In this document: positions 1 through 64,000 of the stretch, piece by piece
How the letters are laid out: each line of letters begins with the position of its first letter
How positions within the stretch are numbered: the first letter of the stretch is position 1
NCBI GenBank assembly: GCA_965249725.1
Contig: OZ252251.1
Coordinates: 726,324-790,323, forward strand
Direction of reading: 5' to 3'
Length of the DNA: 64,000 nt
Origin: Longimicrobiales bacterium
Lineage (GTDB): Bacteria > Gemmatimonadota > Gemmatimonadetes > Longimicrobiales > Gaopeijiaceae
Translations under genes and position numbers: made by a program
The notes under the pieces: model-generated
The model's input: the letters and a program-made list of their open reading frames with translations, nothing else
What the model was told of the DNA's origin: nothing
Database searches by the model: none

Positions 1-334
1 GCAAGCCGCGGCAACGCGGAGTGATCTTAGACGTAAACCATCCCAATAGTTCGTAGTCAGAGAGGACAGGGGCCATCCACAACCGTCCTCCGGCACGCCT
101 ACGCTTCTTCGCCATTTCGCCGACAGTTCCTTGGCCTGCGTCGCCCACCTGCCTACGCCGATCGGGGTGACACCGCGCTCGGCGAGGTTGGTTCGGTTCG
201 CCCTACAGCTCGTTCGCTAAGCCCCGCTACAGTCCACTGGATTCCCGTTCAGAAAGAGGGGTGTAATGAGGGGATAGCAGCCAGGTCATAAGCCTTATCT
301 CTATTATTAACAATGCTTTATAATTATATCGGCA

Positions 335-370
335 CGGCTCATGGACGATTGGGCTGCCTATCTGGCCGGG
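335..370 (+). pseudogene. C-terminal remnant of a P4-like tyrosine integrase
   Basis: Translates as RLMDDWAAYLAG, resembling the terminal helix of P4-type integrases; no upstream ORF, preceded by an AT-rich tract. Confidence 0.45.
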
Positions 371-410
371 GGGCGTCGAAACCCGGAGGCCCGTCCGTTC
401 CGGTTAGGGG

Positions 411-463
411 CTGGCGAGGGGATCCCCCGTGAGAGCCCCGGAGAGCGCCGATCTCCCCGCCAG
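411..463. repeat. imperfect inverted repeat / hairpin after the integrase remnant
   Basis: CTGGCGAGGGGATC ... GATCTCCCCGCCAG, 14-bp arms with 2 mismatches. Confidence 0.5.
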
Positions 464-827
464 ATGGCGGTCTAGCCCACCCGATTGTCTCCGGCACCGA
501 ACGCCAGCCGGCGCCGGTCCTCCGCCGTCAGCACCGGGTAGGCTTCCGGGTCAGCCGCCCAGGTGCGTTGTCCTCCAGAGCGGGGAATCACTACCCGCGT
601 CTTCCCGGACCTCCAGGTCACTGACCGGGCGGCGAGTGCACCTCGAGCCGGGCCAGCTCACGCCCGCCGATGATCGGCCCGCTCGCTGTCCCCGGCGGGA
701 GCTCCACGTCGAGGAGCACCAGGTCGTCCAGGCCCGCGTCTCGGTTGCACCGCCCCGGAGCGCGATCGGCAGCCAATCGCGCACAGTCTCGCCCTCCCAG
801 AGGGCGCCACAGGGGAAGCGTCAATCC

Positions 828-1226
828 TCAATCAACAGAGTCAAAGGCAATATCGCCATTCTTCCAAAGGGCTATTGCTACATCCATTTGTCCGTTGCGT
901 TGCTTAATCTGGCCCTGCATGACGCATTCCCACAATTGTGTGGAGTTATCAGACAGATCGGGCGAGGTCTGCAACAATTTAACCGCTTCAAGCGCGTAGC
1001 CCTTGTTGTCTATAGATCGTGTGTACCTTCCTGGAGGTATACCACGAATCAACCCCTCTTCCGCCAGCCCCAAAAACGCGTTGCGTGGACAGCTCTTTTC
1101 CCGACTCGCCGTTTGTTCTGAAAAAATTTCCTCAGCGGATGTCTTCCAAGCTGAGATCGGGCATAGGCCGTTTCCCTCGCGTACTTTCTTAGCCGCACAC
1201 ACTGCAATAGTCCCGTATTTCGACAT
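828..1226 (-). CDS. DUF6979-like hypothetical protein
   Basis: 132 aa; motifs SCPRNAFLGLAEEGLIRGI and GQMDVAIALW; visibly lower GC than flanks. Confidence 0.65.
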   Translation of the reverse strand: MSKYGTIAVCAAKKVREGNGLCPISAWKTSAEEIFSEQTASREKSCPRNAFLGLAEEGLIRGIPPGRYTRSIDNKGYALEAVKLLQTSPDLSDNSTQLWECVMQGQIKQRNGQMDVAIALWKNGDIAFDSVD

Positions 1227-1287
1227 GTGCTCTCCTCTTCATTAAATTGTAGTCACGAACTCAGAGATGCTTTACGCATACGGCCGC

Positions 1288-1635
1288 TCACGCGGGGATG
1301 ATGTCATCCACCGCAACCCGAAGAGCATCGGCCAGCTTGCGAAGGGTGTGCACCGACCCGCTGTTGCGTCCCGATTCGATCTCGACGATCTGCACCCGGT
1401 TGACGCCGCAGGCGCGCGCGAGGGCGGACTGAGACAGTCCACGGTATTCGCGCCAGACCCGTAGGGGCGGTTCCCGGTCGATAAGTCGGTCGGCCACATG
1501 CGCCGGCACAAGTTCTTCCGCGCCGCTGGCGATTCTCGCCTCGACGGCCAGCGCCGTCCGTATATCCGTAAAATCTTCTTCCATGGCACACAGGCGTTCA
1601 TACTCGACTCTGGGAATCGTCACGGTTTCGTTCAT
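1288..1635 (-). CDS. XRE-family HTH antitoxin
   Basis: C-terminal HTH (WREYRGLSQSALA...EIESG); AAGGAG RBS 8 nt before ATG at 1635; directly downstream of RelE toxin. Confidence 0.85.
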   Translation of the reverse strand: MNETVTIPRVEYERLCAMEEDFTDIRTALAVEARIASGAEELVPAHVADRLIDREPPLRVWREYRGLSQSALARACGVNRVQIVEIESGRNSGSVHTLRKLADALRVAVDDIIPA

Positions 1636-1640
1636 GATAT

Positions 1641-1895
1641 TCACTCCTTGTAGGCGCTGCCGCGGCTGGCCACATGCAGAACTCGCAGCACGTTTCCATC
1701 TCTCATTACTACGCGCCAGTCTCCCACCCGAAGGCGCACCAGTCCGTCTTGGCCCTTCAGACGTATGACGTTGTTGGCCTGCGACGCCGGGTCATCGGCG
1801 TAAGCCCGGATCTTGTCCCGGAGACGCTCCGCCCAATTACGGGGCATCTGGGTCAGGACCTTCAGAGCCGTACGGCTGTAGGCAATTTCTTTCAC
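1641..1895 (-). CDS. RelE/ParE-family type II toxin
   Basis: 84 aa from GTG; RLRVGDWRVV and RGSAY RelE motifs; toxin-first (higBA-like) order. Confidence 0.85.
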   Translation of the reverse strand: MKEIAYSRTALKVLTQMPRNWAERLRDKIRAYADDPASQANNVIRLKGQDGLVRLRVGDWRVVMRDGNVLRVLHVASRGSAYKE

Positions 1896-1900
1896 AGCAA

Positions 1901-1930
1901 GTATGTAGCGCAAGACTACGATGTAGTCAA
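1901..1930 (-). promoter_or_regulatory. probable TA promoter with palindromic operator
   Basis: TTGACT ... CATACT a few nt before the toxin GTG (leaderless-like); inverted repeat GACTAC-GAT-GTAGTC overlaps the -35. Confidence 0.5.
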
Positions 1931-2430
1931 TAACGACAATGCCCCCTCCGGCGTTACTGTCGTTCGGAAGCTCTGCCCTGAGCACGTCCATGTCCCTGGA
2001 GCGCGACGTTCAGGGACATGACCGCCGCTCCCCGGCACCTGACGGGCCATGCATCGCCTCCTTGGTGCGCCTTGCCGCCTCGGCAAGGGTGCTCCGCCGC
2101 GCAGTGCGGGGGGTCCTCTCCGGGGGGGCACTACTCCATCACAGTGTCCGGACGCGCTCCCGGTCGCCGGCCAAGCTAGGGTGCCAAGTCGAGCCGAACA
2201 GGAAGCCGCGAAGCTCCCGGACGATCGTGACAAGCTCCCCGTCGATTTCCGGGAGGCTGTGGGGGGGGCAGGATGCACGCGCCGATGTAGACAGCCAGGT
2301 CCCCGAGGGGTGCGCCTCGACCTCAGGCCGTGGTGGGGATGCCGTGGGAGTCCACGAGCGTATCTCGCCAGCGAGCGTCGAGACGCGGAGGCCGGACCGA
2401 TCCGCTGAGGAGCCGGCTCATGACCCGTAT

Positions 2431-2719
2431 GTGGACGCCCCCCGGGTTGGCAAGCCTGACTTCGAACCGAGGTTGGTGGCAATCAGGTCCGGTACTGTCG
2501 TATGTCCGGCCTCTTGATGCAGCCCTCGTTGGCTGCGGGCCCGTATGGTGTTCGTGAGATCGGATCCAAATCGTTAGGTCGGGCTCGGTGGCCCTTCGGG
2601 TCATCCTGGTGTTTCCGATCCCGTCTTCCAGACCGTTTGCCCTTACCCGTTCTTGCGTCCTGCTGCCCACATCTCCCAGCAGCTTTCTCTGTTTGCGCTT
2701 CTCTCCTTTCGTTGGCCGG
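2431..2719 (-). ncRNA. predicted bridge/seek RNA region (3' non-coding end of IS1111)
   Basis: About 290-nt non-coding end containing segments that match the target (ATGACCCG, CTAACG) and the donor junction (ACATACGA); exact RNA boundaries unknown. Confidence 0.65.
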
Positions 2720-3742
2720 TCAGGCGGCAGCGCGAACCCGATGGATCTCCTTCTTCGTGGTCAGCGCCCAGACCATCCGCGCCGTCCTGTTGGCGAGCAC
2801 CACCGCGACCAGCATCTTCGGCTTGCGTGCCAGCATCCTGGCCAGCCACGGATCCGTGATCTCGCCGCGCCGGATCGCGTTTTGGACGACCGCCATGGCT
2901 CCCGTGATCAAGAGCCGCCGGAGATCGCGCTGGCCCATCTTCGATATCCTGCCCAGCCTCGGCTTGCCGCCGGTGGTGTGCTGCCGCGGCACAAGGCCGA
3001 GCCAGGCCGAGAAGTCGCGCCCGCGCCGGAAGCTCTCCATCGGCGGTGCGAAGGCCTGCAGTGCCATCGCGGTGATCGGTCCGATTCCGGGGATTGTCAT
3101 CAGCCGCGCCGTCTCTTCGCGCTCCCGTGTGCTCGCCCGGAGCTTCCTGTCGAGTCCATCGATCTTCTCATCGAGCTCGTCGATCGGCCCGAGCAGCAGC
3201 CATCCCAGCTCGACGACCGCCTCCGGCAGGCCGGCGTCCCCGTCTTCCAGCACCCGGGCCAGTTGCCCGATCCGGGCCCTGCCCTGCGGAGCAACAACTC
3301 CGAACTCGGCGAGGTGACCCCGAAGGGCATTGATCGTCTGTGTGCGCTGGCGCACCAGCAGGTCACGCGTGCGAAAGAGCATCCCCTGACCCTGCTGCGC
3401 TTCGGTCTTGACCGCCACGAAGCGCATGGTCGGACGCTGTGCGGCTTCCGAGATCGCCTCCGCGTCCGCCGTGTCGTTCTTCTGCCTCTTGACGAAGGGC
3501 TTCACGTAGATCGGTGGAACCAGCCTCACCTCGTGACCGAGCGCCACGATCTCCCGGCCCCAGTAATGGGCGCTGGCGCACGCCTCCATCGCCACCGTGC
3601 AAGGCGGCTGCGAGGCGAGAAAACTCAGCAGCTTCCCGCGGCTCAGCTTCTTGCGGTACGCTACCGACCCGTCCGCCTTCGCCCCGTGTACCTGAAAGCT
3701 GCGCTTTGCCAGATCGATCCCGATGATGCTAACCTCCTCCAT
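2720..3742 (-). CDS. IS110-family transposase/recombinase
   Basis: 340 aa; DEDD motifs GIDLAK, AMEAC, KNDTADA; C-terminal WLGLVPRQHTTGGK; GGAGG RBS. Confidence 0.95.
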   Translation of the reverse strand: MEEVSIIGIDLAKRSFQVHGAKADGSVAYRKKLSRGKLLSFLASQPPCTVAMEACASAHYWGREIVALGHEVRLVPPIYVKPFVKRQKNDTADAEAISEAAQRPTMRFVAVKTEAQQGQGMLFRTRDLLVRQRTQTINALRGHLAEFGVVAPQGRARIGQLARVLEDGDAGLPEAVVELGWLLLGPIDELDEKIDGLDRKLRASTREREETARLMTIPGIGPITAMALQAFAPPMESFRRGRDFSAWLGLVPRQHTTGGKPRLGRISKMGQRDLRRLLITGAMAVVQNAIRRGEITDPWLARMLARKPKMLVAVVLANRTARMVWALTTKKEIHRVRAAA

Positions 3743-4274
3743 TGGATGCCTCCTCCCTCAGATGGTCGAAAAATGCTCAGTACCATCTTGGCACATTGCG
3801 ATGCCGCCGGGAGGGGGCGTCCACCCCATCGTTAGCAGTCATGAGCCAGCCCACGCAATGTTGAACATTGCGATCTGGCGAGGGGATGCTGCGCCCCCCT
3901 TCGAACCCCCGGCTTCCTGCGCCGCTGCCGGGGCAGCGGGCGGGCGGGGGGCGCCGCCCCCCGAACCCCGTCGCCGGTGCGCTCATGGCTGACCGCCGCA
4001 CCGCCACCGCGCTCAGCGGCGCTCGATGTCCTTCCCGCACGGGACCCCTGGTCGGGAGCCCCGGATCGGCACCGCGCCCCCCGCGCCCGCGCCGGAAGCG
4101 CGAGGACGCCAGCCACATACGGACGCGGTGGCCTGCACATGGAAGCAAGCCTTTCGGTGTGCATGCACCCCATTTGTCTCATGTGCACTTGCCGATCGGC
4201 ACCGACCCTCGCCGATCCGCGTCCAAGATCCGCCTCCAAGGAGCTGTCTCAAACGCCAGGTCGGGAAGCCCTCG

Positions 4275-4539
4275 ATTCTCCGCGTAGATGTGGTTGATCC
4301 CCTACCGGTCGCGGATGATCTCGACGGGAGCCTGGATGCCGGGGAGGGTGAGGGTGGTGGTGGCGGCGAGGCCGGACGGGGTGGCGGTGAGAGCCGCCAC
4401 GCCCGGCCCTGCCAGTGGGGGCCGCAACGTCAGCCCTGGCGGCATCGGCTGGTGGCGGGGACTGGGCGGTGGTGGGGGCGGGCGCCGCGAGCAGGTCTCC
4501 CAGGGCGAGCAGGGCCCGTGGGTGCTGACAGTTCGGCAT
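4275..4539 (-). pseudogene. penicillin acylase family N-terminal relic
   Basis: LPGIQAPVEIIRDR*GINHIYAEN with TAG at the usual W position (4302-4304); signal-like start is in another frame; truncated. Confidence 0.7.
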
Positions 4540-4863
4540 CGTGAGAGGATCTCCCGTTCTGGAGAGGATCGCGGTTGAAGCTGGAGCCGCATGCGTGGGC
4601 AAACACCTGACTGTGGCAGGTAAGGCGCACCGTGCCTGTCGCGCTTCCCCGCCACCCTGTGCAGAGAATCACGCTGCAAACCGAACAGTGGTACGCGAGA
4701 TGCGAACAGGGGCGTCCCGGTTTGCGGATTCCACGGTCGCTCCCTAGCATAGAGGTAACTAGCGCCACCATGACCACCCGGGTCGACCGGGGAGCCGACG
4801 GTGGTATGCGCTCCGCTTGCCGAATAGGGCCAAGCAGTTCTCATCACCAGGGGGGACCAGACC

Positions 4864-5415
4864 ATGAGGAAGCCCATCTTCACATCCTTCGCGCTTCTGG
4901 CATTTCTCAGCGTGACCGCCTGCGAGCAGGGCACGCAGGACCAGAGCATGGAAGACCTGAGCCCGGCAAGCGTCGACCACTACCTGCAAGCTTCCTCGTC
5001 GGTGACGCAGTGCCCGGGGACGGCGCCCGAGGTGGTCGCCATGGACATCACGGACGCCGCCAGCGGAGTCGCCATTGCGGCCAACCAGATCACGGTGTCC
5101 GAAGCCGGAGCGTATCTCATCGTGGCCGCGCCCCAGGTCGGTCGTGAGGGCGGCGGTCCTTACGGCTGCTTCGATCTCTGGCTGCGCGTCAACGGGACCG
5201 ATGTGGCCAACTCCAACGTCCAGCTCTGCCAGGACGAGGGGAGCATGGCCAAGGACGTCATCATCTCGCAGGGCATTGTGCCACTCGAGGCGGGTGACAT
5301 GGTCGAGGTCATGATGTCCGTCAGCAATCCGGAGGCGAACATCTGCATCGAGGCGATTCAGCCGGAGGGCGAACCGCTGGTGCCTGCGATCATCTTCTCG
5401 ATGATCAAGTACTAG
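4864..5415 (+). CDS. lipoprotein with a possible C1q/BclA-like beta-sandwich domain
   Basis: 183 aa; lipobox VTAC; ITVSEAGAYLI, LWLRVNG, LEAGDMVEV patterns; fold is inferred. Confidence 0.7.
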   Translation: MRKPIFTSFALLAFLSVTACEQGTQDQSMEDLSPASVDHYLQASSSVTQCPGTAPEVVAMDITDAASGVAIAANQITVSEAGAYLIVAAPQVGREGGGPYGCFDLWLRVNGTDVANSNVQLCQDEGSMAKDVIISQGIVPLEAGDMVEVMMSVSNPEANICIEAIQPEGEPLVPAIIFSMIKY

Positions 5416-5670
5416 GGGTCATCTTCGCCCGTCCAGCCCGCGGCAGCGGAATCAAGGCCGAGGTCGTGGCCTGGTAGCCGGGGTACTTGGCAACGGACAA
5501 CGCCTCGGTCATCCGCAAGGACGGAATGAACAGCGTCAGCCCGATGCAGCCCATGACCCGTCCAGTGTAGCCATTCGCCGGACGCCGCGACCGCGAACGG
5601 GTAGAATACCCACCACATGGCGATCTCGCAGAAGAAGTTCGGGTGACGGCCTGACAACGGCGGAGCGCGA
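5405..5670 (-). pseudogene. DUF1295-family (steroid 5-alpha-reductase-like) C-terminal fragment
   Basis: RHPNFFCEIAMWW in one frame and TEALSVAKYPGYQATTSALIP in another; no N-terminus. Confidence 0.7.
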
Positions 5671-5686
5671 GGAACTGCGTCGGCTG

Positions 5687-5790
5687 GCGCTGTGGCAGAG
5701 GAGGCCCGAGGCGGTGATCCATCACTCGGACCAGGGGGGCCAGGCCAGTCCCTCGCCGTCGGGCGCCGGTGCAAGACGGGCAGCCGGAGC
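5687..5790 (+). mobile_element. IS3-family transposase (integrase core) fragment
   Basis: ALWQRRPEAVIHHSDQG, then frameshifted SLAVGRRC. Confidence 0.7.
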
Positions 5791-5957
5791 CGGATCGAGG
5801 CGAACCGCAGCCGAGTGTGTCGTCTTCGACCGAGGGTAATCTTCCGAGCGGTGGGGGCTTTCGCAATCCGCAGCGCTCCGCTTACTTACCACATGAACCG
5901 TGACGGAGCGCATCTAGCGCCGCGACTCGGGAGGGCACAGAACCGAGGGGAGAGGCG

Positions 5958-6518
5958 ATGGGGAAGCTGTTGCTCCTGGTCGCCGCCGTGCTCGCGGCGG
6001 CCGACGCAAGTGCGCAGACCACTTGGCGGGGATTGGTGGTTGCACCAGAGCACCGTTGTTCACCGTACCGGTCTGGCGACTACAGCTATCCGCAGTCCGT
6101 CCAGGCCTCGATCGTCCGAGAGTTGGGCGGCATCTACTCGCCGTACACCGGAGAGCGGTTCGCGTCAATGGGTCAGACGGATATCGAGCACACGGTGGCT
6201 CGTAGCGAAGCCCATGATTCCGGTCTTTGCGCGGCGAGCCGCGAAACACGCCGGGCGTTCGCTCGGGACTTGCTGAACCTCACGCTGGCCAGTCCGGGAC
6301 TGAACCGGGGAGCCAAGGGTGCGGATGATGCCGCCGAATGGATGCCTCAGCGTAACCGCTGCTGGTTTGCAGACCGAGTTGTGGCGGTCCGTCGGCGGTG
6401 GGGGCTGACCATTGACGCCCGAGAGGCAAACGCCCTGGAGGCCGTACTGGCCGGCTGCACGACTACGGCTCTGGAGGCTGCCGGGGGCGGCGCCTTCGCG
6501 CCCATTGGTCATGCCTAG
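5958..6518 (+). CDS. secreted HNH-type endonuclease (DUF1524-like); 3' end runs into the IS1595 end
   Basis: Signal peptide (ADASAQ); DIEHTVA, LLNLTLA, LNRGAKG His-Me finger motifs. Confidence 0.75.
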   Translation: MGKLLLLVAAVLAAADASAQTTWRGLVVAPEHRCSPYRSGDYSYPQSVQASIVRELGGIYSPYTGERFASMGQTDIEHTVARSEAHDSGLCAASRETRRAFARDLLNLTLASPGLNRGAKGADDAAEWMPQRNRCWFADRVVAVRRRWGLTIDAREANALEAVLAGCTTTALEAAGGGAFAPIGHA

Positions 6519-6999
6519 CTGAGCGGGTTTTGGCGGAGGGATTTTAGCAAAGTTTGATACTTGTCGGCATGTCGATAGTTGTATCGCCATTCGGTTTCCT
6601 TGAGGTGCAAATGGAAGGTGTGTCTGAGGAGCCCTTTGAACTTCGCCAGCCGGACCTTGGCCAGGCCCCAGAAGCCCTCGATGCAGTTGATATGAACGGT
6701 GCCCTTGGTGAACTCGTCGCGGGCATGATCGACGCGGAAGTGGCCATAGCCTAGATCAACCAGGCCGTTGTAGCCGCGCCAGCCATCGGAGTTGATGACG
6801 GTGTGCGGGTCCACCCGGCCACGGATGATGCCCTGCAGGGTTGGCTTCGAGCAGTCCGGGACGATCTCGGTATACACTTGGCCCTGCCACTCGAAGATGC
6901 CCAAGACGACCGTCTTGCCGTAAGCGCCGCGCCCACGCCGGCCCTTGACCCGGCGCGCTCCGAAGAAGCTCTCGTCGACATCGACGACCCCGAACGGGA
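6506..6999 (-). mobile_element. IS1595-family transposase, 3' part only
   Basis: VDESFFG, SDGWRGY, HINCIEGFW, LKETEWRYN motifs; 5' half replaced by an IS481 fragment. Confidence 0.85.
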
Positions 7000-7001
7000 A
7001 G

Positions 7002-7404
7002 CTCTACAACGAGATAAGACCGCATGAGGCGTTAGGCGGTAACGTGCCCGCCGACCACTACCGACCCTCACCTCGACCCTTCCCCAATCAACTCGAGCCG
7101 GTCACGTATCCAGGCCACTTCGAGACCCGGCTCGTCAGCTCGAACGGTGGCATCCGATGGTACGGTGACCGCGTCCCTGTCGGTCGACTCTTCGCCGGAC
7201 ATGAAGTCGGACTCGAAGAGATTGACCACGGCCTCTTTGAGGTCTACTTCGGTCCCATCTGGCTAGGACGCTTTGTTGAACCCAAACGCCTCATCTTCGA
7301 CTCCCTCGGACGAGGGCAAAGACGAACTGGAGGTACTTGCAAAGGACGCAGAACTGTTACCTAGGTCTCTTTACTTAACTGTCACCCAGGTCTTTTACCG
7401 CTCA
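7002..7404 (+). mobile_element. IS481-family transposase 3' fragment with right end
   Basis: YNEIRPHEALG...; terminal direct repeats AACTGTTACCTAGGTCT (7352-7368) and AACTGTCACCCAGGTCT (7377-7393). Confidence 0.75.
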
Positions 7405-7600
7405 ACCGGCCTGGCTGATGCGCCTATGGTGCGGAAAGCCACAAGGAAAGCCTGTAGAGAGGGAGCATCAGTTCGAGCGCCACTACGACGGCATCCGGTC
7501 CTTGCGTGGTGCCAGATCTCCGCGAGAACGCACCGAGCTGGTTGTCTCGTCTGGATGGTGGCCTTGGGACTCCTGCCCTCCGACTCACCGACTACCCGGG

Positions 7601-9871
7601 TCAGAGAATCCTGAGCTGCCTCGAGTATTTCACGATCAACGACCGTGTGAGGGGTCCGGTGAGGCTCGCCAAGCCGTGAGACTCTTGTGCTTCGTTGTAG
7701 ACCACGTACAGCCCCGTCCCCGCGGTGTCTAACACGCCGAGACGTGCGTTCACCGACCACACATCGGCTTGATCCGAGTATTGAAGAAGGGTCTGCAAGA
7801 AGATTCGCGGTGTGAAAAAATATCCGACCCGAAAGCTCGTTCGTGTGGTCTTGAGGTCGCCCTCGTCCAATCGGACGATGTTGTGGTCGAACCTGAACTC
7901 GGCGGTCAGAGTCTCTCCCTGCCGATAGGTGATCCCCATGTCGCCCGTGTACCGTGTGCCGGAGAAGAACTGGCCGCCATGAACCATAATGCGGCCTGAC
8001 CAGCGAGCCGAGGGGTCGGTCCTCAGCTCCAGCGCCGGGAGAAAGTCGTTGTAACGCCCCGCAGGGATGACGACGCCCGGAGCGACCTCGAACGGCTCGC
8101 TGAGCCCCTCCTGGTGGAAGTTGAATTCCGGACCGAACCGACCTCCGCCCTCGGTGATGAACTCGGTATCGAGGTGGAAGTATCCCGTCTGTAGTTCCCC
8201 ATCCAAGTCCCAGTAGTAGCTCGAGTTAATGTGCGGCGAAAACTCCCGGATCCACGACACCGAGGGCATCCGGACAGCCTTGGCGATGTTGGCATCGAGG
8301 TAGCGGTACCCAACCCGGCTCACGAAGCCCACCTCCGGGTTGAAATTTTTTCCGACCGCCCGCAACTGCATGCTCGTGCTGAAATCGCGGATCTGGTACG
8401 ACAGATTGACGTTCGCGGCTTCGTCGCCTCCGATCAGCCCCGGGGTCTCCGTGCGGGCCACCCAGGCGTCGACGCTAAACGCGTCTCCAATGCCCAAACG
8501 CCCATCGACGGCGTATGTGCGGTTGTGGTCGCCCCCATCGTGGGTCGCCCTCCGTTGTACGAACATGGCCCCGGCGCGTGAGCGGTTGGGCAGTTCCTTA
8601 GTCACGCGGGCCACCGTGAAGGAATTCTCGCGGACACCCACCTCGACGTTCTCGTCGAGGTTATCCGTGAAGATCTGCACCAGCCCCACGCCAAGGCCTC
8701 GCACCTTGCCACTCAGCCGGCCGCCTCCCAGGATCGGCACCGCCTTGCCGCCGGGCGATATCCCGATCCTTCGACTGAAGAACAGATCCGCCGCCCGAGG
8801 TGTGCCGGCGGCGAAGGTCCCGGCGTTCTCGAGGAAGAACGGCCGCTTCTCCTGGAAGAACAGAGCGAACCGCTCGTTGACCGCGATCTGACCGGCGTCG
8901 GCCTCTACCTGACTGAAATCCGGATTGACCGTCCCGTCCAGGGTGAGGTTCGACGTCAGCCCATACGTCAGGTTGGCACCGAAGTCGCCAGTGGGATCAT
9001 CCCGAAGGAACACGTCGTTATCGTCGAGTGCACCGTTCAGGCTGCCCGTAACCACCGGATTGATCTCCATGAAGAGGCCCGGATCGAGGTCTCGGAGGTC
9101 CTGGAGCTTGCCAGCCTCCAAGAGCTTGTTGGGTTGGTTCGCAAAGGACGGCGCCCACGACTGCTGGTAGCCATTGCGCTGGATCCGACGGGTCACCTGA
9201 ATGCCCCAGTCCTGGACCGGCACGTCGGCAAACCGCACGCTCTTGAACGGAATCCGTAGCTCGACCTCGTACCCTTGGTCGGTGAGGCGTCCTCCCGACT
9301 CCCATATGAAGTCGGGATTGTCGTCGATCGGCGGGCGGGAAAAGCCGCCGCCCCCGCCTCCGCTCCCGCCCCAGTGTCCACTTCGCCCGCCGCTGCCTCC
9401 CTCGAGCCAGATGCCGTCCTACTGGACTCCGAACGGGTTCACCGAAAAGGCGTACGCCCGCCGCTGATCGTCGAACGTATCCAGTACGACGCGGACATAG
9501 TCGTTCGAACGCGTCACCTGGTCGCGCTCCGTCATGGTCGCGCGGATGCCCGCTGGATCCGAGTCGAGAGCCTTGATCGCGAAGTAGACGGCGTCATCGG
9601 TTACGAAGACACGTACCTCCGTCTGTTGCGAGCCGGGAATCCCCTCGGAGGGGTCGTACTGCGTGAAGCCGGTGAGGACGGGCGCGGCATCCCAGACCGA
9701 CTCGTCGATCCGGCCGTCGATGCTCACGTCCGGGTTCGTGAAACGTGGCGTGACGATCTGGGTCTGTCCGGCGGAGCCGTCGTATTCGAGAGCCGGCGAC
9801 CGCGACGGCTGCGCATCGACCGTTGCCGAGGCAGCGCTGATCTGGAGGACGGCGAAAAGAACTGGAATCAT
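7601..9871 (-). pseudogene. CBM9-like/DUF5916 outer-membrane protein interrupted by one in-frame TAG
   Basis: ORFs 9419-9871 and 7601-9238 share a frame; FGVQ*DGIW at 9419-9421; NPDFSQVEAD and EKRPFFLE DUF5916 motifs. Confidence 0.8.
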
Positions 9872-9914
9872 CTGATCTCGCTATAGACCGAACGGGGGTC
9901 CCGTCCGAATAACA

Positions 9915-9982
9915 GTGAAGCACCCACGGTGAAGCACTATGGTGAAGCTCGATGGTGAAGCTCGATGGTGAAGCTCGATGGT
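9915..9982. repeat. 13-bp tandem repeat
   Basis: GGTGAAGCTCGAT x3 perfect (9941-9979) preceded by 2 degenerate copies. Confidence 0.9.
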
Positions 9983-10174
9983 CGAGCCATTTAAGATACT
10001 GAATCAGGAGCGCGGGCGTGGGGTTTCTCCTCACTTCCGCCCATCCGGTCCAGCACGCCATAGACGACCCCCAACCGACCCATATGGTTGAGCCGGGCTT
10101 GCGCCCATCGTGTCGGCGAGCCTCATATTCGCCTGATCGCAGGTGCCGACCGATCCCGTGGAACCGTGGAACGC

Positions 10175-10384
10175 ATGAGTCATGACTTCGAGCCGACAGA
10201 GCGAGCTCAGATCCAGGCCGCACTGACTGAGGGCACCGTCCCGGCGTGCCCGTGCTGCTCCTCACCTCTCGATCAAACGGTAATACCCCCGCGTACGGAC
10301 GTGTCTTACGTTCGTCGCCGCGTGTGGCTCACCTGCGGGTCGTGCGACAAGAGCCTGGTGCTGGACCAACCGAGAGCGACGTAG
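10175..10384 (+). CDS. small zinc-ribbon protein
   Basis: 69 aa with CPCC and CGSC knuckles. Confidence 0.6.
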   Translation: MSHDFEPTERAQIQAALTEGTVPACPCCSSPLDQTVIPPRTDVSYVRRRVWLTCGSCDKSLVLDQPRAT

Positions 10385-10389
10385 CCGGT

Positions 10390-11379
10390 ATGCGCATATC
10401 CGAGAAGCCGAAGGGGCCATGGAGGGGCACGGTCCGTCACGGCGTCGTGTCGCCCTGCCTCAGCTTTGTCGTCGCATTGACCCTCGCCACCACAGCACCG
10501 CTTGGCGGCCAGGTGCGCGACCACGGCCCGGTCATTCTTCAGCTCCCCGCGAGCACCAGCGCCCAGGCCATGGGCGGGGCCTTCCAGCTAACCGGCGGTC
10601 GAAGCGGCGCGATCTTCTACAATCCGGCTCTCCTGGCCGGAGCGTCGGGGTTTGGACTCGATGGCCAGACGTTCGGCTCCAAGTCCAACTACCTCGCGCT
10701 GTCTGCCGTAACCGGCTGGTGGCAGGGCAATGTGGGCGTCGGCCTCCAGACCCTCAGCTACTCCACCGACGCCACGAACGCCCGAGAGGTGGCTCCAGGG
10801 GAGACCGACCTGCTGACCGGGGGCGCGGTCGGCTCCACTGAATTCGTGGCTACGGTCGGCTACGCCCAGGAAGTGGCGGGCCTCGAGTGGGGTATCGCCG
10901 CCAAGAGCGTCGAGCACCGGCTCGGCGGCACCAAGGATGTGGCTCTGGCGGCGGACCTAGGGATCTCAATGGAGTTGGGTGACGTCAGGGTCGGTCTGGC
11001 CGCGCAGAATCTGGGGGCGAGCCTGGAGCTGGGGGGAGCATCCGTGGATCTCGCTCAACGGGTTACTCTGGGTGCCTCCGGGCAGGGATGGGAGGTCGGC
11101 CCGTTCGACCTCGGGGTGTCAGCCGCCCTGTCCAGGGAAGCCGACGGAACGGTGATCCCCGCTCTGGGCGGGGAGGTCGCGTGGTGGCCGATCCGAGGTA
11201 GAACCTTTACCGGGTGGATCGGGGTCCGCCGAGTAGAAGAGGGCCCGGCCGACGAGCTCACCTTCGGGGCGGCCTTTCACGGCGACGCCCTGGGGATCGA
11301 ATACGCGTACCAGGGCTTCAACGATCAGGGCTTCGACGCATTCGGCGCCGCGCACCGGCTCGGGATCAGCTGGCGCTGA
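10390..11379 (+). CDS. PorV/PorQ-like outer-membrane beta-barrel protein
   Basis: AQAMGGA...AIFYNPA N-terminal motif; C-terminal HRLGISWR; start codon uncertain. Confidence 0.7.
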   Translation: MRISEKPKGPWRGTVRHGVVSPCLSFVVALTLATTAPLGGQVRDHGPVILQLPASTSAQAMGGAFQLTGGRSGAIFYNPALLAGASGFGLDGQTFGSKSNYLALSAVTGWWQGNVGVGLQTLSYSTDATNAREVAPGETDLLTGGAVGSTEFVATVGYAQEVAGLEWGIAAKSVEHRLGGTKDVALAADLGISMELGDVRVGLAAQNLGASLELGGASVDLAQRVTLGASGQGWEVGPFDLGVSAALSREADGTVIPALGGEVAWWPIRGRTFTGWIGVRRVEEGPADELTFGAAFHGDALGIEYAYQGFNDQGFDAFGAAHRLGISWR

Positions 11380-11401
11380 TCGGCGCTAAGCGCCGCCGAA
11401 C

Positions 11402-11452
11402 CGCCCACCGCAGCGGCACGCCCACCGAGGCGGCACGCCCACCGCAGCGGCA
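11402..11452. repeat. 17-bp tandem repeat between convergent genes
   Basis: CGCCCACCG(CA/AG)GCGGCA x3. Confidence 0.9.
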
Positions 11453-11464
11453 AGCGCCTCAGCG

Positions 11465-13408
11465 TCACGGCCGGGGAGCGACCCTCACCGAAGTGAATGC
11501 GGGGTCGAGGTAGGAGATCCCCACATCGTCCACCACGACCGTGCCGGCGTCGGTCCGGTCGAAGACGAACCGGATCTCCCTGAGGCTTCGGAGATCCAGG
11601 GCCGGCCGGAGCCGTGTGAAGTCCGACAGCGGAATCGAGTACGTCTGTAGCACCAACTCTGCGAGCTCGGTGAACCGCTCTTCCTCCAGATCACCTCGCC
11701 GGAGGATGTGCGTCTCGAGTGGGCGCCGAATCGGCCCGTATGAGCTGAGGGCCACTCTAGCCGAACGACCCTGAGAGTCGACCACCTCGATACTGAGGTC
11801 GACAGGCTCGTCGTCGTCCTCGTCGTCCTCCGCATCCTCACCCTCGTCATCCGTATCGGCTCCCTCCTCGTTCTGCGTGCTGTCTCCCGCAGCGTCCCTC
11901 GGCCCCGGCACGTCCTCGGAAACGGTCAGCGCAATCTGAAGGGACGCCCCCTCTCCCAACCTCCAAGCACGACCCAACGTGTCCGGCACGGAGACGGTAA
12001 ACGTCGAAGGGCGACCCAACTCCTCAGATCCTTTCACCTCTCGGTTCCAGCCCAGCCAGAGCGCTTGGTTCATCTGTGTCGACGAGGTAGTGGGCCGATT
12101 GCGCGAGCGCAGCACCATCTCCCTCTCTCTCCAGGTGGAGAGACTGTCACCGCTCAGGACCACCCCGGCGGCACTGCCTGTGGTCACGTCGATATCCTCT
12201 TCGAACGTGGCCAACGGCTTGAACGTGCCGTCCTCGAACCGAGTCACATACATGGTCTTTGGCAGCCATCCACCGGCAACCCGGTGGTCCCGGAAGAGCG
12301 GCAGAAACTCCGGGTTGCCCCGTAACGAATACTCCAGGAACGCGGAGACGTAGATTCTCGCAAACTCCTGCTGCTCGCTCGGCTCGAGCAGGGGTCTCAG
12401 GTCGAGGGTCCGACCGCTCCGTGGTCCGTTGTCGTGAGGACCCCACACACTGTTCCACTGACCGTGATTCGCCCGATAGACGAAGACGGCCGTCTTCAGG
12501 TGAGGCAATCCGTCGGTGAACTTCACGCGATCATAGAGCCGAAGTCCGTGGAAGCTCGTGACATCCCCGTCGTGCGAACCATGGAACACCATGTAGTTCA
12601 CGTTTTCGACAGGCACGAATCGGTCCGTAGGGAGATACTGCCCGTCGACTGGAGCGATGGCGATGATCGCCTTGATGTCGAAGTTGAAGTCGAACGTCAG
12701 GTTGGCATCGTCGGGGTAGTGGCTGAGCCGGTTGAACGCCGCGGCATGCCCGACCGCTCCCCCGCCCCTGCTGTGTCCCATGAGCGCAAGGTTCTTTATA
12801 TCCACCTTTCCGAAGAACGGGTTCTCGGCGTCTTGGTTGAAGCCGCCCCACGCCTCGAGGTGCTTGAGGAGAAGCCAGCCCCTCGCATCGTTCTCCTGCC
12901 GGATTCCCCCGTTCACGAAATTCATGTCGATCGACGCCAGGATGTAGCCGCGACTCGCCAGGAGCTCACCCAAGTAGTCGTATCCGGGGTCCGAATAGTC
13001 CCGCATGTTGTGATTGCCGTGCACCACCAGCACGAGCGGGAAGAGTCCGGCGCCATCGGGATACCAGACACGCCCGTTCAAGGGGAACTCCTCGGGAGTG
13101 AAGCCCCAGTAGTCATTCCTGGAGTCGGCCTGATCTCCGAGATCGATGAGCTTCGATGCGTCGACGCTCGCGGTGGTGAACTCGACGCCCTCACGGTACT
13201 CGTCACGGTTCTTGTCGTCACCGTGCCCATAAGTAAGGGTGCGTACCGAGAACGGCCCCCGAGAAGCAGGGCTCGATCCCTCCATGAGCTGCCGAGCCAG
13301 AACCGTGGGATGGTCGCTCTCTTCGAGCTGCACCGCACCACGACAACCAGCGATCAAAAGGACCATCAACCCCGCGACGACGAGGCGGCGATGACTCGGA
13401 AAATCCAT
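11465..13408 (-). CDS. alpha/beta-hydrolase lipoprotein
   Basis: Lipobox IAGC; VHGNH, GHSRGG nucleophile elbow, DGDV, ANHGQWN. Confidence 0.85.
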   Translation of the reverse strand: MDFPSHRRLVVAGLMVLLIAGCRGAVQLEESDHPTVLARQLMEGSSPASRGPFSVRTLTYGHGDDKNRDEYREGVEFTTASVDASKLIDLGDQADSRNDYWGFTPEEFPLNGRVWYPDGAGLFPLVLVVHGNHNMRDYSDPGYDYLGELLASRGYILASIDMNFVNGGIRQENDARGWLLLKHLEAWGGFNQDAENPFFGKVDIKNLALMGHSRGGGAVGHAAAFNRLSHYPDDANLTFDFNFDIKAIIAIAPVDGQYLPTDRFVPVENVNYMVFHGSHDGDVTSFHGLRLYDRVKFTDGLPHLKTAVFVYRANHGQWNSVWGPHDNGPRSGRTLDLRPLLEPSEQQEFARIYVSAFLEYSLRGNPEFLPLFRDHRVAGGWLPKTMYVTRFEDGTFKPLATFEEDIDVTTGSAAGVVLSGDSLSTWREREMVLRSRNRPTTSSTQMNQALWLGWNREVKGSEELGRPSTFTVSVPDTLGRAWRLGEGASLQIALTVSEDVPGPRDAAGDSTQNEEGADTDDEGEDAEDDEDDDEPVDLSIEVVDSQGRSARVALSSYGPIRRPLETHILRRGDLEEERFTELAELVLQTYSIPLSDFTRLRPALDLRSLREIRFVFDRTDAGTVVVDDVGISYLDPAFTSVRVAPRP

Positions 13409-13682
13409 GGTCTCTTCCTGCTGTCTGCGGGCGGGACCCAAGAGGTCGGGCCCATACCCTGTCTGGTTCTCGGCGCCTTCACCGCGGATTCTAGGTAGCG
13501 GGTAGCCCGAAGGGCAATTCCTGTCGGGCCGGGCCAAAGGCTGGACCCCGGGCGTCACGTTGGCGAATGTTCCGGGTCACTACAGGGAGTCATGCTCGTT
13601 CCTGACCCATGCTTTCCACGCCACGGAGGAGCCGACGACCGGTCCGCCCACTGGTTCGCCCACTTCAGCAACAGGTGAGTCC

Positions 13683-14168
13683 ATGCCGAATCGCATCGCA
13701 CAATTCACGACCAATCAAGGCGAGTTCAAGGTCGAGCTCTTCGAGGAGCGCGCACCCGAAACGACGAAGAACTTCATCGACCTCGTGGAGAAGGAGTACT
13801 ACGACGGCATCGTCTTCCACCGCGTCATCGAGGGGTTCATGCTTCAGGGCGGATGCCCCACGGGCAACGGCACGGGCGGCCCCGGCTACACGATCGCCGA
13901 TGAGTTCCACCCCGAGCTGCGGCATGACGTCGAAGGTGTTCTCTCGATGGCCAACGCCGGCCCCAACACCGGCGGCTCACAGTTCTTCGTGACTTTGGCC
14001 CCCACGGCCTGGCTCGATGGGAAGCACGCGGTCTTCGGCAAGGTCGTCGACGGCATGGACACCATCCGGGCTATCGGCACGACCGCCACCGGCCCAGGAG
14101 ACAGACCTCTTCAAGAGATCGTCATGGAGCGGGTCGAGATCGTGGGACAGGGCCAGGAAGCCGACTGA
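13683..14168 (+). CDS. cyclophilin-type peptidyl-prolyl cis-trans isomerase
   Basis: FHRVIEGFMLQGG, LSMANAGPNTGGSQFF, WLDGKHAVFGKV. Confidence 0.95.
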   Translation: MPNRIAQFTTNQGEFKVELFEERAPETTKNFIDLVEKEYYDGIVFHRVIEGFMLQGGCPTGNGTGGPGYTIADEFHPELRHDVEGVLSMANAGPNTGGSQFFVTLAPTAWLDGKHAVFGKVVDGMDTIRAIGTTATGPGDRPLQEIVMERVEIVGQGQEAD

Positions 14169-14278
14169 CAAGCATTCTTACGTTTGTCTCGGAATCGTAA
14201 CATTCTGTTGCGTTTTCGGGGAAATAGGTAAATATATTAACAGCTAAGCCTGCTGACCTCTCAGAGGTCAAGTAGGCT

Positions 14279-14291
14279 TAAGTTGTTGATA
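14279..14291 (-). promoter_or_regulatory. IHF-binding consensus site
   Basis: Minus strand TATCAACAACTTA fits WATCAANNNNTTR, about 30 bp upstream of the sigma-54 promoter. Confidence 0.55.
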
Positions 14292-14318
14292 CTATGTCGG
14301 TTGCGGGTCCTGACAAGG

Positions 14319-14335
14319 TTGGCACCGAGATTGCA
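14319..14335 (+). promoter_or_regulatory. sigma-54 (-24/-12) promoter
   Basis: TTGGCACCGAGATTGCA fits YTGGCACN5TTGCW with GG-N10-GC spacing; 58 bp before the operon's first ATG. Confidence 0.85.
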
Positions 14336-14392
14336 TATACCACCCTCACCCGCATGATCTCGGAGTTGTCGTCGACCTGACGGAGGAGAAGG

Positions 14393-15010
14393 ATGTTTAG
14401 GAAGAGAGACGTTTGGCGCATACTGCCTTTCGCCGTGCTGTTCGGTGTTTGGTCCTGCACCGACACACCGACGGACGAAGGCCCCGCCGCGCCCGCTGAG
14501 GGCTTGGCATCTGCGTTCTTCGAAACCGCTCCAGCACCCGGCTTCGCGGCCCACCAGTGGCGTGACTCGCGAGAGAGCCAGATGACGGTGACGCGCACCA
14601 TCGGCGCGGAGGGGGGCGTGATGGAGTTCCGGAAGCTCGGAGCCTCGATCGTCTTCCCAGAGGGCGCCCTCTCGGAGGCAACAACGATCGAGGCGAAGGC
14701 GATCGCCGGCCCGGTCGTGGCCCTCGAGTTCAGTCCGCATGGCATCGACTTTGGCGTGCCCGTGCAGATTCGCATCAATGCACGCATGCTGGCGCCCGGA
14801 TGGGGCGGGAGCCTCGAGAGCGGCGACGAGCTGGGTGAGCACGACGGCGAGGTCCTGCGTCGGCACCTCTCGAAGCTCATAGGCGTCTACTATGTGGGCG
14901 GTCACACATCAGGCGCTGCCCCTCTGGAGACTCTGCCGATGTTCTTCGAGGACGGAGATGTCGTGCTCGAAGTGAGGCACTTCTGCGGCTACGCAGTGGC
15001 GTCGGGTTAG
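14393..15010 (+). CDS. ZU5-like domain lipoprotein with C-terminal HF|C motif
   Basis: Lipobox VWSC; IGAEGG...GASIVFPEGAL and FSPHGIDFGVPVQI ZU5-like patterns; ends VRHFCGYAVASG; GGAG RBS. Confidence 0.75.
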   Translation: MFRKRDVWRILPFAVLFGVWSCTDTPTDEGPAAPAEGLASAFFETAPAPGFAAHQWRDSRESQMTVTRTIGAEGGVMEFRKLGASIVFPEGALSEATTIEAKAIAGPVVALEFSPHGIDFGVPVQIRINARMLAPGWGGSLESGDELGEHDGEVLRRHLSKLIGVYYVGGHTSGAAPLETLPMFFEDGDVVLEVRHFCGYAVASG

Positions 15011-15066
15011 CTGGGAAGGGTGTGACTCGTGCTCGTAAGAGATGCACACTCCAGAGGAACGAATAG

Positions 15067-16128
15067 ATGAACCGCGCCATTGACGTGACAAGTGAATCTC
15101 CGGAAGAGAGACAGGTCAGGGCGGGCGATCTCGCCCGTGCGGGCCGAGAAGCGGAGACCCAGGGAGCCCTAGGTGACTCCCTGGAGAAGCTGACCGCGGC
15201 GTTGGACCTTCTTCCCGATAACGAACCGTCGCCGCTCCGAGCCGACATCCTCCGGTGGCTCGGCACGACGCTTCGCGAACTCGGGCAAACGACCGATGCC
15301 GAGTCCCGCTACGAAGAGAGCAGTGCCCTCTCGCGAGACATCGCATACGGAACCGGCGAAGCCCACGCCCTGAACTGCCTCGCGATCATTGCCCAACGGC
15401 GGGGCGACATGAATGCCGCCCAGTCCAGGTATCGACAGGCCGCGCGCCAGGCAAGCGACTCGGGAGATCACCGACTCGCCGGAATGGTCGAGCAAAACCT
15501 CGGCGTCCTCGCGAACATCCAAGGAGATCTGGACGGTGCCCTCGTGCGCTACCGGGCCAGCCTCAGGGCGTTCGAAGAGGGCGATTTCGAGGAAGGCATG
15601 TCGTGGGTGCTCAACAATCTGGGCATGCTCCACACCGACCTCGGCAAGTACGACGACGCTGAGGAGCACTTTACCCGCGGCCTCGATATCGCCCGCCGTC
15701 GGAAGGACCTTCATACTCAGGCTCTTCTGGAATCGAACCTCGCCGAGGTCTACATCCGACTCGAGCAATGGGAAGCGGCCGAGGCCTACGTAGAAAGGGC
15801 GCTCGGCATCGCTGAAGAGAGGGGCGACCCACTCCGGAAGGCCGACGCTCTCAAGTTCCTCGGCATGATCCAGCGGGCCCAGGGTCACCTCTCCCTCGCA
15901 GACGAGTCTCTTTCGAGCGCCAATCGTCTCGCAGAGGAGAGTGAAGACGCCCTGCTGGCCGCAGAGGTGTGCCGGGAATTGGGGGAGACCCGTGCCCAGA
16001 TGGGACAATACCCTGATGCCACCGAGCTCCTGGAGCGCGCCGTACGGCTCTTCAGAGAAATGAACGCGTCGCTCGACGCCACCAAGGCACAAGAGCGATT
16101 GGATCGGATCCATGCGGACTCCGAATAG
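15067..16128 (+). CDS. stand-alone tetratricopeptide-repeat protein
   Basis: 353 aa of about 40-aa TPR-like repeats (AHALN, QNLGVLANIQGD, LNNLG); no signal peptide. Confidence 0.9.
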   Translation: MNRAIDVTSESPEERQVRAGDLARAGREAETQGALGDSLEKLTAALDLLPDNEPSPLRADILRWLGTTLRELGQTTDAESRYEESSALSRDIAYGTGEAHALNCLAIIAQRRGDMNAAQSRYRQAARQASDSGDHRLAGMVEQNLGVLANIQGDLDGALVRYRASLRAFEEGDFEEGMSWVLNNLGMLHTDLGKYDDAEEHFTRGLDIARRRKDLHTQALLESNLAEVYIRLEQWEAAEAYVERALGIAEERGDPLRKADALKFLGMIQRAQGHLSLADESLSSANRLAEESEDALLAAEVCRELGETRAQMGQYPDATELLERAVRLFREMNASLDATKAQERLDRIHADSE

Positions 16129-16152
16129 ACACCCCAGACCTCGAGGCGAATC

Positions 16153-17211
16153 GTGAGCTATCAACTCGCCAGCAGAGAAGTAGAAGAGACTGTCCCGACC
16201 GGCGACCGCACCGCCACCGATATCGGCTTTCAGGCGATCATCGGGGAGGGCGCCTCGCTCAAGAAGGCGATCGATTTCGCCAAGAGGGTGGCGACCCGAA
16301 AACTGACGACGGTCCTCATTGTGGGAGACACGGGCACCGGCAAAGGCCTGTTCGCCCGCGGCATCCACTACGCCAGCCAGGATGCCCAGGAGCCTTTCGT
16401 CACGGTGAACTGCGCGGCCATCCCCGGGAACCTCCTCGAGTCCGAGCTGTTCGGACACGAACGCGGGGCGTTCACGGATGCCCGGTCGCGGAAGCTGGGT
16501 CTCCTAGAATTGGCAGGAGCAGGTACGCTCTTCCTCGACGAGGTCAGTGAACTGCCTCCCAACCTTCAGCCCAAGCTGCTGCGGGCACTCGAGGAGAGGC
16601 GCTTCCGGAGAATCGGAGGCACGGAGGAGATCGCGGCCAAGTGCCGCCTGCTCGCTGCCGCGAACAGTTCGTTCGAGGATGCGTTGAGCGAAGGGCGTTT
16701 CCGCGAAGACCTGTTCTACCGACTCAACGTCCTCCGCATCAACGTCCCTCCCCTGCGGGAGCGCGGAAAGGACCCGGAGTTGCTGGCGCGCCACTTCATG
16801 GCCGAGATCGCTCGCGAGATGGGCATTGCGCCGAAGGCCCTCCGCAAGGACGCCGTCGAGGTCCTCAATCGCCACGACTGGCCAGGCAATGTCCGAGAGC
16901 TGAAGAACGTCATCCAACGGGCCATCGTGCTGACCGACGGACCGGCCGTGCGTGCCGAGCACCTCAGCATCTTCGGTCGGGCGAGAGTGGACGGGGATGC
17001 CCCGGAGGACCGGGACCGTTCGATCCACATTCCACCCACGGGTCTGCGCCTGTCTGAGATCGAAGCTCAAGCGCTACGCATCACCCTCGACATTACCGGG
17101 GGAAACCGAAGCGCCGCTGCCCGCATTCTCGGCCTCTCTCGGCCCACGGTCCATCGTAAGATCCGGGATTACGGTCTCGACGATCGCAAAAGTCTCGACG
17201 CCACCGCGTGA
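16153..17211 (+). CDS. sigma-54-dependent activator (bEBP) lacking an N-terminal sensor domain
   Basis: GDTGTGK, ESELFGHERGAFTDA, LFLDEV, WPGNVREL, Fis-type HTH; AAA+ domain begins about 25 aa from the start. Confidence 0.95.
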   Translation: MSYQLASREVEETVPTGDRTATDIGFQAIIGEGASLKKAIDFAKRVATRKLTTVLIVGDTGTGKGLFARGIHYASQDAQEPFVTVNCAAIPGNLLESELFGHERGAFTDARSRKLGLLELAGAGTLFLDEVSELPPNLQPKLLRALEERRFRRIGGTEEIAAKCRLLAAANSSFEDALSEGRFREDLFYRLNVLRINVPPLRERGKDPELLARHFMAEIAREMGIAPKALRKDAVEVLNRHDWPGNVRELKNVIQRAIVLTDGPAVRAEHLSIFGRARVDGDAPEDRDRSIHIPPTGLRLSEIEAQALRITLDITGGNRSAAARILGLSRPTVHRKIRDYGLDDRKSLDATA

Positions 17212-17215
17212 CATC

Positions 17216-18937
17216 GTGGAATCGACCACCGCCCTGGGAATCCCGGAGGGTGCCCGAAGCCTGATCGCAGAGGCCAGGGCCGCGGAGCGGCGGGCGCGCC
17301 GAAGCCGCGCCCGCGCGTGTTACGAAGAGGCCCTACGTAGCCTGAATGGCTGGGAACACGGTGCCCTGGCCAGCGCCATCCTCCGGTGGATCGCCCGCAC
17401 CCATTACGAAAGCGGACACCTCGCCGCTGCGATGGACTGCTTCGAGGCGGCCCTGGCCGTAGCCGACGCCCACGACGACATGCTGGGCAAGGCGCACGCC
17501 CTGAACGGCAAGGGCATCGTCGAGCAGCTCCGCGGCAACCTCGAGACGGCTGCCGCCCACTTCGCGTGGAGCCTGGATCGGGCCTCGCGCGCCGGTGACG
17601 CCGCCCTACCCGCGATGATCCATCAGAACCTGGGTGTAATCGCCAACATCCAGGGCGACTTCGCGGAGGCCCTCGTCCAGTACCGCTCCAGCAAAGACGC
17701 GTACGACCGGCTGGGTGAAGACGATCGAGTGGGTCCTCTTCTCAACAACATCGGCCGTCTGCATACGGACCGTGGAGAGTGGAGCGAGGCCGAGGCGGCG
17801 CTCGAAGAGGCGAGCCGTCGCTGTGTCGAATCAGGCGACGTGGACCATCACGTCCACGCTCAGGTGAACCTCGCGCGCCTCTGGATCGCCCGAGGGGACC
17901 TAGAGCGAGCCCGGGCCTCCTGCGATACCGCGTGCAACGTCTCGCGCGATGTCGCGGAGGGTCGATGGTCCGGAGAGATCTTGAAGCACTACGGCACCAT
18001 CTACCGGCTGACCAAGCGACCGGAACTCGCGCTCGACTCTCTGCGACAGGCGCGACTCCTCGCAGATGACCAGAGGAACACGCTCTTGGCCGCCGAGATC
18101 GCACGAGAATTCGCCGACGTCTACGCCGATCAGGGGCGGAATCGGGACACACTGAGGGCGCTGAACGAGTGTCTACGACTCTTCTCGGAGTTCCAAGCCA
18201 AGCACAACCTGGCCGAGGTGAGGGACCGGATCTCTCGTCTCGAGTATCGCTTCCTGGACGTGGTCTGCTCCTGGGGAGAGTCCATCGAATCGAAGGACCG
18301 CTACACACAGGGTCACTGTGAACGAGTGGCGGACCTGGCCTGCGCCCTGGCGACCGCGGCCGGCCTGGACAAGGACGTTCTGACCTGGTTCCGCATGGGC
18401 GCGCTTCTCCACGACCTCGGCAAGATCGCCGTGCCCTCGTCCATTCTGAACAAGCCGGGCGCCCTTACGGCGGAGGAGTGGGTCATCATGAAGCGGCATC
18501 CGGAAGCCGGGGTCGAGCTCCTCCAAGGCATCGAGTTCCCATGGGACATCCGACCCATGCTGCGCCACCACCACGAGCGCTGGGACGGATCTGGATATCC
18601 GCACGGCCTGATGGGGGCCGACATCCCCCTTTCAGCTCGGATCCTGTGCCTGGCCGACGTGTTCGACGCTCTCACGACAGACCGCAGCTACCGGAGTGGA
18701 CTGCCCCCCGACCAAGCGATGTCGGTCATGCGGAACGAGGCAGGCTCCACATTCGACCCGCACCTGTTCGGCGTGTTCGAGGGCTTGTCTCAGGACTCCC
18801 CTCGGCGGTGGGCGACACGCTCGGCCCGCGATCGCCGCCGCAAGCCGGTGGGCACGCCACACCTCATACCGGTGGCGGGGGCGCTCAGCTCGCCCATCCC
18901 TCGCCGAACCCTGCCGCCGCAGGAAATCTGGGCCTAG
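17216..18937 (+). CDS. TPR-domain HD-GYP cyclic-dinucleotide phosphodiesterase
   Basis: N-terminal TPRs; YTQGH, LHDLGK, HHHERWDGSGYP, ADVFDALT; GTG start just after the bEBP stop. Confidence 0.9.
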   Translation: MESTTALGIPEGARSLIAEARAAERRARRSRARACYEEALRSLNGWEHGALASAILRWIARTHYESGHLAAAMDCFEAALAVADAHDDMLGKAHALNGKGIVEQLRGNLETAAAHFAWSLDRASRAGDAALPAMIHQNLGVIANIQGDFAEALVQYRSSKDAYDRLGEDDRVGPLLNNIGRLHTDRGEWSEAEAALEEASRRCVESGDVDHHVHAQVNLARLWIARGDLERARASCDTACNVSRDVAEGRWSGEILKHYGTIYRLTKRPELALDSLRQARLLADDQRNTLLAAEIAREFADVYADQGRNRDTLRALNECLRLFSEFQAKHNLAEVRDRISRLEYRFLDVVCSWGESIESKDRYTQGHCERVADLACALATAAGLDKDVLTWFRMGALLHDLGKIAVPSSILNKPGALTAEEWVIMKRHPEAGVELLQGIEFPWDIRPMLRHHHERWDGSGYPHGLMGADIPLSARILCLADVFDALTTDRSYRSGLPPDQAMSVMRNEAGSTFDPHLFGVFEGLSQDSPRRWATRSARDRRRKPVGTPHLIPVAGALSSPIPRRTLPPQEIWA

Positions 18938-18973
18938 TCACGTAGCGGTCGCTCGACCCTCGCGAGCCTCCCC

Positions 18974-20809
18974 CTACCGATACCCTGCCGCCTGAAGGGT
19001 GAAGAGTTCGGCGTAACGGCCCTCCAGCGCGAGGAGCTCCTCGTGGGTCCCTTCCTCCTTCACGCTTCCGTGCTCGAGCACGACGATTCGATCGGCCATG
19101 CGCACCGTTGAGAAGCGGTGGGAAATCAGCACGGCCATTCTTCCGCGGGTCAACTCGGCGAACCGCTCGAAGACGTGGTATTCGGCCTTCGCGTCCAGGG
19201 CTGCGGTGGGCTCGTCGAGGATGAGTACTTGGGCATCACGCATGTAGGCGCGGGCGAGTCCGACCTTTTGCCACTCCCCGCCAGAGAGGTTGGCCCCACC
19301 GTCGAACCGTCGGCCGAGCATATGTTCGAAACCCTCTTCGAGCTCGGACACGACCGTGTCTGCCAGGCTGTCTTCGGCCGCTCGGGCGATACGCGACTGA
19401 TCCCCCAGGGCCTCGATCTGACCTACCGCGATGTTCTCCCGCATGATCAGATCGTAGCGGACGAAGTCCTGGAAGATGACCCCGATCGCCCGGCGCAACT
19501 CGCTCACGTCGTACTCCTTGAGGTCCACCCCGTCCAGGAGAATGCGTCCTTCATCGGGGTCGTATAGCCGAGCCAGGAGCTTCACGAGCGTGGTCTTCCC
19601 TGCACCGTTCTCGCCGACGAAGGCAACTCGATCGTCGGCCCCCAATCGGAGGGAGACGTTGCGAATGGCCCACCGGTCGCTGTCGGGATACCGGAAGCCG
19701 ACGTTCTCGAACACGATCCCGTCCTTGATGGGGCGAGGTATCGGCACCGGATCGGCCGGGCACGGAGCCGCAGGCGTCATCTCCAAGAAGGTGAAGAGAT
19801 CGCGGAGGAACAGGCTCTGCTCGTAGACGTCGGCGGAGCGCAACAGGATGCCACTGATCAGGGCCCTGCTACGCTGGCAAGACCCCACCAGGAATGTCAG
19901 GTCTCCTAGCGAGAGAACCCCGCGGACGGTATCGACGATGATGAAGACGCTGGCGGCGTAGTACCCCAGCGTCGACACCGCAGTCAGTCCGCCCGAAGTG
20001 GCCGCGCGCCTGGTCGAGAGTGCCTTGTTCGCTTCGTAGAACTTGTCCGCCAGACGTTCGTACTTCCGGGTGAAGTAGTCCGACAGACCGAAGAGCTTCA
20101 CTTCCTTCGCCGTCACGTTGCTCGTGGCCACGTACCGCAGGTAGTCCAGTTCCCTGCGCTCGGGGGTCCACTTGAACAGCAGCGAGTACGACAGACCGGC
20201 GAAGTGGGTCTCGCCGATGAACGACGGCAGTACCGCCACGACGAGCAGAAGCAGGAGCCAGACATTGAACGCCACGAGCACGACGAGAAGAGAGGCCAGG
20301 GTCAGGGCGCTTTGGCCGATGCCCAGAAGGAGTGCCACCAGCCCGATTCTCCCCACGGTCTGTCGGCGGGCCCTCTCGAGCGAATCGTAGAACTGAGGAT
20401 CCTCGAAGTTCTCCAGATCGAGCGTCGCGGCGTGCTCCATGATGCGCACGGAGAGGCGGTTGCCGAACAGGTCGGCCAAGAGACTCTCCAGAAGGTTGGA
20501 GGCTCTTTGGAAGAGGTCGGACACGAGGGCGACCGCCAGCTCCAGCGCCACCAGACGCATAATGCCCGTCCAGTCCGGCTGCGCGGCCCCGATGTTCGCC
20601 ACCACCGCATCGATGATGAGCTTCCCGATCCACAGCTGCACGACCGGTGAGAACGCGAGCACCAGCCGTAGCGATACGATCGCTGTGGCATAGTAGGGCT
20701 GGGCGCGCCAGACCATGCGCAGAAAGCGTGGCACAAGGCGGAGCGCCACCAAGCGCTCCCTGAAGGGTGGAAGATCGACGGAACGACGGCGCCCGAGACC
20801 CGGAGGCAC
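18974..20809 (-). CDS. ABC transporter, fused permease/ATP-binding protein
   Basis: TM domain; GENGAGKT, LSGGEWQK, LILDEPT. Confidence 0.95.
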   Translation of the reverse strand: MPPGLGRRRSVDLPPFRERLVALRLVPRFLRMVWRAQPYYATAIVSLRLVLAFSPVVQLWIGKLIIDAVVANIGAAQPDWTGIMRLVALELAVALVSDLFQRASNLLESLLADLFGNRLSVRIMEHAATLDLENFEDPQFYDSLERARRQTVGRIGLVALLLGIGQSALTLASLLVVLVAFNVWLLLLLVVAVLPSFIGETHFAGLSYSLLFKWTPERRELDYLRYVATSNVTAKEVKLFGLSDYFTRKYERLADKFYEANKALSTRRAATSGGLTAVSTLGYYAASVFIIVDTVRGVLSLGDLTFLVGSCQRSRALISGILLRSADVYEQSLFLRDLFTFLEMTPAAPCPADPVPIPRPIKDGIVFENVGFRYPDSDRWAIRNVSLRLGADDRVAFVGENGAGKTTLVKLLARLYDPDEGRILLDGVDLKEYDVSELRRAIGVIFQDFVRYDLIMRENIAVGQIEALGDQSRIARAAEDSLADTVVSELEEGFEHMLGRRFDGGANLSGGEWQKVGLARAYMRDAQVLILDEPTAALDAKAEYHVFERFAELTRGRMAVLISHRFSTVRMADRIVVLEHGSVKEEGTHEELLALEGRYAELFTLQAAGYR

Positions 20810-20838
20810 CGCTTACACGCTCCGCCTTCGGTCCCTGA

Positions 20839-21342
20839 TCAACCCTCGTCGTCCTCCGGGGCCCGGTTGCCGAATTCCCGGTCCAGCATGAGAAGAGCGG
20901 CCTGGTCGTCACCAGCCATCTTCACCTGATCGCTAGCGGCTGAAGCGCTATCCTCCTCTTCGACCTGCTCGGCGATGAACCACTGCAGCTCCTGCTGCGC
21001 CGCCCAGTCGCCCTCCTCGCCCGAGAGTTCGAAGAGGCGGTGGATGAGAGCCGTCACCTTCTGCTCATGGGCCAAGACGCTCTCGAATATCTCCGCCGGA
21101 GGTCCGAACTGCGTCTGGGGTCCGTCGATGGCCTGAAGCTCGACCCGGCCGCCGCGACGCAGCACGTGATCGTACAGCCGCAGAGCGTGCTCCAACTCCT
21201 CCTGAGCCTGAAGCTTCATCCAGTGGGCGAAACCGGGAAGGTTCTCGGCCTCGAAGTGGGCGGATATGGACAGGTAAAGATATCCGGAAAAGAGCTCGTC
21301 TTTGATCTGCTCGTTGAATGCGGCCTGCACCTTGTCGTTCAT
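20839..21342 (-). CDS. ftnA: non-heme ferritin
   Basis: QIKDELFS, QAQEELEHA, HEQKVT, WFIAEQVEEE ferroxidase motifs. Confidence 0.9.
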   Translation of the reverse strand: MNDKVQAAFNEQIKDELFSGYLYLSISAHFEAENLPGFAHWMKLQAQEELEHALRLYDHVLRRGGRVELQAIDGPQTQFGPPAEIFESVLAHEQKVTALIHRLFELSGEEGDWAAQQELQWFIAEQVEEEDSASAASDQVKMAGDDQAALLMLDREFGNRAPEDDEG

Positions 21343-21490
21343 CGGGACCTCTTGGTGGCTGAGCGTCTGACCGTCCCCGGGAAGGGCGGAGATCGGCCGA
21401 GGGAACGCTTCACACTACCCCCGACCCGCCGAGATGTGCAGTCGCGTTTTCCGGATTCCGGAAAGAGCACGATTCGGTCGGATCACCGCC

Positions 21491-21868
21491 CTATCCGGCT
21501 CTCCCCCCGTCATCCGACGAGTCGCCGCCTGCATCGAGCTTCCGTGACGGCTCGTCCCCTCCCCGGGTGATCTGCTCGAGCTTTCCAAGGAGCGTGTTGC
21601 TCCCGGCCCGGCTGACACCGAAGAGGCCGTCATCGCTCGCTTCGGCGCGCTCGGCCGCACCGTGCAAGTTGAGCCACAGGTCGAACTTCTCGCTCACTCG
21701 CATGACTTTGTAGAAGTACCGCCGTTGACCATGGCGCCGAAAAACGAGATCAGCGGCGAATGCGACGAACGATACCGTGAACACCGCACCGTCCTTGAGG
21801 CCATCGATCAGCAGCTTGAGCTGGAAGATGGCGAAGTCTCTGATCGAGACCTTGGTTCTGGGGTCCAT
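21491..21868 (-). CDS. hypothetical protein
   Basis: 125 aa with protein-like composition (FQLKLLIDGLKD...FDLWLNL). Confidence 0.7.
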   Translation of the reverse strand: MDPRTKVSIRDFAIFQLKLLIDGLKDGAVFTVSFVAFAADLVFRRHGQRRYFYKVMRVSEKFDLWLNLHGAAERAEASDDGLFGVSRAGSNTLLGKLEQITRGGDEPSRKLDAGGDSSDDGGRAG

Positions 21869-22115
21869 AACGACGCCTTGTTTACCCTGCTGTACACGGC
21901 GGAATTTGACGAGGCCAACCCTACGGATCTATTACGTGTTTTGCTTCTCCTCCGCCAGGTTTCGCAGGCGGCGGGATCCTTCGATTATCAGAGGAACCTT
22001 TCCCTTGGGGGTTACGTACCGATACATCCCCCTCGGCCCGGCCAGAGCGCCGCTTTCGCGCGTTCGAACGCTCCTGCCGGGAAAGGGAGTGTTGACGACG
22101 AGATTGGAGTGAACG

Positions 22116-23006
22116 GTGCGCGCAATGGTATCTCTCATCAGTGCGGCCACACTCACGCTTATCATCGGTTCGCCCACACCCCCATCGGCGTACCCATCGG
22201 CGTACCCATCGGCGCACCCATCGGCGCAACAGACCTCGCCACGCGCCTCGTTCCTCTCGTCTGAAGCCGTTGCGACTGCGCCGGGGACCGCTCGTCCCAT
22301 CGGGTCGGCCGACCCATCCGTACAGGCCGAGGGCATCCCGCGCGAGTTCTACTTCTCGCGCGTCGCCTATACGGGTTACAGCCGAGGGTTCTACGGACGC
22401 GGGCCGTCCTGGGCGACGGACTTTCCCAAGGCCGATCAGATCTTCCTTTCGTTCATCGACCGGCTGCTTTCCAACCTGGACGCGTACGAGAGGGAGCACC
22501 CGGTCCAGTTGAACGATCCCGAGATACGCCGTTTCCCTTACCTCTACGCGCTCGAAGTCGGTCGTATGGCTCTCACCGACCCCGAGATCCAAGGGCTGCG
22601 GAGTTACCTGATGGCTGGCGGCTTCCTGGTCATCGACGACTTCTGGGGGTCACGCGAGTGGCAGAATTTCGAGTACCAGATGCAGCTCGTACTGCCCGGC
22701 CACTCCATCGCCGACCTGCCGCTCGACCACCCGATCTTCACCGCGTTCTACGAGATCGAAGAGATCATGCAGGTCCCCAACGTCCGCAATGGCGTGAACG
22801 GTTGGCAGACTCACGAGGGCGACGGAATCGTGCCCATGGTCAAGGGGATCCACGATGAGAACGGCCGCCTGATGGTGGTCATCAACTTCAATACCGATCT
22901 GGGCGACGCCTGGGAATGGGCGGACAATCCTTACTATCCCCTCAAGTACTCGACGTATGCCTACGAGATGGGCGTGAACATGATCGTGTACGCCATGAGT
23001 CACTGA
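22116..23006 (+). CDS. DUF4159 domain protein (exported)
   Basis: WATDFPKAD, YLMAGGFLVIDDFWG, NTDLGDAWE, MGVNMIVYAMSH; PSAY tandem repeat after the signal. Confidence 0.9.
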   Translation: MRAMVSLISAATLTLIIGSPTPPSAYPSAYPSAHPSAQQTSPRASFLSSEAVATAPGTARPIGSADPSVQAEGIPREFYFSRVAYTGYSRGFYGRGPSWATDFPKADQIFLSFIDRLLSNLDAYEREHPVQLNDPEIRRFPYLYALEVGRMALTDPEIQGLRSYLMAGGFLVIDDFWGSREWQNFEYQMQLVLPGHSIADLPLDHPIFTAFYEIEEIMQVPNVRNGVNGWQTHEGDGIVPMVKGIHDENGRLMVVINFNTDLGDAWEWADNPYYPLKYSTYAYEMGVNMIVYAMSH

Positions 23007-23028
23007 TCATGCTCCAGGAAACGACCTG

Positions 23029-25317
23029 ATGCAGGGCCTCTTCGAATTCCTGTTCAAGTATCGCCCTCTTCTCTTTCAGGAGGGCGAGTTCACCTTCGGA
23101 TCTCCGTGGCCCACCATGGTGGTGCTCGGGCTGGTCGCCGCACTCTCGATTCCGACGGTCCTTACCTACACGGCAGCAAGGGGTAATACGCAGCCCGTGG
23201 ATCGGGCGGTCATGGCCACCCTTCGACTCGGGGTGATCGCGCTGCTGGTGTTCATCCTCTTCCAGCCCACACTCGTCCTCACTTCGGTGGTACCACAGCG
23301 GAACTTCGTGGGGATTCTCGTCGACGATTCCCAGAGCATGCAGATTGCATCAGACGATGGGGTGCCTCGAAGTGACTTCATCCGTCAGACGTTTGGAGCG
23401 GAGGGAAGCGAATTGCTCAGCGAACTCAGCGACAAGTTCGCCCTCCGATTCTTCCGATTCAGCAGAGAGACGAGCCGGATGGAGGACGTGTCGGAGCTGA
23501 CGTTCGCAGGGACCGGCACTGAGCTCGGTAGCGCGATGGTCCGCGCCCAGGAGGAATTGGCCGGAGTCCCGCTTTCCGGCTTGGTCGTGATCTCCGACGG
23601 CGCGGATAACTCGGGCGAGACCCTCGCGGAGTCATTGTTGCCGCTCCAGGCGGCCAACATACCCGTCTACACGGTCGGCCTCGGGGAGGAAACGCTCTCG
23701 CCAGACGTGCAGGTCAGTCGCGTCGAGGTCCCGCGAACGGTGCTCTTGGGCACGTCGCTGGTCGTCGACGTGATCGTTTCGCACCGCGGCTTCCCCGGCC
23801 AAACCGTCCCCCTCGTGGTTGAGGACGGTGGTATCCTCATGGCCACCGAGGACGTGACGTTCGAGGGAGACGGGGAGCCGGTCGTGGCACGCATCAGGCT
23901 CGAGGTCTCCGAGAGTGGACCGCGCCTGCTCCAGTTCAGAGTGCCGGTTCAGGACGGCGAGAGGGTGGCCCGCAACAACGTTCGCGAAGTCCTGATCGAT
24001 GTCGTCGACGAGGCGGAGAAGGTCCTCTACTTCGAGGGCGAGCCTCGCTGGGAGGTGAAGTTCCTACGTCGCGCCGTGTCGGGCGACGACAACCTGCAGG
24101 TGGTGGTGCTCCAGCGAACCGCCGAGAGCAAATTCCTTCGTCTGGACGTGGACGACGCCGAAGAGTTGGCGGCCGGCTTCCCGAAGACCCGGGAGGAGTT
24201 GTTCCGCTACCGGGCCCTGATCCTCGGTAGTGTCGAGGCTAGTTTCTTCACGCACGACCAGCTCAACATGATCGCGGACTTCGTGTCCAAGCGGGGTGGA
24301 GGACTCCTCCTTCTCGGAGGCCGCAATTCGTTCCGAGAGGGAGGCTACGTCGGAACACCTGTCGAGGAAGCCCTTCCCGTGTTCCTGGACGACGAACTGA
24401 GCGACGGCCGCCCCTTCTTCTCCGAGCTCGTCGTGAGCCCGACGCGTACCGGGTTGACCCACCCCGCGACACAGCTGGGAGGTGACGGAGGCGAGGAGGT
24501 GAGGGCGCTTTGGGAGTCTCTCCCACCGGTCTCCTCCCTGAACCCCATCACCCGCCTCAAGCCGGGCGCTACCAGCCTGCTTACAGGTGGGAGTGAGGAA
24601 GACCGCACGACACAGGTGGTGCTGGCCTATCACCGCTACGGCCGTGGCAAGGTCATCGTGCTTCCCATCCAGGACTCGTGGATCTGGCAGATGCACGCAG
24701 AGGTGGATCTGGAGGACCAGACCCATGAGACCTTCTGGCGCCAGCTCATCCGTTGGCTGGCTGACGGCGTACCGCATCGGGTCGGCGCCCAGGGCGAGCG
24801 CGAGGTCGTGGAGCCCGGGCAGTCGGTCGGCATCTCGGCCGAGGTGAACGACTCGGCGTACGTGGAGGTCAACAACGGCAACATCGTCGCGACGGTCCGG
24901 AGCCCCGGTGGGGACTCCCTGAGCGTACCCCTAGACTGGGCGGTCGACCAGGACGGACGCTATGACGCCAACTTCACGACGTCGGAGCCGGGCTTGTACG
25001 AGATCTCCGTCCAGGCCACGCGCGCGGCCGACACGTTGGGAACGGCCGTCACCTACGTGCACGCGGCCCCGTCCGACGACGAGTACTTCGACGCGAGCAT
25101 GCGCGGCACCACCCTACGGCGCGTGGCCGAAGAGACTGGGGGCCTGTTCTACACGCCCGACGATGTCGCGTCCCTGCCTGAAGACATCAGCCTGACCGGT
25201 GCGGGGGTGACCCTCACGGAGGAGCGGGATCTTTGGGACATGCCGTTCCTCCTGATCCTCCTTCTGAGCCTCATGGCCGGTGAGTGGGGCTACCGCCGCA
25301 AGAGGAGCCTCGTTTGA
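23029..25317 (+). CDS. membrane protein with VWA and glutamine-amidotransferase-like domains
   Basis: TM helices; DDSQSM MIDAS, ISDG; GGGLLLLGG; EWGYRRK C-terminus. Confidence 0.85.
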   Translation: MQGLFEFLFKYRPLLFQEGEFTFGSPWPTMVVLGLVAALSIPTVLTYTAARGNTQPVDRAVMATLRLGVIALLVFILFQPTLVLTSVVPQRNFVGILVDDSQSMQIASDDGVPRSDFIRQTFGAEGSELLSELSDKFALRFFRFSRETSRMEDVSELTFAGTGTELGSAMVRAQEELAGVPLSGLVVISDGADNSGETLAESLLPLQAANIPVYTVGLGEETLSPDVQVSRVEVPRTVLLGTSLVVDVIVSHRGFPGQTVPLVVEDGGILMATEDVTFEGDGEPVVARIRLEVSESGPRLLQFRVPVQDGERVARNNVREVLIDVVDEAEKVLYFEGEPRWEVKFLRRAVSGDDNLQVVVLQRTAESKFLRLDVDDAEELAAGFPKTREELFRYRALILGSVEASFFTHDQLNMIADFVSKRGGGLLLLGGRNSFREGGYVGTPVEEALPVFLDDELSDGRPFFSELVVSPTRTGLTHPATQLGGDGGEEVRALWESLPPVSSLNPITRLKPGATSLLTGGSEEDRTTQVVLAYHRYGRGKVIVLPIQDSWIWQMHAEVDLEDQTHETFWRQLIRWLADGVPHRVGAQGEREVVEPGQSVGISAEVNDSAYVEVNNGNIVATVRSPGGDSLSVPLDWAVDQDGRYDANFTTSEPGLYEISVQATRAADTLGTAVTYVHAAPSDDEYFDASMRGTTLRRVAEETGGLFYTPDDVASLPEDISLTGAGVTLTEERDLWDMPFLLILLLSLMAGEWGYRRKRSLV

Positions 25318-26333
25318 CCCTCAAGCGTTTCTGCGTGGCGGCCCTCGTGGCTGGTGTGTCCGTCCCCGGCACCCTATCGACGCCGAGCCTTGCTGCGGCG
25401 CAGGAGACGCACGTCCTCGTGATCGGCGGGCTCGGCGGTGACGACGCGTATCGAGAGCGCTTCCTCGAGTGGGGTGGCTCGTTCGTCGACGCCGCCACGG
25501 AACGCCTCGGCGTACCCCGTGATCACATCGTATATCTGGGCGAGAAGCCCGAGGCGGATCCTCGGATCACCGACCGCTCGAGCCGCGACAACGTTGAGCG
25601 GGTCTTTGCGGAGATCGCGTCCAAGGCCGCTCCGGGCGATCACGTGTTCATCATGCTGATCGGACACGGCAGCTACACCTCGGGCGAATCGCGATTCAAC
25701 CTGCCCGGACCCGACCTGACCGCAGAGGACTTCGCGCTCATGCTCGACCAGCTGGTCGAGCAGAGGGTCTCCTTCGCCAATGTGACGAGTGCCAGCGGCG
25801 GTTTCGTCACCGCCCTCTCCGGCCCGGGCCGGGCCATCGTAACGGCCACGAAGACCGGCATGGAGCGCAACGAGTCCGTGTTCGCGGGCTATTTCATCAG
25901 CGCGTTCACGGGAGACGGGGCGGACCTCGACAAGAACGGTCGCGTCTCGCTGTCCGAGGCATTCGAGTTCGCACGCACGGAGGTCGCTCGAGAGTACGAG
26001 AGTGACGGACGGATCATGACCGAGCACGCGCTCCTCGACGACAATGGTGACGGCGAGGGGAGTGAGAGCCTGGAGGAGGGGCTGGACGGAGTGTTGGCCG
26101 GGAAGCTGTTCCTGGGGGTGAGCCCCACGGCGGTGGCGGCCATGTCCACCGATGATCCCGCGCTGAGGGCGCTCTACGAGGAAAAGGCCGTCTTGGAGCA
26201 ACGCATCGAGGAGCTCCGGGCCATCAAGGACCAAATGGACGAGGAGCGCTACGAAACGACGTTCGAAGACCTACTCGTCGAGCTGGCACTCAAGAATCGT
26301 GCGATCCAGGCACGAGAGGGTGCCGGTTCGTGA
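25314..26333 (+). CDS. exported caspase/C13-peptidase-like fold protein
   Basis: Signal peptide; LIGHGS, FNLPGPD, TSASGGF; TTG start overlaps the upstream stop. Confidence 0.7.
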   Translation: MTLKRFCVAALVAGVSVPGTLSTPSLAAAQETHVLVIGGLGGDDAYRERFLEWGGSFVDAATERLGVPRDHIVYLGEKPEADPRITDRSSRDNVERVFAEIASKAAPGDHVFIMLIGHGSYTSGESRFNLPGPDLTAEDFALMLDQLVEQRVSFANVTSASGGFVTALSGPGRAIVTATKTGMERNESVFAGYFISAFTGDGADLDKNGRVSLSEAFEFARTEVAREYESDGRIMTEHALLDDNGDGEGSESLEEGLDGVLAGKLFLGVSPTAVAAMSTDDPALRALYEEKAVLEQRIEELRAIKDQMDEERYETTFEDLLVELALKNRAIQAREGAGS

Positions 26334-29005
26334 AGCGTTTGATCACCGTCCTGCTGCTCGCGGTTTCGGCCCAACTCGGCTCATGGACCCCTGCGGGGGC
26401 CCAGACGACGCTCGAGCAGGCCCGGCGCCAGGCACGCTCTGGAGAGTACGACGCGGCCATCTCGGCACTCCGTGCACTGGCGGCCCCCGGCGAGAACGCT
26501 CCGTCCAGTATCACGACCGACGTCCGGCTGGGCGCGTACATCGCGTATTTGAACGCCCTCGCTGAGGTGGGTCGCTACGACGAGGCTCTCGACGCGGGAG
26601 CGCAGGCTCCCGAGGCCCTGTCCGCGGAGTTGGCAAACTCCGTGGGTGAGGTACTCTACCAGGTCGGTCGCCTCGACGAGGCGCGAGAACAGTTCGATCG
26701 GTCCTGGAATGCGGGCGCGCGAGACCGGCACACCGCACGGCTGAACCGGGCGATTCTCGAATGGCGCTACGGCGATCGTGACACGGCCATTAGCGAGTTC
26801 GACTCGTTCATCGATCTCTACAACGACGCCCCTACGCTCTCTTCGAGCGAGCTCACGTCGATCGCAACCGCGGTCCGCTACCTGGGCACCGCAGAGCACG
26901 AGCTCTTCCAGGATGCCCTCAAGGCCTACGACGAGGCGATCGTAGCGGATCCGGGCTCCTTGGAGGCCCGCGTGCTCCTGAGCGAACTGTTCCTGGAGAA
27001 GTACAACGGCACGGAGGCAGACGCGTCCCTGAATGCCGTCCTCTCCCAGAACCCCCGTCACCCACGGGCGCTTCTGGGCCTGGCTAGGGCCATGGAGTTC
27101 AATGGCACGATCGGCGTCATGGATCAGGTGGAGGCGGCGTTGGAGAGCAATCCCAATCTCGTCGCCGGCAGAGTCTTCAAGGCCTGGCTCCACCTCGGGG
27201 TGGAGAGGCACGACGAGGCCCGTGCCGAGATCGAGGCCGCTCTGGAGGTAAACCCGGTCTCGCTCGAGGCCCTGAGCGCGCTGGCTGCCAGCCACTATCT
27301 CCGCGGAGAGGTCGACGACTACGAGAGATTGCGAAACCGGGTTGGCGAGCTGAGCCCAGACTACGGCGAGATCTACAACGATATAGCCGAGCTGAGCGTG
27401 AAGAGCCGCAAGTACCACGATGCCGCCCGCCTCGCCTCCCAGGCCATCGCCCTCGATCCTAAGTCCTGGAGAGGCTATGGCCTCCTGGGGGTGAACCAGC
27501 TCCGGCTCGGCCAGATAGAGGAGGGTCGAGCGAACCTGGAGACCGCGTTCGAAGGTGACCCGTACAACGTCTGGTTCTTCAACACGCTGAGCCTTCTCGA
27601 CACCTTCGAGCACTACGAGGTGCTGGAGGAGGACTCACGCTTCGAGTACGTGCTCCACGAGCGCGAGGCCGAGGTCCTGGCTCCGTATATCGAACAGATC
27701 GCGGAGGAATCCCTTGAGGCTCTCGTGGACCGATACGGCGGGTACACACCGCCCCTGCCGGTCCGCATCGAGGTCTTCCCGAGCCATATGGACTTCTCGG
27801 TGCGCACAGTGGGCTTGGGAGGCCTCGGTGCCCTGGGCGTGACCTTCGGAAGCGTCGTCGCGATGGACTCGCCCTCGGCCAGGGCCCAGGGGGACTTCAA
27901 CTGGGCGTCCGTCCTCTGGCACGAGATGGCTCACGTTTTTCACCTCGGCCTCAGCGAGCACGAGGTGCCCCGATGGTTCTCGGAGGGGTTGGCGGTGCAC
28001 GAGCAGCGCCGAGCAAGGCCGGGCTGGGGCCACCAGCCGTCACCGGGCTTCCTGAGCAGATACCAGGAAGGGCTCATGCTTCCGGTGAGCCAGATGAACG
28101 CCGGGTTCGTCCAACCGTCCTATCCCCAGCAGGTCGTGGACTCGTACCTGCAGGCATCGCTGGTCTTCGACTTCATCGAAGGCCGCTGGGGATTCGAGCC
28201 GATCCTGCAGATGCTGCACGGCTATCGTGACGGAGAGACGACCCCCGCGTTGGTGGAGCGCCTGCTGGACATCGAGATGGAGGATCTGGACCGGGACTTC
28301 GACGAGTATTTCCGGGGCCGGTACGAAAGCTCTCTCAACGCCCTGGCCGCGCCGGCTGGAAGCGCCGGGATGTCGACACAGCCCACCTCGGTTGAAGACA
28401 TCGCCCGGCTGGCTCGTGAGAACCCGGACAACTTCCGCGCGCGGCTCACGGCTGGCGTGGCCCTCTTCCAGCGGGACCGCCCGGACGAAGCCGAAGGTCA
28501 CCTGCGCGCCGCGCTGCGTCTCTTCCCGGAGTATGGAGGCATCGACAGCCCCTACTGGTTCCTGGCTCAAATCCACGCGCAGCGGGGGGAGACCGAGTTG
28601 GCCGCGGCGGCCCTCGCCCGTCAAACCGCCCTGAACGAAAGCCACTACGAGGCCTTCCTCCAGCACGGCGAGCTGCTGAACGAACTGGGGGACGTCGAAG
28701 GGGCGGCGGCAGCCTTGGACGCCGCCGTGTTGATCTACCCTTATGAGATCGAGCTCCACGATCGACTGGCCACCGTCCACACCGAGCGGGGCGACCTCAC
28801 GGGCGCCGTTAGAGAGCGCCGCGCAGTGGTGGCGCTCGAGCCTACCGACAGGGCCGGAGCATACTACCAGCTGGCGCGCGCCTATTGGGCGGACGGCCAG
28901 ATACGAGAGGCACGCAGGGCCGTCCTGAAAGCCCTCGAGAACGCCCCCAACTACCAAGAGGCATTGGATCTCCTGTTGGAGATTCGAGCGGGAGGTACGC
29001 AATGA
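26330..29005 (+). CDS. exported TPR protein with a peptidase MA-like zinc domain
   Basis: Signal peptide; TPRs; HEMAH...PRWFSEG gluzincin motif. Confidence 0.9.
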   Translation: MKRLITVLLLAVSAQLGSWTPAGAQTTLEQARRQARSGEYDAAISALRALAAPGENAPSSITTDVRLGAYIAYLNALAEVGRYDEALDAGAQAPEALSAELANSVGEVLYQVGRLDEAREQFDRSWNAGARDRHTARLNRAILEWRYGDRDTAISEFDSFIDLYNDAPTLSSSELTSIATAVRYLGTAEHELFQDALKAYDEAIVADPGSLEARVLLSELFLEKYNGTEADASLNAVLSQNPRHPRALLGLARAMEFNGTIGVMDQVEAALESNPNLVAGRVFKAWLHLGVERHDEARAEIEAALEVNPVSLEALSALAASHYLRGEVDDYERLRNRVGELSPDYGEIYNDIAELSVKSRKYHDAARLASQAIALDPKSWRGYGLLGVNQLRLGQIEEGRANLETAFEGDPYNVWFFNTLSLLDTFEHYEVLEEDSRFEYVLHEREAEVLAPYIEQIAEESLEALVDRYGGYTPPLPVRIEVFPSHMDFSVRTVGLGGLGALGVTFGSVVAMDSPSARAQGDFNWASVLWHEMAHVFHLGLSEHEVPRWFSEGLAVHEQRRARPGWGHQPSPGFLSRYQEGLMLPVSQMNAGFVQPSYPQQVVDSYLQASLVFDFIEGRWGFEPILQMLHGYRDGETTPALVERLLDIEMEDLDRDFDEYFRGRYESSLNALAAPAGSAGMSTQPTSVEDIARLARENPDNFRARLTAGVALFQRDRPDEAEGHLRAALRLFPEYGGIDSPYWFLAQIHAQRGETELAAAALARQTALNESHYEAFLQHGELLNELGDVEGAAAALDAAVLIYPYEIELHDRLATVHTERGDLTGAVRERRAVVALEPTDRAGAYYQLARAYWADGQIREARRAVLKALENAPNYQEALDLLLEIRAGGTQ

Positions 29006-29844
29006 AGCGCGCCTCGACGCTTGCGATCGTCGGTTTGGGTGTCGCGACCTACCTGGCGGGTTCGGTGGCATTCCGTATCGGTTCGGCAGGCACGTCGGCG
29101 GGCACGTCGGCGGGCACGTCGGCGGGCATTTCGGCAGGCGACGCCGGCATCGCGACCCAAACGGGCAACACTCCCTACGACGGGCGATTCACCTTCGCTC
29201 GCATACGCTTCGGAGGCGGTCTGTCGAGTGGCAGCTTCCGAGGGGGCCGGCGCGGACGGGGCGGCCAGCCGCCCTGGGCCCACGACTTTCCGCGGGCCGA
29301 ACGCAACTTCATGAACATCATTTCAGAGACGACGCTCATCCGACCGTATATGGATGGCGGAAACGTGTTCGACACCGACGATCCGGAGTTCACTCGCTTC
29401 CCGTTGTCCTACATCTCCGAACCGGGTTTCTGGTATCCCTCGGACGAAGAGATCCTGGGTCTACGGAACTACCTCATGAAGGGTGGCTTCATGATTGCAG
29501 ACGACTTCCAGGGAAGCGACTGGTACAACTTCGACGCACAGATGAAGAAGGTGATTCCCGGCGCTCAGTTCGTGCAGCTCGACGAGAGCCACCCGATTTT
29601 CGATTCCTTTTTCCGTATCGAGTCGCTGGAGACCCTCTCCCCCCCTTATTCTCGGAATCCGGCCGTGTACCTCGGACTACACGAAGACAACGATCCGGAG
29701 AAGCGTTTGGTCGTGATTGCGAACTACAACAACGACATCGGCGAGTATTGGGAGTTTTCCGACGTCGGGTGGTACCCTATCGACCTCTCGAACGAAGCCT
29801 ACAAGCTGGGTGTGAACTATTTGATCTATGCGATGACGCATTGA
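29002..29844 (+). CDS. DUF4159 domain protein (second paralogue)
   Basis: WAHDFPRAE, YLMKGGFMIADDF, NNDIGEYWE, LGVNYLIYAMTH; SAGT repeats. Confidence 0.9.
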   Translation: MKRASTLAIVGLGVATYLAGSVAFRIGSAGTSAGTSAGTSAGISAGDAGIATQTGNTPYDGRFTFARIRFGGGLSSGSFRGGRRGRGGQPPWAHDFPRAERNFMNIISETTLIRPYMDGGNVFDTDDPEFTRFPLSYISEPGFWYPSDEEILGLRNYLMKGGFMIADDFQGSDWYNFDAQMKKVIPGAQFVQLDESHPIFDSFFRIESLETLSPPYSRNPAVYLGLHEDNDPEKRLVVIANYNNDIGEYWEFSDVGWYPIDLSNEAYKLGVNYLIYAMTH

Positions 29845-29950
29845 TGACTTCTTTTCGAACCGGCCGACCCCGGCGTTGAGGCGGGCTATCTAACCCACAG
29901 CAGTGACGACACGTCACCAGGCGGCTTTCGCCGCCTGAACGGAGCAACAC

Positions 29951-31021
29951 ATGGCATTCATGGACGACAACGAAGCAGTCGGCGCGGCCACCGGGACGGA
30001 TGAGCTTCAGCTCGACAGCCCAGATGACATCGACCTCGCCGACCGGATGAAGGCCGGGCGAGAGAGGATCCTGTCCGAGATTCGCAAGCTCATCATCGGC
30101 CAGGAAGAGGTCATCGAGCAGGTGCTCCTCTCCCTGTTCGTGGGTGGAAACAGCCTTCTGCTGGGAGTGCCGGGTCTCGCCAAGACGCTGCTCATCCACA
30201 CGGTCGCGGAGGTGCTGGACCTGAAGTTCTCCAGAATCCAGTTCACACCCGACTTGATGCCGTCCGACATCACCGGCACGGACATCATCCAGGAGGATTC
30301 TGAGACGGGGCGGCGCAGCATGGTCTTCGCGCCGGGTCCGATTTTCGCGAATATCGTCCTGGCCGACGAGATCAACCGCACGCCACCCAAGACCCAGTCG
30401 GCGCTTCTGGAGGCCATGCAGGAGCACCGGGTGACGGTGCAGGGCGAAACGTACACACTGGAAGAGCCCTTCTACGTCTTCGCGACTCAGAATCCCATCG
30501 AGCTTGAGGGGACCTATCCCCTTCCCGAGGCGCAGTTGGACCGCTTCATGTTCGAGATCGTCATCGAGCACCTCTCCGAGGACGAGGAGCTCGACGTGGT
30601 ACGCACCACCACCGGGATCCAGGACCCGCAGTTCAGCCACACGGTCACGGGTCCCGACCTGGTGTCCTTCCAGCGCTTGGTGCGGAAGGTCCCGGTGCCT
30701 GATGCGGCGCTGCGCTACGCCGTGAGCTTGGTGCGAGCCAGCCGGCCGAGCCCCAACGGTGAGTCCCCAGACTTCGTCAACAACTGGATCGCCTTCGGCG
30801 CGAGCGTACGCGCGGCTCAGTACCTGACTCTGGGCGCGAAGGCTCGCGCCCTCACTCAGGGGCGGTACAACGTGAGCTTCGAGGACATTCGGGCGCTGGC
30901 ACATCCCGTGATGCGCCACCGCATCCTCACGAACTTCCACGCGGAGTCTGAGGGCGTCACGTCAGGCGAGTTGGTGGACAAGCTGCTTGAAGCCGTCCCC
31001 GCGCCCACTTCGGGTCTCTAG
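29951..31021 (+). CDS. MoxR-family AAA+ ATPase
   Basis: GVPGLAKT, RIQFTPDLMPSD, LADEINR, ATQNPIE, LPEAQLDRF. Confidence 0.95.
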   Translation: MAFMDDNEAVGAATGTDELQLDSPDDIDLADRMKAGRERILSEIRKLIIGQEEVIEQVLLSLFVGGNSLLLGVPGLAKTLLIHTVAEVLDLKFSRIQFTPDLMPSDITGTDIIQEDSETGRRSMVFAPGPIFANIVLADEINRTPPKTQSALLEAMQEHRVTVQGETYTLEEPFYVFATQNPIELEGTYPLPEAQLDRFMFEIVIEHLSEDEELDVVRTTTGIQDPQFSHTVTGPDLVSFQRLVRKVPVPDAALRYAVSLVRASRPSPNGESPDFVNNWIAFGASVRAAQYLTLGAKARALTQGRYNVSFEDIRALAHPVMRHRILTNFHAESEGVTSGELVDKLLEAVPAPTSGL

Positions 31022-31033
31022 GAGCCCGGGTCC

Positions 31034-31957
31034 GTGGCAGTCCGAGCTCGTTCGGGATTCCAGGCTAGCGGGGCACAGTTCCTGGATCCGGCCGTTTTGG
31101 GCCGGATCGACAACCTGGAACTGTTGGCGCGTACCGTGGTGGACGGCTTCCTTCACGGACTGCACCGCTCCCCGCACCTAGGGCTGTCCCTGGACTTCGC
31201 GGAGCACCGGGCGTACATGCCGGGCGACGACATCCGGCGTATCGACTGGCGTCTTTTCGCGCGCACCGATCGCTTCTACGTGAAGCAGTTCGACGCCGAG
31301 ACGAGCGCCAACTTCGTCGTGGTTCTCGACGTTTCCAAGTCCATGAGCTTCGGCACTCACTCAGCCACGAAGCTCGACTACGCACGCTATTTGGCCGCCG
31401 CCCTGGCCTATTTCTCTCAGAAGCAGCGGGACCGCGTGGGGCTCGTCACGTTCGACCACGACATCGTGGACTGGGTGCCGCCGTCCACTCGACACCTCGA
31501 GTTGATTCTCCACAGCCTGGCCCGCGCCGAGCCTGGAAAGCCCGGTACTCTTCGTGATCCTCTGATGCAGGTCGGAGAGAACCTGACGAGCCGCGGCGTC
31601 ATCCTGCTGCTTTCAGACTTCTACGAAGAGCCGCAGCAGGTCATCGAGTCCGTTCGACACCTGCGAGCACGAGGCCACGACGTCATCGTCTTCCACGTCC
31701 TGGACCCCGCCGAGCTCGATTTTCCGTACGAGAGCCCGGCCAGCTTCCAGGACCTCGAGAGTGAGACGATGATCCCGATCGTTCCCGACGAACTCGCGGG
31801 GGAGTACCGCCAACTGGTCGGTGAACACACGGCGGAGCTGGAGCGCCTCTTCACCGGAAGTCGCATCGACTACACGGTCGTCGACACCTCAAGGCCACTC
31901 GACTTCGCGCTCTTCCGCTATCTGTCGAGCCGCGAGAAGATGAGCAGGGTGCGCTGA
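31034..31957 (+). CDS. DUF58 (VWA) protein
   Basis: GLHRS, FAEHRAYMPGDDIRRIDW, DVSKSM. Confidence 0.95.
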   Translation: MAVRARSGFQASGAQFLDPAVLGRIDNLELLARTVVDGFLHGLHRSPHLGLSLDFAEHRAYMPGDDIRRIDWRLFARTDRFYVKQFDAETSANFVVVLDVSKSMSFGTHSATKLDYARYLAAALAYFSQKQRDRVGLVTFDHDIVDWVPPSTRHLELILHSLARAEPGKPGTLRDPLMQVGENLTSRGVILLLSDFYEEPQQVIESVRHLRARGHDVIVFHVLDPAELDFPYESPASFQDLESETMIPIVPDELAGEYRQLVGEHTAELERLFTGSRIDYTVVDTSRPLDFALFRYLSSREKMSRVR

Positions 31958-34077
31958 TGGGTTGGCTCGCCCCGCTGTTCTTTCTCGGCCTCGCGGGGCT
32001 GGCAGTGCCCGTGTTGGTGCATCTCACGGAGCGGCAGCGCCGCAACGTGGTGGAGTTCCCGTCGCTCATGTTCCTCCGGAAGATTCCCTACCGCTCGGTG
32101 CAACGACGGAAGATCCACCACTGGGTGCTGCTCCTCATCCGGGCCGCGGCCCTGGCCCTGCTGGTGGCGGCCTTTGCTCGCCCGTTCTTCCAGAACGCCG
32201 AGATTGCCGTCGGATCGACGCTCGGTCCCCGTGAGATGGTGATCGTACTCGATCACTCCTACTCGATGGGCTTCGGCGATCGTTGGGAGAGAGCCACAGC
32301 GGAGGCACGTGGGCTCGTGTCGAGCCTCGGCGCCTCGGATCGGGCCAGCCTGGTGCTGCTCGGGCAGGGGGCGGCGGCCGTCGTCCGGTCCAGTGCGGAT
32401 CACCAGCGGCTGCTCGCGGCCTTGGACACTGCGGTTGTGAGTCCCTACGGCACTCGGTTCGGGCCGGGGCTGAAGCTCGCCCAGACCATCTTGGATGAAT
32501 CCGAATTGGGGAACCTCGAGGTCGCCATCATCAGCGACTTCCAACGCTCGGGTTGGTCGGGCGACGAAGGCGTGACGCTGCCACGGGGGACTGTGGTGAA
32601 CACGCACGAGATTTCCGACGAGGAGACTCCGAACGCGACGGTAGCGTCGGTCACGCTGCGCCGCGACTTCTTCTCGGGCCGTGAGCGCATGACCGCAATC
32701 GCCCGCATCACTCGACGCCAAGGCGGCGACGCCGTGGACGTGCCCGTGGTGCTCGAAGTCGATGGCCAGGAGGTGCAGAGCCGGGACGTCCGCCTGGATC
32801 CGACGGGGTCCGCGACCGTCACGTTCGATCCGTTCACGCTCTCGGAGTCCTATACGCGTGGTACCGTCCGCCTGGGCCCCGACCAACTGCCGCAGGACAA
32901 CGAGCTGCATTTCGTGCTGTCGCCCGGACGAGCGCTGCGCACCCTGATCCTCGAAGGCACGGGCGCCCGCTCCGAGGCGAGCCTTTACATGCGGCGGGCC
33001 TTGGAGATCAGCGAAGAAGCGGCGTTTCAGGTCGACGTACGTCGCTCCACGAACGTCGGCACGGCCGATCTGGACGCGACCGCCGTCGTCGTGCTGAACG
33101 ACGTCCGCTCTCCGCAGGGGGCGGTCTCGGATCGCTTGCGGACCTTCGTCGAGAACGGTGGGGGCCTGCTCGTCGTGCTCGGGGAGCGGACCACGTGGCA
33201 GGCGAGTATGGAAGACCTGATGGCGGGTCAGTTCGGCGCCGCCATGGACCACAGGAGCGTCGCCCGGCTCGGGTTCCTGGACTACACGCACCCAATCTTC
33301 GAGGTGTTCGGCGGTCCCCGAGGCGGAGACTTCGCCCGGGCTCGTTTCTTCCGTTCCCGCGCGATCACCGTCGGTCCGGAGGATCAGGTGCTGGCGCGCT
33401 TCGACGACGGCTCGGTCGCCCTGGTCGAGCGTCGGATAGGACAGGGACGTGTGTTGGTTTGGGCCAGCACTCTAGATGCGTTTTGGAACGATTTGTCGGT
33501 GCAACCGGTTTTTCTGCCCTTCATGCATCAGGTCGTTCGCTACCTCGGGGGCCACCGCGAGCGCGTGCCATGGTTCGCGGCGGGTCAGGTGCTAGACCTT
33601 GCGGATCCCGAAGGATCGGCGTTCGCGACGGGGCTGGATGAGGAGTTCGCACTTGATGTGGAGCAGGTCGCACTCACCCCGGGCGGCGGTAGTGTTTCGC
33701 TGCCCGCAGGAGCGGCGACACGATTCCTCGCCCTGAACGAGCAGGGCTTCTATCAGGTCCGCCAGCCCGGCTCGGATCCGACCCGGCCGTTCACCGTTGC
33801 GGTGAACGTGGACGTGGCCGAGTCCGAACTCGAGGCGATGGATCCGAGTGAGTTGGCGGGGTCGATATCTCCTCGGGAGGCGGACGCCGGGGCGGCGGTT
33901 GCGGGGCTCTTGCCGGCCGAGGTCAGGGCACAGGACCAGGAACGACGGCAGTCGCTCTGGCGGCTCTTGTTGGTCGGGGCGCTAGTTCTGTTGTTGACGG
34001 AGACCGCTGTTTCGAACTGGCTTTCTCGTGGTGTGACGAAGAGATTCGAGGAGGGGAGAGAAAATGTACAAGGGTAA
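31957..34077 (+). CDS. BatA N-terminal + VWA domain protein
   Basis: PVLVHL...FPSLMFL...FARP BatA motif; DHSYSM MIDAS. Confidence 0.9.
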   Translation: MGWLAPLFFLGLAGLAVPVLVHLTERQRRNVVEFPSLMFLRKIPYRSVQRRKIHHWVLLLIRAAALALLVAAFARPFFQNAEIAVGSTLGPREMVIVLDHSYSMGFGDRWERATAEARGLVSSLGASDRASLVLLGQGAAAVVRSSADHQRLLAALDTAVVSPYGTRFGPGLKLAQTILDESELGNLEVAIISDFQRSGWSGDEGVTLPRGTVVNTHEISDEETPNATVASVTLRRDFFSGRERMTAIARITRRQGGDAVDVPVVLEVDGQEVQSRDVRLDPTGSATVTFDPFTLSESYTRGTVRLGPDQLPQDNELHFVLSPGRALRTLILEGTGARSEASLYMRRALEISEEAAFQVDVRRSTNVGTADLDATAVVVLNDVRSPQGAVSDRLRTFVENGGGLLVVLGERTTWQASMEDLMAGQFGAAMDHRSVARLGFLDYTHPIFEVFGGPRGGDFARARFFRSRAITVGPEDQVLARFDDGSVALVERRIGQGRVLVWASTLDAFWNDLSVQPVFLPFMHQVVRYLGGHRERVPWFAAGQVLDLADPEGSAFATGLDEEFALDVEQVALTPGGGSVSLPAGAATRFLALNEQGFYQVRQPGSDPTRPFTVAVNVDVAESELEAMDPSELAGSISPREADAGAAVAGLLPAEVRAQDQERRQSLWRLLLVGALVLLLTETAVSNWLSRGVTKRFEEGRENVQG

Positions 34078-37000
34078 ACACAGGGCGGCGCGACACCTAG
34101 AGATCCTCCGCGTGATCGACCGGATCCGACGTCGCTGGCGTACGCGCATCGCGATGCGAGGCATGGCCATCGCGTTGGGCGCCAGCCTGACTGCCTTTCT
34201 GATCTCGGTATACGGCCTCGAGATCTTCCGATTCAGTGCCACGGCGGTAGTGACCCTTCGCATCCTCCTCTGGCTCGCCGTGATCGGCTTCGTAACCCGA
34301 TTCCTCGCCTGGCCCCTCGCGCGTCGCGTCTCCGACGAGCAGGCGGCCCTCTACCTCGAAGAGAACGAACCCTCCCTCGAGGCGGCCGTGTTGAGCGCCC
34401 TGGAGGCGGGCAACGGTGACCCGGGAACGTCCGATTCCCTCGAGCGCGGGCTGGTCGAAAACGCCCTGCATCGAGTCCGAAGGGTGGACTACGGCCGCGG
34501 GATCGAGCAAAAGGGGCTCTATCGAGCCTCGGGCGCCCTGGCCGCGGCCGCGTTGGCCACCCTGGTCCTCATGCTCTTCGGGCCGGCTCAACTCCGCCAC
34601 GGAGCCTCGGCCCTGCTCTTTCCCACGCGCGATGCGGGCACTGTAAACCCGTATGCCATCAACGTGGAGCCGGGGGACGTGACCATTGCGCGGGGGTCCG
34701 ATCAACTGGTGGCCGTCCAACTCTCGGGGTTCGAGAGCGACGAGGTCCGGATTTTCTTCAAGTCCGAGTCGTCCGACGGCTTCGACCAGCTCTCGATGCT
34801 CCCACAGGTCTTCGACGACCTCTCGATGCTCCCCGCCGATACGGAGGGCGTCGAGCTTCTCCTGCTCGGCCTCGACGAGAACACCGAGTACTTCGTGGAG
34901 TCCTCGGGCATACGTTCCGCCACCCATCGCATCGAGGTGGCCGATCTCCCTTACGTGGACCGACTCGAGTTGGAATATCACTTCCCGTCCTACACCGGGC
35001 TCGCTGTACGAACCGTCGAGGGAGGCGGCGACATCGCGGCCCTCGAAGGGACGGAGGTGAGGGTCAAGATCTTCCCCACCATGCTGACTCCGGGTGGGCG
35101 TCTCATCGTGAACGGCGAGGCCGCCGAGCTGACCGACGTCGGTGACGGAACCTGGTTGGGCACCCTTCAGGTGAAGCGCGAGGGCTACTACGAAATCGAG
35201 TTGGCCCGAGCCGACGGCGATCTGGTCCCCGCTTCGCCGGAGTACACCATCGACGTACTGACCGACCAGCCACCGGCGGTTTCGTTCTCCAAGCCCGGAC
35301 GCGACACGAGGGCGAGTCCCATCGAGGAGTTGTTCCTCGAGGCACAGGCCGACGATGACTATGGAATCTCCAACTTGGTCCTGATCTACTCCGCCAACGG
35401 TGAGCCCGAAGACACCGTCACCCTGTACGGCAGTAGCCCCACGCCCGAGGTCACGGCGGGGCACACGCTGTACCTGGAGGAATTCGGGCTCGAGCCTGGC
35501 GATCTGGTGTCGTACTACGCCCAAGCCAAGGACAACAACCGATCAGGAGGTGTCCGCACTGTCACGAGCGACATCTACTTCGTGCAGATCCGTCCCTTCC
35601 GCATCGATTTCCGCCAAGGTGAGCAGGCTGGTGGTGGCGGCGGTGGAGGTGGAGTTGCGATGGAAGAGGAGGGCCTTTCTGATCTCCAGCGGGAGATCGT
35701 CGCCGCGACGTTCAACCTGGTGCGCGATGAGGAGGAGCTCCCGAAGAGCGAGTTCGACGAGAACGTGGTCAGCGTGCGACTCGCCCAGGCTCGCGTTCGA
35801 GAGCAGGTGGCCGGTCTGTTGGAGCGTCTCCTAGCCAGGGGAATGGGCACGGACCCGCAGTTCCAGCGAATCGCAGAGCTCCTTCCCCAAGCCCTCGAGG
35901 AGATGGAGAACGCCGAGAGGATCCTAGGGGACGGTGAACCCAAGGAAGCCATCTCGCCCGAGCAGAAGGCCCTTCTCCACCTGCAAAAGGCAGAGGAGAC
36001 GTACGAGGCGGTCGTGCAGCAGGGTGGGCAACAAGGTGGCGGGGGCGGAGGGGGCGGTGCATCAGCCGAGGACCTCGCCGACCTCTTCGAGCTCGAGCTC
36101 GACAAGCTGAAGAACCAGTACGAGACCCTCGAGCGCGGCGAGCGACAGCAGGCCACCGAGCAGGTCGACGAGACCCTCGAGAAGCTCAAGGAACTCGCGA
36201 GACGCCAGCAGCAGCAGGCGGAGCGTCAGCGCCGTGCGGCACAACAAGGTGGTGGCGGCGGAGCCGCTGCGCGGGGTCAGCGTGAGCTCGCGGACGAGAC
36301 CGAGGAGGCCGCCCGCCAGTTGGAGCGGCTGGCTAGAGAGACGAACGACCAGCGCCTGATGGAGGCGTCGAGGGAGCTTCAGCAGGCGGCGGACGAAATG
36401 CGCCGCTCGGCTTCAGCGAGCGGGAACGCGGGCACGGCCGACGCCGCGTCCGCCCTCGACAGGCTCGAGGAGGCCCGCCGTCGGTTGGAGCGGGACCGCG
36501 TCGATCGACTGCGGGACGACGCCGAGGACGCTGCCCGGCGGGCAGAGGCGCTGGCAGAGGAGCAGAGGGAGATCCAGCGCCAGATGGACCGTCTCAACGA
36601 TCAGGAGGGCGCGGCCCTGCAGGAATCGGCCCGGCGCCTTTTCGAGCGCAAGGAGGCCATGACCGAGGAGCTCGGTGATCTCGAGAGCCAGATCGATCGG
36701 TTGAGTGCGGACGCGCGCGCGAGTCAGAGGGATGCCTCCGACCAACTGGGCGAGGCCGCCAACTCGATTCGTGACAACAAGCTCAAGGAGCGGGTGCGTT
36801 ATTCGCGTGGGCTCATCGGAACGGGAGACCAGGATTACACGCGCGAATTCGAATCCGAGACACAGCGTGGGCTAGACGAGTTGGAGGAACGCCTGGAGCG
36901 TGCCGTTGGCGCAGTAGGCGAGATGGAGGAGGACGGTCGGACCGAAGCCCTGGACCGCACTCGGGATCTGGTGCGCGGCATGGAATCGATGTCGCGACGT

Positions 37001-37636
37001 CTCGGGGAGCGCGGAGACCAGGGGCAGCAGCAGGGCCAGCAGGGCGAGGGACAACAGGGTGAGGGCCAGGAAGGTGAAGGCCAGGGTCAGGGTCAAGGCG
37101 AGGGCCAGGGTCAGGGTCAAGGCGAGGGCCAAGGTCAGGGTCAAGGCGAGGGCCAAGGTCAGGGCGAAGGCCAGGGACAAGGCCAGCAGGGCCAACAAGG
37201 TCAGGGCGGCGGAAACCAAGGCGGATTCGGCACCCCGGACGGATCGGGCGGCGGCCGTCGGCCGGGCAACGTCTCGCCCGGCGATGTCCGTCAGTTCAGG
37301 CGAGAGATCCGGGAGCGGGTCCAAGAGACACGGGAGCTCCAGCGGATCCTGGAGCAGGAGGATCTCGAGGCGCTCGACGGACAGCGACTCGACGAGGTCG
37401 TATCCGCCCTTCGCGAGTTGGACAGCGAGCGTGTCTACTCGGACCTAGCCGAGGTAGAACGGCTCCAGGAACAGATCCTGGAGGGGTTGAAACAGCTCGA
37501 GTTCGGACTTCGCCGAGAACTGGACGGCGAGGATCGCGATCGCGTCTTCGTCTCGGGTTCTGACGAGGTCCCGACGGGCTTCCGAAAGTTGGTGGACGAG
37601 TACTACAAAGCCCTGTCTCGGAATCCCGGGAACTGA
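34064..37636 (+). CDS. DUF4175-like membrane-anchored coiled-coil protein
   Basis: N-terminal TMs, DDYG motif, long coiled coil, G/Q tract, C-terminal VPTGFRKLVDEYYKAL. Confidence 0.85.
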   Translation: MYKGKHRAARHLEILRVIDRIRRRWRTRIAMRGMAIALGASLTAFLISVYGLEIFRFSATAVVTLRILLWLAVIGFVTRFLAWPLARRVSDEQAALYLEENEPSLEAAVLSALEAGNGDPGTSDSLERGLVENALHRVRRVDYGRGIEQKGLYRASGALAAAALATLVLMLFGPAQLRHGASALLFPTRDAGTVNPYAINVEPGDVTIARGSDQLVAVQLSGFESDEVRIFFKSESSDGFDQLSMLPQVFDDLSMLPADTEGVELLLLGLDENTEYFVESSGIRSATHRIEVADLPYVDRLELEYHFPSYTGLAVRTVEGGGDIAALEGTEVRVKIFPTMLTPGGRLIVNGEAAELTDVGDGTWLGTLQVKREGYYEIELARADGDLVPASPEYTIDVLTDQPPAVSFSKPGRDTRASPIEELFLEAQADDDYGISNLVLIYSANGEPEDTVTLYGSSPTPEVTAGHTLYLEEFGLEPGDLVSYYAQAKDNNRSGGVRTVTSDIYFVQIRPFRIDFRQGEQAGGGGGGGGVAMEEEGLSDLQREIVAATFNLVRDEEELPKSEFDENVVSVRLAQARVREQVAGLLERLLARGMGTDPQFQRIAELLPQALEEMENAERILGDGEPKEAISPEQKALLHLQKAEETYEAVVQQGGQQGGGGGGGGASAEDLADLFELELDKLKNQYETLERGERQQATEQVDETLEKLKELARRQQQQAERQRRAAQQGGGGGAAARGQRELADETEEAARQLERLARETNDQRLMEASRELQQAADEMRRSASASGNAGTADAASALDRLEEARRRLERDRVDRLRDDAEDAARRAEALAEEQREIQRQMDRLNDQEGAALQESARRLFERKEAMTEELGDLESQIDRLSADARASQRDASDQLGEAANSIRDNKLKERVRYSRGLIGTGDQDYTREFESETQRGLDELEERLERAVGAVGEMEEDGRTEALDRTRDLVRGMESMSRRLGERGDQGQQQGQQGEGQQGEGQEGEGQGQGQGEGQGQGQGEGQGQGQGEGQGQGEGQGQGQQGQQGQGGGNQGGFGTPDGSGGGRRPGNVSPGDVRQFRREIRERVQETRELQRILEQEDLEALDGQRLDEVVSALRELDSERVYSDLAEVERLQEQILEGLKQLEFGLRRELDGEDRDRVFVSGSDEVPTGFRKLVDEYYKALSRNPGN
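37020..37215 (+). repeat. Gly/Gln low-complexity coding repeat
   Basis: (GEGQGQGQ)n units. Confidence 0.9.
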
Positions 37637-37676
37637 TGGCTCACGCCCCGCGGACACCCACAGGAATGATCCAGTC

Positions 37677-38714
37677 ATGAAGATCGGCGTCTTGATCCTC
37701 AACTTCGGCGAGCCTGAGCACGCCACGCTCGAGGAAGTCGTTCCGTATCTGGAGCGGATCTTCCTTCGGAACGCGGCCCTGGAGTCCAAGGGAGGTGGAC
37801 CCGCGCGAGCCCGACAGCTCGCCGAGACCCGGGCCCCCGGATTGATCGAGGACTACGAGAAGATCGGTGGATCCCCTCTCAACGATCAGGCCCGAAAGCA
37901 AGTCCGCATGGTCCAGCTCGCGCTGAGGCGACGAGGGATCGACGTGATGTGCTATTCGGGCATGCAGTTCACGGACCCGTCGATCCTCACCGCCGTGCAT
38001 GATGCCAAGTCGGACGGAGTGGAGAAGCTGATGGCCCTTCCGGTCTATCCACTCTGCGGCATGTCGACGACCGTGGCCGCACTCGAGGATGTAGAGGCAG
38101 CTCTAGAGGAACTCGAGTGGGACGTGCCCCTTCGGGAAATCACCGGTTGGCACCGGCACCCCGACTACGTGCGTCTCCGCGCCGACAACATTCTGGAGTT
38201 CGTGAAGCAGCAAGGAATCGACCTTCACGCCACGGATACCAGGCTCGTATTCTCGGCTCACGGCACCCCCATCAAGTATGTGGAAGGCGGGCCCCGGTAC
38301 GTCGGCTATGTGGAGGAGGCGTGTCGTATGATCGCGCGCGGGCTCGGCACCAAGGACTACGTGCTCGGCTACCAGAACCATGCCAACCGAGGGGTGAAGT
38401 GGACCGAGCCCGAGGTGGACCATGTGATGAAGGGGCTCGAGGGAGCCCGAGTGGTGGTCGAGCCGCTCAGCTTCATGCACGAGCAGTCCGAGACCCTCGG
38501 TGAACTCGACAGCGACCTCCGAGAGGTCGCGGAAGTGGCAGGACTGGACTTCTATCGCGTGCCGGTCCCCCATGCCGACCCGCGCTTCGCCGCGCTTCTG
38601 GCCGATCTGATCGAAGACGCCCTGCGACCCGAGCCCATCATGGGAGAACTGGGCCTCCGCCGCTGTCTTTGCCGGGCGACGCCCCAGACGTTCTGCCTCA
38701 ACGCGGCCGACTAA
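37677..38714 (+). CDS. hemH: ferrochelatase
   Basis: GVLILNFGEP, IGGSPL, FSAHGTP, WTEP, ETLGELD. Confidence 0.9.
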   Translation: MKIGVLILNFGEPEHATLEEVVPYLERIFLRNAALESKGGGPARARQLAETRAPGLIEDYEKIGGSPLNDQARKQVRMVQLALRRRGIDVMCYSGMQFTDPSILTAVHDAKSDGVEKLMALPVYPLCGMSTTVAALEDVEAALEELEWDVPLREITGWHRHPDYVRLRADNILEFVKQQGIDLHATDTRLVFSAHGTPIKYVEGGPRYVGYVEEACRMIARGLGTKDYVLGYQNHANRGVKWTEPEVDHVMKGLEGARVVVEPLSFMHEQSETLGELDSDLREVAEVAGLDFYRVPVPHADPRFAALLADLIEDALRPEPIMGELGLRRCLCRATPQTFCLNAAD

Positions 38715-38738
38715 GCCAGCGACCTCGGGCCTTCGGCG

Positions 38739-40007
38739 CTAGGACGCCGTAAGACGACGTGCCAGCCGCTTCGCCTCGACGATGCGCCCGGCAATGCCCG
38801 GCCTGGCCGAATAGTTGGCGCAGAGGTGCAATCCCGCGGGAAGATCCAGATTCGGCATCGGGTCCCAGCTCTCGTCCCAAGCGGGCATCCGTGTGCGGGA
38901 GACCATGAGCGTCTCCGCCGCATAGCCCGTAACTGTCTCGAACTCCTCACAGGCGATCCGCCCGAGCTCTTCGTCGGGCCGGTCCACGATTGCCGGGTTC
39001 TTCATGCCCCCCAGGTACGCCGTGTAGAGCCCCGAACGCTTGAAGAGGCTGTGGTTCCACGTCACACCTCGCGTCTCGAAGTTCTCCCCCAAAGCCAATT
39101 GGTATCCGAGACCACGGAGATCCGCCTCGGAGCGCATGTGCACGACCGCCAGTGGGTTGTAGCGGATTCCGGCGAGAGTGCTCGCTCCCGCCTCAGACAC
39201 ACCCCCGAGGATCTTCGCGGCCTGGTCCGCCGGGCAGGTGAGCACCACGTGGGAGGCCCGAACCCGCTCGCCACCATCCAGAACGATCTCCCAACCATCC
39301 CCGCTCTCGCGAAGCGCTCGCACCGGGCTGTCCATATGCACCCTGTCGCCCAAGTGAGCCTGCAGCGCGCGAGGCAGGGCGGCGAGACCGTCGTGAAACG
39401 AGCAGGGTGGCGCTTCGTCGGCCCGACCACCGGCCGAAATCATCCGCCACAGGATGCTCCGCCCTACTCCCATGTTCTTCAAGGTGCGTGCCAGGCCGTG
39501 GCGGGCAGGCATCCGATCCGGATCCGACCCGTAGAGCCCTCCGTAGAGAGGGCCGAGAAGGTCACGATAGGCGACCTCGCCGAACTTCCTCCGCAGAAAG
39601 CCACCCGCCGTCTCATCGGGGCGGGGTCCCGCACGGAATGGTTCAGTCAGAATGCGGAGCTTGCTCGAGAGAGGAAGCAGGTCCGTGGAGACCGCCTGCC
39701 CCAAGGACAGGGGCGCCGTCCTGAGCTTTCCCCGGGTGTAGACGAACAGCGGAAGATCGACGGGCGCCGTGACCAGCTCTTCCGATAGCCCAACCGCCTC
39801 TACCAGATCGCGGAATCCCTCTGTGAGGCGGGCCCTCTGCGGCCCCAGCTCGACTTGTACTCCTCCGCAGTCCTGGGACCAGAGCACGCCTCCGGGTCGC
39901 TCGGACGCCTCCCAAAGCGTGACGTCCTCTCCCAGCCTCACGAGTTCGTGACCGAGCACGAGGCCCGAAATCCCGCCCCCCACGATTCCAATCAACTGGC
40001 TCTTCAC
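38739..40007 (-). CDS. hemG: FAD-dependent proto/coproporphyrinogen oxidase (HemY type)
   Basis: IVGGGISGL dinucleotide fold, ELGP, GLYGSDP; adjacent to hemH; start inferred. Confidence 0.85.
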   Translation of the reverse strand: MKSQLIGIVGGGISGLVLGHELVRLGEDVTLWEASERPGGVLWSQDCGGVQVELGPQRARLTEGFRDLVEAVGLSEELVTAPVDLPLFVYTRGKLRTAPLSLGQAVSTDLLPLSSKLRILTEPFRAGPRPDETAGGFLRRKFGEVAYRDLLGPLYGGLYGSDPDRMPARHGLARTLKNMGVGRSILWRMISAGGRADEAPPCSFHDGLAALPRALQAHLGDRVHMDSPVRALRESGDGWEIVLDGGERVRASHVVLTCPADQAAKILGGVSEAGASTLAGIRYNPLAVVHMRSEADLRGLGYQLALGENFETRGVTWNHSLFKRSGLYTAYLGGMKNPAIVDRPDEELGRIACEEFETVTGYAAETLMVSRTRMPAWDESWDPMPNLDLPAGLHLCANYSARPGIAGRIVEAKRLARRLTAS

Positions 40008-40217
40008 CCCCCCATTCGGCGCCGAGACTACTCTAGCCGGCTGTTGAAGAAGTACCGCGGTCCGCGAACTGACCCGTGGGAGTCTACTGCGTTGATCGGA
40101 AGTATCAACAACTGCCTGGTGAACGGCGACGCGGCCTTCCGATTCCGCCACCGACACAGTGTGTTTAGATTGTGCCCCCAAAGGTCGGCAACCCCCGTGT
40201 GAAGTGGATTCCTTGCG

Positions 40218-41897
40218 ATGAGCAACGAGCAGTTCATCTACGTGATGAAGGACCTGCGAAAGCTCGTCCCACCGAAACGCGAGATCCTCAAAGGGATCTG
40301 GCTGTCCTTCTATCACGGGGCGAAGATCGGGGTGGTGGGACCCAACGGGTCCGGCAAGAGCACGCTGCTACGCATCATGGCAGGGCTCGATGACGATTTT
40401 CTGGGGGATGCCTGGGCGGCCAAAGGCACCCGGGTGAGCTATCTGGCCCAGGAGCCCGAGCTCGACCCCACCCTGGATGTTCGCGGCAATGTCGAAGAGG
40501 GTGTGCGCGAGACCCGTGATCTCCTCACACAGTTCGAGGAGGTCAGCATGCAGTTCGCGGAACCCATGAGCGACGACGAGATGGAGTCGCTCATCGCCAA
40601 GCAATCCCGCCTACAGGATCGAATCGACGCCTCCAACGCTTGGGATCTCGATAGGAGGGTGGAAATCGCCATGGAGGCGCTCCGCCTCCCCCCTCCCGAC
40701 ACTGACGTCACGACGCTTTCTGGGGGTGAACGGAGGCGAGTCGCTCTATGTCGGGTACTGCTCGAGGAGCCGGACATGCTCCTGCTGGACGAGCCCACCA
40801 ATCACTTGGACGCCGAATCGGTCGCTTGGCTCGAGCGGTTCCTGGCCGACTTCACGGGCACGATCGTCGCCATCACGCACGACCGCTACTTCCTCGACAA
40901 CGTCGCAGAGTGGATCCTCGAGCTCGACCGCGGCGAGGGAATCCCCTGGAAGGGCAACTACTCCTCCTGGCTCGAGCAGAAGCGGGAGCGACTGCGGGTC
41001 GAGGAGAAGCAGGCGTCGACCCGACAGGGCACCTTGGAGCGTGAGTTGGAGTGGATCCGGATGGCGCCTCGGGCTCGTCACGCCAAGGGCAAGGCGCGCA
41101 TCGGCGCGTACGAGGATCTTCTGGCTCAGGACGAGCGTGAGCAGGTCAAGACGGCAGAGATTCTCATCCCGAAGGGCCCTCGCCTAGGCAACGACGTGGT
41201 GCTTTGCGAGGGAGTGAAGAAGGGCTACGACGAGGTCTTGCTGTTGGAGCATCTCTCCTTTTCGCTTCCCCCTGGCGCGATCGTGGGCATTATCGGGCCC
41301 AACGGCGCAGGCAAAACGACCCTCTTCCGCATGATCACAGATCAGGAAGAGCCTGATGCAGGCACCATGCAGCTGGGTCAGACCGTCCAACTCGCCTATG
41401 TCGACCAGTCGAGGGCGGATCTCGATCCCGAGAAGACCGTGTTCGAGGAGGTGGCGCAGGGTCAGGAAATCCTCGAGTTCGGGCGGGTCGAGGTGAACCC
41501 GCGCGCCTACTTGTCCTGGTTCAACTTCCGGGGCGCAGATCAGCAGAAGAAAGTCGGGGTGCTCTCGGGAGGGGAGCGGAATCGCCTGCACCTGGCCAAG
41601 CTCCTCAAGGAAGGCGGGAACCTCATTCTCCTGGATGAGCCCACCAACGATCTCGACGTCGACACCCTGCGGGCCCTCGAGGAGGCGCTGCTGTCGTTTG
41701 CGGGCTCGGTCATGGTCATCTCTCACGACCGCTGGTTCTTGGACCGAATCGCGACTCACATCCTGGCCTTCGAGGGTGAGAGCAAGGCCGTCTGGTTCGA
41801 GGGCAACTACCAGGAATACGAGGAGGACCGACGTCGGCGCCTGGGGGCGGAAGCCGACCAGCCGCATCGCATCAAGTACAAGAAGCTGGCGCTCTGA
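40218..41897 (+). CDS. ettA: energy-dependent translational throttle protein EttA (ABC-F)
   Basis: 559 aa; two ABC domains; LSGGERRRVALC, LSGGERNRLHLA; PHRIKYKKL end. Confidence 0.95.
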   Translation: MSNEQFIYVMKDLRKLVPPKREILKGIWLSFYHGAKIGVVGPNGSGKSTLLRIMAGLDDDFLGDAWAAKGTRVSYLAQEPELDPTLDVRGNVEEGVRETRDLLTQFEEVSMQFAEPMSDDEMESLIAKQSRLQDRIDASNAWDLDRRVEIAMEALRLPPPDTDVTTLSGGERRRVALCRVLLEEPDMLLLDEPTNHLDAESVAWLERFLADFTGTIVAITHDRYFLDNVAEWILELDRGEGIPWKGNYSSWLEQKRERLRVEEKQASTRQGTLERELEWIRMAPRARHAKGKARIGAYEDLLAQDEREQVKTAEILIPKGPRLGNDVVLCEGVKKGYDEVLLLEHLSFSLPPGAIVGIIGPNGAGKTTLFRMITDQEEPDAGTMQLGQTVQLAYVDQSRADLDPEKTVFEEVAQGQEILEFGRVEVNPRAYLSWFNFRGADQQKKVGVLSGGERNRLHLAKLLKEGGNLILLDEPTNDLDVDTLRALEEALLSFAGSVMVISHDRWFLDRIATHILAFEGESKAVWFEGNYQEYEEDRRRRLGAEADQPHRIKYKKLAL

Positions 41898-42020
41898 CGG
41901 AAAGAACCTTCGTGCGTAGCGCGACGGGGGTGTTTATCTTTATATGGGGATGCTTCCCTGGAGCCGTTCGAGCACGCTTCGGGGAGGCGTTTTAGTCTAC
42001 AGGCGTTGACGAGGCGACCG

Positions 42021-42587
42021 ATGGAGCCGGACAGGCCCGAAGACCCGGAGACTCAGCCGGAAGGCGATCAGCCTGAAGAAGCTGAGACTCTCGATGTGGA
42101 GCTCAGCGAGGCCAGCGAGCGCGATGACGTTGTGGCAGCCGTTATGCGTGAGCAGAGCGAGAAGGCCGAGCACGAGGAGGAAACTCGCGAAGAGCTCCTG
42201 CGTACGCAGGGATACGGTGTCCGGCATTTGGCCCTCGCACTCGCCACGGCTATCTCCGTCTGGATCTGGATCTGGCCCCCCACCGTTCTGCGTATCCAGT
42301 CGCCGGGCCCACCCCCGACCGAACAGGAAGAGGCGACCCTCAGGCTAGTCATGTACTTCCAGGCGCAGAAGATCGAGCAATACCGGCTCGATACCGGACG
42401 AGTGCCCATCGATCTCGAAGACGCGGGGCCCGTCTTCCAGGGCATGGAGTACATCCGACTCACCGACCGCGACTACCGGATTCTCGGCCGTACGTCACGG
42501 GTCATCCTTTCCTACTCGTCCGTTGAGCCCATCGACGATTTCGTCGGCGAGGGCGCCGACATTCTCGACTTGGCAGTGCTCGACTGA
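42021..42587 (+). CDS. single-TM hypothetical protein, pseudopilin-like C-terminus
   Basis: Acidic N-terminus, TM helix, IEQYRLDTGRVP (GspG-like). Confidence 0.7.
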   Translation: MEPDRPEDPETQPEGDQPEEAETLDVELSEASERDDVVAAVMREQSEKAEHEEETREELLRTQGYGVRHLALALATAISVWIWIWPPTVLRIQSPGPPPTEQEEATLRLVMYFQAQKIEQYRLDTGRVPIDLEDAGPVFQGMEYIRLTDRDYRILGRTSRVILSYSSVEPIDDFVGEGADILDLAVLD

Positions 42588-43051
42588 TGGACCAGACGCA
42601 GCGTCGCGGATTCACCGTCGTGGAGGCCGTCACGATCATGATGATCGTGAGCGTCCTGACGCGCATCGCAATCCCTCAGATGCAGGAAGTGCTAACCCGG
42701 GCACGCGCCACCGAGGTCAGGGCCTCGTTCAGCGTCGTGGAGGAAGCGGCCACGCGACTGTCCATCGAGAACAACCCATGGCCTGACGACACCGATCCCG
42801 GCGTAGTGCCCCCGGAGTTGGTCGATATGCTCCCAGCCAACTTCTCCTTCGACAGGGAAAGGTATCAGCTCGATTGGGAGCACTGGATTCTCCCGGGCGG
42901 CATGCCTGGAGACCTCTCGATCAGGGGGCTCGTCGGCATCTCCATTACCACGTCGGATCGGGCACTGGGCCTGGCTCTTTTGGACCTTATTCCGAGCAAC
43001 GCCAAGTTCGAGCTGGGCGAGACCTACACCTTCATCTTCGCCACGCAGTAG
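42587..43051 (+). CDS. prepilin-type (type IV pilin/pseudopilin) protein
   Basis: RRG|FTVVE class III signal peptide. Confidence 0.85.
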   Translation: MDQTQRRGFTVVEAVTIMMIVSVLTRIAIPQMQEVLTRARATEVRASFSVVEEAATRLSIENNPWPDDTDPGVVPPELVDMLPANFSFDRERYQLDWEHWILPGGMPGDLSIRGLVGISITTSDRALGLALLDLIPSNAKFELGETYTFIFATQ

Positions 43052-43110
43052 ACCCGCCCCCCGGGCCCCCGGCCGACTCCTCCCCGGGGCACCTCCTTCT
43101 AGAGGGCTCC

Positions 43111-46100
43111 CTACTGCAGGTCTTCGGCGATAGGTGTCCGCATGATGCGCTGCAATGTCTCGATGTGGCGCTCCAACTCCACCTCCAGTACCTGCAGGCG
43201 CTCATAGGCGTCCACCCCGGGTCTCTGATCCGCCCGTGACGTCATGCCATACAGGTAGCTCAGCTGATCAACCAACATGGGTGTTTGGTAGCTGCCGTCC
43301 GTTCTCGAAACCAGCGCCGCCTCCACCTCGGCGAGCGCCTCCAGCGCGGCCAGCGCCCGGGCGGCCGCGTCTCGGCCCGCCTCGCCTCCCGCCTCCATGT
43401 CCTCCTGGGCCGACGCGAGGTCGCGTACGGCCAAACGTCCGCGGATCAGAGCGTCCCGGATGCGGATGTTGAGGGCGAACTGCTCCTGCATGTCCGCCAA
43501 CGTGACGTTGTCATCCGCCACTCTTGGGTCCACGAGAACGTCGAGGGTATGGCTCCGCGTCTCACCGTCTACGGTCAACCGGACCTCGAACTCACCGGGC
43601 ACGGCCAACGGACCGCGGCCCGCCAGTCCCCCGGGATATTGCAGGTTCCACACGAAGCGGTGCATCCCCGCCGTCGTCGCGACCCGTGGCTCTCCCCCAC
43701 CGCTCGCGGCCGGCGCACCCATCGCCTCGAACTCGGCGTAAGGATAGGCACCGTCGGCGCTCTTATAGCCCCGTACGATCGCCCCCTCATGGTCGAGAAT
43801 CTCCAGGGTCACCTCGCCGGCGTCGCCCCCGAGATAGTAGTCGATCAGGGCTCCGGGCTGTGGATATTCGGGCTGGCCCGAACCGGACCCGCCACCCCTT
43901 CGGCCACCACCGCGAACCCGATAGGCGTCCTTCGGCTGGAACAGATGGACTCGAGCGGAGGCCAGAGTCTCGTCGATCTCATGCAAGGGCGTGACGTCGT
44001 CCAGGATCCAGAACGACCGGCCCATCGTGGATATGACGAGGTCTTGGTTGTGGACCCTCAAGTCGGTGATCGGCGTGACAGGTAGATCCAATTGGAAAGA
44101 TTGCCAGTGCCCACCGTCGTCGAACGAGATGAACATGCCGAATTCGGTGCCCGCATACAGAAGCCCCGACCGGTCGGGATCTTCACGAACCACCCGGGTC
44201 GGGTAATCGTCCGGAATCCCGTTGGTCCCGTCGGTGAGGAGGGTCCAGGTCTCCCCGTAGTCGTCGGTCCGGTAGATGTAAGGGCGGAAGTCGTCCAACA
44301 GATACCGATAGCCGGCAACGTAGGCGCTGCCCCCACGATGCGGAGACGGATCGATGTTCTGGATACGGCCTTCCGGCGGCATGTCCGGAGGGGTGACGTC
44401 TGTCCATGATACCCCGTCGTCCCGGGTCACATACACCGGTCCGTCGTTGGCCCCGGTCCAGATGACCCCCCGCTCGACTGGAGACTCTTCGATGACGTAG
44501 AGCACGCTGTAGTGCTCCTCGCCCGTGATGTCGCGAGTGATGGGCGTCCCTGAAATCACCTGGCGCTCCGGTCGAAACGCCGTCAGGTCGGGGCTCAGCT
44601 GCTCCCACGTGACTCCCTCGTCCCGGGTGCGATGCACGAACTGCGATCCGTGGTACACCGTCCCGGGGTCATGGGGCGAGACTTCGATGGGGACGACTCG
44701 TTGGAAGCGGTACGGCAGCTCACCGGGATTGACGCCATAAAGGTTGACGGCACCCACGTAGTACTGCTTCTCCTGGCCCGTACTGTGATTGTACCGCCCG
44801 AAACGCCCCTTGCAGTTCGCATAGACGATGTTGGGATCGCCCGGCTTCGGCACGACGGGGCCTGTCTCACACCCCCCGACCGCCATCCAGTAGCTCTCAG
44901 GGCCCGACAGACCACTGACCTCGGGCACTCGGCTCGGCAGCATGATGGTGCTGTTGTCCTGCTGCCCCGCGTAGAGCCAGTACGGGAAGCGATCGTCCAC
45001 GTCGACCTGGTACAGCTCGGCGGTGGGCTGATTCGACTGGGTCGACCAAGTGAGGCCCCCGTCGCGCGTGACGTTGGCGCCCCCGTCGTTGGACTGGACC
45101 ATGACCAGCGGGTCGATGGGATTGATCCACAGGTCGTGGTTGTCCCCATGGGGTGTGGAGCGCCGTTCGAAGGTCACGCCACCATCCGTGGACTTCCAGA
45201 ACTGCGTCGCGTTCACATAGATGACGTCCGCATCGGTCGGGTCGGCATCGATGTTGGTATAGTAGAACGGCCGATCCAACAGCGGCTTGTGGTTCGTGAC
45301 CATCCGCCAGCTACTTCCGGCGTCGTCGGAGCGGTAGAGCCCCTCTTCGGGCTCATTGGTCTCGACGAGCGCGTAGACGCGGTCCGGATCGTCCAAAGAC
45401 ACGGCGAGATCGATCTTGCCGATGAGTCCGGCAGGCAGACCCACGTCCATGTAGGTCCACGTGTCACCGCCGTCCCGTGAGCGCCAGATCCCGTCCTCCT
45501 CAGCGGAAGCCTCCATGCCGCTGATGATGGTCCACGGCTTGCGCTCGCCCCGCCACATCGCCGCATAGAGTGTATTGGGGTCGGTCGGGTGCATCTCCAG
45601 GTCGATCGCGCCGACCGAGTCCGAGGTGAAGAGCACATGGTCCCAGCCGGACCCGCCGTTGCTGCTTCGATAAACGCCCCGCTCCGCATTCCGCCCGAAC
45701 GCGTGACCGAGAGCCGCGGCATACACCAGATCCGGGTTTCGGGGGTGGATGACCAACGCGCCGACCTGGCCCATATCGCGAAGGCCGATGTCGCTCCAGG
45801 TCTCACCGGCGTCATCGGACCGGTAGGCACCTCGGCCGGCGATGACGTTGCTTCGGATGCCGTCCGAGCCCGTACCCACGTACACGACTCGGGGTTTTGA
45901 CGGGGCCACCCGGATGGCACCGATGGACGCGGTAGCAAAGTACCCGTCCGACTGGTTCCACCAGCTCTGGCCGTAGTCCGTAGTCTTCCAAACGCCCCCG
46001 CCGGTGGCCCCCATGTAGAAAGTCCCCTCGGCGCTGGCATGCCCTGCCACGGCCGTCGCCCGGCCGCCTCGTGAGGGGCCGACCATCCTGTAGTCCAAGT

Positions 46101-46233
46101 CGGCGAAAAGGGCCGGATCGTAGGCCAGGTTCGGATCGGTGGAGGTCTGTCCCGCAAGGTCCGCCGCACCCAAGGACGCCAACGCAGCGAGGACCAGCCC
46201 CGCCGATCTTCTATGAACGCTTCTCATCCACAT
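43111..46233 (-). CDS. VPS10/BNR-repeat glycosyl hydrolase-like secreted protein
   Basis: GPSRGGR, many SxDxGxTW Asp-boxes, AGQQDN; signal peptide; start approximate. Confidence 0.9.
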   Translation of the reverse strand: MWMRSVHRRSAGLVLAALASLGAADLAGQTSTDPNLAYDPALFADLDYRMVGPSRGGRATAVAGHASAEGTFYMGATGGGVWKTTDYGQSWWNQSDGYFATASIGAIRVAPSKPRVVYVGTGSDGIRSNVIAGRGAYRSDDAGETWSDIGLRDMGQVGALVIHPRNPDLVYAAALGHAFGRNAERGVYRSSNGGSGWDHVLFTSDSVGAIDLEMHPTDPNTLYAAMWRGERKPWTIISGMEASAEEDGIWRSRDGGDTWTYMDVGLPAGLIGKIDLAVSLDDPDRVYALVETNEPEEGLYRSDDAGSSWRMVTNHKPLLDRPFYYTNIDADPTDADVIYVNATQFWKSTDGGVTFERRSTPHGDNHDLWINPIDPLVMVQSNDGGANVTRDGGLTWSTQSNQPTAELYQVDVDDRFPYWLYAGQQDNSTIMLPSRVPEVSGLSGPESYWMAVGGCETGPVVPKPGDPNIVYANCKGRFGRYNHSTGQEKQYYVGAVNLYGVNPGELPYRFQRVVPIEVSPHDPGTVYHGSQFVHRTRDEGVTWEQLSPDLTAFRPERQVISGTPITRDITGEEHYSVLYVIEESPVERGVIWTGANDGPVYVTRDDGVSWTDVTPPDMPPEGRIQNIDPSPHRGGSAYVAGYRYLLDDFRPYIYRTDDYGETWTLLTDGTNGIPDDYPTRVVREDPDRSGLLYAGTEFGMFISFDDGGHWQSFQLDLPVTPITDLRVHNQDLVISTMGRSFWILDDVTPLHEIDETLASARVHLFQPKDAYRVRGGGRRGGGSGSGQPEYPQPGALIDYYLGGDAGEVTLEILDHEGAIVRGYKSADGAYPYAEFEAMGAPAASGGGEPRVATTAGMHRFVWNLQYPGGLAGRGPLAVPGEFEVRLTVDGETRSHTLDVLVDPRVADDNVTLADMQEQFALNIRIRDALIRGRLAVRDLASAQEDMEAGGEAGRDAAARALAALEALAEVEAALVSRTDGSYQTPMLVDQLSYLYGMTSRADQRPGVDAYERLQVLEVELERHIETLQRIMRTPIAEDLQ

Positions 46234-46397
46234 GACACGACTCCGCACTGCTAGTGGTCGATCTCGATAGTGTTGCCATTGCTCAATCATCTTGCCGTAT
46301 CGGTGGGGGTCGGTCAAACGCATGAAATCGCTGACAACCGCTCGAGTCAGGACCCGAATTGCTTGACCGCGTCAGGGCGGACTATCTTGGATGTGAA

Positions 46398-46478
46398 CCG
46401 CCAGGGGTACCCCACGCCGACGGGGTTGAGACAGTCCCTTGGAACCTGATCCGGCTGACACCGGCGTAGGGAGCGCGG
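46398..46478 (+). ncRNA. TPP riboswitch
   Basis: GGGG...TGAGA...CCCTTGGAACCTGATCCGG...ACCGGCGTAGGGA upstream of thiC. Confidence 0.9.
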
Positions 46479-46483
46479 CATGA

Positions 46484-48337
<1,854 letters not shown>

Positions 48338-48347
48338 GTTCGCTCAG

Positions 48348-48425
48348 CCCGGTCGGGCCACCCGGTCGGGCCACCCGGTTGGGCCACCCGGTTGGGCCAC
48401 CCGGTTGGGCCACCCGGTTGGGCTA
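48348..48425. repeat. 13-bp tandem repeat between convergent genes
   Basis: CCCGGTYGGGCCA x6. Confidence 0.95.
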
Positions 48426-48435
48426 CTAGGGCGAG

Positions 48436-48888
48436 CTAGCCCTCGTCCTCCCAGCGTACGGCATCACCGACGCGCACCGTCGCGTCGTTCAGCACGCCTC
48501 CGTGCGCTCCACCCCTCCAATGGGGCGAAAGCGCGTCCTTCAGGCCTTCGCACGCCCGATCCATGATCGCGCACGGGCGGGTCTCTCCGCGGATGCGGAT
48601 GCGGAGGTCGCCCAGGGCGAGCACCTGGTGCTTGCTGTCCTCCAAACGAATCCCGCTCAGCAGGAAGTTCGCACGCCGCATGCTCGGCTCAACGTCGTCG
48701 CTCAACTCGTCGGCGAGGGTCTCGAAGACCTCCTTCTCGATGAGCGTGACGTGACGCTGGCCGTCGAGGTCCGCGTTCCCCTCGAGGCCGCGACCCTCCA
48801 CCGCGACCACCTCCTCAACGGTGTCCATCGGACCGCCATGTGACGTCTTGAGCCAGATGCCCTCGATCCGTCCGGCTTCGTCGGTCAC
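48436..48888 (-). CDS. MOSC domain protein
   Basis: GLEGN, RHVTLI, RRANF, TRPC, RGG. Confidence 0.9.
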   Translation of the reverse strand: MTDEAGRIEGIWLKTSHGGPMDTVEEVVAVEGRGLEGNADLDGQRHVTLIEKEVFETLADELSDDVEPSMRRANFLLSGIRLEDSKHQVLALGDLRIRIRGETRPCAIMDRACEGLKDALSPHWRGGAHGGVLNDATVRVGDAVRWEDEG

Positions 48889-48891
48889 GGC

Positions 48892-49947
48892 CTACCGCCA
48901 GCGGCCTTGTAGCTTGTCCAACGCCTCGCTGCCCGGACATAGCTTGTCGTAAGGGACGGTAGCCAGGGCCTCGTCGACCGTGTCCTCGAAGCCGTGCATG
49001 TCCTGCCCGGTAGGCTCGATGTAGAGCAGCCCGGTCGCGACCTCACCTCGCCCCTGCACCTCCCGGAGGTGGTTGTACGCCGCGTTCCGGTCCGTAGGAT
49101 CGTAGCCCTCGCTCACCGAGCGGAAACGCACGGTACTCCCGTCGTGCATCATGACGGCCGTGACCGACCCCTCGGCCTGCTCAGCCATGATCTCGCTTCT
49201 GAGCGGCACGAAGTCGGTCTCGACGACCTCGGTGTTGTGGAACCGGGTGTGGGCGTAGCTCTTGGTCGAGCCCTCGTGGTCGTTGAAGGTCACGCACGGG
49301 GAGATGACGTCCACCAACGCGAAGCCCTTGTGCTTGAGGGCGGCCTTGAGCAGCGGTACCAGCTGGGCCTTGTCCCCGGAGAAGCTGCGCGCCACGAAGG
49401 TCGCCCCCAGGGTGAGCGCAAGTGGAACCGGATCGATGGGATACATCCGGTTGGCCTCGCCCCGCTTGGACAGCGTACCCACGTCCGCGGATGCCGAGAA
49501 CTGCCCCTTCGTGAGAGCATACACGCCGTTGTTCTCGAGCACGTAGGTCATGTCCACGTTGCGCCGTATGGCGTGGCAAAGCTGACCCAGGCCGATCGAC
49601 AACGAGTCGCCGTCTCCGGAGATGCCGATGTAGACGAGTTCCCGGTTGGCTGCGTTGGCGCCCGTGGCGATGGAGGGCATGCGGCCATGCACCGAGTTGA
49701 AGCCGTGAGCCTCGCTCAGAAAGTAGGCCGGCGTCTTGGACGAACAGCCGATGCCGCTCAGCTTGGCCACCCTGTGAGGCGCAACGTCCAACTCGAAAAA
49801 GGTCTGAACGATGGCAGCCGTGATCGAGTCGTGCCCGCAACCGGCGCACAACGTCGACGTGGTGCCCTCGTAATCGCGCTGGGTTAGCCCCAGGGCGTTC
49901 TTCCGAAAACGCGGGTGTCGGACCGTGGGTTTCGCTGTCTGTGCCAT
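48892..49947 (-). CDS. 2-oxoacid:ferredoxin oxidoreductase beta subunit
   Basis: CAGCG, SGIGCS, HGR, GDGD...NN TPP motif, SPCVTFN. Confidence 0.95.
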   Translation of the reverse strand: MAQTAKPTVRHPRFRKNALGLTQRDYEGTTSTLCAGCGHDSITAAIVQTFFELDVAPHRVAKLSGIGCSSKTPAYFLSEAHGFNSVHGRMPSIATGANAANRELVYIGISGDGDSLSIGLGQLCHAIRRNVDMTYVLENNGVYALTKGQFSASADVGTLSKRGEANRMYPIDPVPLALTLGATFVARSFSGDKAQLVPLLKAALKHKGFALVDVISPCVTFNDHEGSTKSYAHTRFHNTEVVETDFVPLRSEIMAEQAEGSVTAVMMHDGSTVRFRSVSEGYDPTDRNAAYNHLREVQGRGEVATGLLYIEPTGQDMHGFEDTVDEALATVPYDKLCPGSEALDKLQGRWR

Positions 49948-49955
49948 GGAGGCTC

Positions 49956-51779
49956 CTACCCCGCTTCCGTCGGGATGAGTCCAAGCTGCTCCCGGACACC
50001 GTCGAGGACATATTCGGCCGTAATCGGAAAGCCTCGATAGTCTCTCACCGATGCGAGCCTACCCTTCTGGATTCCCGTCTCCAGAGAAAGGAGGCGCAGG
50101 AGCTGCGCGTCGCGGTTCAGCTCCACGACGATGTTCGTCTCATGAGCCTCGAGGAACTCCTCGACCGCACTCGAGAAGGGAAACGCCTTGATCCGCATGT
50201 AGTCCACGGCCACCCCTTCGTCCGCCAATCGATCGACCGCCTCGAGCACGGCGCCACGGCAGCTGCCCACGGTGACGATAGAGACCGTCGCGCCATCGGA
50301 CGTGCGTATCTCCGGACTCGGCACCTTCTCCGCGGCGGAGTCGATCTTCCTGGAGATGCGATCCACGACCTCCTTGTAGAGGTCGCCGTCCTCCGTGTAT
50401 CGCCCGAATCGGTCGTGGCCCGAGCCCCTTGTGAAAAAGGCTCCGTCCGGATGCACGCCCGGAAGCGTGCGATAGGGGATGCCATCCCCGTCCACATCCA
50501 TGTACCGGTAAAACTTGTCGAGCCCTTCGATCTCCTCAGCCGAAAGTACCTTGCCCCTGTCGGGCACGTAGTCGTCATCCCATTCCAGACGGTCGCACAT
50601 CCAGTCGTTCATGCCGATGTCCAGATCCGAGACCACGAAAACGGGCGTCTGGAACCAGTCGGCGAGATCGAAGGCCGCTACCGCCATGTGGAAGCACTCC
50701 CCCGGCTCGGCGGGAAAGAGAGCTACGTGCTTGGTGTCACCGTGCGACGCAAAAATCACCGCGAAGAAATCGCCCTGCTGGGTCCGGGTCGGCATGCCCG
50801 TCGACGGGCCCGTGCGCTGAACGTCGAACAGCACAGCGGGGATCTCTGCGTAATAGGCCAAGCCGATGAACTCATTCATCAGGGAGATGCCGGCACCGCT
50901 CGTTGGTGTGAACGCCCTCGCGCCCATCCACGAGGCCCCGAGCACCATCCCGATGGCCGCCAGCTCATCCTCGGCCTGGATGATGCAGTAGAGGTTTTTG
51001 CCGGTTTCAGGGTCGACGCGGAAGCGACTGCAAAACGCCTTGAACGAGTCCATGACCGACGTGGCCGGCGTAATGGGATACCAGGCTCCGACGGTGGCCC
51101 CGGCGTAGACGCAGCCCAGCGCCGCCGCCGCGTTGCCCGTAATGAGCACGCAGTCTCGCGTGCTGTCCATGGTCTCCAACCGCACCGGAAGGGGACAGTC
51201 GAAGTGTTCCTTCGCATACTCGTACCCAAGCCCAATCGCCACCTCGTTCGACTCCAGGAGCTTGGGCTTATTCGAGAACTTCTCGTCGATCAGCGCGTGC
51301 ACCACCTCGGTATCGATATCGAGCAGACCCATCAGCGTGCCGACATACGCGATGTTCGTCATCAGAAGCCGCTCGCGCGCTCCCTCGAAGTTCTCGATGC
51401 ACATCTTGGCCATCGGCACACCCAAAAACGTGACGTCGTCACGCCTCAACTCCTCGTCCAATGGCCGGGTCGAGTCGTAGATGACACAGCCTCCGGGGCT
51501 CACCTCGGCGATGTCCCGCTCGTAGGTCTTGGGGTTCATCGCGACCATGACATCGAGGCTGGCCGACCGAGCATCGTACCCGTCCTTGTTGACCCGGATC
51601 TCGTACCACGTAGGTAGCCCCTGGATGTTCGACGGAAAGACGTTCTTTCCCGAGACGGGGACTCCCATGCGGAAGACCGCCTGCGTGAGCAGACCGTTTG
51701 CACTGGCAGAGCCCGTGCCGTTGACCGTCGCGATCTTCAGGGCGAAGTCGTTTATGCGGGTTCGAGTGTCTCGGACCAA
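49956..51779 (-). CDS. 2-oxoacid:ferredoxin oxidoreductase alpha subunit
   Basis: YPITPA, QAEDELAA, QRTGPSTGMPT. Confidence 0.95.
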   Translation of the reverse strand: MVRDTRTRINDFALKIATVNGTGSASANGLLTQAVFRMGVPVSGKNVFPSNIQGLPTWYEIRVNKDGYDARSASLDVMVAMNPKTYERDIAEVSPGGCVIYDSTRPLDEELRRDDVTFLGVPMAKMCIENFEGARERLLMTNIAYVGTLMGLLDIDTEVVHALIDEKFSNKPKLLESNEVAIGLGYEYAKEHFDCPLPVRLETMDSTRDCVLITGNAAAALGCVYAGATVGAWYPITPATSVMDSFKAFCSRFRVDPETGKNLYCIIQAEDELAAIGMVLGASWMGARAFTPTSGAGISLMNEFIGLAYYAEIPAVLFDVQRTGPSTGMPTRTQQGDFFAVIFASHGDTKHVALFPAEPGECFHMAVAAFDLADWFQTPVFVVSDLDIGMNDWMCDRLEWDDDYVPDRGKVLSAEEIEGLDKFYRYMDVDGDGIPYRTLPGVHPDGAFFTRGSGHDRFGRYTEDGDLYKEVVDRISRKIDSAAEKVPSPEIRTSDGATVSIVTVGSCRGAVLEAVDRLADEGVAVDYMRIKAFPFSSAVEEFLEAHETNIVVELNRDAQLLRLLSLETGIQKGRLASVRDYRGFPITAEYVLDGVREQLGLIPTEAG

Positions 51780-53554
51780 GTCTCTTTACCGGCGTAGGGG
51801 ATTAGGAGGTCGAACTTACGCATGTCCCAGGCGGCCGTCGGGCAGCGCTCTGCGCAGAGTCCACAGTGGACGCACAGATCCTCGTCTTTGACCATGACAC
51901 GAGCGGTCTGCGGGAGCCCCTCGGACACGTAGATGTCCTGATCGAGGTTGTCCGCAGGGGCGGTGAGCCGGGTCCTCAGGTCCTCCTCCGTGCCGTCCTC
52001 CGTGATGGTCAGGCAGTAGACGGGGCACACGTCGATGCAGGCGTCGCATTCAATGCACAGCTTGGGCGTGAAATGTGTCTGAATGTCGCAGTTCAGACAT
52101 CGTTCCACCTCCAGCGCTGTCTGCACGGGATCGAACCCCAACTCGACCTCCACCTCGAGCGCCTTGAAGCGTTCGACGAGGTCGACGTGGTTCATCTTGG
52201 AGCGGGAGGCCGGGTTGTAGTCGCTGCCGTAACTCCACGAGTGGAGCCCCATCTTCTGAGACACTAGATTCATGCCATACGGGGGGCGGTCGATGAGTGG
52301 AACGCCCTCGCAGTGGTTGTGGATCGAGATCGCCGCCTGATGCCCGTGCTCCACGGCCCAGATGATGTTCTCAGGACCCCAGGCCGCATCTCCGCCCACG
52401 AACACGCCGTCCCGTGTGGTCTGGAACGTGGTCTTGTCCACCACGGGCATGTCCCACTCCCCGAACTCGATGCCGATGTCGCGCTCGATCCAGGGGAAGG
52501 CATTGTCTTGGCCGATGGCCAGGATCACGTCGTCGCATGGAATCACGGTAGAGTCGAGCTTCGTGGCTTTGAGCCGCCCATTCTCGTCCGGGTGCCATTC
52601 GACGATGTCGAATTCCATCCCTACCAGACGGCCGTCCTCGAGAATGAAACGGGCCGGAGAGTGGTCTTCGACGATCTCCACGACTTCTTCCTCGGCGTCC
52701 TCGAGCTCCCACGCGGATGCCTTGAAGTGCGGCCGGCTCTTTCGGGCCACGACCTTGACGTCGAGGCCGCCGATCCGTTTCGCGGTCCGGCAGCAGTCCA
52801 TGGCTGTGTTGCCGACCCCGATCACCAGAACGCGCTCGCCGATCGACTCCACGTGCTGGAAGTGGACGGACTCGAGCCACTCGATGCCGATATGGATGTT
52901 GGAGTCGGCCTCTTCCCTGCCCGGGATGTTGAGCTCCTTGCCCTTGGGAGCTCCCGTCCCGATGAAGACCGCATCGAAGTCTCCCTCGTCGAGAAACGTC
53001 TTCAGACTATCGACCGAGTGGTTGTAATGGACCTCCACTCCAATGTCGAGAATTGCAGCGATCTCCTCATCGAGCACCTGGGCAGGCAGCCGGAAGGACG
53101 GGATGTTGGTCCGCATGAGCCCACCGGGGCGGTCCATCTTCTCGAAGAGCACGCAGTCGTATCCGAGCTGCATGAGATCGTTGGCCACGGTGAGCGACGC
53201 GGGACCGGCACCGATCAACGCCACGCGCTTGCCGTTCCTGTCCTCGGGAGCCTTGGGGAGCAGATCGGAAACGTCGTCCCTCAGATCGGAAGCCACCCGC
53301 TTGAGTCGGCATATGGCGACGGGCTCGTCCTCGACTCGAACCCGCCGACAGGCGGGCTCACAAGGGCGGTCACAGGTCCTCCCGAGAATACCCGGAAAGA
53401 CGTTCGAGTCGCGGTTGAGCATGTACGACTCGGTGAACCGCCCCTCTGCGATGAGCCGGATGTACTCAGGCACAGGCGTATGTGCCGGACACGCCCACTG
53501 GCAGTCGACGACCTTATGGTAATACTGCGGATCAGCTACGTCGGTTGGTTCCAC
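51752..53554 (-). CDS. GltD/NfnB-like FAD/Fe-S oxidoreductase with C-terminal ferredoxin domain
   Basis: CQWACP, GRTCDRPCEPAC, GAGPA, GVGNTAMDC, CIECDACIDVCP, CVHCGLCAERCP. Confidence 0.9.
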   Translation of the reverse strand: MEPTDVADPQYYHKVVDCQWACPAHTPVPEYIRLIAEGRFTESYMLNRDSNVFPGILGRTCDRPCEPACRRVRVEDEPVAICRLKRVASDLRDDVSDLLPKAPEDRNGKRVALIGAGPASLTVANDLMQLGYDCVLFEKMDRPGGLMRTNIPSFRLPAQVLDEEIAAILDIGVEVHYNHSVDSLKTFLDEGDFDAVFIGTGAPKGKELNIPGREEADSNIHIGIEWLESVHFQHVESIGERVLVIGVGNTAMDCCRTAKRIGGLDVKVVARKSRPHFKASAWELEDAEEEVVEIVEDHSPARFILEDGRLVGMEFDIVEWHPDENGRLKATKLDSTVIPCDDVILAIGQDNAFPWIERDIGIEFGEWDMPVVDKTTFQTTRDGVFVGGDAAWGPENIIWAVEHGHQAAISIHNHCEGVPLIDRPPYGMNLVSQKMGLHSWSYGSDYNPASRSKMNHVDLVERFKALEVEVELGFDPVQTALEVERCLNCDIQTHFTPKLCIECDACIDVCPVYCLTITEDGTEEDLRTRLTAPADNLDQDIYVSEGLPQTARVMVKDEDLCVHCGLCAERCPTAAWDMRKFDLLIPYAGKETWSETLEPA

Positions 53555-53921
53555 GCTCAGGACCTTTCGGGCCGGTGGATAGAGGAAATCAAGCGACCAT
53601 GAATGCGGATACACCCGGAATTCCGCAAGGTGGCGGAAGGCCTCAGCTTACCGCCTCCGACACGTTGCGTGAGACGACCTCCAAGACCCGGTCCTGGCGG
53701 GCGAACAACACGAGTCCGTCGCCGAGCTGGAGAGTGATCTCTCGAGGGATCAGTTGGCGGCGGCGGTAGCGTGAGGTGCGGGCTAGCCGGCTTCGGACGC
53801 CCGGGGGCAAACGGACTCCTCCGTGAAGAAGACGACCACGCGAACTCGGTGGGGTTGGCCTAGCCGAGTGGAACGTTGGGGGCTACCCACGGCCCGCGCA
53901 AAGGTTACGCGCTTGGGAGAC

Positions 53922-54941
53922 CTACGGGTTCGCACGCCAGATCCGGTGGGGTCCCTCGTCCAAGACGACCCCCACGGTATCGAACGCCGCCTCCAAGTGA
54001 GTCCTGACAGGGAGGCGTCGCTGAGTCACGAAGAGGAGCGTGCCCTTCTCCGTGAGATGGGCCGGTGCACCTGAGGCGAGTTCCTCCAGGACCCACCCCG
54101 TCTCGTCCTTTCCTTCATGATAGGGCGGGTTGCTGACGATCAGGTCGTAGCGCTCCTGGTACAACCCCTCGAACCCGTCGGAGAGGACGGTCCGCGCCCC
54201 AGGGATATTCAGGGCTACCGCCGCGAGGGCGACCGTGTCGACGTCGAGAAAGTCCACGGAGACGGAAGGCTCCCGGGCCGCAACGTACGCTCCGAGAAGC
54301 CCCGACCCACACGCGAAGTCGAGCACTCTGGTCGCGGGAGAGGGCAGCGGAATCGCTTCCATGAGGGCTCGAGTCCCCGCGTCGACTCGACCGTGGGCGA
54401 ACACCCCGGGATACGACGTCCAGGTGTCCGGAAGGTGCGCGACATCCAAAGCGTGCGTGCCTCGCCACGCGGAAAACGTGGCCGGCGAACCGGACATCTG
54501 ATCTGGGCGAACCGCCTGGACGACTCTGCAGCGGCCACCCGAGGCGATGGTGGTCGTGGAGTCCATGACCTGTCGGATCCGTCCCTCGGCCGAGCCGGCC
54601 CCCTCATCGTTGGCTCCGTACACCCAGAGCCGTCCGCCTGGCACGAGGCAAGCAGCAGCCGCGTGCACGTTCATCTCCAACTCGTCCTTCGCCTTGGGCA
54701 GCCGGAGCGTCGCTGCTGCAAACGGTCCTCCCTCGGGCCAGACCGAAGCCGGGCGGCCGCCAATCGCCATCCTGTGCCAGAGCTGGGGTGTGCCGCCGGC
54801 AGAAGCGACTGCCTCGACCACCTCATCTCGTCCCTCGAGCATGACGAGGACGGGCCCCTCCATCTCGACGCCGGAGAGTGTCTTCGCCATGAGGCCCGCT
54901 GCGGCCTCGTCTCGCCAACTGGCGCCACGCCGGTGCGCCAT
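53922..54941 (-). CDS. RsmC-like SAM-dependent methyltransferase
   Basis: PGVFAHGRVDAGT, LDFACGSG, IVSNPPYH; start may be 54890. Confidence 0.85.
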   Translation of the reverse strand: MAHRRGASWRDEAAAGLMAKTLSGVEMEGPVLVMLEGRDEVVEAVASAGGTPQLWHRMAIGGRPASVWPEGGPFAAATLRLPKAKDELEMNVHAAAACLVPGGRLWVYGANDEGAGSAEGRIRQVMDSTTTIASGGRCRVVQAVRPDQMSGSPATFSAWRGTHALDVAHLPDTWTSYPGVFAHGRVDAGTRALMEAIPLPSPATRVLDFACGSGLLGAYVAAREPSVSVDFLDVDTVALAAVALNIPGARTVLSDGFEGLYQERYDLIVSNPPYHEGKDETGWVLEELASGAPAHLTEKGTLLFVTQRRLPVRTHLEAAFDTVGVVLDEGPHRIWRANP

Positions 54942-54982
54942 GGACCCTCCGAGCCGTTATGTGGAAACTGTGTCCCGGGCCG

Positions 54983-55483
54983 CTATTCGCCCCGCAGCAT
55001 TTCCGCGAGCCGCTCCACCCCCATACGAACGTTCGCCTCTGGCGGACCGAAAGAGAACCGGACCCACTTCTTGAGGTCCTTGTTCACCGACTTGATGCCA
55101 CCCGGATTCACGTCGAAGAACCGCCCCGGGACGGTCAGTACCTTCTTCTCAAGGGCGGCGCGGAAGAACTCGTCGGCGTCGTTGAAAGACTTTGGAAGGC
55201 CGCCGATGTCGGCCCAGACGTAGAACGTACCCGAGGGCTCGTGCTCGCACTCGATACCCATGGTGCGAAGCTCCTGGAGCATCAGGTCTCGCTTCCGTAG
55301 AAAGACGTTCCGTACGGCCTCGGTCTCCTGATCGGCCCGGCTCGGCTCGAGCGCCTTGATCGCCAAACGCTGAGCCGGGAGGCTCGGTCCGCCATCGATG
55401 GCGCTGGCGGCTCTGTCGATATTCTCGATGATGTCCGAGGGTCCGACCGCGTCTCGGAACGTCGGCTGCTGCTGCTTGGCCAA
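54983..55483 (-). pseudogene. class I/II PLP aminotransferase with large internal deletion
   Basis: Only the C-terminal part (GTFYVW, VPGRFF, VRFSFG) joined to an 11-aa N-terminus; PLP-lysine region absent. Confidence 0.75.
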
Positions 55484-55521
55484 GGGTCAGATCTCTCTTC
55501 GGTTACTGGTGGTGAGTGCGG

Positions 55522-57012
55522 TCAGGGCGAGTCCGCGGTTCGGAGCGGCCGAAAGGAGAGGGGGATCAGCGTCCAGAGCATCGATCCGAAGAACGCGAAG
55601 GCAATCGCCCCGGTAAGCGCGAACAGGACGCCTGACGAGGCCCCGAGCCATGCGGGTGGCACGTAGATCTCGTCGGGGGCGAGCCGCATGCGGGTCAGTC
55701 CGGTGACGACGCCGACCAAGTGCAGCCAAAACACCAGGAGAGCCACCCCGACGTTGAGCCCGATGACCGACCACCGCATGCCGGTGCAGTGGAGCGGGTC
55801 CGAGGCGACCTCACCCTCTCGGGCCCTCAGGTGCTCACCCACGATCCAGATCACGGCACCCAACAGGATCATCGTGTCGATCCCTATGGTGGCGCCCATG
55901 GCGTGTCCCGTGACTGCATACGTCCCGTGAATAATCGCGTTCAGCGGGGGAATGGAGATGAGCACCGCCGAACCGACGATGGCGACCGACCAGTATTTCG
56001 CCGCTGCGAAGCTGCCTCGGGTAGCGCAGAAGGGCCTGTCCTCCCTTGTACGCACCAGCCTCGACAGGTCGGAGACGGCCCGTACCAGGATGATGACCTC
56101 CATCATGCTCACCACGAAGGCGATCCACTTCACCAGCTCACGTTGGGGGAGATGATACGTGTGGTGCGCAAAATTGGTGAAGGAGTTCAGGAGGCCTACC
56201 GAGAAAAGAGCGTACGCGGTTCGCGAGTGCCCGTACTCGGCATCCCCCGAGATGCGCTCTCCGATGTAGATGACCGAGCCGTACACGAACAGGTTGTACG
56301 CCCCGACCATAGTGCCGGTCGCCTTCCACTGGACCCTCAGATCCTGGACCGGATCTTCCCACATCCCGGGGAGGAGGTAGGCATGCTGTTCAAGGAACGT
56401 GTACATGAAGAACACGGTCCCGACGCCCCACATGGTGACGTAAAGGGGACGATCCCAGAACCCCGGTCCAACGATCCGAAAGAAGTTCCAGACGTAGCAC
56501 AGCCACCCGCCGAGAATCAGAACCGAAAACACCGGATGGAATCCCACGTATTCCCGCCCCGAGCCGACGCCGGCCATGAGCGTGACGAGGATCCCGAGGC
56601 CCGCCGCCGCCCAGCAGAGCACCTGCACGCGCAACCGCCATCGGTCACCGTTGGAGGCCAGGCCTCCGTGGTCCATGAGGTAGCGGTGGACTACGGCCAT
56701 GCCGCCCAGGAAGATCCAAGCGGAGGCAAACGTCGTATGAACGGGACGCAGTTGCGTCAGGTCGAGGCCGACAGACTGGAAGGTGGGCGCCAGGGACGGA
56801 ACCGAATACAGCGCCCCGAGCAAACCTCCGACGAGGGTGATCGCGATCGCGATGAGCCCGCCGCGCACGAAGGTCAGTGTGGCGAACTGCCGAACGGGAT
56901 CGGCATCCTCGAAGGGGAAGATCCGCAGCTCGGTACCGTCCAAGGATCGCCCCACGACCGCGGGTCCCCCCATGGCCTCGCCGACTCCCGCCTCCTGGGT
57001 CGCCTGGCTCAT
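55522..57012 (-). CDS. heme-copper oxidase superfamily subunit I, NorB-like with non-canonical ligands
   Basis: About 12 TMs; RPVHT, GREY, AHHTY, SMME, HGTYAVTGHAM; ATGA overlap with the upstream cytochrome c. Confidence 0.85.
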   Translation of the reverse strand: MSQATQEAGVGEAMGGPAVVGRSLDGTELRIFPFEDADPVRQFATLTFVRGGLIAIAITLVGGLLGALYSVPSLAPTFQSVGLDLTQLRPVHTTFASAWIFLGGMAVVHRYLMDHGGLASNGDRWRLRVQVLCWAAAGLGILVTLMAGVGSGREYVGFHPVFSVLILGGWLCYVWNFFRIVGPGFWDRPLYVTMWGVGTVFFMYTFLEQHAYLLPGMWEDPVQDLRVQWKATGTMVGAYNLFVYGSVIYIGERISGDAEYGHSRTAYALFSVGLLNSFTNFAHHTYHLPQRELVKWIAFVVSMMEVIILVRAVSDLSRLVRTREDRPFCATRGSFAAAKYWSVAIVGSAVLISIPPLNAIIHGTYAVTGHAMGATIGIDTMILLGAVIWIVGEHLRAREGEVASDPLHCTGMRWSVIGLNVGVALLVFWLHLVGVVTGLTRMRLAPDEIYVPPAWLGASSGVLFALTGAIAFAFFGSMLWTLIPLSFRPLRTADSP

Positions 57013-57785
57013 CGAAACTCCCACCATGGCACCCGGCCCCAGTCGAGGGGTCCGGAGCCCGAGGACGCCCTGGTCAAGTCGGCCTGCAACTCTTCCCTGG
57101 TCTCACCCATCCATCTGAGAAACTCGACCACAGCGTCGCGCTCCAGCGACGAAAAGGCCGGAATCGGTGGAGGCATTCCCACCTCGGGGCGACCGGCGGT
57201 CAGAACCTGCTCGAGCTCCTCGAGAGAAAGGCGCCCCACGACCGTAGAGAGGTCAGGGGCGCCCACAGGAGAGCCGCTCAGAGGAAAGTGACAGCTGGTA
57301 CAGGGCCGCGCCTCGATGGCCGCATACCCGGCCGCGGCCTCAGCGGAGGCGGTACCGAGAGCATTCTCCACTACGCCGTCGAACAACCCCCACGGACCGC
57401 TCCCCTCGGGTGCGGAACCGAGGCGCAACTGACCCTGTCCCAGATCCGGCCGGTCCAACGCCTCCAGATACGCGGCCATGTCGGTGATCTGCTCCGGGGT
57501 GAAGTCGAACACAGGCATCTGGCCGCTGCCGACGGTCAGGAGAGACTCTAGCCGCGACCCCTCGATTCTGCTGGCGGCGTTGGTGAGGTCCGGACCCAGA
57601 AAACCGCCCTGCCCATACACCTGGTGACAGACCTGGCAGGCGTTGTCATGCCAAAGGGATCGACCGCGCAGGGCCTCCTCGGAAAGGGGGTCCTGACGTG
57701 TGTCCGTGTAGACGAGGGTGGTCTGGACCCCGAAGGCAGCCACCAGGCAGGCCAAAGCGGCCTTCTTGGCGGAAGCCCTAACCAT
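57009..57785 (-). CDS. membrane-anchored diheme cytochrome c, NorC-like
   Basis: N-terminal TM; CQVCH...GPDLTN...QMP; second CTSCH...GMPP. Confidence 0.85.
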   Translation of the reverse strand: MVRASAKKAALACLVAAFGVQTTLVYTDTRQDPLSEEALRGRSLWHDNACQVCHQVYGQGGFLGPDLTNAASRIEGSRLESLLTVGSGQMPVFDFTPEQITDMAAYLEALDRPDLGQGQLRLGSAPEGSGPWGLFDGVVENALGTASAEAAAGYAAIEARPCTSCHFPLSGSPVGAPDLSTVVGRLSLEELEQVLTAGRPEVGMPPPIPAFSSLERDAVVEFLRWMGETREELQADLTRASSGSGPLDWGRVPWWEFR

Positions 57786-58035
57786 ACGCCGCCATTTTCC
57801 TCCAAATGCAGTTGGGATTCCCGAAGGGGTTGTCGCACAAGACAGCAATTCTAAGGCGAATCCGGCTCTCACCCAAGTCCGTCCCTTCCCACCCAAGGCC
57901 GGTCTTGGTAAGCTGGTCGCAAGGGGCCGCCGGGGGGGGGCGCCGGGGGCGCCGCCGGGGGGGCGCCCGACATGGCCGGACCCTCGGCGTTCGTAACCCA
58001 TACCGGTCGAGTCCTTCAACAGACCTCTAGGTGCA

Positions 58036-59856
58036 ATGGCACACGACAGCATCGCCGTCATAGACTTCGGAGGGCAGTACGCCCACCTGATCGCCACCAA
58101 GGTCCGCCGTCGGGGGGTTTTGGCCGAGATCCGGCAGCCTGAAGACCTCATCGACGCCTTCCACGGCTACCGCGGGATCATCATCTCCGGCAGTCCCAGC
58201 TTGGCCTCCCACGGCGAGGACTCGGACTACACCAAAGAGATCTACGACCTGGATACCCCGATCCTGGGCTTCTGCTTCGGCCACCAGGAGATCGCCAAGC
58301 ACTACGGCGGTCGCGTCGTCCACGGAGGAAGGGAGTGGGGTCGGGCCGACCTCCACGTCGAGTCGGATCACGGCCTTTTCCGGGGACTCGATCAGGTCGA
58401 GCCGGTGTGGATGAGCCACTACGACTCCGTCGTCGATGTCGGCCCGGAGTTCCGGGAGTTGGGCTACACGGTGACGGCCGAGGGCTCACCCGATCACCGG
58501 TTCGCTGCCATCGGTTCGGACTCGCTGCGACGCTATGGCTTTCAGTTCCACCCGGAAGTCGACGACACCGTCCACGGCGACGACATGATCGCAAACTTCG
58601 TGTTCGACATCTGTGGATGTAGTGCTTCGTGGTCGATGGACGCCTTCATCGAGGAGCAGCGGAACCGTGTGAGCGAGCAGGTGGGCGACCGTTCGGTCTT
58701 CCTCCTGGCCTCCGGCGGTGTCGATTCCACCGTTGCGGCCGCGGTTATCGGACAGGCTCTGGGTCCCGAGCGGCTCCATCTGCTCCACGTGGATAATGGG
58801 CTCATGCGGAAAGACGAGAGCCAGAAGGTGCTCGAGCTCTTCGGTGAGTTGGGGCTCGACACCAATCTCCATTTCGTGGACGCGAGCGACACCTTCCTTG
58901 AGGCTCTGGCCACGGCGATAGAGCCGGAGGAGAAGCGCCGCATCATCGGGGACACGTTCATTCGCGTCTTCCAGGACAAGGCACGCGAACTGGGCGTGGA
59001 GGATCATCTCCTGGGCCAGGGCACCATTTATCCCGACACGATCGAGACGGGCGCTACCAAGCGGTCCGACACGATCAAGACGCATCACAATCGCGTGCCG
59101 GTCATCGAGGAGATGATCGCCCGAGGCACCGTGGTCGAACCTCTCGCCGAGTTGTACAAGGTCGAGGTGCGGGAACTCGGGGAGAGCCTGGGCATTCCGC
59201 ACGGAGCCCTTTGGCGGCATCCCTTCCCAGGGCCCGGCCTCGGAGTCCGGCTTCTTTGTAGTGATGGCGTACCGGATGTCGAGGGACTGGAGGGGGCCCA
59301 CGACGCCGTGCCCGAGGCGGCGAGCCGGTTCGGGCTCGAAGCTCTCGTGCTCCCGATTCGCTCGGTGGGCGTAAAGGCGGATCTTCGGGCGTATGAGCAC
59401 CCGGTGTTGCTGACCGGCGACGTCCCGTGGTCCACCCTGCTCGATGCCGCCTCGACGCTCACAGCCGAGATCCCCGGGATCAACCGTTGTATCTGGAACC
59501 TCGGTCCAGACGCCCCCACGGCGGCCCGGCCGATCGCTGCCACGGCCACTCGGGCGCGGCTAGACGTCCTGCGAGAGGCCGATCACATCGTCATGGAAGC
59601 GCTGCGTCGTCACGGCCTATACGACGAGATCTGGCAATGTCCGACCGTGCTCGTTCCGATCGACGTGGGGGGGAGGGAGGGCGAGATGGTGGTCGTCCGG
59701 CCCATCCGGTCCCAAAGAGCCATGACGGCCTCTCCGGTGGAACTCGCCAGCGAAGTGCTGGATGATCTGCGCGAGCAGATCTTGGAGCTACCGGGGGTTT
59801 CCAGCCTCGCCTTGGACATCACCTCTAAACCCCCGGGGACCATCGAGTGGGAGTGA
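58036..59856 (+). CDS. guaA: GMP synthase (glutamine-hydrolysing), long form
   Basis: DFGGQY, GFCFGHQ, QFHPEV, SGGVDS, IKTHHN, HPFPGPGL, SKPPGTIEWE. Confidence 0.95.
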   Translation: MAHDSIAVIDFGGQYAHLIATKVRRRGVLAEIRQPEDLIDAFHGYRGIIISGSPSLASHGEDSDYTKEIYDLDTPILGFCFGHQEIAKHYGGRVVHGGREWGRADLHVESDHGLFRGLDQVEPVWMSHYDSVVDVGPEFRELGYTVTAEGSPDHRFAAIGSDSLRRYGFQFHPEVDDTVHGDDMIANFVFDICGCSASWSMDAFIEEQRNRVSEQVGDRSVFLLASGGVDSTVAAAVIGQALGPERLHLLHVDNGLMRKDESQKVLELFGELGLDTNLHFVDASDTFLEALATAIEPEEKRRIIGDTFIRVFQDKARELGVEDHLLGQGTIYPDTIETGATKRSDTIKTHHNRVPVIEEMIARGTVVEPLAELYKVEVRELGESLGIPHGALWRHPFPGPGLGVRLLCSDGVPDVEGLEGAHDAVPEAASRFGLEALVLPIRSVGVKADLRAYEHPVLLTGDVPWSTLLDAASTLTAEIPGINRCIWNLGPDAPTAARPIAATATRARLDVLREADHIVMEALRRHGLYDEIWQCPTVLVPIDVGGREGEMVVVRPIRSQRAMTASPVELASEVLDDLREQILELPGVSSLALDITSKPPGTIEWE

Positions 59857-59948
59857 GCCACTAGCCCCAGCGCCCGGCTTACGGGAGTCGGCCGCTAGCC
59901 CACTGCATCCGCCTTACGGGAATCAGCCACTGGCCCACTGCAGCTCGC
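59849..59948 (+). repeat. degenerate ~35-bp tandem repeat starting inside the guaA 3' end
   Basis: GGGAGTGAGCCACTAGCCC.., GGGAGTCGGCCGCTAGCCCACTGC.., GGGAATCAGCCACTGGCCCACTGC.. Confidence 0.65.
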
Positions 59949-60079
59949 GGGATGGGCGGCCAACCCCGCTAGCAGCTTGACGGCTAGGGGATGCAAAGCC
60001 CTCTTGTGTGAAGCGTCCTCCCCCTCGCCGGTTGCCCGGAGCGGGCACCCAAGTCCAGCTATCTGCCTCGGAAAGCACG

Positions 60080-61372
60080 ATGCGTATCCTCGTCCAAGCC
60101 CGGCCCCTCGCGGTCTCTTGCCTGTTGCTCCTATGCGTCCTGGTGCCCTCAGGCCCTGCGCTGATCGCACAAGAGACCACCCTGCTACGCCCCTCCGGTG
60201 TCTTCGACGGAGAGGCGCTCCATCCCGGCTGGGTGGTACTGGTCCGCGGGAATCGTATCGCAGCCGCCGGACCAGAACAGGAAGTATCTGCACCTCGAGG
60301 CACAGCGGAAATCGATCTCCCTGGAACCACGCTCCTGCCGGGGCTCATCGAGGGGCACTCCCACATTCTTCTGCATCCGTACAACGAGACGTCCTGGACG
60401 GACCAGGTTCTCAACGAGTCGTTGGGCCTGCGCACGGCCCGAGCGACCGTTCACGTGAAGAACAGCCTCATGGCGGGCGTGACCACGATGCGAGACCTGG
60501 GGGCGGAGGGGGCCGGATACGCCGACATCGGCATCAAGCAGGCCATCGACCGCGGTGTCATTCCGGGCCCACGCTTGCTAGTGGCATCGAAAGCCATCGT
60601 CGCGACCGGAAGCTACAACCCGAAGGGCGCGCCCGAGATCGACCTTCCCAAGGGCGCCGAGGAAGCGGACGGATACGACGATCTCATCAGGGTCACTCGT
60701 GACCAGATCGGGCGCGGGGCCGACTTGATCAAGGTGTACGCCGACTACCGCTGGGGCCCGAATGGATCCACTCAGCCCGCGTTCACCCAGGAGGAACTCG
60801 AGACCATCGTGAGCGTCGCCAACACCTCGGGACGACCGGTCGTCGCCCACGCCTCGACCCCGGAGGCCATCCGTCGAGCCGTGTTGGCCGGTGTTACGAC
60901 CATCGAACACGGCAACAGCGCCACCGACGAGAGCTTCCAGCTAATGGCCGAGCATGGAGTCGCCTTCTGCCCGACCCTCGCCGCCGGTCACTCCATCCGC
61001 ACCTACTCGGGCTGGCAGCCCGGTGTCGACCCCGAGCCGGAGAGCATCACGCGAAAGCGAAACAGCTTCGCCCGCGCGCTTGCCTCCGGGGTCACCATCT
61101 GCTTTGGAGGTGACATCGGTGTGTACACCCACGGCAACAATGCGCTGGAGCTCGAGCTGATGGTGGACTACGGAATGGAGCCCCAGGCCGCTCTGACGGC
61201 CGCCACCTCCGGCAATGCCCGGACCTTTGGCATCGGCGACCGCGTGGGACGGATCCAGGAGGGCCTCCTCGCCGACCTGGTGGCCGTCGAGGGTGACCCC
61301 ACCCGGGAGATCTCAGACCTTCGGAATGTCCGCTTCGTCATGAAGGACGGAGAGGTCTACGTGAAGCCATGA
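60080..61372 (+). CDS. secreted metal-dependent amidohydrolase (Xaa-Pro dipeptidase-like)
   Basis: Signal peptide; [23 protein letters not shown]. Confidence 0.9.
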
Positions 61373-61402
61373 CGGGGGCTTCCCGATGACCGCACAGCAG
61401 CC

Positions 61403-63520
61403 ATGAAGAAGCCGAAGCTCCTCAAGAAGGAGCTCGGCCTGTGGGACGTGTACGCCATCGCGACAGGCGCCACGCTGAGTTCAGGGTTCTTCCTGCTCCC
61501 GGGACTGGCCGCCGTCGGAGCCGGGCCGGGACTGCCGTTGTCGTACCTCTTGGCCGGTCTCCTCATCATCCCTGGCCTCGTCAGCAAGGCGGAGTTGGCC
61601 ACCGCCATGCCGCGAGCGGGGGGAGTGTACTACTTCCTCGATCGAAGCATGGGACCCCTCATGGGTACGGTGGGCGGTTTCGGGACGTGGATCGCGCTCT
61701 CGCTGAAGGCCGCCTTCGCCCTGATCGGGATCGGGGCCTATCTGCGGCTGTTCTTTCCCGAAGTCAACGTCGTACCGATCGCCGTGGGCTTCGCCATCCT
61801 CTTCGGTGCCATCAACGTCCTGGGAGCGAGGAAGTCCACTCGATTCCAGGGGCTGATGGTTCTCGGACTTCTAGCGATCCTCGGCTGGTTCACCGGCACG
61901 GGTCTGATGCACGTGACCCGGAGCAATCTGTCGGGCATGTTCGGGCAGGCGCCGGCTTCCATCGTGTCCACGGCGGGCCTGGTTGTGATCAGCTACATGG
62001 GGCTGACGAAGGTGGCGAGCGTGGCGGAGGAGGTTCGGGACCCCGAGCGCAACCTCCCTCTCGGTATGCTCCTGGCCTTCGGCACGGCCATTCTGGTCTA
62101 TACGGTCGGGACCGCGGTGATGGTAGGAGTCCTTTCGGCAGATACACTGGCACGGGACGGCGGCGATCTGACGCCTGTAGCGACCGTGGCCAGCGTTCTG
62201 GTGGGCCCCTGGGGAAGAGTCCTGGTAACGGGCGCTGCCGTCCTCGCCTTCTCCTCGGTGGCGAACGCGGGAATCCTGAGCGCGTCCCGGTATCCACTGG
62301 CGATGAGCCGAGACAACGTGCTCCCGCGTTTCCTTTCGAAGATCCAGTCCCGCGGAACACCGCTGTACGCGATCTACGCCACGGTGGCTCTGATCCTCGC
62401 TTTCGTTCTGCTCTTCGACCCTACCAAGATCGCCAAGCTCGCCGGGGCCTTCCAGCTCATGATGTTCGGGCTCAGTTGCCTGGCGGTGATCGTCATGAGA
62501 GAGAGCCGCATCGAGTCGTACGACCCGGGCTATCACTCGCCGTTCTACCCCTGGCTTCACGTCTTAGGCGTGCTTGCTCCCTTCTGGATGATCGTGCAGA
62601 TGGGGTTCCTCGCCAGCCTGTTTACGGGAGGTCTCATCGCTTTCGGAGCGATGTGGTATACGTACTACGCTCGTGACCGGGTGGACCGCGAGGGGGCGAT
62701 CCTACACGTCTTCGAGAGGCTCGGCCGGCAACGCGACTCGGGATTGGACCGCGAACTCCGCGAGATCATGAAGGAAAAGGGACTCCGAGATGCGGATCCG
62801 TTCGAAGAGGTGGTCGCAACAGCCCAGATCATCGATGTGCCGGGTGGCACCAGCTTTCGCAACGTCATTTGGGAGGCCGCCGCCTATCTTTCGGAAACGT
62901 GCGACACTTCGGCCAAGAGGCTGGGCGAGGGCTTCCTCAAGGGCACGGTTGTGGGCATGACGCCGGTCTCACACGGGGTGGCGCTCCCCCACCTCCGTCT
63001 CACGACGATCGAGTCCGCCCGACTGGTGCTCGTTCGTTGTCGCGACGGCATCGAGATGGACGTGGAGTCCTCCACTGGGCCCGAGCAGGAACAACCCGAA
63101 CCCGTGCGCGCGGTGTTCTTCCTCGTGAGTCCCGAAAAGGACCCCGGTCAGCACCTTCGCATCTTGGCTCAGATCGCCGGTCGCGTGGATCGGGAGGATT
63201 TCATGGAAGCCTGGCTGTCGGCGTCCAATCACCAGGAGCTGAAAGAGGCCCTGCTGAGAGACGAGAGGGTCTTGGCTGTCACGCTGACCGCCGACACGCC
63301 TGCGGGGTCACTCATCGGCCTGGCCCTGAAGGACGTGGACATGCCCGAGGGCACACTCATTGCCCTGGTGAATCGCGAGTCCGAGGTCATCGTCCCACGA
63401 GGCGCAACCGTGCTCGAGGAGGGCGACCGACTCACCGTGATCGGGGAGCCGGCCGGTGTCCTGATCCTGGGACGTCGCTTCAAGCGGAGACCGTCCGAGT
63501 CGGTGGCGCCTACCGGTTGA
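61403..63520 (+). CDS. APC-family amino acid permease fused to PTS EIIA-like and RCK_C (TrkA-C) domains
   Basis: APC TM core (AELATAMPRAGG, AEEVRDPERNLP); GVALPH; IVPRGATVLEEGDRL. Confidence 0.9.
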   Translation: MKKPKLLKKELGLWDVYAIATGATLSSGFFLLPGLAAVGAGPGLPLSYLLAGLLIIPGLVSKAELATAMPRAGGVYYFLDRSMGPLMGTVGGFGTWIALSLKAAFALIGIGAYLRLFFPEVNVVPIAVGFAILFGAINVLGARKSTRFQGLMVLGLLAILGWFTGTGLMHVTRSNLSGMFGQAPASIVSTAGLVVISYMGLTKVASVAEEVRDPERNLPLGMLLAFGTAILVYTVGTAVMVGVLSADTLARDGGDLTPVATVASVLVGPWGRVLVTGAAVLAFSSVANAGILSASRYPLAMSRDNVLPRFLSKIQSRGTPLYAIYATVALILAFVLLFDPTKIAKLAGAFQLMMFGLSCLAVIVMRESRIESYDPGYHSPFYPWLHVLGVLAPFWMIVQMGFLASLFTGGLIAFGAMWYTYYARDRVDREGAILHVFERLGRQRDSGLDRELREIMKEKGLRDADPFEEVVATAQIIDVPGGTSFRNVIWEAAAYLSETCDTSAKRLGEGFLKGTVVGMTPVSHGVALPHLRLTTIESARLVLVRCRDGIEMDVESSTGPEQEQPEPVRAVFFLVSPEKDPGQHLRILAQIAGRVDREDFMEAWLSASNHQELKEALLRDERVLAVTLTADTPAGSLIGLALKDVDMPEGTLIALVNRESEVIVPRGATVLEEGDRLTVIGEPAGVLILGRRFKRRPSESVAPTG

Positions 63521-63541
63521 TAAGCGCTCGGGCGACGAGAA

Positions 63542-64000
63542 TCAGCCGGACAGCCGTCCGTGCTCAGCCCACGCACAGGCTACGAAACGGCCATGGTGGG
63601 AAAGAGACAGATCCAAGCTCAAGCGCTCGGTGGGTAGGCGCTCGATCCTGCGACGCAACGTGGGGATCCCCTGCTCGGTCACGATCTGAATCTCGTTCGC
63701 AGCGATGTCCATCCAAGACCCGACGGCACTCCGCGCCACCTCCCTGACCCGACGACCCGGGCGACCTGCCTCTCCGAGAACGACGTCCTCCTTATCCACC
63801 AGGTCGATTCGGGAGTCGACGCCTGCTGGGGCGCCACCCGGGCCAGCTATATCTGGGCCAGGAGCCATCAACCGGTCGATCTCCGGTACTGCCACCGCGT
63901 GAAGCCATTCGTCCGCACGTTCGAACCAGATGCGGAAGCGTCCCAGACGGTGGCTTACCTCAGCCCTGGAGTCGTCGAGCAGCCTCACGACAAACTCCTT
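63542..64000 (-). CDS. 4'-phosphopantetheinyl transferase-like protein (5' end outside window)
   Basis: C-terminal GIP...LDLSLSHHGRFVACA; ORF open to the window edge. Confidence 0.65.
   Translation of the reverse strand, partial: KEFVVRLLDDSRAEVSHRLGRFRIWFERADEWLHAVAVPEIDRLMAPGPDIAGPGGAPAGVDSRIDLVDKEDVVLGEAGRPGRRVREVARSAVGSWMDIAANEIQIVTEQGIPTLRRRIERLPTERLSLDLSLSHHGRFVACAWAEHGRLSG

Follow-up and report, generated by a model that had tools for sequence, protein, structure and literature searches.

Using a combination of methods (Pfam, NCBIfam and PDB profile searches, hydropathy, structure prediction and a gene-neighbourhood search), we found that the window, i.e. the whole 64,000-nucleotide stretch of Longimicrobiales DNA analysed here, carries four packed and co-oriented genes behind an exact sigma-54 promoter (Table 1). 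They encode a lipoprotein, a TPR-only protein, a sensor-less sigma-54 activator (bEBP) and a TPR-HD-GYP enzyme, with intergenic gaps of 56, 24 and 4 nt, in that order. We tentatively propose, with a probability of roughly 45%, that the tail peptide of the self-cleaved lipoprotein is imported and then read by the TPR modules. As the lipoprotein-TPR pairing recurs across a soil-bacterial phylum, it may represent an undescribed peptide signalling route. The four-gene architecture behind a sigma-54 promoter had been noted beforehand, and every element of it was found at its stated position.

Table 1. Position of the operon elements in the window (coordinates count from its first nucleotide).
Feature	Position	Strand	Details and basis
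A+T-rich upstream region	14170-14235	+	TTAC...GTAA-type repeats (e.g. TTAC 14178-14181, GTAA 14197-14200), partly conserved (9 orthologous upstream regions aligned)
Very stable hairpin	14236-14290	+	Between upstream cyclophilin gene and promoter; fold -34.2 kcal/mol, z = -7.2
Sigma-54 -24/-12 promoter TGGCACcgagaTTGCA	14320-14335	+	Exact match to TGGCAC-N5-TTGCW
Ribosome-binding site of lipoprotein gene	14382-14387		GGAGGA
ZU5/GAIN-fold lipoprotein	14393-15010	+	205 aa; reading frame, Pfam, predicted structure
Lipobox Cys22	14456-14458		Signal peptide
His196-Phe197|Cys198	14978-14986		Putative cleavage motif
CGYAVASG	14984-15007		Putative released octapeptide (protein end HF-CGYAVASG)
TPR-only protein, cytoplasmic	15067-16128	+	353 aa; Pfam, hydropathy, PDB profile search
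Sensor-less sigma-54 activator (bEBP)	16153-17211	+	352 aa; Pfam, NCBIfam
TPR-HD-GYP protein	17216-18937	+	573 aa from GTG 17216 (likely start; frame open from 16952); Pfam, motifs

The lipoprotein (N-terminus, MFRKRDVWRILPFAVLFGVWSC; C-terminus, VRHFCGYAVASG) belongs to a family with canonical lipoboxes throughout. Its Pfam ZU5 match covers residues 67-102 only (27.6 bits versus a cut-off of 21), and its beta-sandwich extends over approximately residues 55 to 205. The closest folds to the structure model (mean pLDDT 84.7) are the ZU5 domains of ankyrin, UNC5b and ZO-1 (Foldseek E 6e-6). In VIA, the ZU5 matches (Z 10.8, with an rmsd of 2.9 over 118 aligned residues; then 9.7, 9.1 and 8.2) were followed by GAIN domains (Z 7.5-5.5); the FIIND of CARD8 and NLRP1 scored Z 5.8 and 4.8, and Nup98 Z 3.7. 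The HF|C motif lies in the turn that links strand 189-196 to the last strand, 199-204, so that both the fold and the position of the cleavage motif agree with the predicted ZU5 nature of the lipoprotein.

The HF[S/C] motif is conserved through a family of at least 623 cluster representatives, the nucleophile being a serine in most relatives and Cys198 here. In the family alignment (84 members) no variation is seen at H196, F197 and Y200, and conservation reaches 90% or more at S198 and G199. HF[S/C/T] occurs within the last 32 residues in 66 of the 68 small ZU5 frames of the fetched loci, and HF is followed by 7 residues in 33 frames, 8 in 18, 10 in 5 and 13-23 in 10. The fold itself would lead one to expect that S-x-Y and the strand behind it are conserved; since this fold family generally has the aromatic residue and a strand following HFS, the conservation of the tail alone is no proof of a signalling role. 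The HF[S/C] nucleophile is missing from several close orthologues in the clade of this lipoprotein (L043, '...ELRGYAVASG'; L041, '...HRFIGYAVASG'; P0010-P0012, '...ARYLGYAVASG'), which still end in GYAVASG and have TPR and bEBP genes next to them. In family f4, a lipoprotein-like gene beside the activator encodes the C-terminus GF[T/S]RYA[I/L]AY, devoid of the histidine.

The TPR-only protein (Pfam TPR_12, 146 bits) has no signal peptide or membrane segment (maximum 19-residue hydropathy, 0.85). Its TPR is of the kinesin-light-chain/LGN type, as judged from profile matches in the PDB (KLC1, 7.5e-26; Pins/LGN, about 1e-25; NprR, 3.5e-9; RapJ, 1e-8), and these nearest solved relatives, KLC1 and LGN/Pins, hold short linear peptides in their groove. 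The TPR-HD-GYP protein combines a TPR part (approximately residues 55-330; TPR_12, 84.5 bits) with an HD-GYP part (approximately residues 357-517; HD_5, 136.5 bits), in which the HD, HHE..D and GYP motifs are intact; hydropathy revealed no membrane segment in it. The paralogy of the two TPRs, noted beforehand, was borne out by reciprocal matches (1e-38 with the TPR-only query, 2e-40 with the TPR of the HD-GYP protein as query); in L002, a relative with 80% identity, the two are about 32% identical over 290-305 residues. The genes of the fetched loci were taken as stop-to-stop frames and classed with self-built profiles. For the 84 listed frames with a TPR, the 19-residue window of highest hydropathy indicated no membrane segment in the TPR proteins proper: 83 frames reached 1.66 at most, and the value of 1.82 in L069 (frame position 6) lies ahead of the likely start, in the part added by the stop-to-stop reading. 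Hence, an exported lipoprotein is tied to cytoplasmic sensors. As for the bEBP, merely 28 residues precede its AAA+ domain (Sigma54_activat, 210 bits at residues 29-196), which is followed by an AAA lid and a Fis-type HTH (HTH_8 at 300-340).

The predicted recurrence of the lipoprotein gene beside TPR, TPR-HD-GYP and bEBP genes was strongly upheld by a gene-neighbourhood search over 60 Gemmatimonadota loci; as the genomes are related, the counts are not independent of one another. In 44/60 loci the next gene after the ZU5 gene, on the same strand, encodes a TPR or TPR-HD-GYP protein; in 52/60 such a gene lies within 6 kb. A bEBP occurs within 6 kb of the ZU5 gene in 21/60 loci and in none of the other 39, showing that the lipoprotein-TPR link is independent of the activator. 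The link was found in several gene orders and in six families (f1, f3, f4, f5, f9 and f11), and clustering of the neighbourhoods yielded no other recurrent envelope gene. As a control, 23 ZU5-domain loci sampled from the phylum of L003's genome (G401; listed as Myxococcota) had no such neighbours (0/23), and the ZU5 domain is part of larger proteins there.

The operon is more than a chance arrangement: divergent genomes show the same order of genes, and its promoter is kept in 9/9 orthologous upstream regions, the alignment of which shows TGGCA[CT]-N5-TTGC[AG] at the same distance. The promoter of Table 1 is the sole exact match to its consensus in the window, and one of only four on both strands of the 4.16-Mb source genome, in which rpoN was found. 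Sigma-54 matches at 9 or more of the 11 positions were observed up to 400 nt upstream of the ZU5 gene for 27/74 genes, as compared with about 2.4 expected from the background rate within the same loci. The A+T-rich region is a candidate for activator binding and DNA bending. The hairpin, at the position of which orthologous regions have a G+C-rich stem of different sequence, is likely a terminator or insulator of the cyclophilin gene rather than a protein-binding site; it has no T run and was not called by a consensus terminator scan.

The missing importer, the weak point of the original prediction, was in part supplied by the related loci. An SBP_bac_5 (OppA/DppA-type) gene (Pfam, 199-222 bits) occurs in 32/60 loci, flanking the module in 26, and is absent from the locus in 28. 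Five loci (L063-L065, L067 and L082) carry, divergently from the lipoprotein gene, an SBP gene, two permease genes and a giant TPR-HD-GYP gene in this order; L078 has two permease genes next to its TPR-HD-GYP gene as well, differently ordered. The SBP_bac_5 matches number just 4-5 in each of five of these genomes. In a quick tree the module-linked SBPs form clades of their own (17 rows, support 92; 13 rows, support 100), and the unlinked paralogues from the same genomes are placed elsewhere. The weak point stands for the source genome itself, in which no SBP is linked to the module: its three SBP_bac_5 genes all lie elsewhere, and they group on long branches with the unlinked paralogues. The ligands of SBP_bac_5 proteins also include nickel, haem, opines and sugars.

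From the genes, promoter, fold, motif position, cytoplasmic TPR proteins and recurrent linkage described above, with the importer genes of relatives, we propose that the four genes may form one sigma-54-dependent operon for relaying a peptide from the envelope into the cytoplasm. After export and lipid anchoring, the ZU5/GAIN-type domain of the lipoprotein would cut itself between Phe197 and Cys198 via an N-to-S acyl shift. Since only the last beta-strand lies beyond the cut, the octapeptide CGYAVASG would be the sole product besides the anchored domain. This peptide would probably remain lodged in the sandwich up to the unfolding, degradation or stripping of the domain. GAIN and MAIN domains retain their cleaved strand (accessible text of Brogan & Rudner, bioRxiv 10.64898/2026.05.12.724683), so that the peptide would need a trigger to be released. 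Once freed, it would be taken up by an Opp/Dpp-type ABC importer and sit in the groove of the two paralogous cytoplasmic TPR modules. With effects that might be of either sign, the HD-GYP-fused module would then set the cyclic-dinucleotide turnover by the phosphodiesterase, and the free-standing TPR protein would control the sensor-less activator in trans, and hence the operon's own promoter, in a feedback loop.

The operon could also be a regulatory unit that co-regulates an envelope protein and involves no peptide. The lipoprotein would be an envelope product switched on by the circuit, and the TPR-only protein and the HD-GYP TPR would sense a cytoplasmic cue or each other (RcbA/RcbB-type), thereby controlling the activator and the phosphodiesterase. 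The position of the lipoprotein gene, the first behind the promoter, and the maintenance of the operon in orthologues lacking the nucleophile speak for it, as does the Vibrio vulnificus TPR protein that de-represses a TPR-GGDEF enzyme by TPR-TPR contact (accessible text of PMC12282931). We nevertheless regard it as unlikely: the 44/60 adjacency and the 39/60 loci with no activator within 6 kb point to more than a place at the head of a sigma-54 operon, 66/68 frames retain the HFS motif and a very short tail, no other envelope gene recurs in the neighbourhoods, and the dedicated SBP and permeases are left unexplained. The latter are accounted for if they import an environmental or cell-wall peptide that is read by the TPR modules, the ZU5 lipoprotein being a periplasmic accessory (e.g. 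an SBP binding partner or gate) rather than the signal's source. Permeases and SBPs of dedicated clades do share operons with TPR-HD-GYP genes, and the ZU5 domains of ankyrin and ZO-1, among the top structural matches, are uncleaved binding modules. This possibility is somewhat more doubtful still, since a pure binding module has no use for the conserved catalytic HFS triad, and since the lipoprotein-TPR pair is kept here and in about half of the related loci (28/60) where the linked SBP is missing.

Alternatively, the cytoplasmic TPR proteins might grip the C-terminal tail of the lipoprotein precursor before its export, so that their occupancy reports the export or lipoprotein-processing capacity, as with the TPR chaperones of secretion systems that double as co-activators after substrate exit. 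TPR domains often grip C-terminal peptides, the tightly packed or overlapping genes suggest co-translation, and the topology is solved with neither import nor cleavage, which fits the orthologues lacking the nucleophile. We consider this mechanism improbable, however. Export of Sec substrates is normally fast, there would be no need for the conserved HFS triad, and the SBP and permease linkage would be left unexplained; moreover, some lipoproteins encoded beside TPR genes have 10-23 residues after HF (e.g. L073, L056), indicating that no free carboxylate at a set distance is needed.

Returning to the imported tail peptide, the original prediction knew of no description of such a system. This holds for the lipoprotein-TPR-activator-HD-GYP cassette, for which we found none in the literature, with the qualification that a 2026 description exists of GAIN-like 'MAIN' domains in bacteria that undergo HFS autoproteolysis. 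The accessible text of Brogan & Rudner (bioRxiv 10.64898/2026.05.12.724683) reports the F|S cleavage of the Bacillus subtilis YfkN HFS domain, which is abolished by S1346A, treats MAIN domains as release modules of large surface proteins and notes that no signalling has been linked to their C-terminal fragment; the words lipoprotein, TPR, HD-GYP, ZU5 and Gemmatimon are absent from its main text. The lipoprotein shares the beta-sandwich of the ZU5/GAIN/FIIND/Nup98 and MAIN autoproteolytic superfamily (ZU5 being closest, then GAIN and FIIND), with the H-hydrophobic-S/T/C motif in the turn before the last strand, and like the MAIN proteins of this preprint it is secreted and envelope-anchored. 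MAIN proteins are ordered as signal peptide, enzymes or adhesins, MAIN domain and C-terminal anchor, and a large ectodomain is released (same preprint), whereas the lipoprotein is a stand-alone domain with an N-terminal lipid anchor and 7-8 residues after the cut, so that nothing but a peptide could be released from it.

Similarly to the cassette, the RcbA/RcbB system of Vibrio vulnificus, as described in the accessible text of PMC12282931, has a TPR protein gene adjoining that of a TPR-fused c-di-GMP enzyme gated by the TPR; this enzyme is a GGDEF cyclase instead of an HD-GYP protein, and the system comprises no lipoprotein, sigma-54 activator or peptide. With PspF-type activators, which lack a sensor domain and are controlled in trans, the bEBP shares an AAA+ domain preceded by few residues and followed by an HTH. 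It differs from them in its loop motif, GAFTDA instead of GAFTGA (as in 13/16 sensor-less relatives), and it is not a PspF orthologue, scoring 247.8 bits with the NCBIfam PspF model (cut-off, 443.55); gene order suggests that its partner would be the TPR protein, not PspA.

The RRNPP systems of Firmicutes include Rap-Phr, NprR-NprX, PlcR-PapR and PrgX with the OppA-like PrgZ, and enterococcal pheromones likewise derive from lipoproteins. As in RRNPP systems, the gene of an exported precursor adjoins that of a cytoplasmic TPR receptor, an Opp-type binding protein is sometimes encoded in the locus, and the TPR profile matches NprR and RapJ. The precursor is here a folded lipoprotein with a proposed C-terminal self-cleavage, rather than a 40-60-aa propeptide cut by other proteases, and in place of an N-terminal HTH or phosphatase domain, an HD-GYP enzyme and sigma-54 activator serve as outputs. 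Furthermore, the host belongs to a diderm phylum, whereas RRNPP are described as Firmicutes systems (accessible text of PMC10075063), and the TPR of the cassette is far closer to those of KLC and LGN than to the RRNPP receptors.

The four genes are co-oriented (see table) and separated by gaps of only 56, 24 and 4 nt. They lie behind an exact sigma-54 promoter, and the Pfam domains of their products are those of the four-gene candidate signalling operon that had been described from the sequence; this observation is confirmed. The promoter is unique in the window as an exact sigma-54 consensus match and is one of only four such matches in the 4.16-Mb genome, which encodes RpoN. Its TGGCA[CT]-N5-TTGC[AG] motif is conserved at an equal distance in 9/9 orthologous upstream regions. 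Among the related loci that we fetched, a match of at least 9/11 positions occurs within 400 nt upstream of 27 of the 74 lipoprotein genes; the background rate of this DNA predicts about 2.4. A terminator scan found no terminator-like site on the + strand within the operon. Of the public genomes, one from the Longimicrobiales (Gemmatimonadota) comes closest in this region: its lipoprotein is 80% identical and the entire region is syntenic.

Between the cyclophilin gene, which precedes the operon in most orthologous loci, and the promoter stands a hairpin (−34.2 kcal/mol; z = −7.2). A palindrome inside it was considered as an activator-binding site and rejected. Because it is part of this very stable hairpin, and because the orthologues keep a G+C-rich stem at this place with a different sequence, it is now read as a terminator or insulator of the upstream gene. 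An ABC exporter gene converges on the operon, 37 nt beyond its end. It also adjoins the operon end in locus L041 (82% identity), where the TPR-HD-GYP gene is absent; it was unseen beside more distant modules and is not counted as a cassette part. Elsewhere in the same genome, a 10/11 sigma-54 match was noticed 92 nt upstream of a gene for a lipoprotein of about 208 aa, which gave no match in the search of this genome for the ZU5 family.

Coordinates of the operon, its surroundings and selected features of related loci (L002, L041, L049 and the like are fetched loci; f4 is a family of Gemmatimonadota genomes; positions without prefix are those of the window)
Feature	Position	Strand	Remarks
Operon	14393-18937	+	four genes
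Lipoprotein	14393-15010	+	first gene; 205 aa; start MFRKRDVWRILPFAVLFGVWSC; end VRHFCGYAVASG
TPR-only protein	15067-16128	+	second gene; 353 aa
Sigma-54 activator	16153-17211	+	third gene; 352 aa
TPR-HD-GYP protein	17216-18937	+	fourth gene; likely start GTG 17216
Sigma-54 promoter	14320-14335		TGGCACcgagaTTGCA
Hairpin	14236-14290		
Palindrome	14247-14280		rejected as activator-binding site
Alpha/beta-hydrolase	11465-13558	-	697 aa; weak chlorophyllase/PETase-like matches; long acidic stretch; syntenic in L002
Cyclophilin-type prolyl isomerase	13560-14168	+	syntenic in L002
ABC exporter half-transporter	18974-20809	-	MsbA/HlyB-like
Open frame just past the ABC exporter gene	20839-21342	-	167 aa; ferritin- or Dps-like by eye only
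10/11 sigma-54 match, same genome, outside the window	contig C1 469962	+	
Lipoprotein-like gene, f4	L081:4477-5157		weakly similar; between 456-aa activator and TPR-only gene
Lipoprotein-like gene, f4	L083:11791-12432		weakly similar; between 456-aa activator and TPR-only gene
Lipoprotein-like gene, f4	L097:12348-13058		weakly similar; between 456-aa activator and TPR-only gene
Activator-module lipoprotein	L049:8698-9366		
Activator-module lipoprotein	L062:8734-9417		
Giant protein (about 1600 aa)	L064:151-4923	-	similar in L044-L046, L063, L065, L067, L073, L078, L082

The lipoprotein had been described as ZU5-like, and both its fold and its putative cleavage motif bear this out. Pfam ZU5 matches residues 67-102 only (27.6 bits for a cut-off of 21). 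The AlphaFold model (mean pLDDT 84.7) is a beta-sandwich from about residue 55, in which H196-F197|C198 occupies the turn separating the last two strands (189-196 and 199-204), so that the His-hydrophobic-Ser/Thr/Cys triad precedes the last strand. The top 10 Foldseek matches are ZU5 domains without exception (E 6e-6 to 2.6e-4), including those of ankyrin, UNC5b and ZO-1. The VIA Z values were 10.8, 9.7, 9.1 and 8.2 for ZU5 domains; 7.5-5.5 for GAIN domains; 5.8 and 4.8 for the FIIND of CARD8 and NLRP1; and 3.7 for Nup98. Judged by this model, the lipoprotein is a member of the autoproteolytic ZU5 superfamily as defined in the available portion of Zhang et al. (PMC3482391).

A search of 1.84 billion cluster representatives returned 623 relatives of the lipoprotein (E ≤0.001). 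Among the best 150 of these 623, most are 180-215 aa long, nearly all have a canonical lipobox, and the ending is HFS-[G/R]-Y-x-x-x-x near the C-terminus. An alignment of 84 family members shows no variation at the lipobox Cys, H196, F197 or Y200 and at least 90% conservation of S198 and G199; Cys replaces Ser at the nucleophile position only in the close clade of the window's protein (the listed relatives P0001-P0006). In the fetched loci, 51 of the 66 motif-bearing frames have 7 or 8 residues after HF, and a peptide of 7-8 residues is the only product that the predicted cleavage could release. No NCBIfam family covers the lipoprotein, and the protein atlas clusters, commonest in Gemmatimonadota, are named "hypothetical protein" only.

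The second protein matches Pfam TPR_12 and no further domain, while the fourth combines TPR_12 with a C-terminal HD-GYP domain (HD_5, 136.5 bits). The TPR regions of the two are paralogous (reciprocal searches, 1e-38 and 2e-40). The HD, HHE..D and GYP motifs are intact in the translation of the fourth gene (LHDLGK and RHHHERWDGSGYPHGL), which is thus predicted to encode a member of the HD-GYP cyclic-dinucleotide phosphodiesterases. The TPR proteins have no signal peptide and, as judged by the most hydrophobic 19-residue window, none of 84 TPR-bearing frames has a membrane segment in the protein proper: peak hydropathy is at most 1.66 in 83 of them, and the single value of 1.82 falls in an upstream frame extension. 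Compared with solved structures, the TPR profile is closest to kinesin light chain (KLC1) and LGN/Pins (about 1e-25), both of which bind peptides in a groove; NprR (3.5e-9) and RapJ (1e-8) are weaker matches.

The activator consists of a Sigma54_activat domain (residues 29-196), a lid and HTH_8 (300-340), with only 28 residues ahead of the AAA+ domain. It is indeed the sensor-less type of activator that had been announced, with an AAA+ sigma-54 interaction domain and an HTH and, by Pfam, no N-terminal sensor domain. Its score with the NCBIfam model for PspF (TIGR02974) is 247.8 bits for a cut-off of 443.55, and NCBIfam gave no above-cut-off match for the TPR-only, activator or TPR-HD-GYP proteins. 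A free TPR-only gene lies directly 5' of 16 sensor-less activators of at most 400 aa, one other such activator (L047) being devoid of it; the sigma-54 contact loop reads GAFTDA, not the canonical GAFTGA, in the window's activator and in 13/16 activators of the group. Prediction of a complex between the TPR-only protein and the activator (alignments A3 and A4) scored 0.05 for a mark of 0.32, a value obtained without controls that says nothing either way.

Using a profile search of 401 Gemmatimonadota genomes, we found matches in 113 (a tally including the unpublished genome G057); by family of genomes, 62/166 were in f4, 38/93 in f5 and only 4/70 in f1, the window's own family. About 18 kb were fetched around 60 higher-ranking matches (excluding G057, second matches in fetched stretches and some matches on very short contigs), and stop-to-stop frames were classed by profiles built from the window's proteins and their family. 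The predicted co-occurrence of the genes in other genomes does recur: a TPR or TPR-HD-GYP gene comes immediately after the ZU5 gene, on the same strand, in 44/60 loci and is found within 6 kb in 52/60; an activator is found within 6 kb in 21/60. Most loci devoid of the direct link are of three kinds: those encoding large multidomain ZU5 proteins (L079, L086, L095, L098), those with a truncated frame or a contig end (L052, L090), and divergent clusters (L063-L065, L067, L082).

Several arrangements recur: lipoprotein then TPR-HD-GYP; the window's order of lipoprotein, TPR, activator and TPR-HD-GYP; one to three tandem lipoprotein genes followed by TPR genes; a second activator, lipoprotein-like gene and TPR unit adjoining the first in f4; and a giant protein of about 1600 aa in which an N-terminal TPR is combined with HD-GYP, GGDEF, an AAA_16/STAND NTPase and a further TPR block. 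The genes of these giant proteins come directly after the lipoprotein gene or after genes for a binding protein and two permeases. In a control sample of 201 genomes from the phylum of L003's genome (G401), labelled Myxococcota, ZU5 homologues (E ≤1e-8) occur in 40 genomes; no TPR, activator, HD-GYP or binding-protein neighbour was found within 1.5 kb in 23 loci inspected, and further domains come after the ZU5 domain. When the 3078 frames within 6 kb of small ZU5 genes were clustered all-against-all, the only families spanning many loci were ZU5, TPR/HD-GYP, the activator, SBP_bac_5 and permease, along with recurring antisense shadow frames. Other families, such as DUF2784 in 10 loci, look like local synteny and were discarded as cassette parts.

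The same clustering of neighbours revealed an OppA/DppA-type binding protein (SBP) and two permeases (Pfam SBP_bac_5, 199-222 bits, and BPD_transp_1, 52-58 bits). The SBP gene is present in 32/60 fetched loci and flanks the module in 26/60; in L063-L065, L067 and L082, two permease genes and then the giant TPR-HD-GYP gene follow it, divergent from the lipoprotein gene. Five genomes of SBP-bearing loci have just 4-5 SBP_bac_5 matches each. A quick maximum-likelihood tree places the linked SBPs in separate clades (17 rows, SH-aLRT 92; 13 rows, 100), away from unlinked paralogues of the same genomes. The three SBP_bac_5 genes of the window's genome all lie far from the operon and group with unlinked clades on long branches; no sigma-54 match of 10 or 11/11 positions was found near them, and no dedicated module-linked SBP was found in this genome. 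The importer argument therefore applies to the family but does not extend to this copy. The weak point of the original prediction, the absence of an importer from the operon, is thus reduced for relatives, some of which also carry the permeases, and persists for the window's genome.

From the association of an exported triad protein, of which a 7-8-residue peptide is the sole possible product, with cytoplasmic TPR proteins and a peptide-type importer, we propose that a self-cleaved tail peptide may be the link between the lipoprotein and the TPR proteins. This is the simplest account, and we give it a probability of about 45%. The ZU5/GAIN-type lipoprotein would be a pro-peptide, and its last strand, which corresponds to the tethered agonist of adhesion GPCRs, would be released as a signal of 7-8 residues. 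Uptake would be through a dedicated Opp-type system, and the cytoplasmic TPR receptors would respond to the peptide by adjusting cyclic-di-GMP turnover and sigma-54 transcription. The peptide might signal from cell to cell, or inform the cytoplasm, from the periplasm, of the state of the envelope. In the two-module genomes (L049, L062), the lipoprotein tails differ between modules (SRYMLAS[D/G] in one, SRYILIS plus an extension in the other) and so do the TPR paralogues, which is compatible with matched pairs. The tail of the activator-module lipoprotein in both is longer and Cys-rich after HFS (SRYILIS..VWVCVEGC..).

Several observations count against the peptide. Close orthologues devoid of the nucleophile retain both the GYAVASG end and the operon. 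The f4 lipoprotein-like proteins encoded beside an activator end in GF[T/S]RYA[I/L]AY, and thus lack the triad's histidine. The window's genome has no dedicated SBP. Part of the tail conservation is a property of the fold. Furthermore, the cleaved strand of GAIN and MAIN domains (the latter being microbial GAIN-like domains) remains bound, according to the available part of Brogan & Rudner (10.64898/2026.05.12.724683). The genes might instead form a regulatory unit carrying the lipoprotein as mere cargo, which we regard as unlikely given the 44 loci with a direct link. The system might also sense imported peptides of outside origin, the lipoprotein being an accessory; this seems to us quite unlikely. 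That the cytoplasmic proteins monitor an unexported precursor through its C-terminus is improbable.

If the peptide relay does operate, information would cross the envelope without a transmembrane receptor, and peptide signalling through cytoplasmic receptors would reach beyond Firmicutes into an abundant, poorly studied phylum of soil and sea. Autoproteolysis of the GAIN/ZU5 type exposing a short agonist strand, a principle of animal signalling, would then be tied in bacteria to second-messenger and sigma-54 control. The available text of the MAIN paper raises the question whether bacterial GAIN-like domains ever signal through their C-terminal fragment (10.64898/2026.05.12.724683), and the cassette would answer with a case. 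We tentatively suggest, at somewhat less than even odds, that the pro-peptide lipoprotein, Opp import and TPR readout would make up the first circuit in a diderm phylum to resemble the RRNPP peptide-receptor systems of Firmicutes, and would give the C-terminal fragment of a bacterial GAIN-like domain its first signalling role. Even if this reading is wrong, an exported lipoprotein of the self-cleaving type tightly linked to cytoplasmic TPR enzymes is a conserved, unexplained cassette, small enough that a few purified proteins and a single synthetic peptide would suffice to test it.

No account of the cassette was found in the literature searched, and we regard the finding as a real, conserved and unpublished cassette. 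In the available part of Brogan & Rudner (10.64898/2026.05.12.724683), bacterial MAIN domains self-cleave within HFS, between F and S, the products staying together, with the cargo N-terminal to the domain and the anchor C-terminal; the words lipoprotein, TPR and HD-GYP are absent from the main text, as available, which reports no known signalling by the C-terminal fragment. The lipoprotein, in contrast, is anchored by its N-terminal lipid and has only the last strand beyond the cut; its cleavage is putative, self-cleavage having been shown for distant MAIN domains only. The activator shares with PspF the sensor-less AAA+ and HTH layout, but is not its orthologue. As compared with RRNPP systems, the logic of the cassette is alike, whereas precursor, maturation, outputs and host differ. 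The neighbouring gene encodes a folded 205-aa lipoprotein instead of a short secreted propeptide, and no HTH or phosphatase effector stands N-terminal to the TPR, which either forms the whole protein or has the HD-GYP domain C-terminal to it. The TPR proteins of the cassette, predicted to be cytoplasmic, match KLC1 and LGN better than NprR or RapJ.

Follow-up and report, generated by a model that had tools for sequence, protein, structure and literature searches.

A ZU5-fold lipoprotein ending in a natural HFC site belongs to a candidate self-processing peptide signalling unit in Gemmatimonadota

The window analysed here, a stretch of 64,000 nucleotides (64 kb) from a Longimicrobiales bacterium, contains four consecutive genes on the plus strand. 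They encode a ZU5-fold lipoprotein of 205 aa (14393..15010, preceded by the ribosome-binding site GGAGGAG at 14382-14388), a stand-alone tetratricopeptide repeat (TPR) protein of 353 aa (15067..16128), a sigma-54 activator (16153..17211) and a TPR-HD-GYP protein whose start codon is uncertain (17216..18937). The gaps between them are 56, 24 and 4 nt. No terminator-like site was found on the plus strand between 14100 and 19100, which is not proof of a single transcript. A cyclophilin gene (13683-14168) lies directly upstream and is syntenic in eight close loci; it was not seen in the first 29 phylum-wide loci, which have short flanks, and it probably marks an insertion site and is not part of the unit. 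Divergent from it is a gene for a membrane-anchored alpha/beta hydrolase of chlorophyllase/PETase-like type (11465-13558, minus strand), syntenic in the close locus L042. At the other end, a peptide-exporter-type ABC transporter gene (18974-20809, minus strand) is convergent with the unit and is kept in locus L040; a distant relative of this transporter is encoded upstream of the ZU5 gene in L023.

The first gene product carries a predicted lipoprotein signal peptide (14393..14458) that ends at Cys22, a residue at least 90% conserved (alignments of 59 and 36 rows). Its lipobox is VWS-C, in which the W is atypical. A sequence-only reading of this DNA had taken the codons CAC TTC TGC GGC TAC GCA GTG GCG TCG GGT TAG (14978-15010) to close a ZU5-like lipoprotein, and both profile and structure searches bear this out. 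Pfam PF00791 (ZU5) matches the 205-aa product with 27.6 bits against a cut-off of 21, covering residues 67-102 only. The AlphaFold model has a mean pLDDT of 81.7 (core above 90) and, among 48,161 chains compared, its top four structural matches are ZU5 domains, namely those of ankyrin-B (Z 11.3, rmsd 2.9, 116 aligned residues), ankyrin-R (Z 10.0 and 9.5) and UNC5B (Z 8.5). GAIN (Z 7.6), CARD8 (Z 5.7) and Nup98 (Z 3.7) rank below these, and Foldseek agrees with the ZU5 assignment (E 7e-7). The protein has two cysteines, the lipid-site Cys22 and Cys198. No other copies of its terminal peptide and no paralogues were found elsewhere in the genome, where the second ZU5 match is a 606-aa protein without an HF motif. 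NCBIfam holds no family for this lipoprotein or for the ZU5-less precursors described below, and the ESM Atlas clusters that match it are Gemmatimonadota hypothetical proteins. A search for fused or longer ZU5 forms returned only five distant multidomain proteins (E 1e-10 or weaker), which is weak evidence. A link of the terminal peptide to a tmRNA-like tag was dropped, as no such tag was found in the 64-kb window.

Sites upstream of the lipoprotein gene were sought with the sigma-54 and IHF consensus patterns. A sigma-54 -24/-12 promoter, TGGCACCGAGATTGCA, is present at 14320..14335 on the plus strand, 57 nt 5' of the start codon; it is the sole exact match in 64 kb, and three of 100 shuffled sequences give one. 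With at most one mismatch the site occurs in 11 of 12 close loci (L032-L043) and before 18 of 61 first genes across the phylum, the shuffle mean being 0.6 and the reverse strand giving none. This enrichment fits autoinduction, and rpoN is encoded in the genome. Three other exact sigma-54 sites exist in the genome (G000:C3:253090, 2344277, 2480105), each 58-77 nt before an ORF. Approximately 110-125 nt before the promoter lies a putative upstream activator site, CGTAA-N7-TTGCG (14196..14212, plus strand), at which ten aligned upstream regions show no or almost no variation in the GTAA and TTGC columns. The pattern has four matches in the 4.16-Mb genome against five and three for the control pattern; since these counts are alike and show no regulon excess, the support for the site is its conservation and not its rarity. 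An exact IHF-type site, TATCAACAACTTA (14279..14291, minus strand), sits between the activator site and the promoter and is exact in L042 too. It is the sole exact match within the window, yet 22 of 100 shuffles give one, so it is weak alone. An imperfect 36-bp palindrome without a T-run, TAAGCCTGCTGACCTCT-C-AGAGGTCAAGTAGGCTTA (14245..14280), is located between the activator and IHF-type sites, and its outer arms are kept in L042 only.

The stand-alone TPR protein (TPR_12, E 4e-43) is proposed to be a peptide receptor and a trans-regulator of the activator. No leader or membrane helix was found in the TPR proteins or the activator, and the highest 19-aa hydropathy of the stand-alone protein is 0.85, with no hydrophobic segment. 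Asn103, Asn144, Asn184 and Asn224 are at least 90% conserved in its family (92 rows). Among the best 60 of 169 PDB matches, its best natural ones are the TPRs of PINS/LGN and kinesin light chain, which bind extended peptides. The activator consists of an AAA+ domain (PF00158 from residue 29) and a Fis-type HTH (HTH_8, 300-340), with GAFTDA, Walker A/B and R-finger motifs and no N-terminal sensor domain; the PspF model matches it at E 2e-73, below the cut-off. Sensor-less sigma-54 activators are controlled in trans in PspF-PspA and HrpR/S-HrpV. The present protein resembles PspF and HrpR/S in having AAA+ and HTH domains only and a sigma-54 promoter with an upstream site and an IHF site, but differs in having a TPR protein as candidate regulator and a peptide as proposed input. 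The fourth protein (TPR_12; HD_5, E 1e-39; HD at 397-403 and GYP at 460) has the sequence hallmarks of an HD-GYP enzyme and is a predicted cyclic-dinucleotide phosphodiesterase. Four family-5 peptide-binding proteins were matched in the genome, all unlinked to the unit, and no importer gene is linked to it.

A profile of the ZU5 protein matched 120 of 201 sampled genomes, multidomain proteins counted in. The best high-scoring match of each of 60 genomes, picked regardless of neighbours, gave 60 Gemmatimonadota loci. A TPR gene was identified within 7 kb in 58 of these (one of the two TPR-less loci ends at a contig edge), with an HD-GYP fusion in 51 and an activator in 10; random 14.5-kb windows of the source genome gave 0.36%, 2.9% and 3.1%, respectively, although the locus counts are not independent because the genomes are kin. 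For 64 of 71 ZU5 ORFs the TPR domain begins at most 1.5 kb downstream on the same strand. In the source genome, the two TPR genes and the one ZU5 gene of these families are all at one locus; other genera of the same family have the TPR in none of 20 genomes and the ZU5 in one of 23. In a Myxococcota control genome, six ZU5 matches were all frames of 388-704 aa, and the 15 kb of the control locus L044 contain no TPR gene of this family. A second type of module was seen in L046, L048 and L064, with the order activator, ZU5 protein, TPR; the ZU5 protein ends in GFT or GFS (cut before the T or S) followed by RYA[IL]AY, and the His is absent. Passages of PMC3210808 describe Nup98 His mutants that still cleave, so these His-less proteins may be active. 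In L048, L075, L088, L094, L103 and L147, either two or three genes for ZU5 lipoproteins stand in tandem or the ZU5-TPR pair is repeated, the tails differing within a genome.

His196-Phe197-Cys198 (14978..14986) is a predicted autoproteolysis site, written HF/C below with the slash marking the cut. The sequence-only reading had proposed such a variant of the HF/S motif eight residues from the C-terminus, which is where it was found: the TGC codon of Cys198 occupies 14984-14986, and in the AlphaFold model the motif falls in the turn between strand 189-196 and the last strand, 199-204. The PIDD and CARD8 cleavage sites are described at the matching position in passages of PMC3210808. In the family alignment H and F are invariant and S is near-invariant, and the HFC of this lipoprotein aligns with them. 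TGC is present at the same site in L042, five other proteins with 64-80% identity to the lipoprotein have HFC, and six of six sequencing runs from six studies list no change at 14984-14986; the codon is therefore not a sequencing error.

Of the best 150 among 947 cluster representatives, 137 carry HFS, one carries HFC and 12 have neither; eight of these 12 keep a tail resembling GYAVASG, and the other four seem to be fragmentary or frameshifted. The 71 ZU5 ORFs of the 60 phylum loci divide into HFS (68), GFT (2), GFS (1) and HFC (0). For the close family, 59 of 64 matches were aligned, five fragments or frameshifted rows being left out; terminal HF[SC]GY.. is present in 24, the motif is absent in 32, and three are of other kinds. 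Conservation of a Ser, Cys or Thr nucleophile thus stands for the cluster representatives and the phylum but fails for 32 of the 59 close relatives, in which L, M, R, V, F, A, K and other residues precede GYAVASG; the presence of non-nucleophilic residues at this position would count against the predicted cleavage and was found in this part of the family.

In a quick tree the six HFC rows group in a single clade with an SH-aLRT of 99, nested among HFS rows, which points to one origin of HFC and makes it a single-clade variant. By comparison with L042, a TCN codon becomes TGC by one change when it starts from TCC. Since 91 of 205 columns are invariant among the six proteins, retention of the Cys in this clade is unremarkable. 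Passages of PMC3210808 and PMC13062082 describe Ser, Thr or Cys as able to start cis-autoproteolysis, and Cys as able to begin N-S shifts. The HF/C site is therefore plausibly active, and release of CGYAVASG through an N-S shift is chemically plausible. It had also been proposed that the cleavage would pass through a reactive thioester open to ligation, and this part finds no support. We consider it very improbable that the Cys yields a long-lived thioester through which the lipoprotein body is joined to an amine or thiol in the periplasm, as in Hedgehog proteins and inteins, or makes cleavage redox-gated. Cys thioesters of inteins and Hedgehog are attacked by other nucleophiles (passages of PMC13062082), and Cys198, the only Cys besides the lipid-site Cys22, is kept in all six clade members. 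These points are set against a single origin, the rarity of HFC in the representatives and phylum ORFs counted above, and sister lineages that tolerate many residues at this position. Furthermore, the HFC gene neighbourhood is the same as that of HFS orthologues, and no acceptor-binding domain or partner gene accompanies HFC in the gene, fold or neighbourhood. An intein/Hedgehog-type ligase has a HINT fold or an acceptor-recruiting region, whereas this protein has a ZU5 fold and ends seven residues past the Cys. Cys198 is likely to have replaced Ser conservatively in one lineage, without taking on a particular part in ligation.

The octapeptide CGYAVASG (14984..15007, plus strand), which forms the last beta-strand in the model, is the proposed signal. 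In the close family no 7-residue window is better conserved than GYAVASG, which reaches 0.95 in the 24 HF[SC] rows and 0.94 in the 32 motif-less rows, the latter keeping a tail of the form G[YFH]A[VT]AS[GSM]. HF[SC] has been lost several times independently in close relatives, with insertions of differing sequence. In the AlphaFold model of one HF-less relative, an exposed low-confidence loop replaces the motif and the tail is docked as a strand; GYAVASG is modelled as an integral last strand with a pLDDT of ~95 in this protein and in the HFC protein. Between syntenic loci, identity drops to 36-47% in the ZU5 body but stays at 64-76% in the TPR protein and at 73% in the activator. Only 7-8 residues follow the cleavage site in 61 of the 71 phylum ZU5 ORFs.

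In strains at least 99% identical to the source, the six bases 15002-15007 are missing in five of six runs, with loss of the terminal Ser-Gly (P0221); the common allele of the species therefore ends CGYAVA. Position 18138 (codon 308 of the TPR-HD-GYP gene, before the HD domain) lacks one base in three of three covering runs, all of them Ser-Gly-less. The comparison at 18138 covers runs of the shortened allele, and the intact frame is the conserved one as judged from L042. In one Ser-Gly-less run the ZU5 gene is frameshifted as well (P0223). Single runs with 1-bp insertions were seen at 14901 (ZU5 gene) and at 14285 (IHF-type site). The co-loss of Ser-Gly and of the HD-GYP frame is one lineage event, a naturally decaying allele of the unit.

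Such alleles bear on another reading of the cysteine, which is compatible with the peptide-signal reading preferred below: HF/C would be slowed or dead and the module relaxing, with maturation, if any, left to a trans-acting protease as in the HF-less sisters. This we hold to be unlikely, if worth serious consideration. HFS was lost repeatedly in the sister clade, frameshifted or truncated alleles occur in or near the HFC clade (P0007, P0223, P0221 and the 18138 deletion), the ZU5 gene of L039 and the TPR-HD gene of L034 look split, and L040 is without a TPR-HD gene. Engineered Ser-to-Cys mutants of Nup98/Nup145 and PIDD1 are reported to be slow and to be rescued by hydroxylamine. However, His and Phe are kept with no loop insertion in all six HFC proteins, down to 64% identity, and the four-gene unit and promoter of L042 are intact.

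At the 29 best TPR loci of the order, a ZU5 gene is upstream in 16, a ZU5-less lipoprotein in eight, and neither was recognised by script in five, of which one is cut by a contig end and one has an SFS-ending ZU5-like ORF. Two of the 16 ZU5-linked loci come from unpublished genomes (G213, G097), as does one row of the ZU5 profile (G057), and no conclusion rests on them. The ZU5-less lipoproteins have 27-64 residues after the lipobox Cys and end in SGYISGGH, GGYIGVGQ, GGFMVSGG or LPAYGGG, with two to four tandem GGY[LM][SG]G[GV] copies in L114, L120 and L121. Mini-lipoproteins of this kind were seen before TPR-HD-GYP genes in L114, L117-L121, L126, L129 and L149 (Longimicrobiales, family f3); their terminal peptides are of the type G/S-G-Y-x-x-G-G, and they are likely unannotated as propeptides. 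The receptors that go with ZU5-less lipoproteins are interspersed with a ZU5-linked one (SGYLLGGG) in a single clade with 98% support (FastTree, 50 of 92 rows). The peptide is also duplicated after HFS in P0038, P0042, L077, L107, L108 and L110. Tandem or duplicated peptides are described as a hallmark of RRNPPA propeptides in PMC9765709 and PMC11343458. Taken from these sequences, the pattern suggests that the tail, and not the ZU5 fold, is the functional unit.

An exported lipoprotein with partners in the cytoplasm would need a mobile link to them. The reading we prefer, and judge to be somewhat more probable than its negation, is that the ZU5 lipoprotein processes itself as a pro-peptide whose product is read by TPR receptors in the cytoplasm, an arrangement that resembles RRNPP without being RRNPP. 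The lipoprotein would be exported and lipidated at Cys22, and an N-S acyl shift followed by hydrolysis is predicted at Phe197-Cys198, equivalent to the N-O shift at HF/S. The last strand would then leave, either spontaneously or when the body unfolds or is proteolysed, and the peptide could be taken up by an Opp/Dpp-type permease, a family-5 peptide ABC system. Inside the cell it may bind a groove lined with Asn residues in the stand-alone TPR protein. This protein would control the activator, which has no sensor domain, in trans and thereby feed back on the promoter at 14320..14335; binding to the TPR part of the HD-GYP enzyme would change c-di-GMP. Besides the persistence of the tail, this reading is favoured by the linkage of TPR and ZU5 genes across the phylum, by their near-complete joint absence from other genera of the family, and by the joint loss of Ser-Gly and the HD-GYP frame. 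Some findings count against a peptide signal. Within families the tails vary little, with SRYAVAW/Y shared by many species, whereas many pherotype systems are diverse. The 27 weaker TPR paralogues follow a ZU5 gene in 11 cases, a short lipoprotein gene in one, an activator gene in two and nothing recognisable in 13, which thus have no recognisable precursor upstream, and an activator is near only 10 of the 60 loci.

Passages of PMC3210808 describe the strand equivalent to GYAVASG as crucial to the fold stability of UNC5b, and cleaved ZU5, GAIN and MAIN fragments usually stay associated (passages of PMC3210808 and of bioRxiv 2026.05.12.724683). The conservation of GYAVASG could therefore be structural and its release not automatic. 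A structural explanation, which we regard as improbable, makes the lipoprotein a plain sigma-54-controlled output of the TPR/c-di-GMP module, with a last strand that completes the fold and with pieces that, if cleaved at all, stay joined as in MAIN/GAIN. It agrees with the last strand being modelled inside the sandwich even in the HF-less relative, with fragments described as remaining together in MAIN domains and CARD8, and with the lack of a transporter linked to the unit. It leaves unexplained, however, why precursors that lack ZU5 share the terminal motif, tandem copies included, next to the same receptors, why duplications follow HFS, and why the ZU5 body drifts faster than the tail. For the pro-peptide reading, the association of cleaved fragments means that release may require the body to unfold or be turned over, and this would make the signal stress-gated rather than density-gated. 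A stress-triggered release of the strand, as earlier suggested, may occur; the earlier suggestion did not include a role of the cleaved piece as a signal for the adjacent TPR proteins, which is its most likely function.

In ZU5 fold, in a cleavage site at the turn before the last strand and in the H-F-nucleophile motif, the lipoprotein resembles PIDD1 (HF/S), CARD8/NLRP1 (SF/S) and Nup98 (HF/S). It differs from autoproteolytic ZU5 domains in being stand-alone, in its tail of 7-8 residues and in its natural Cys. The bacterial ZU5 domains of Zhang et al. 2012 are found, in the passages of PMC3482391 that treat them, in large toxins and surface proteins and not beside TPR/HD-GYP. Microbial MAIN/GAIN domains (Brogan and Rudner, bioRxiv 10.64898/2026.05.12.724683) are described in parts of that preprint as belonging to bacterial surface proteins cut at HF/S whose fragments stay associated, and GAIN is the next structural match after ZU5. 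MAIN domains release large cargo domains, with no signalling assigned to the MAIN C-fragment in those parts, whereas the present protein is cargo-less at 205 aa; with ZU5 chains outscoring GAIN (11.3 vs 7.6), it does not belong to MAIN/GAIN. The main text of the preprint has no mention of ZU5, cysteine, lipoprotein, tetratricopeptide or Gemmatimonad. Proposed release of the last strand parallels the tethered agonist of adhesion GPCRs (aGPCRs).

The layout proposed here is like that of the RRNPP(A) systems of Bacillota (Rap-Phr, NprR-NprX, PlcR-PapR, AimR-AimP), in which the gene for a cytoplasmic TPR protein of 250-500 aa adjoins that for an exported precursor whose C-terminus is a short peptide (PMC10075063, PMC9765709, PMC11343458). 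The 353-aa TPR protein 56 nt downstream agrees with this, and tandem peptide copies and orphan receptors are further likenesses. The present unit differs in coming from a diderm phylum, in a precursor that is a lipoprotein with a conserved Cys22 instead of a soluble propeptide, and mostly a folded predicted self-protease of 170-260 aa, and in its proposed outputs, a sigma-54 activator in trans and HD-GYP. RRNPP(A) propeptides are given as 10-100 aa in passages of PMC10075063, a size that the 205-aa lipoprotein exceeds and the ZU5-less relatives have. Rap, NprR, PlcR and AimR are absent from the best 60 of 169 PDB matches of the TPR protein, and RRNPPA from its NCBIfam matches. The unit was not filed as RRNPP because of the propeptide size, its place outside Bacillota and its different outputs.

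Beyond PMC3482391, no literature joining ZU5 with TPR/HD-GYP or with Gemmatimonadota was found, in a search covering the main texts; the supplements of the MAIN preprint and Additional File 1 of PMC3482391 could list such proteins. A term search of PMC13197933 gave no matches. Peptide signals read by TPR proteins are described for Bacillota, with Pseudomonadota and Actinomycetota typically using small molecules (passages of PMC10075063). The gene set described here suggests a kind of peptide messaging of which no example has yet been described among Gram-negative bacteria, and the unit is a strong candidate for peptide signalling with self-processing in Gemmatimonadota. In its widest form, which we put forward tentatively and as slightly short of probable, the proposal is of a peptide system across the phylum. 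A lipoprotein with a ZU5 self-protease of animal type would shed its last strand as a pheromone, and TPR receptors would turn it into sigma-54 autoinduction and a c-di-GMP response. Among its members the nucleophile would repeatedly have been swapped (S, C, T), the self-cut replaced by a protease-accessible loop, or the ZU5 domain deleted to leave a Phr-like tandem propeptide, with natural signal-null and output-null strains. The natural HF/C protein is a ready test case for N-S versus N-O chemistry in a ZU5 domain. If the proposal is true, it would provide a bacterial counterpart of signalling in which the last strand is the agonist. It would also be a widespread diderm equivalent of the Bacillota systems that matures itself through the cleavage fold family of PIDD1, NLRP1 and adhesion GPCRs, and hence a new mode of bacterial communication.

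Follow-up and report, generated by a model that had tools for sequence, protein, structure and literature searches.

The window, that is the whole 64,000-nucleotide stretch of DNA that was analysed, contains an intact two-gene operon at 55522-57785 on the minus strand, with both frames open (Table 1). The upstream gene encodes a diheme cytochrome c and the downstream gene a heme-copper subunit I, and the start of subunit I overlaps the cytochrome stop by ATGA, with GGAG just upstream. A preliminary description had read the locus as a NorC/NorB-like pair with a diheme, translationally coupled partner, and the overlap and the two CxxCH motifs agree with this; the open reading frames and all the subunit I motifs that it had named are also present (RPVHT with His92, GRE, HH, SxxE with Glu305, His362 and His370-Ala-Met372). 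The G+C content is 0.65 for the gene pair and 0.64 for the genome. Both genes are covered by contigs from four runs belonging to four studies, with no difference listed inside either.

Table 1. Features of the gene pair in the window, and broken or partial copies elsewhere
Feature	Positions	Strand	Remarks
Membrane-anchored diheme cytochrome c, 258 aa	57009..57785	-	N-terminal helix followed by a NorC-like domain 1 and a second class I c domain; PWWE(F/Y) tail conserved
Heme c motif 1, C50-H54, invariant distal Met90	57624..57638	-	
Heme c motif 2, C162-H166, invariant distal Met204	57288..57302	-	
NorB-like heme-copper subunit I, 496 aa	55522..57012	-	Pfam COX1, 72.6 bits; 12 long helices in model
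His92 (RPVHT), helix II low-spin heme ligand	56737..56739	-	By homology
GRE motif, G152-R-E154	56551..56559	-	Profile alignment
Remodelled helix VI, Q228-N240: invariant Lys230, Gly233 at metal-His position, FeB Glu absent, Asn240	56293..56331	-	
His283-His284, remaining non-heme metal ligands	56161..56166	-	By homology
Glu305 (SxxE)	56098..56100	-	Present in Lys subclade, lost in His/Asp subclade
His370-Ala-Met372: high-spin heme His and Met replacing second low-spin heme His	55897..55905	-	
Non-coding stretch upstream of pair, probable promoter and ribosome-binding region (predicted)	57786..57905	-	Conserved in closest relatives
Broken or partial copies, one related genus	G247:C1:4593647-4594455; G279:C3:693705-694829; G299:C15:89879-90076		

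In one related genus all three carriers have broken or partial copies (Table 1), which reflect either lineage-specific loss or assembly errors and could be taken to favour a decaying norCB pseudogene. That reading is refuted by conservation: both frames here are open, subunit I has a dN/dS of 0.07-0.14 and the cytochrome one of 0.14-0.25 (five pairs each), and the substitutions are family-wide rather than private to this genome, with Lys230 and Gly233 (QWK..G), HH, Glu305 and H-A-M all found in 80/80 GTDB loci. Subunit I and the cytochrome are coupled in 78 of these 80 loci, and the two misses are both at contig ends. The upstream heme c gene has two motifs in 129 of 139 loci and one motif in the other 10; a further 18 loci, mostly at contig ends, showed no upstream heme gene. 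In the distant members P0149, P0161, P0186, P0190 and P0194 (five of the seven long proteins scanned), subunit I carries between one and three cytochrome c domains fused to its C terminus.

The AlphaFold2 model of subunit I (114 sequences, pLDDT 92.2) has a NOR-like fold. Its best structural match is cNOR 4xyd_A (Z 39.5, rmsd 2.4 Å over 424 residues); other matches are cbb3 3mk7 (Z 37.7) and cNOR 3o0r_B (Z 37.4). Searching solved structures with the single subunit I sequence gave no match at E 0.01, and with the subunit I profile matched cNOR, cbb3 and qNOR. No NCBIfam family matched subunit I, and a Bacteroidota-type member of the family was without a match in the plasmid collection. The best solved-structure match of the cytochrome profile is NorC 3o0r_C (E 4.9e-13) and its second domain matches CcoP. 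In a tree of 37 rows, including 13 reference rows of which one is cbb3, the family forms one clade (100/99) that is sister to cNOR+qNOR (99/98), with cbb3 outside; support for the Lys subclade by itself is weak (74/30). No gNOR or nNOR sequence was among the reference rows.

The register of the active site was taken from HHalign alignments of the family profile with four plasmid cNORs (probability 99.9) and one cbb3 CcoN (99.2). In these, Gly233 aligns with the metal His of helix VI, Asn240 with the second Glu of that helix and Met372 with the second low-spin heme His, while the FeB Glu position holds no Glu but Gly237 or a one-residue gap. Four of the six cNOR His ligands are thus kept and Gly233 and Met372 replace the other two, which bears out the earlier claims that the helix VI His and Glu are lost and that H-A-M stands in place of H-x-H. 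With neither the full set of six His nor the FeB Glu, this is not a canonical NO reductase site, as had also been claimed. Of the NOR residues, Arg89, GRE, His283/His284, Glu305 (SxxE), His362 and His370 are retained, and Glu154 of GRE lies at the calcium-ligand position of cNOR. Ser277 lies opposite the helix VII Tyr of CcoN, which we take to be the cross-linked Tyr. We dropped a register that would align Thr232, which is Tyr in many Bacteroidota, with the helix VI His, because its column varies. The position of Met372 suggests that the low-spin heme is probably His/Met-ligated, as first proposed, and there is a precedent in nNOR (PMC11214002).

Residues were counted in 71 diverse Lys-subclade members taken from 114 aligned rows, with close relatives excluded and 17 His rows and two Gln rows kept separate. 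Position 230 is Lys in 70 members and Arg in one, and both Gly233 and a Gly or Ala at the FeB Glu position are present in 71/71. The corresponding figures are 69/69 covered members for Glu208, 70/70 for Asn240, 67/68 for Glu305 and 66/68 for Met372. The K..G pattern is found in 119/120 close matches and in 119/119 Bacteroidota-type matches. Lys230 sits one turn above the lost helix VI His, and on an ideal helix the face within 60 degrees comprises Lys230, Trp229, Gly233, Val236, Gly237, Asn240 and Tyr244.

There is a related subclade in which position 230 is His and position 233 is Asp in 46 of 51 members (QWH..D, helix VI). It has HHH on helix VII in 50/51 and the SxxE Glu in 0/51, it also has the His/Met heme (P0232 and relatives), and its named members are from Saprospirales, Opitutales, Parvularculaceae and Phycisphaerales. 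The helix VI His-x-x-Asp pair of this subclade resembles the ligand set of NOR moved by one turn. The strongest hint that Lys230 points towards the metal site is that its position can be occupied by His; judged from alignment and helical periodicity, Lys230 probably takes part in that site. The two-His metal site of the preliminary description is upheld in that His283 and His284 are kept, but it appears incomplete if Lys230 is a third participant. The contrast between Lys230 and His-Asp is open to direct mutagenesis.

The pair resembles cNOR (NorCB; 3O0R, 4XYD) in fold (rmsd 2.4-2.7 Å, 424 residues), gene order, the NorC-like, membrane-anchored partner upstream and the retained residues listed above. 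It differs at the site, where cNOR has six His ligands and the FeB Glu of HLWVEG and this family has Gly for the helix VI His, no FeB Glu, Asn for the second Glu, an invariant Lys and a His/Met low-spin heme. Elsewhere the partner is diheme, Phe replaces the Tyr of the NorC GAYF motif and norQ is absent. The absence of norQ, also claimed previously, was confirmed by a profile search of the genome, in which there was no CbbQ_C match; it is not decisive against cNOR because cNORs that lack NorQD exist (PMC12067857). Cbb3 CcoN/CcoP is similar in fold, in the helix VI QW...VG register and in having a multiheme c partner, but the His-Tyr cross-link and three CuB His of the C family are not all here: the cross-link Tyr and the helix VI CuB His are missing, and the family clusters with NORs. 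One metal His is replaced in gNOR (by Asp) and in NOD, and nNOR shares the His/Met low-spin heme; gNOR and nNOR are both thought to be compatible with NO reduction (PMC11214002). However, gNOR and nNOR are of B-family descent with a cupredoxin second subunit, whereas this protein has a cytochrome c partner, groups with cNOR+qNOR and belongs to neither. NOD is a single-subunit qNOR derivative without heme c, with His replaced by Asn and Glu by Gln, and the pair does not have these features either. The combination of Gly and Lys is found in none of gNOR, nNOR and NOD. Taken together, the data show a conserved, divergent enzyme that is not a canonical cNOR.

The gene pair very probably belongs to the family named "N2O red" (N2Ored) by Murali et al. 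(2024; PMC11214002), who relate it to cNOR and propose that it "might serve as" an N2O reductase insensitive to sulfide and acetylene. Their census lists 293 GTDB genomes, and N2Ored is present in 18 Gemmatimonadota rows among the first 30 of Dataset S6. The identity was reached by elimination, since the oxidase counts in three genomes fit the census rows only if this protein is N2Ored. SZUA-318, matched by name, has four COX1 genes (A-type, cbb3, eNOR-like and this family) and its census row reads A1 C1 eNOR1 N2Ored1. For two Palauibacter genomes the link to a row is inferred: JAAXHJ01 has two A-type genes and one of this family (row A2 N2Ored1), and SB0661_bin_40 has two and two (the sole Gemmatimonadota row with N2Ored 2). 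Consistent with this, the family branches with the C family, cNOR and qNOR and close to cNOR (in the tree with 13 reference rows, one of them cbb3), has no cross-link Tyr (Ser277), and shares with N2O red the taxa Longimicrobiales UBA6960, KS3-K002/Palauibacter, Planctomycetota and Bacteroidota; Bacteroidota-type members are named Flavipsychrobacter and Flavobacteriales, which are rich in N2Ored rows. None of the 11 N2Ored reference accessions was among the 20 clusters looked up. No feature was found that distinguishes the pair from N2O red, the available main text of PMC11214002 giving no description of the active site of the family.

The earlier label of an uncharacterised family is thus right in one respect, in that a literature search covering few subscription journals found no biochemical test of N2O red, but the family already had a name and this copy is one more member of it. 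The analysis adds Lys230 above the lost His, the His/Asp subclade and the co-occurrence tests; the description of the Lys/Gly/Met site and the subclade may already be in the SI Appendix or alignment of PMC11214002. With one Bacteroidota-type query the family comprises 2,844 clusters at E <= 1e-30. Its members are annotated as NorB or cbb3 in databases and so can inflate counts of denitrification genes or oxidases. In the available parts of the datasets, S8 gives one cNOR more than S6 for 6 of 12 Bacteroidota carriers, suggesting that the family is sometimes scored as cNOR.

The host genome is 95.8% complete; besides this NorB-like gene, its only heme-copper genes encode two A-type oxidases. 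We did not find cNOR, qNOR, eNOR, a flavodiiron protein or a globin in it, or nosZ, nirS, narG, napA or nrfA. It has nirK on another contig, next to an Rrf2-family regulator, so the claim that denitrification genes are absent holds for the neighbourhood of the pair but not for the genome. An Rrf2 regulator adjoins a nirK carrying a C-terminal cytochrome c at L188:7730-9759 (G000:C3), in a genome with no known NO reductase. The pair has no neighbours that are conserved across phyla, and none of 87 selected ORFs in its surroundings matched nor, nir, nos or norQ at E 1e-25.

Our best explanation, which we hold tentatively, is that the pair works as a stand-alone NO-scavenging reductase with NO as its substrate. 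Electrons from the periplasmic cytochrome c pool would travel by way of two His/Met c hemes to the His92/Met372 b heme, of higher potential than a bis-His heme, and on to the high-spin heme on His370. A metal (Fe or Cu) opposite this heme would be held by His283, His284 and Lys230 or water, with open space at Gly233/Gly237; Lys230, Glu305 and Asn240 would deliver protons, and two NO would be reduced to N2O. N-N coupling would then proceed with two of the four canonical FeB ligands missing. The sister relationship to cNOR+qNOR, the best structural match to cNOR, the NorC-like first domain of the partner and the retained Arg89, GRE, His362 and SxxE are all consistent with NO reduction, as are the NOR-like His-x-x-Asp pair of the His/Asp subclade and the presence of nirK, with no other NO sink found, in the host genome. 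The varied sites of gNOR and nNOR point the same way, the stand-alone occurrence recalls detoxifying qNOR, and Ser277 disfavours O2 reduction by the rule of Murali et al. that a missing cross-link Tyr argues against it (PMC11214002).

Against NO reduction, FeB has been described as essential to all NOR mechanisms (PMC12067857) and half of its four ligands are lost in this protein, and there is no association with nirK. In the family of the host (201 genomes; 43 carriers and 158 non-carriers) nirK is present in 13/43 carriers and 36/158 others (p 0.32, this and all other co-occurrence p values overstating the evidence because related genomes are not independent samples and most of the genomes are incomplete). 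In a Planctomycetota class (201 genomes; 48 carriers and 153 non-carriers) the figures are 6/48 and 11/153 (p 0.25), and 36 of 50 chosen carriers have neither nirK nor nirS. An association at genus level (12/15 versus 14/55) was discounted, since genera represented by more genomes are positive for both genes. Of the 49 genomes with nirK in the host's family, 4/13 carriers and 17/36 others have an eNOR-like gene, cNOR or qNOR (p 0.35), so the enzyme is not clearly a substitute for other NORs and the reading that it replaces them is unsupported. Many Bacteroidota hold the gene alongside cNOR or qNOR in the available part of Dataset S6. Within the host's family the eNOR-like gene is common where nirK is present (17/49 genomes; L189-L204, L218-L219), whereas qNOR is present in 1/201.

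We consider it unlikely that the pair is an N2O reductase that is independent of NosZ and has no copper cluster, a function suggested by Murali et al. N2O would bind between the high-spin heme and an open two-His metal, and Lys230 would act as the acid that protonates the leaving oxygen; a chemical parallel is the conserved Lys397 of NosZ, which has been proposed to protonate the oxygen of N2O (PMC13685413). A stand-alone module would suit non-denitrifying N2O consumers, no nosZ was found in the host genome, and four Chryseobacterium carriers in the available part of the census have napAB, nirK and qNOR without nosZ. Furthermore, nosZ is rarer in carriers within the host's family (2/43 versus 47/158, p 3e-4 by genome). 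This exclusion is, however, weak by genus (2/15 versus 21/55, p 0.12) and absent in the Planctomycetota class (5/48 versus 15/153, p 1.0), and the reading that the enzyme replaces nosZ was rejected as it applies to one family only and failed replication in the second phylum. N2O is also a poor heme ligand, which counts against its reduction here. Twelve Bacteroidota carriers, picked from the first part of S6 for also having cNOR or qNOR, include 11 with nirK and seven with nosZ. The N2O label itself comes from the physiology of Solitalea (Flexibacter) canadensis, for which Dataset S8 lists qNOR, nirK, nosD and nosZ in addition to N2Ored (PMC11214002); with an ordinary nosZ, its N2O reduction does not need N2Ored. 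We likewise doubt that the family is a second NosZ-independent biological N2O sink, invisible to nosZ surveys, in which Lys230 would be a general acid convergent on NosZ Lys397 and which would replace nosZ in marine and sponge Gemmatimonadota; if it did reduce N2O, a sink for a major greenhouse gas would have gone uncounted. As a stand-alone module, the pair tracks neither an NO source nor the absence of nosZ consistently.

It is improbable that the pair is a low-rate O2 scavenger or an oxidase that works without the cross-linked Tyr. In that case the fourth electron would come quickly from the extra c heme and a high-potential b heme, and His-His-Lys would hold Cu. Helix VI aligns without gaps to cbb3 (QW, V-G), the cbb3 structural score of the model is close to those of cNOR, the diheme partner and the fused tri-heme forms recall CcoP, the polar residues of the cbb3 channel are partly kept (Tyr249 and Ser263; 46/71 each), and no NorQ was found in the genome. 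Against this, there is no cross-link Tyr, the family clusters with NORs and not with cbb3, and carriers already own A-type and often cbb3 oxidases.

Outward electron flow is highly doubtful. The high-spin heme would oxidise a small substrate (NO to nitrite, or else hydroxylamine or sulfide), and the electrons would travel by way of the His/Met b heme to the c hemes. We know of no member of the heme-copper family that runs outward, and no neighbouring gene indicates such a pathway. There is no link to nir or nos genes, which would fit, and His/Met ligation is expected to lift the potential of the low-spin heme by about 150 mV; nNOR, with the same heme, is nevertheless read as a reductase (PMC11214002). 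Just as doubtful is a complex without a non-heme metal that serves as a gas-binding or electron-relay module and not as a catalyst. Two of the four FeB ligands are gone, and there are no metal-insertion genes in the genome or beside the relatives. However, His283, His284, Lys230, Glu208, Asn240 and Glu305 are near-invariant across proteins that are 25-50% identical, which suggests a maintained catalytic pocket, and there is no fused or linked signalling domain. An enzyme like NO dismutase, producing N2 and O2, can hardly be correct: NOD has likewise lost one metal His and a catalytic Glu (PMC3413370), but it is derived from qNOR with Asn and Gln as the substitutions and with electron entry lost, and the reading fits poorly because electron input through cytochrome c is here retained and extended.

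Finally, some features of the surroundings were noted. A PLP-dependent decarboxylase adjoins the pair in L055, L056, L057, L140, L142, L143 and L167 (several Planctomycetota and more distant loci), possibly as chance synteny, and Rrf2 regulators lie near the pair in two distant loci (L052:7179-7718 and L173:2993-3469). In the window, the downstream aminotransferase gene (54983-55483, minus strand) has an in-frame deletion of 759 nt, corresponding to residues 12-264 of its L001 orthologue (419 aa); no second copy was found in the genome and the read contigs show the same form. After guaA there is a hairpin-like stretch rich in G/C homopolymers (57925-57965), where other runs differ at two bases and by single-base gaps.
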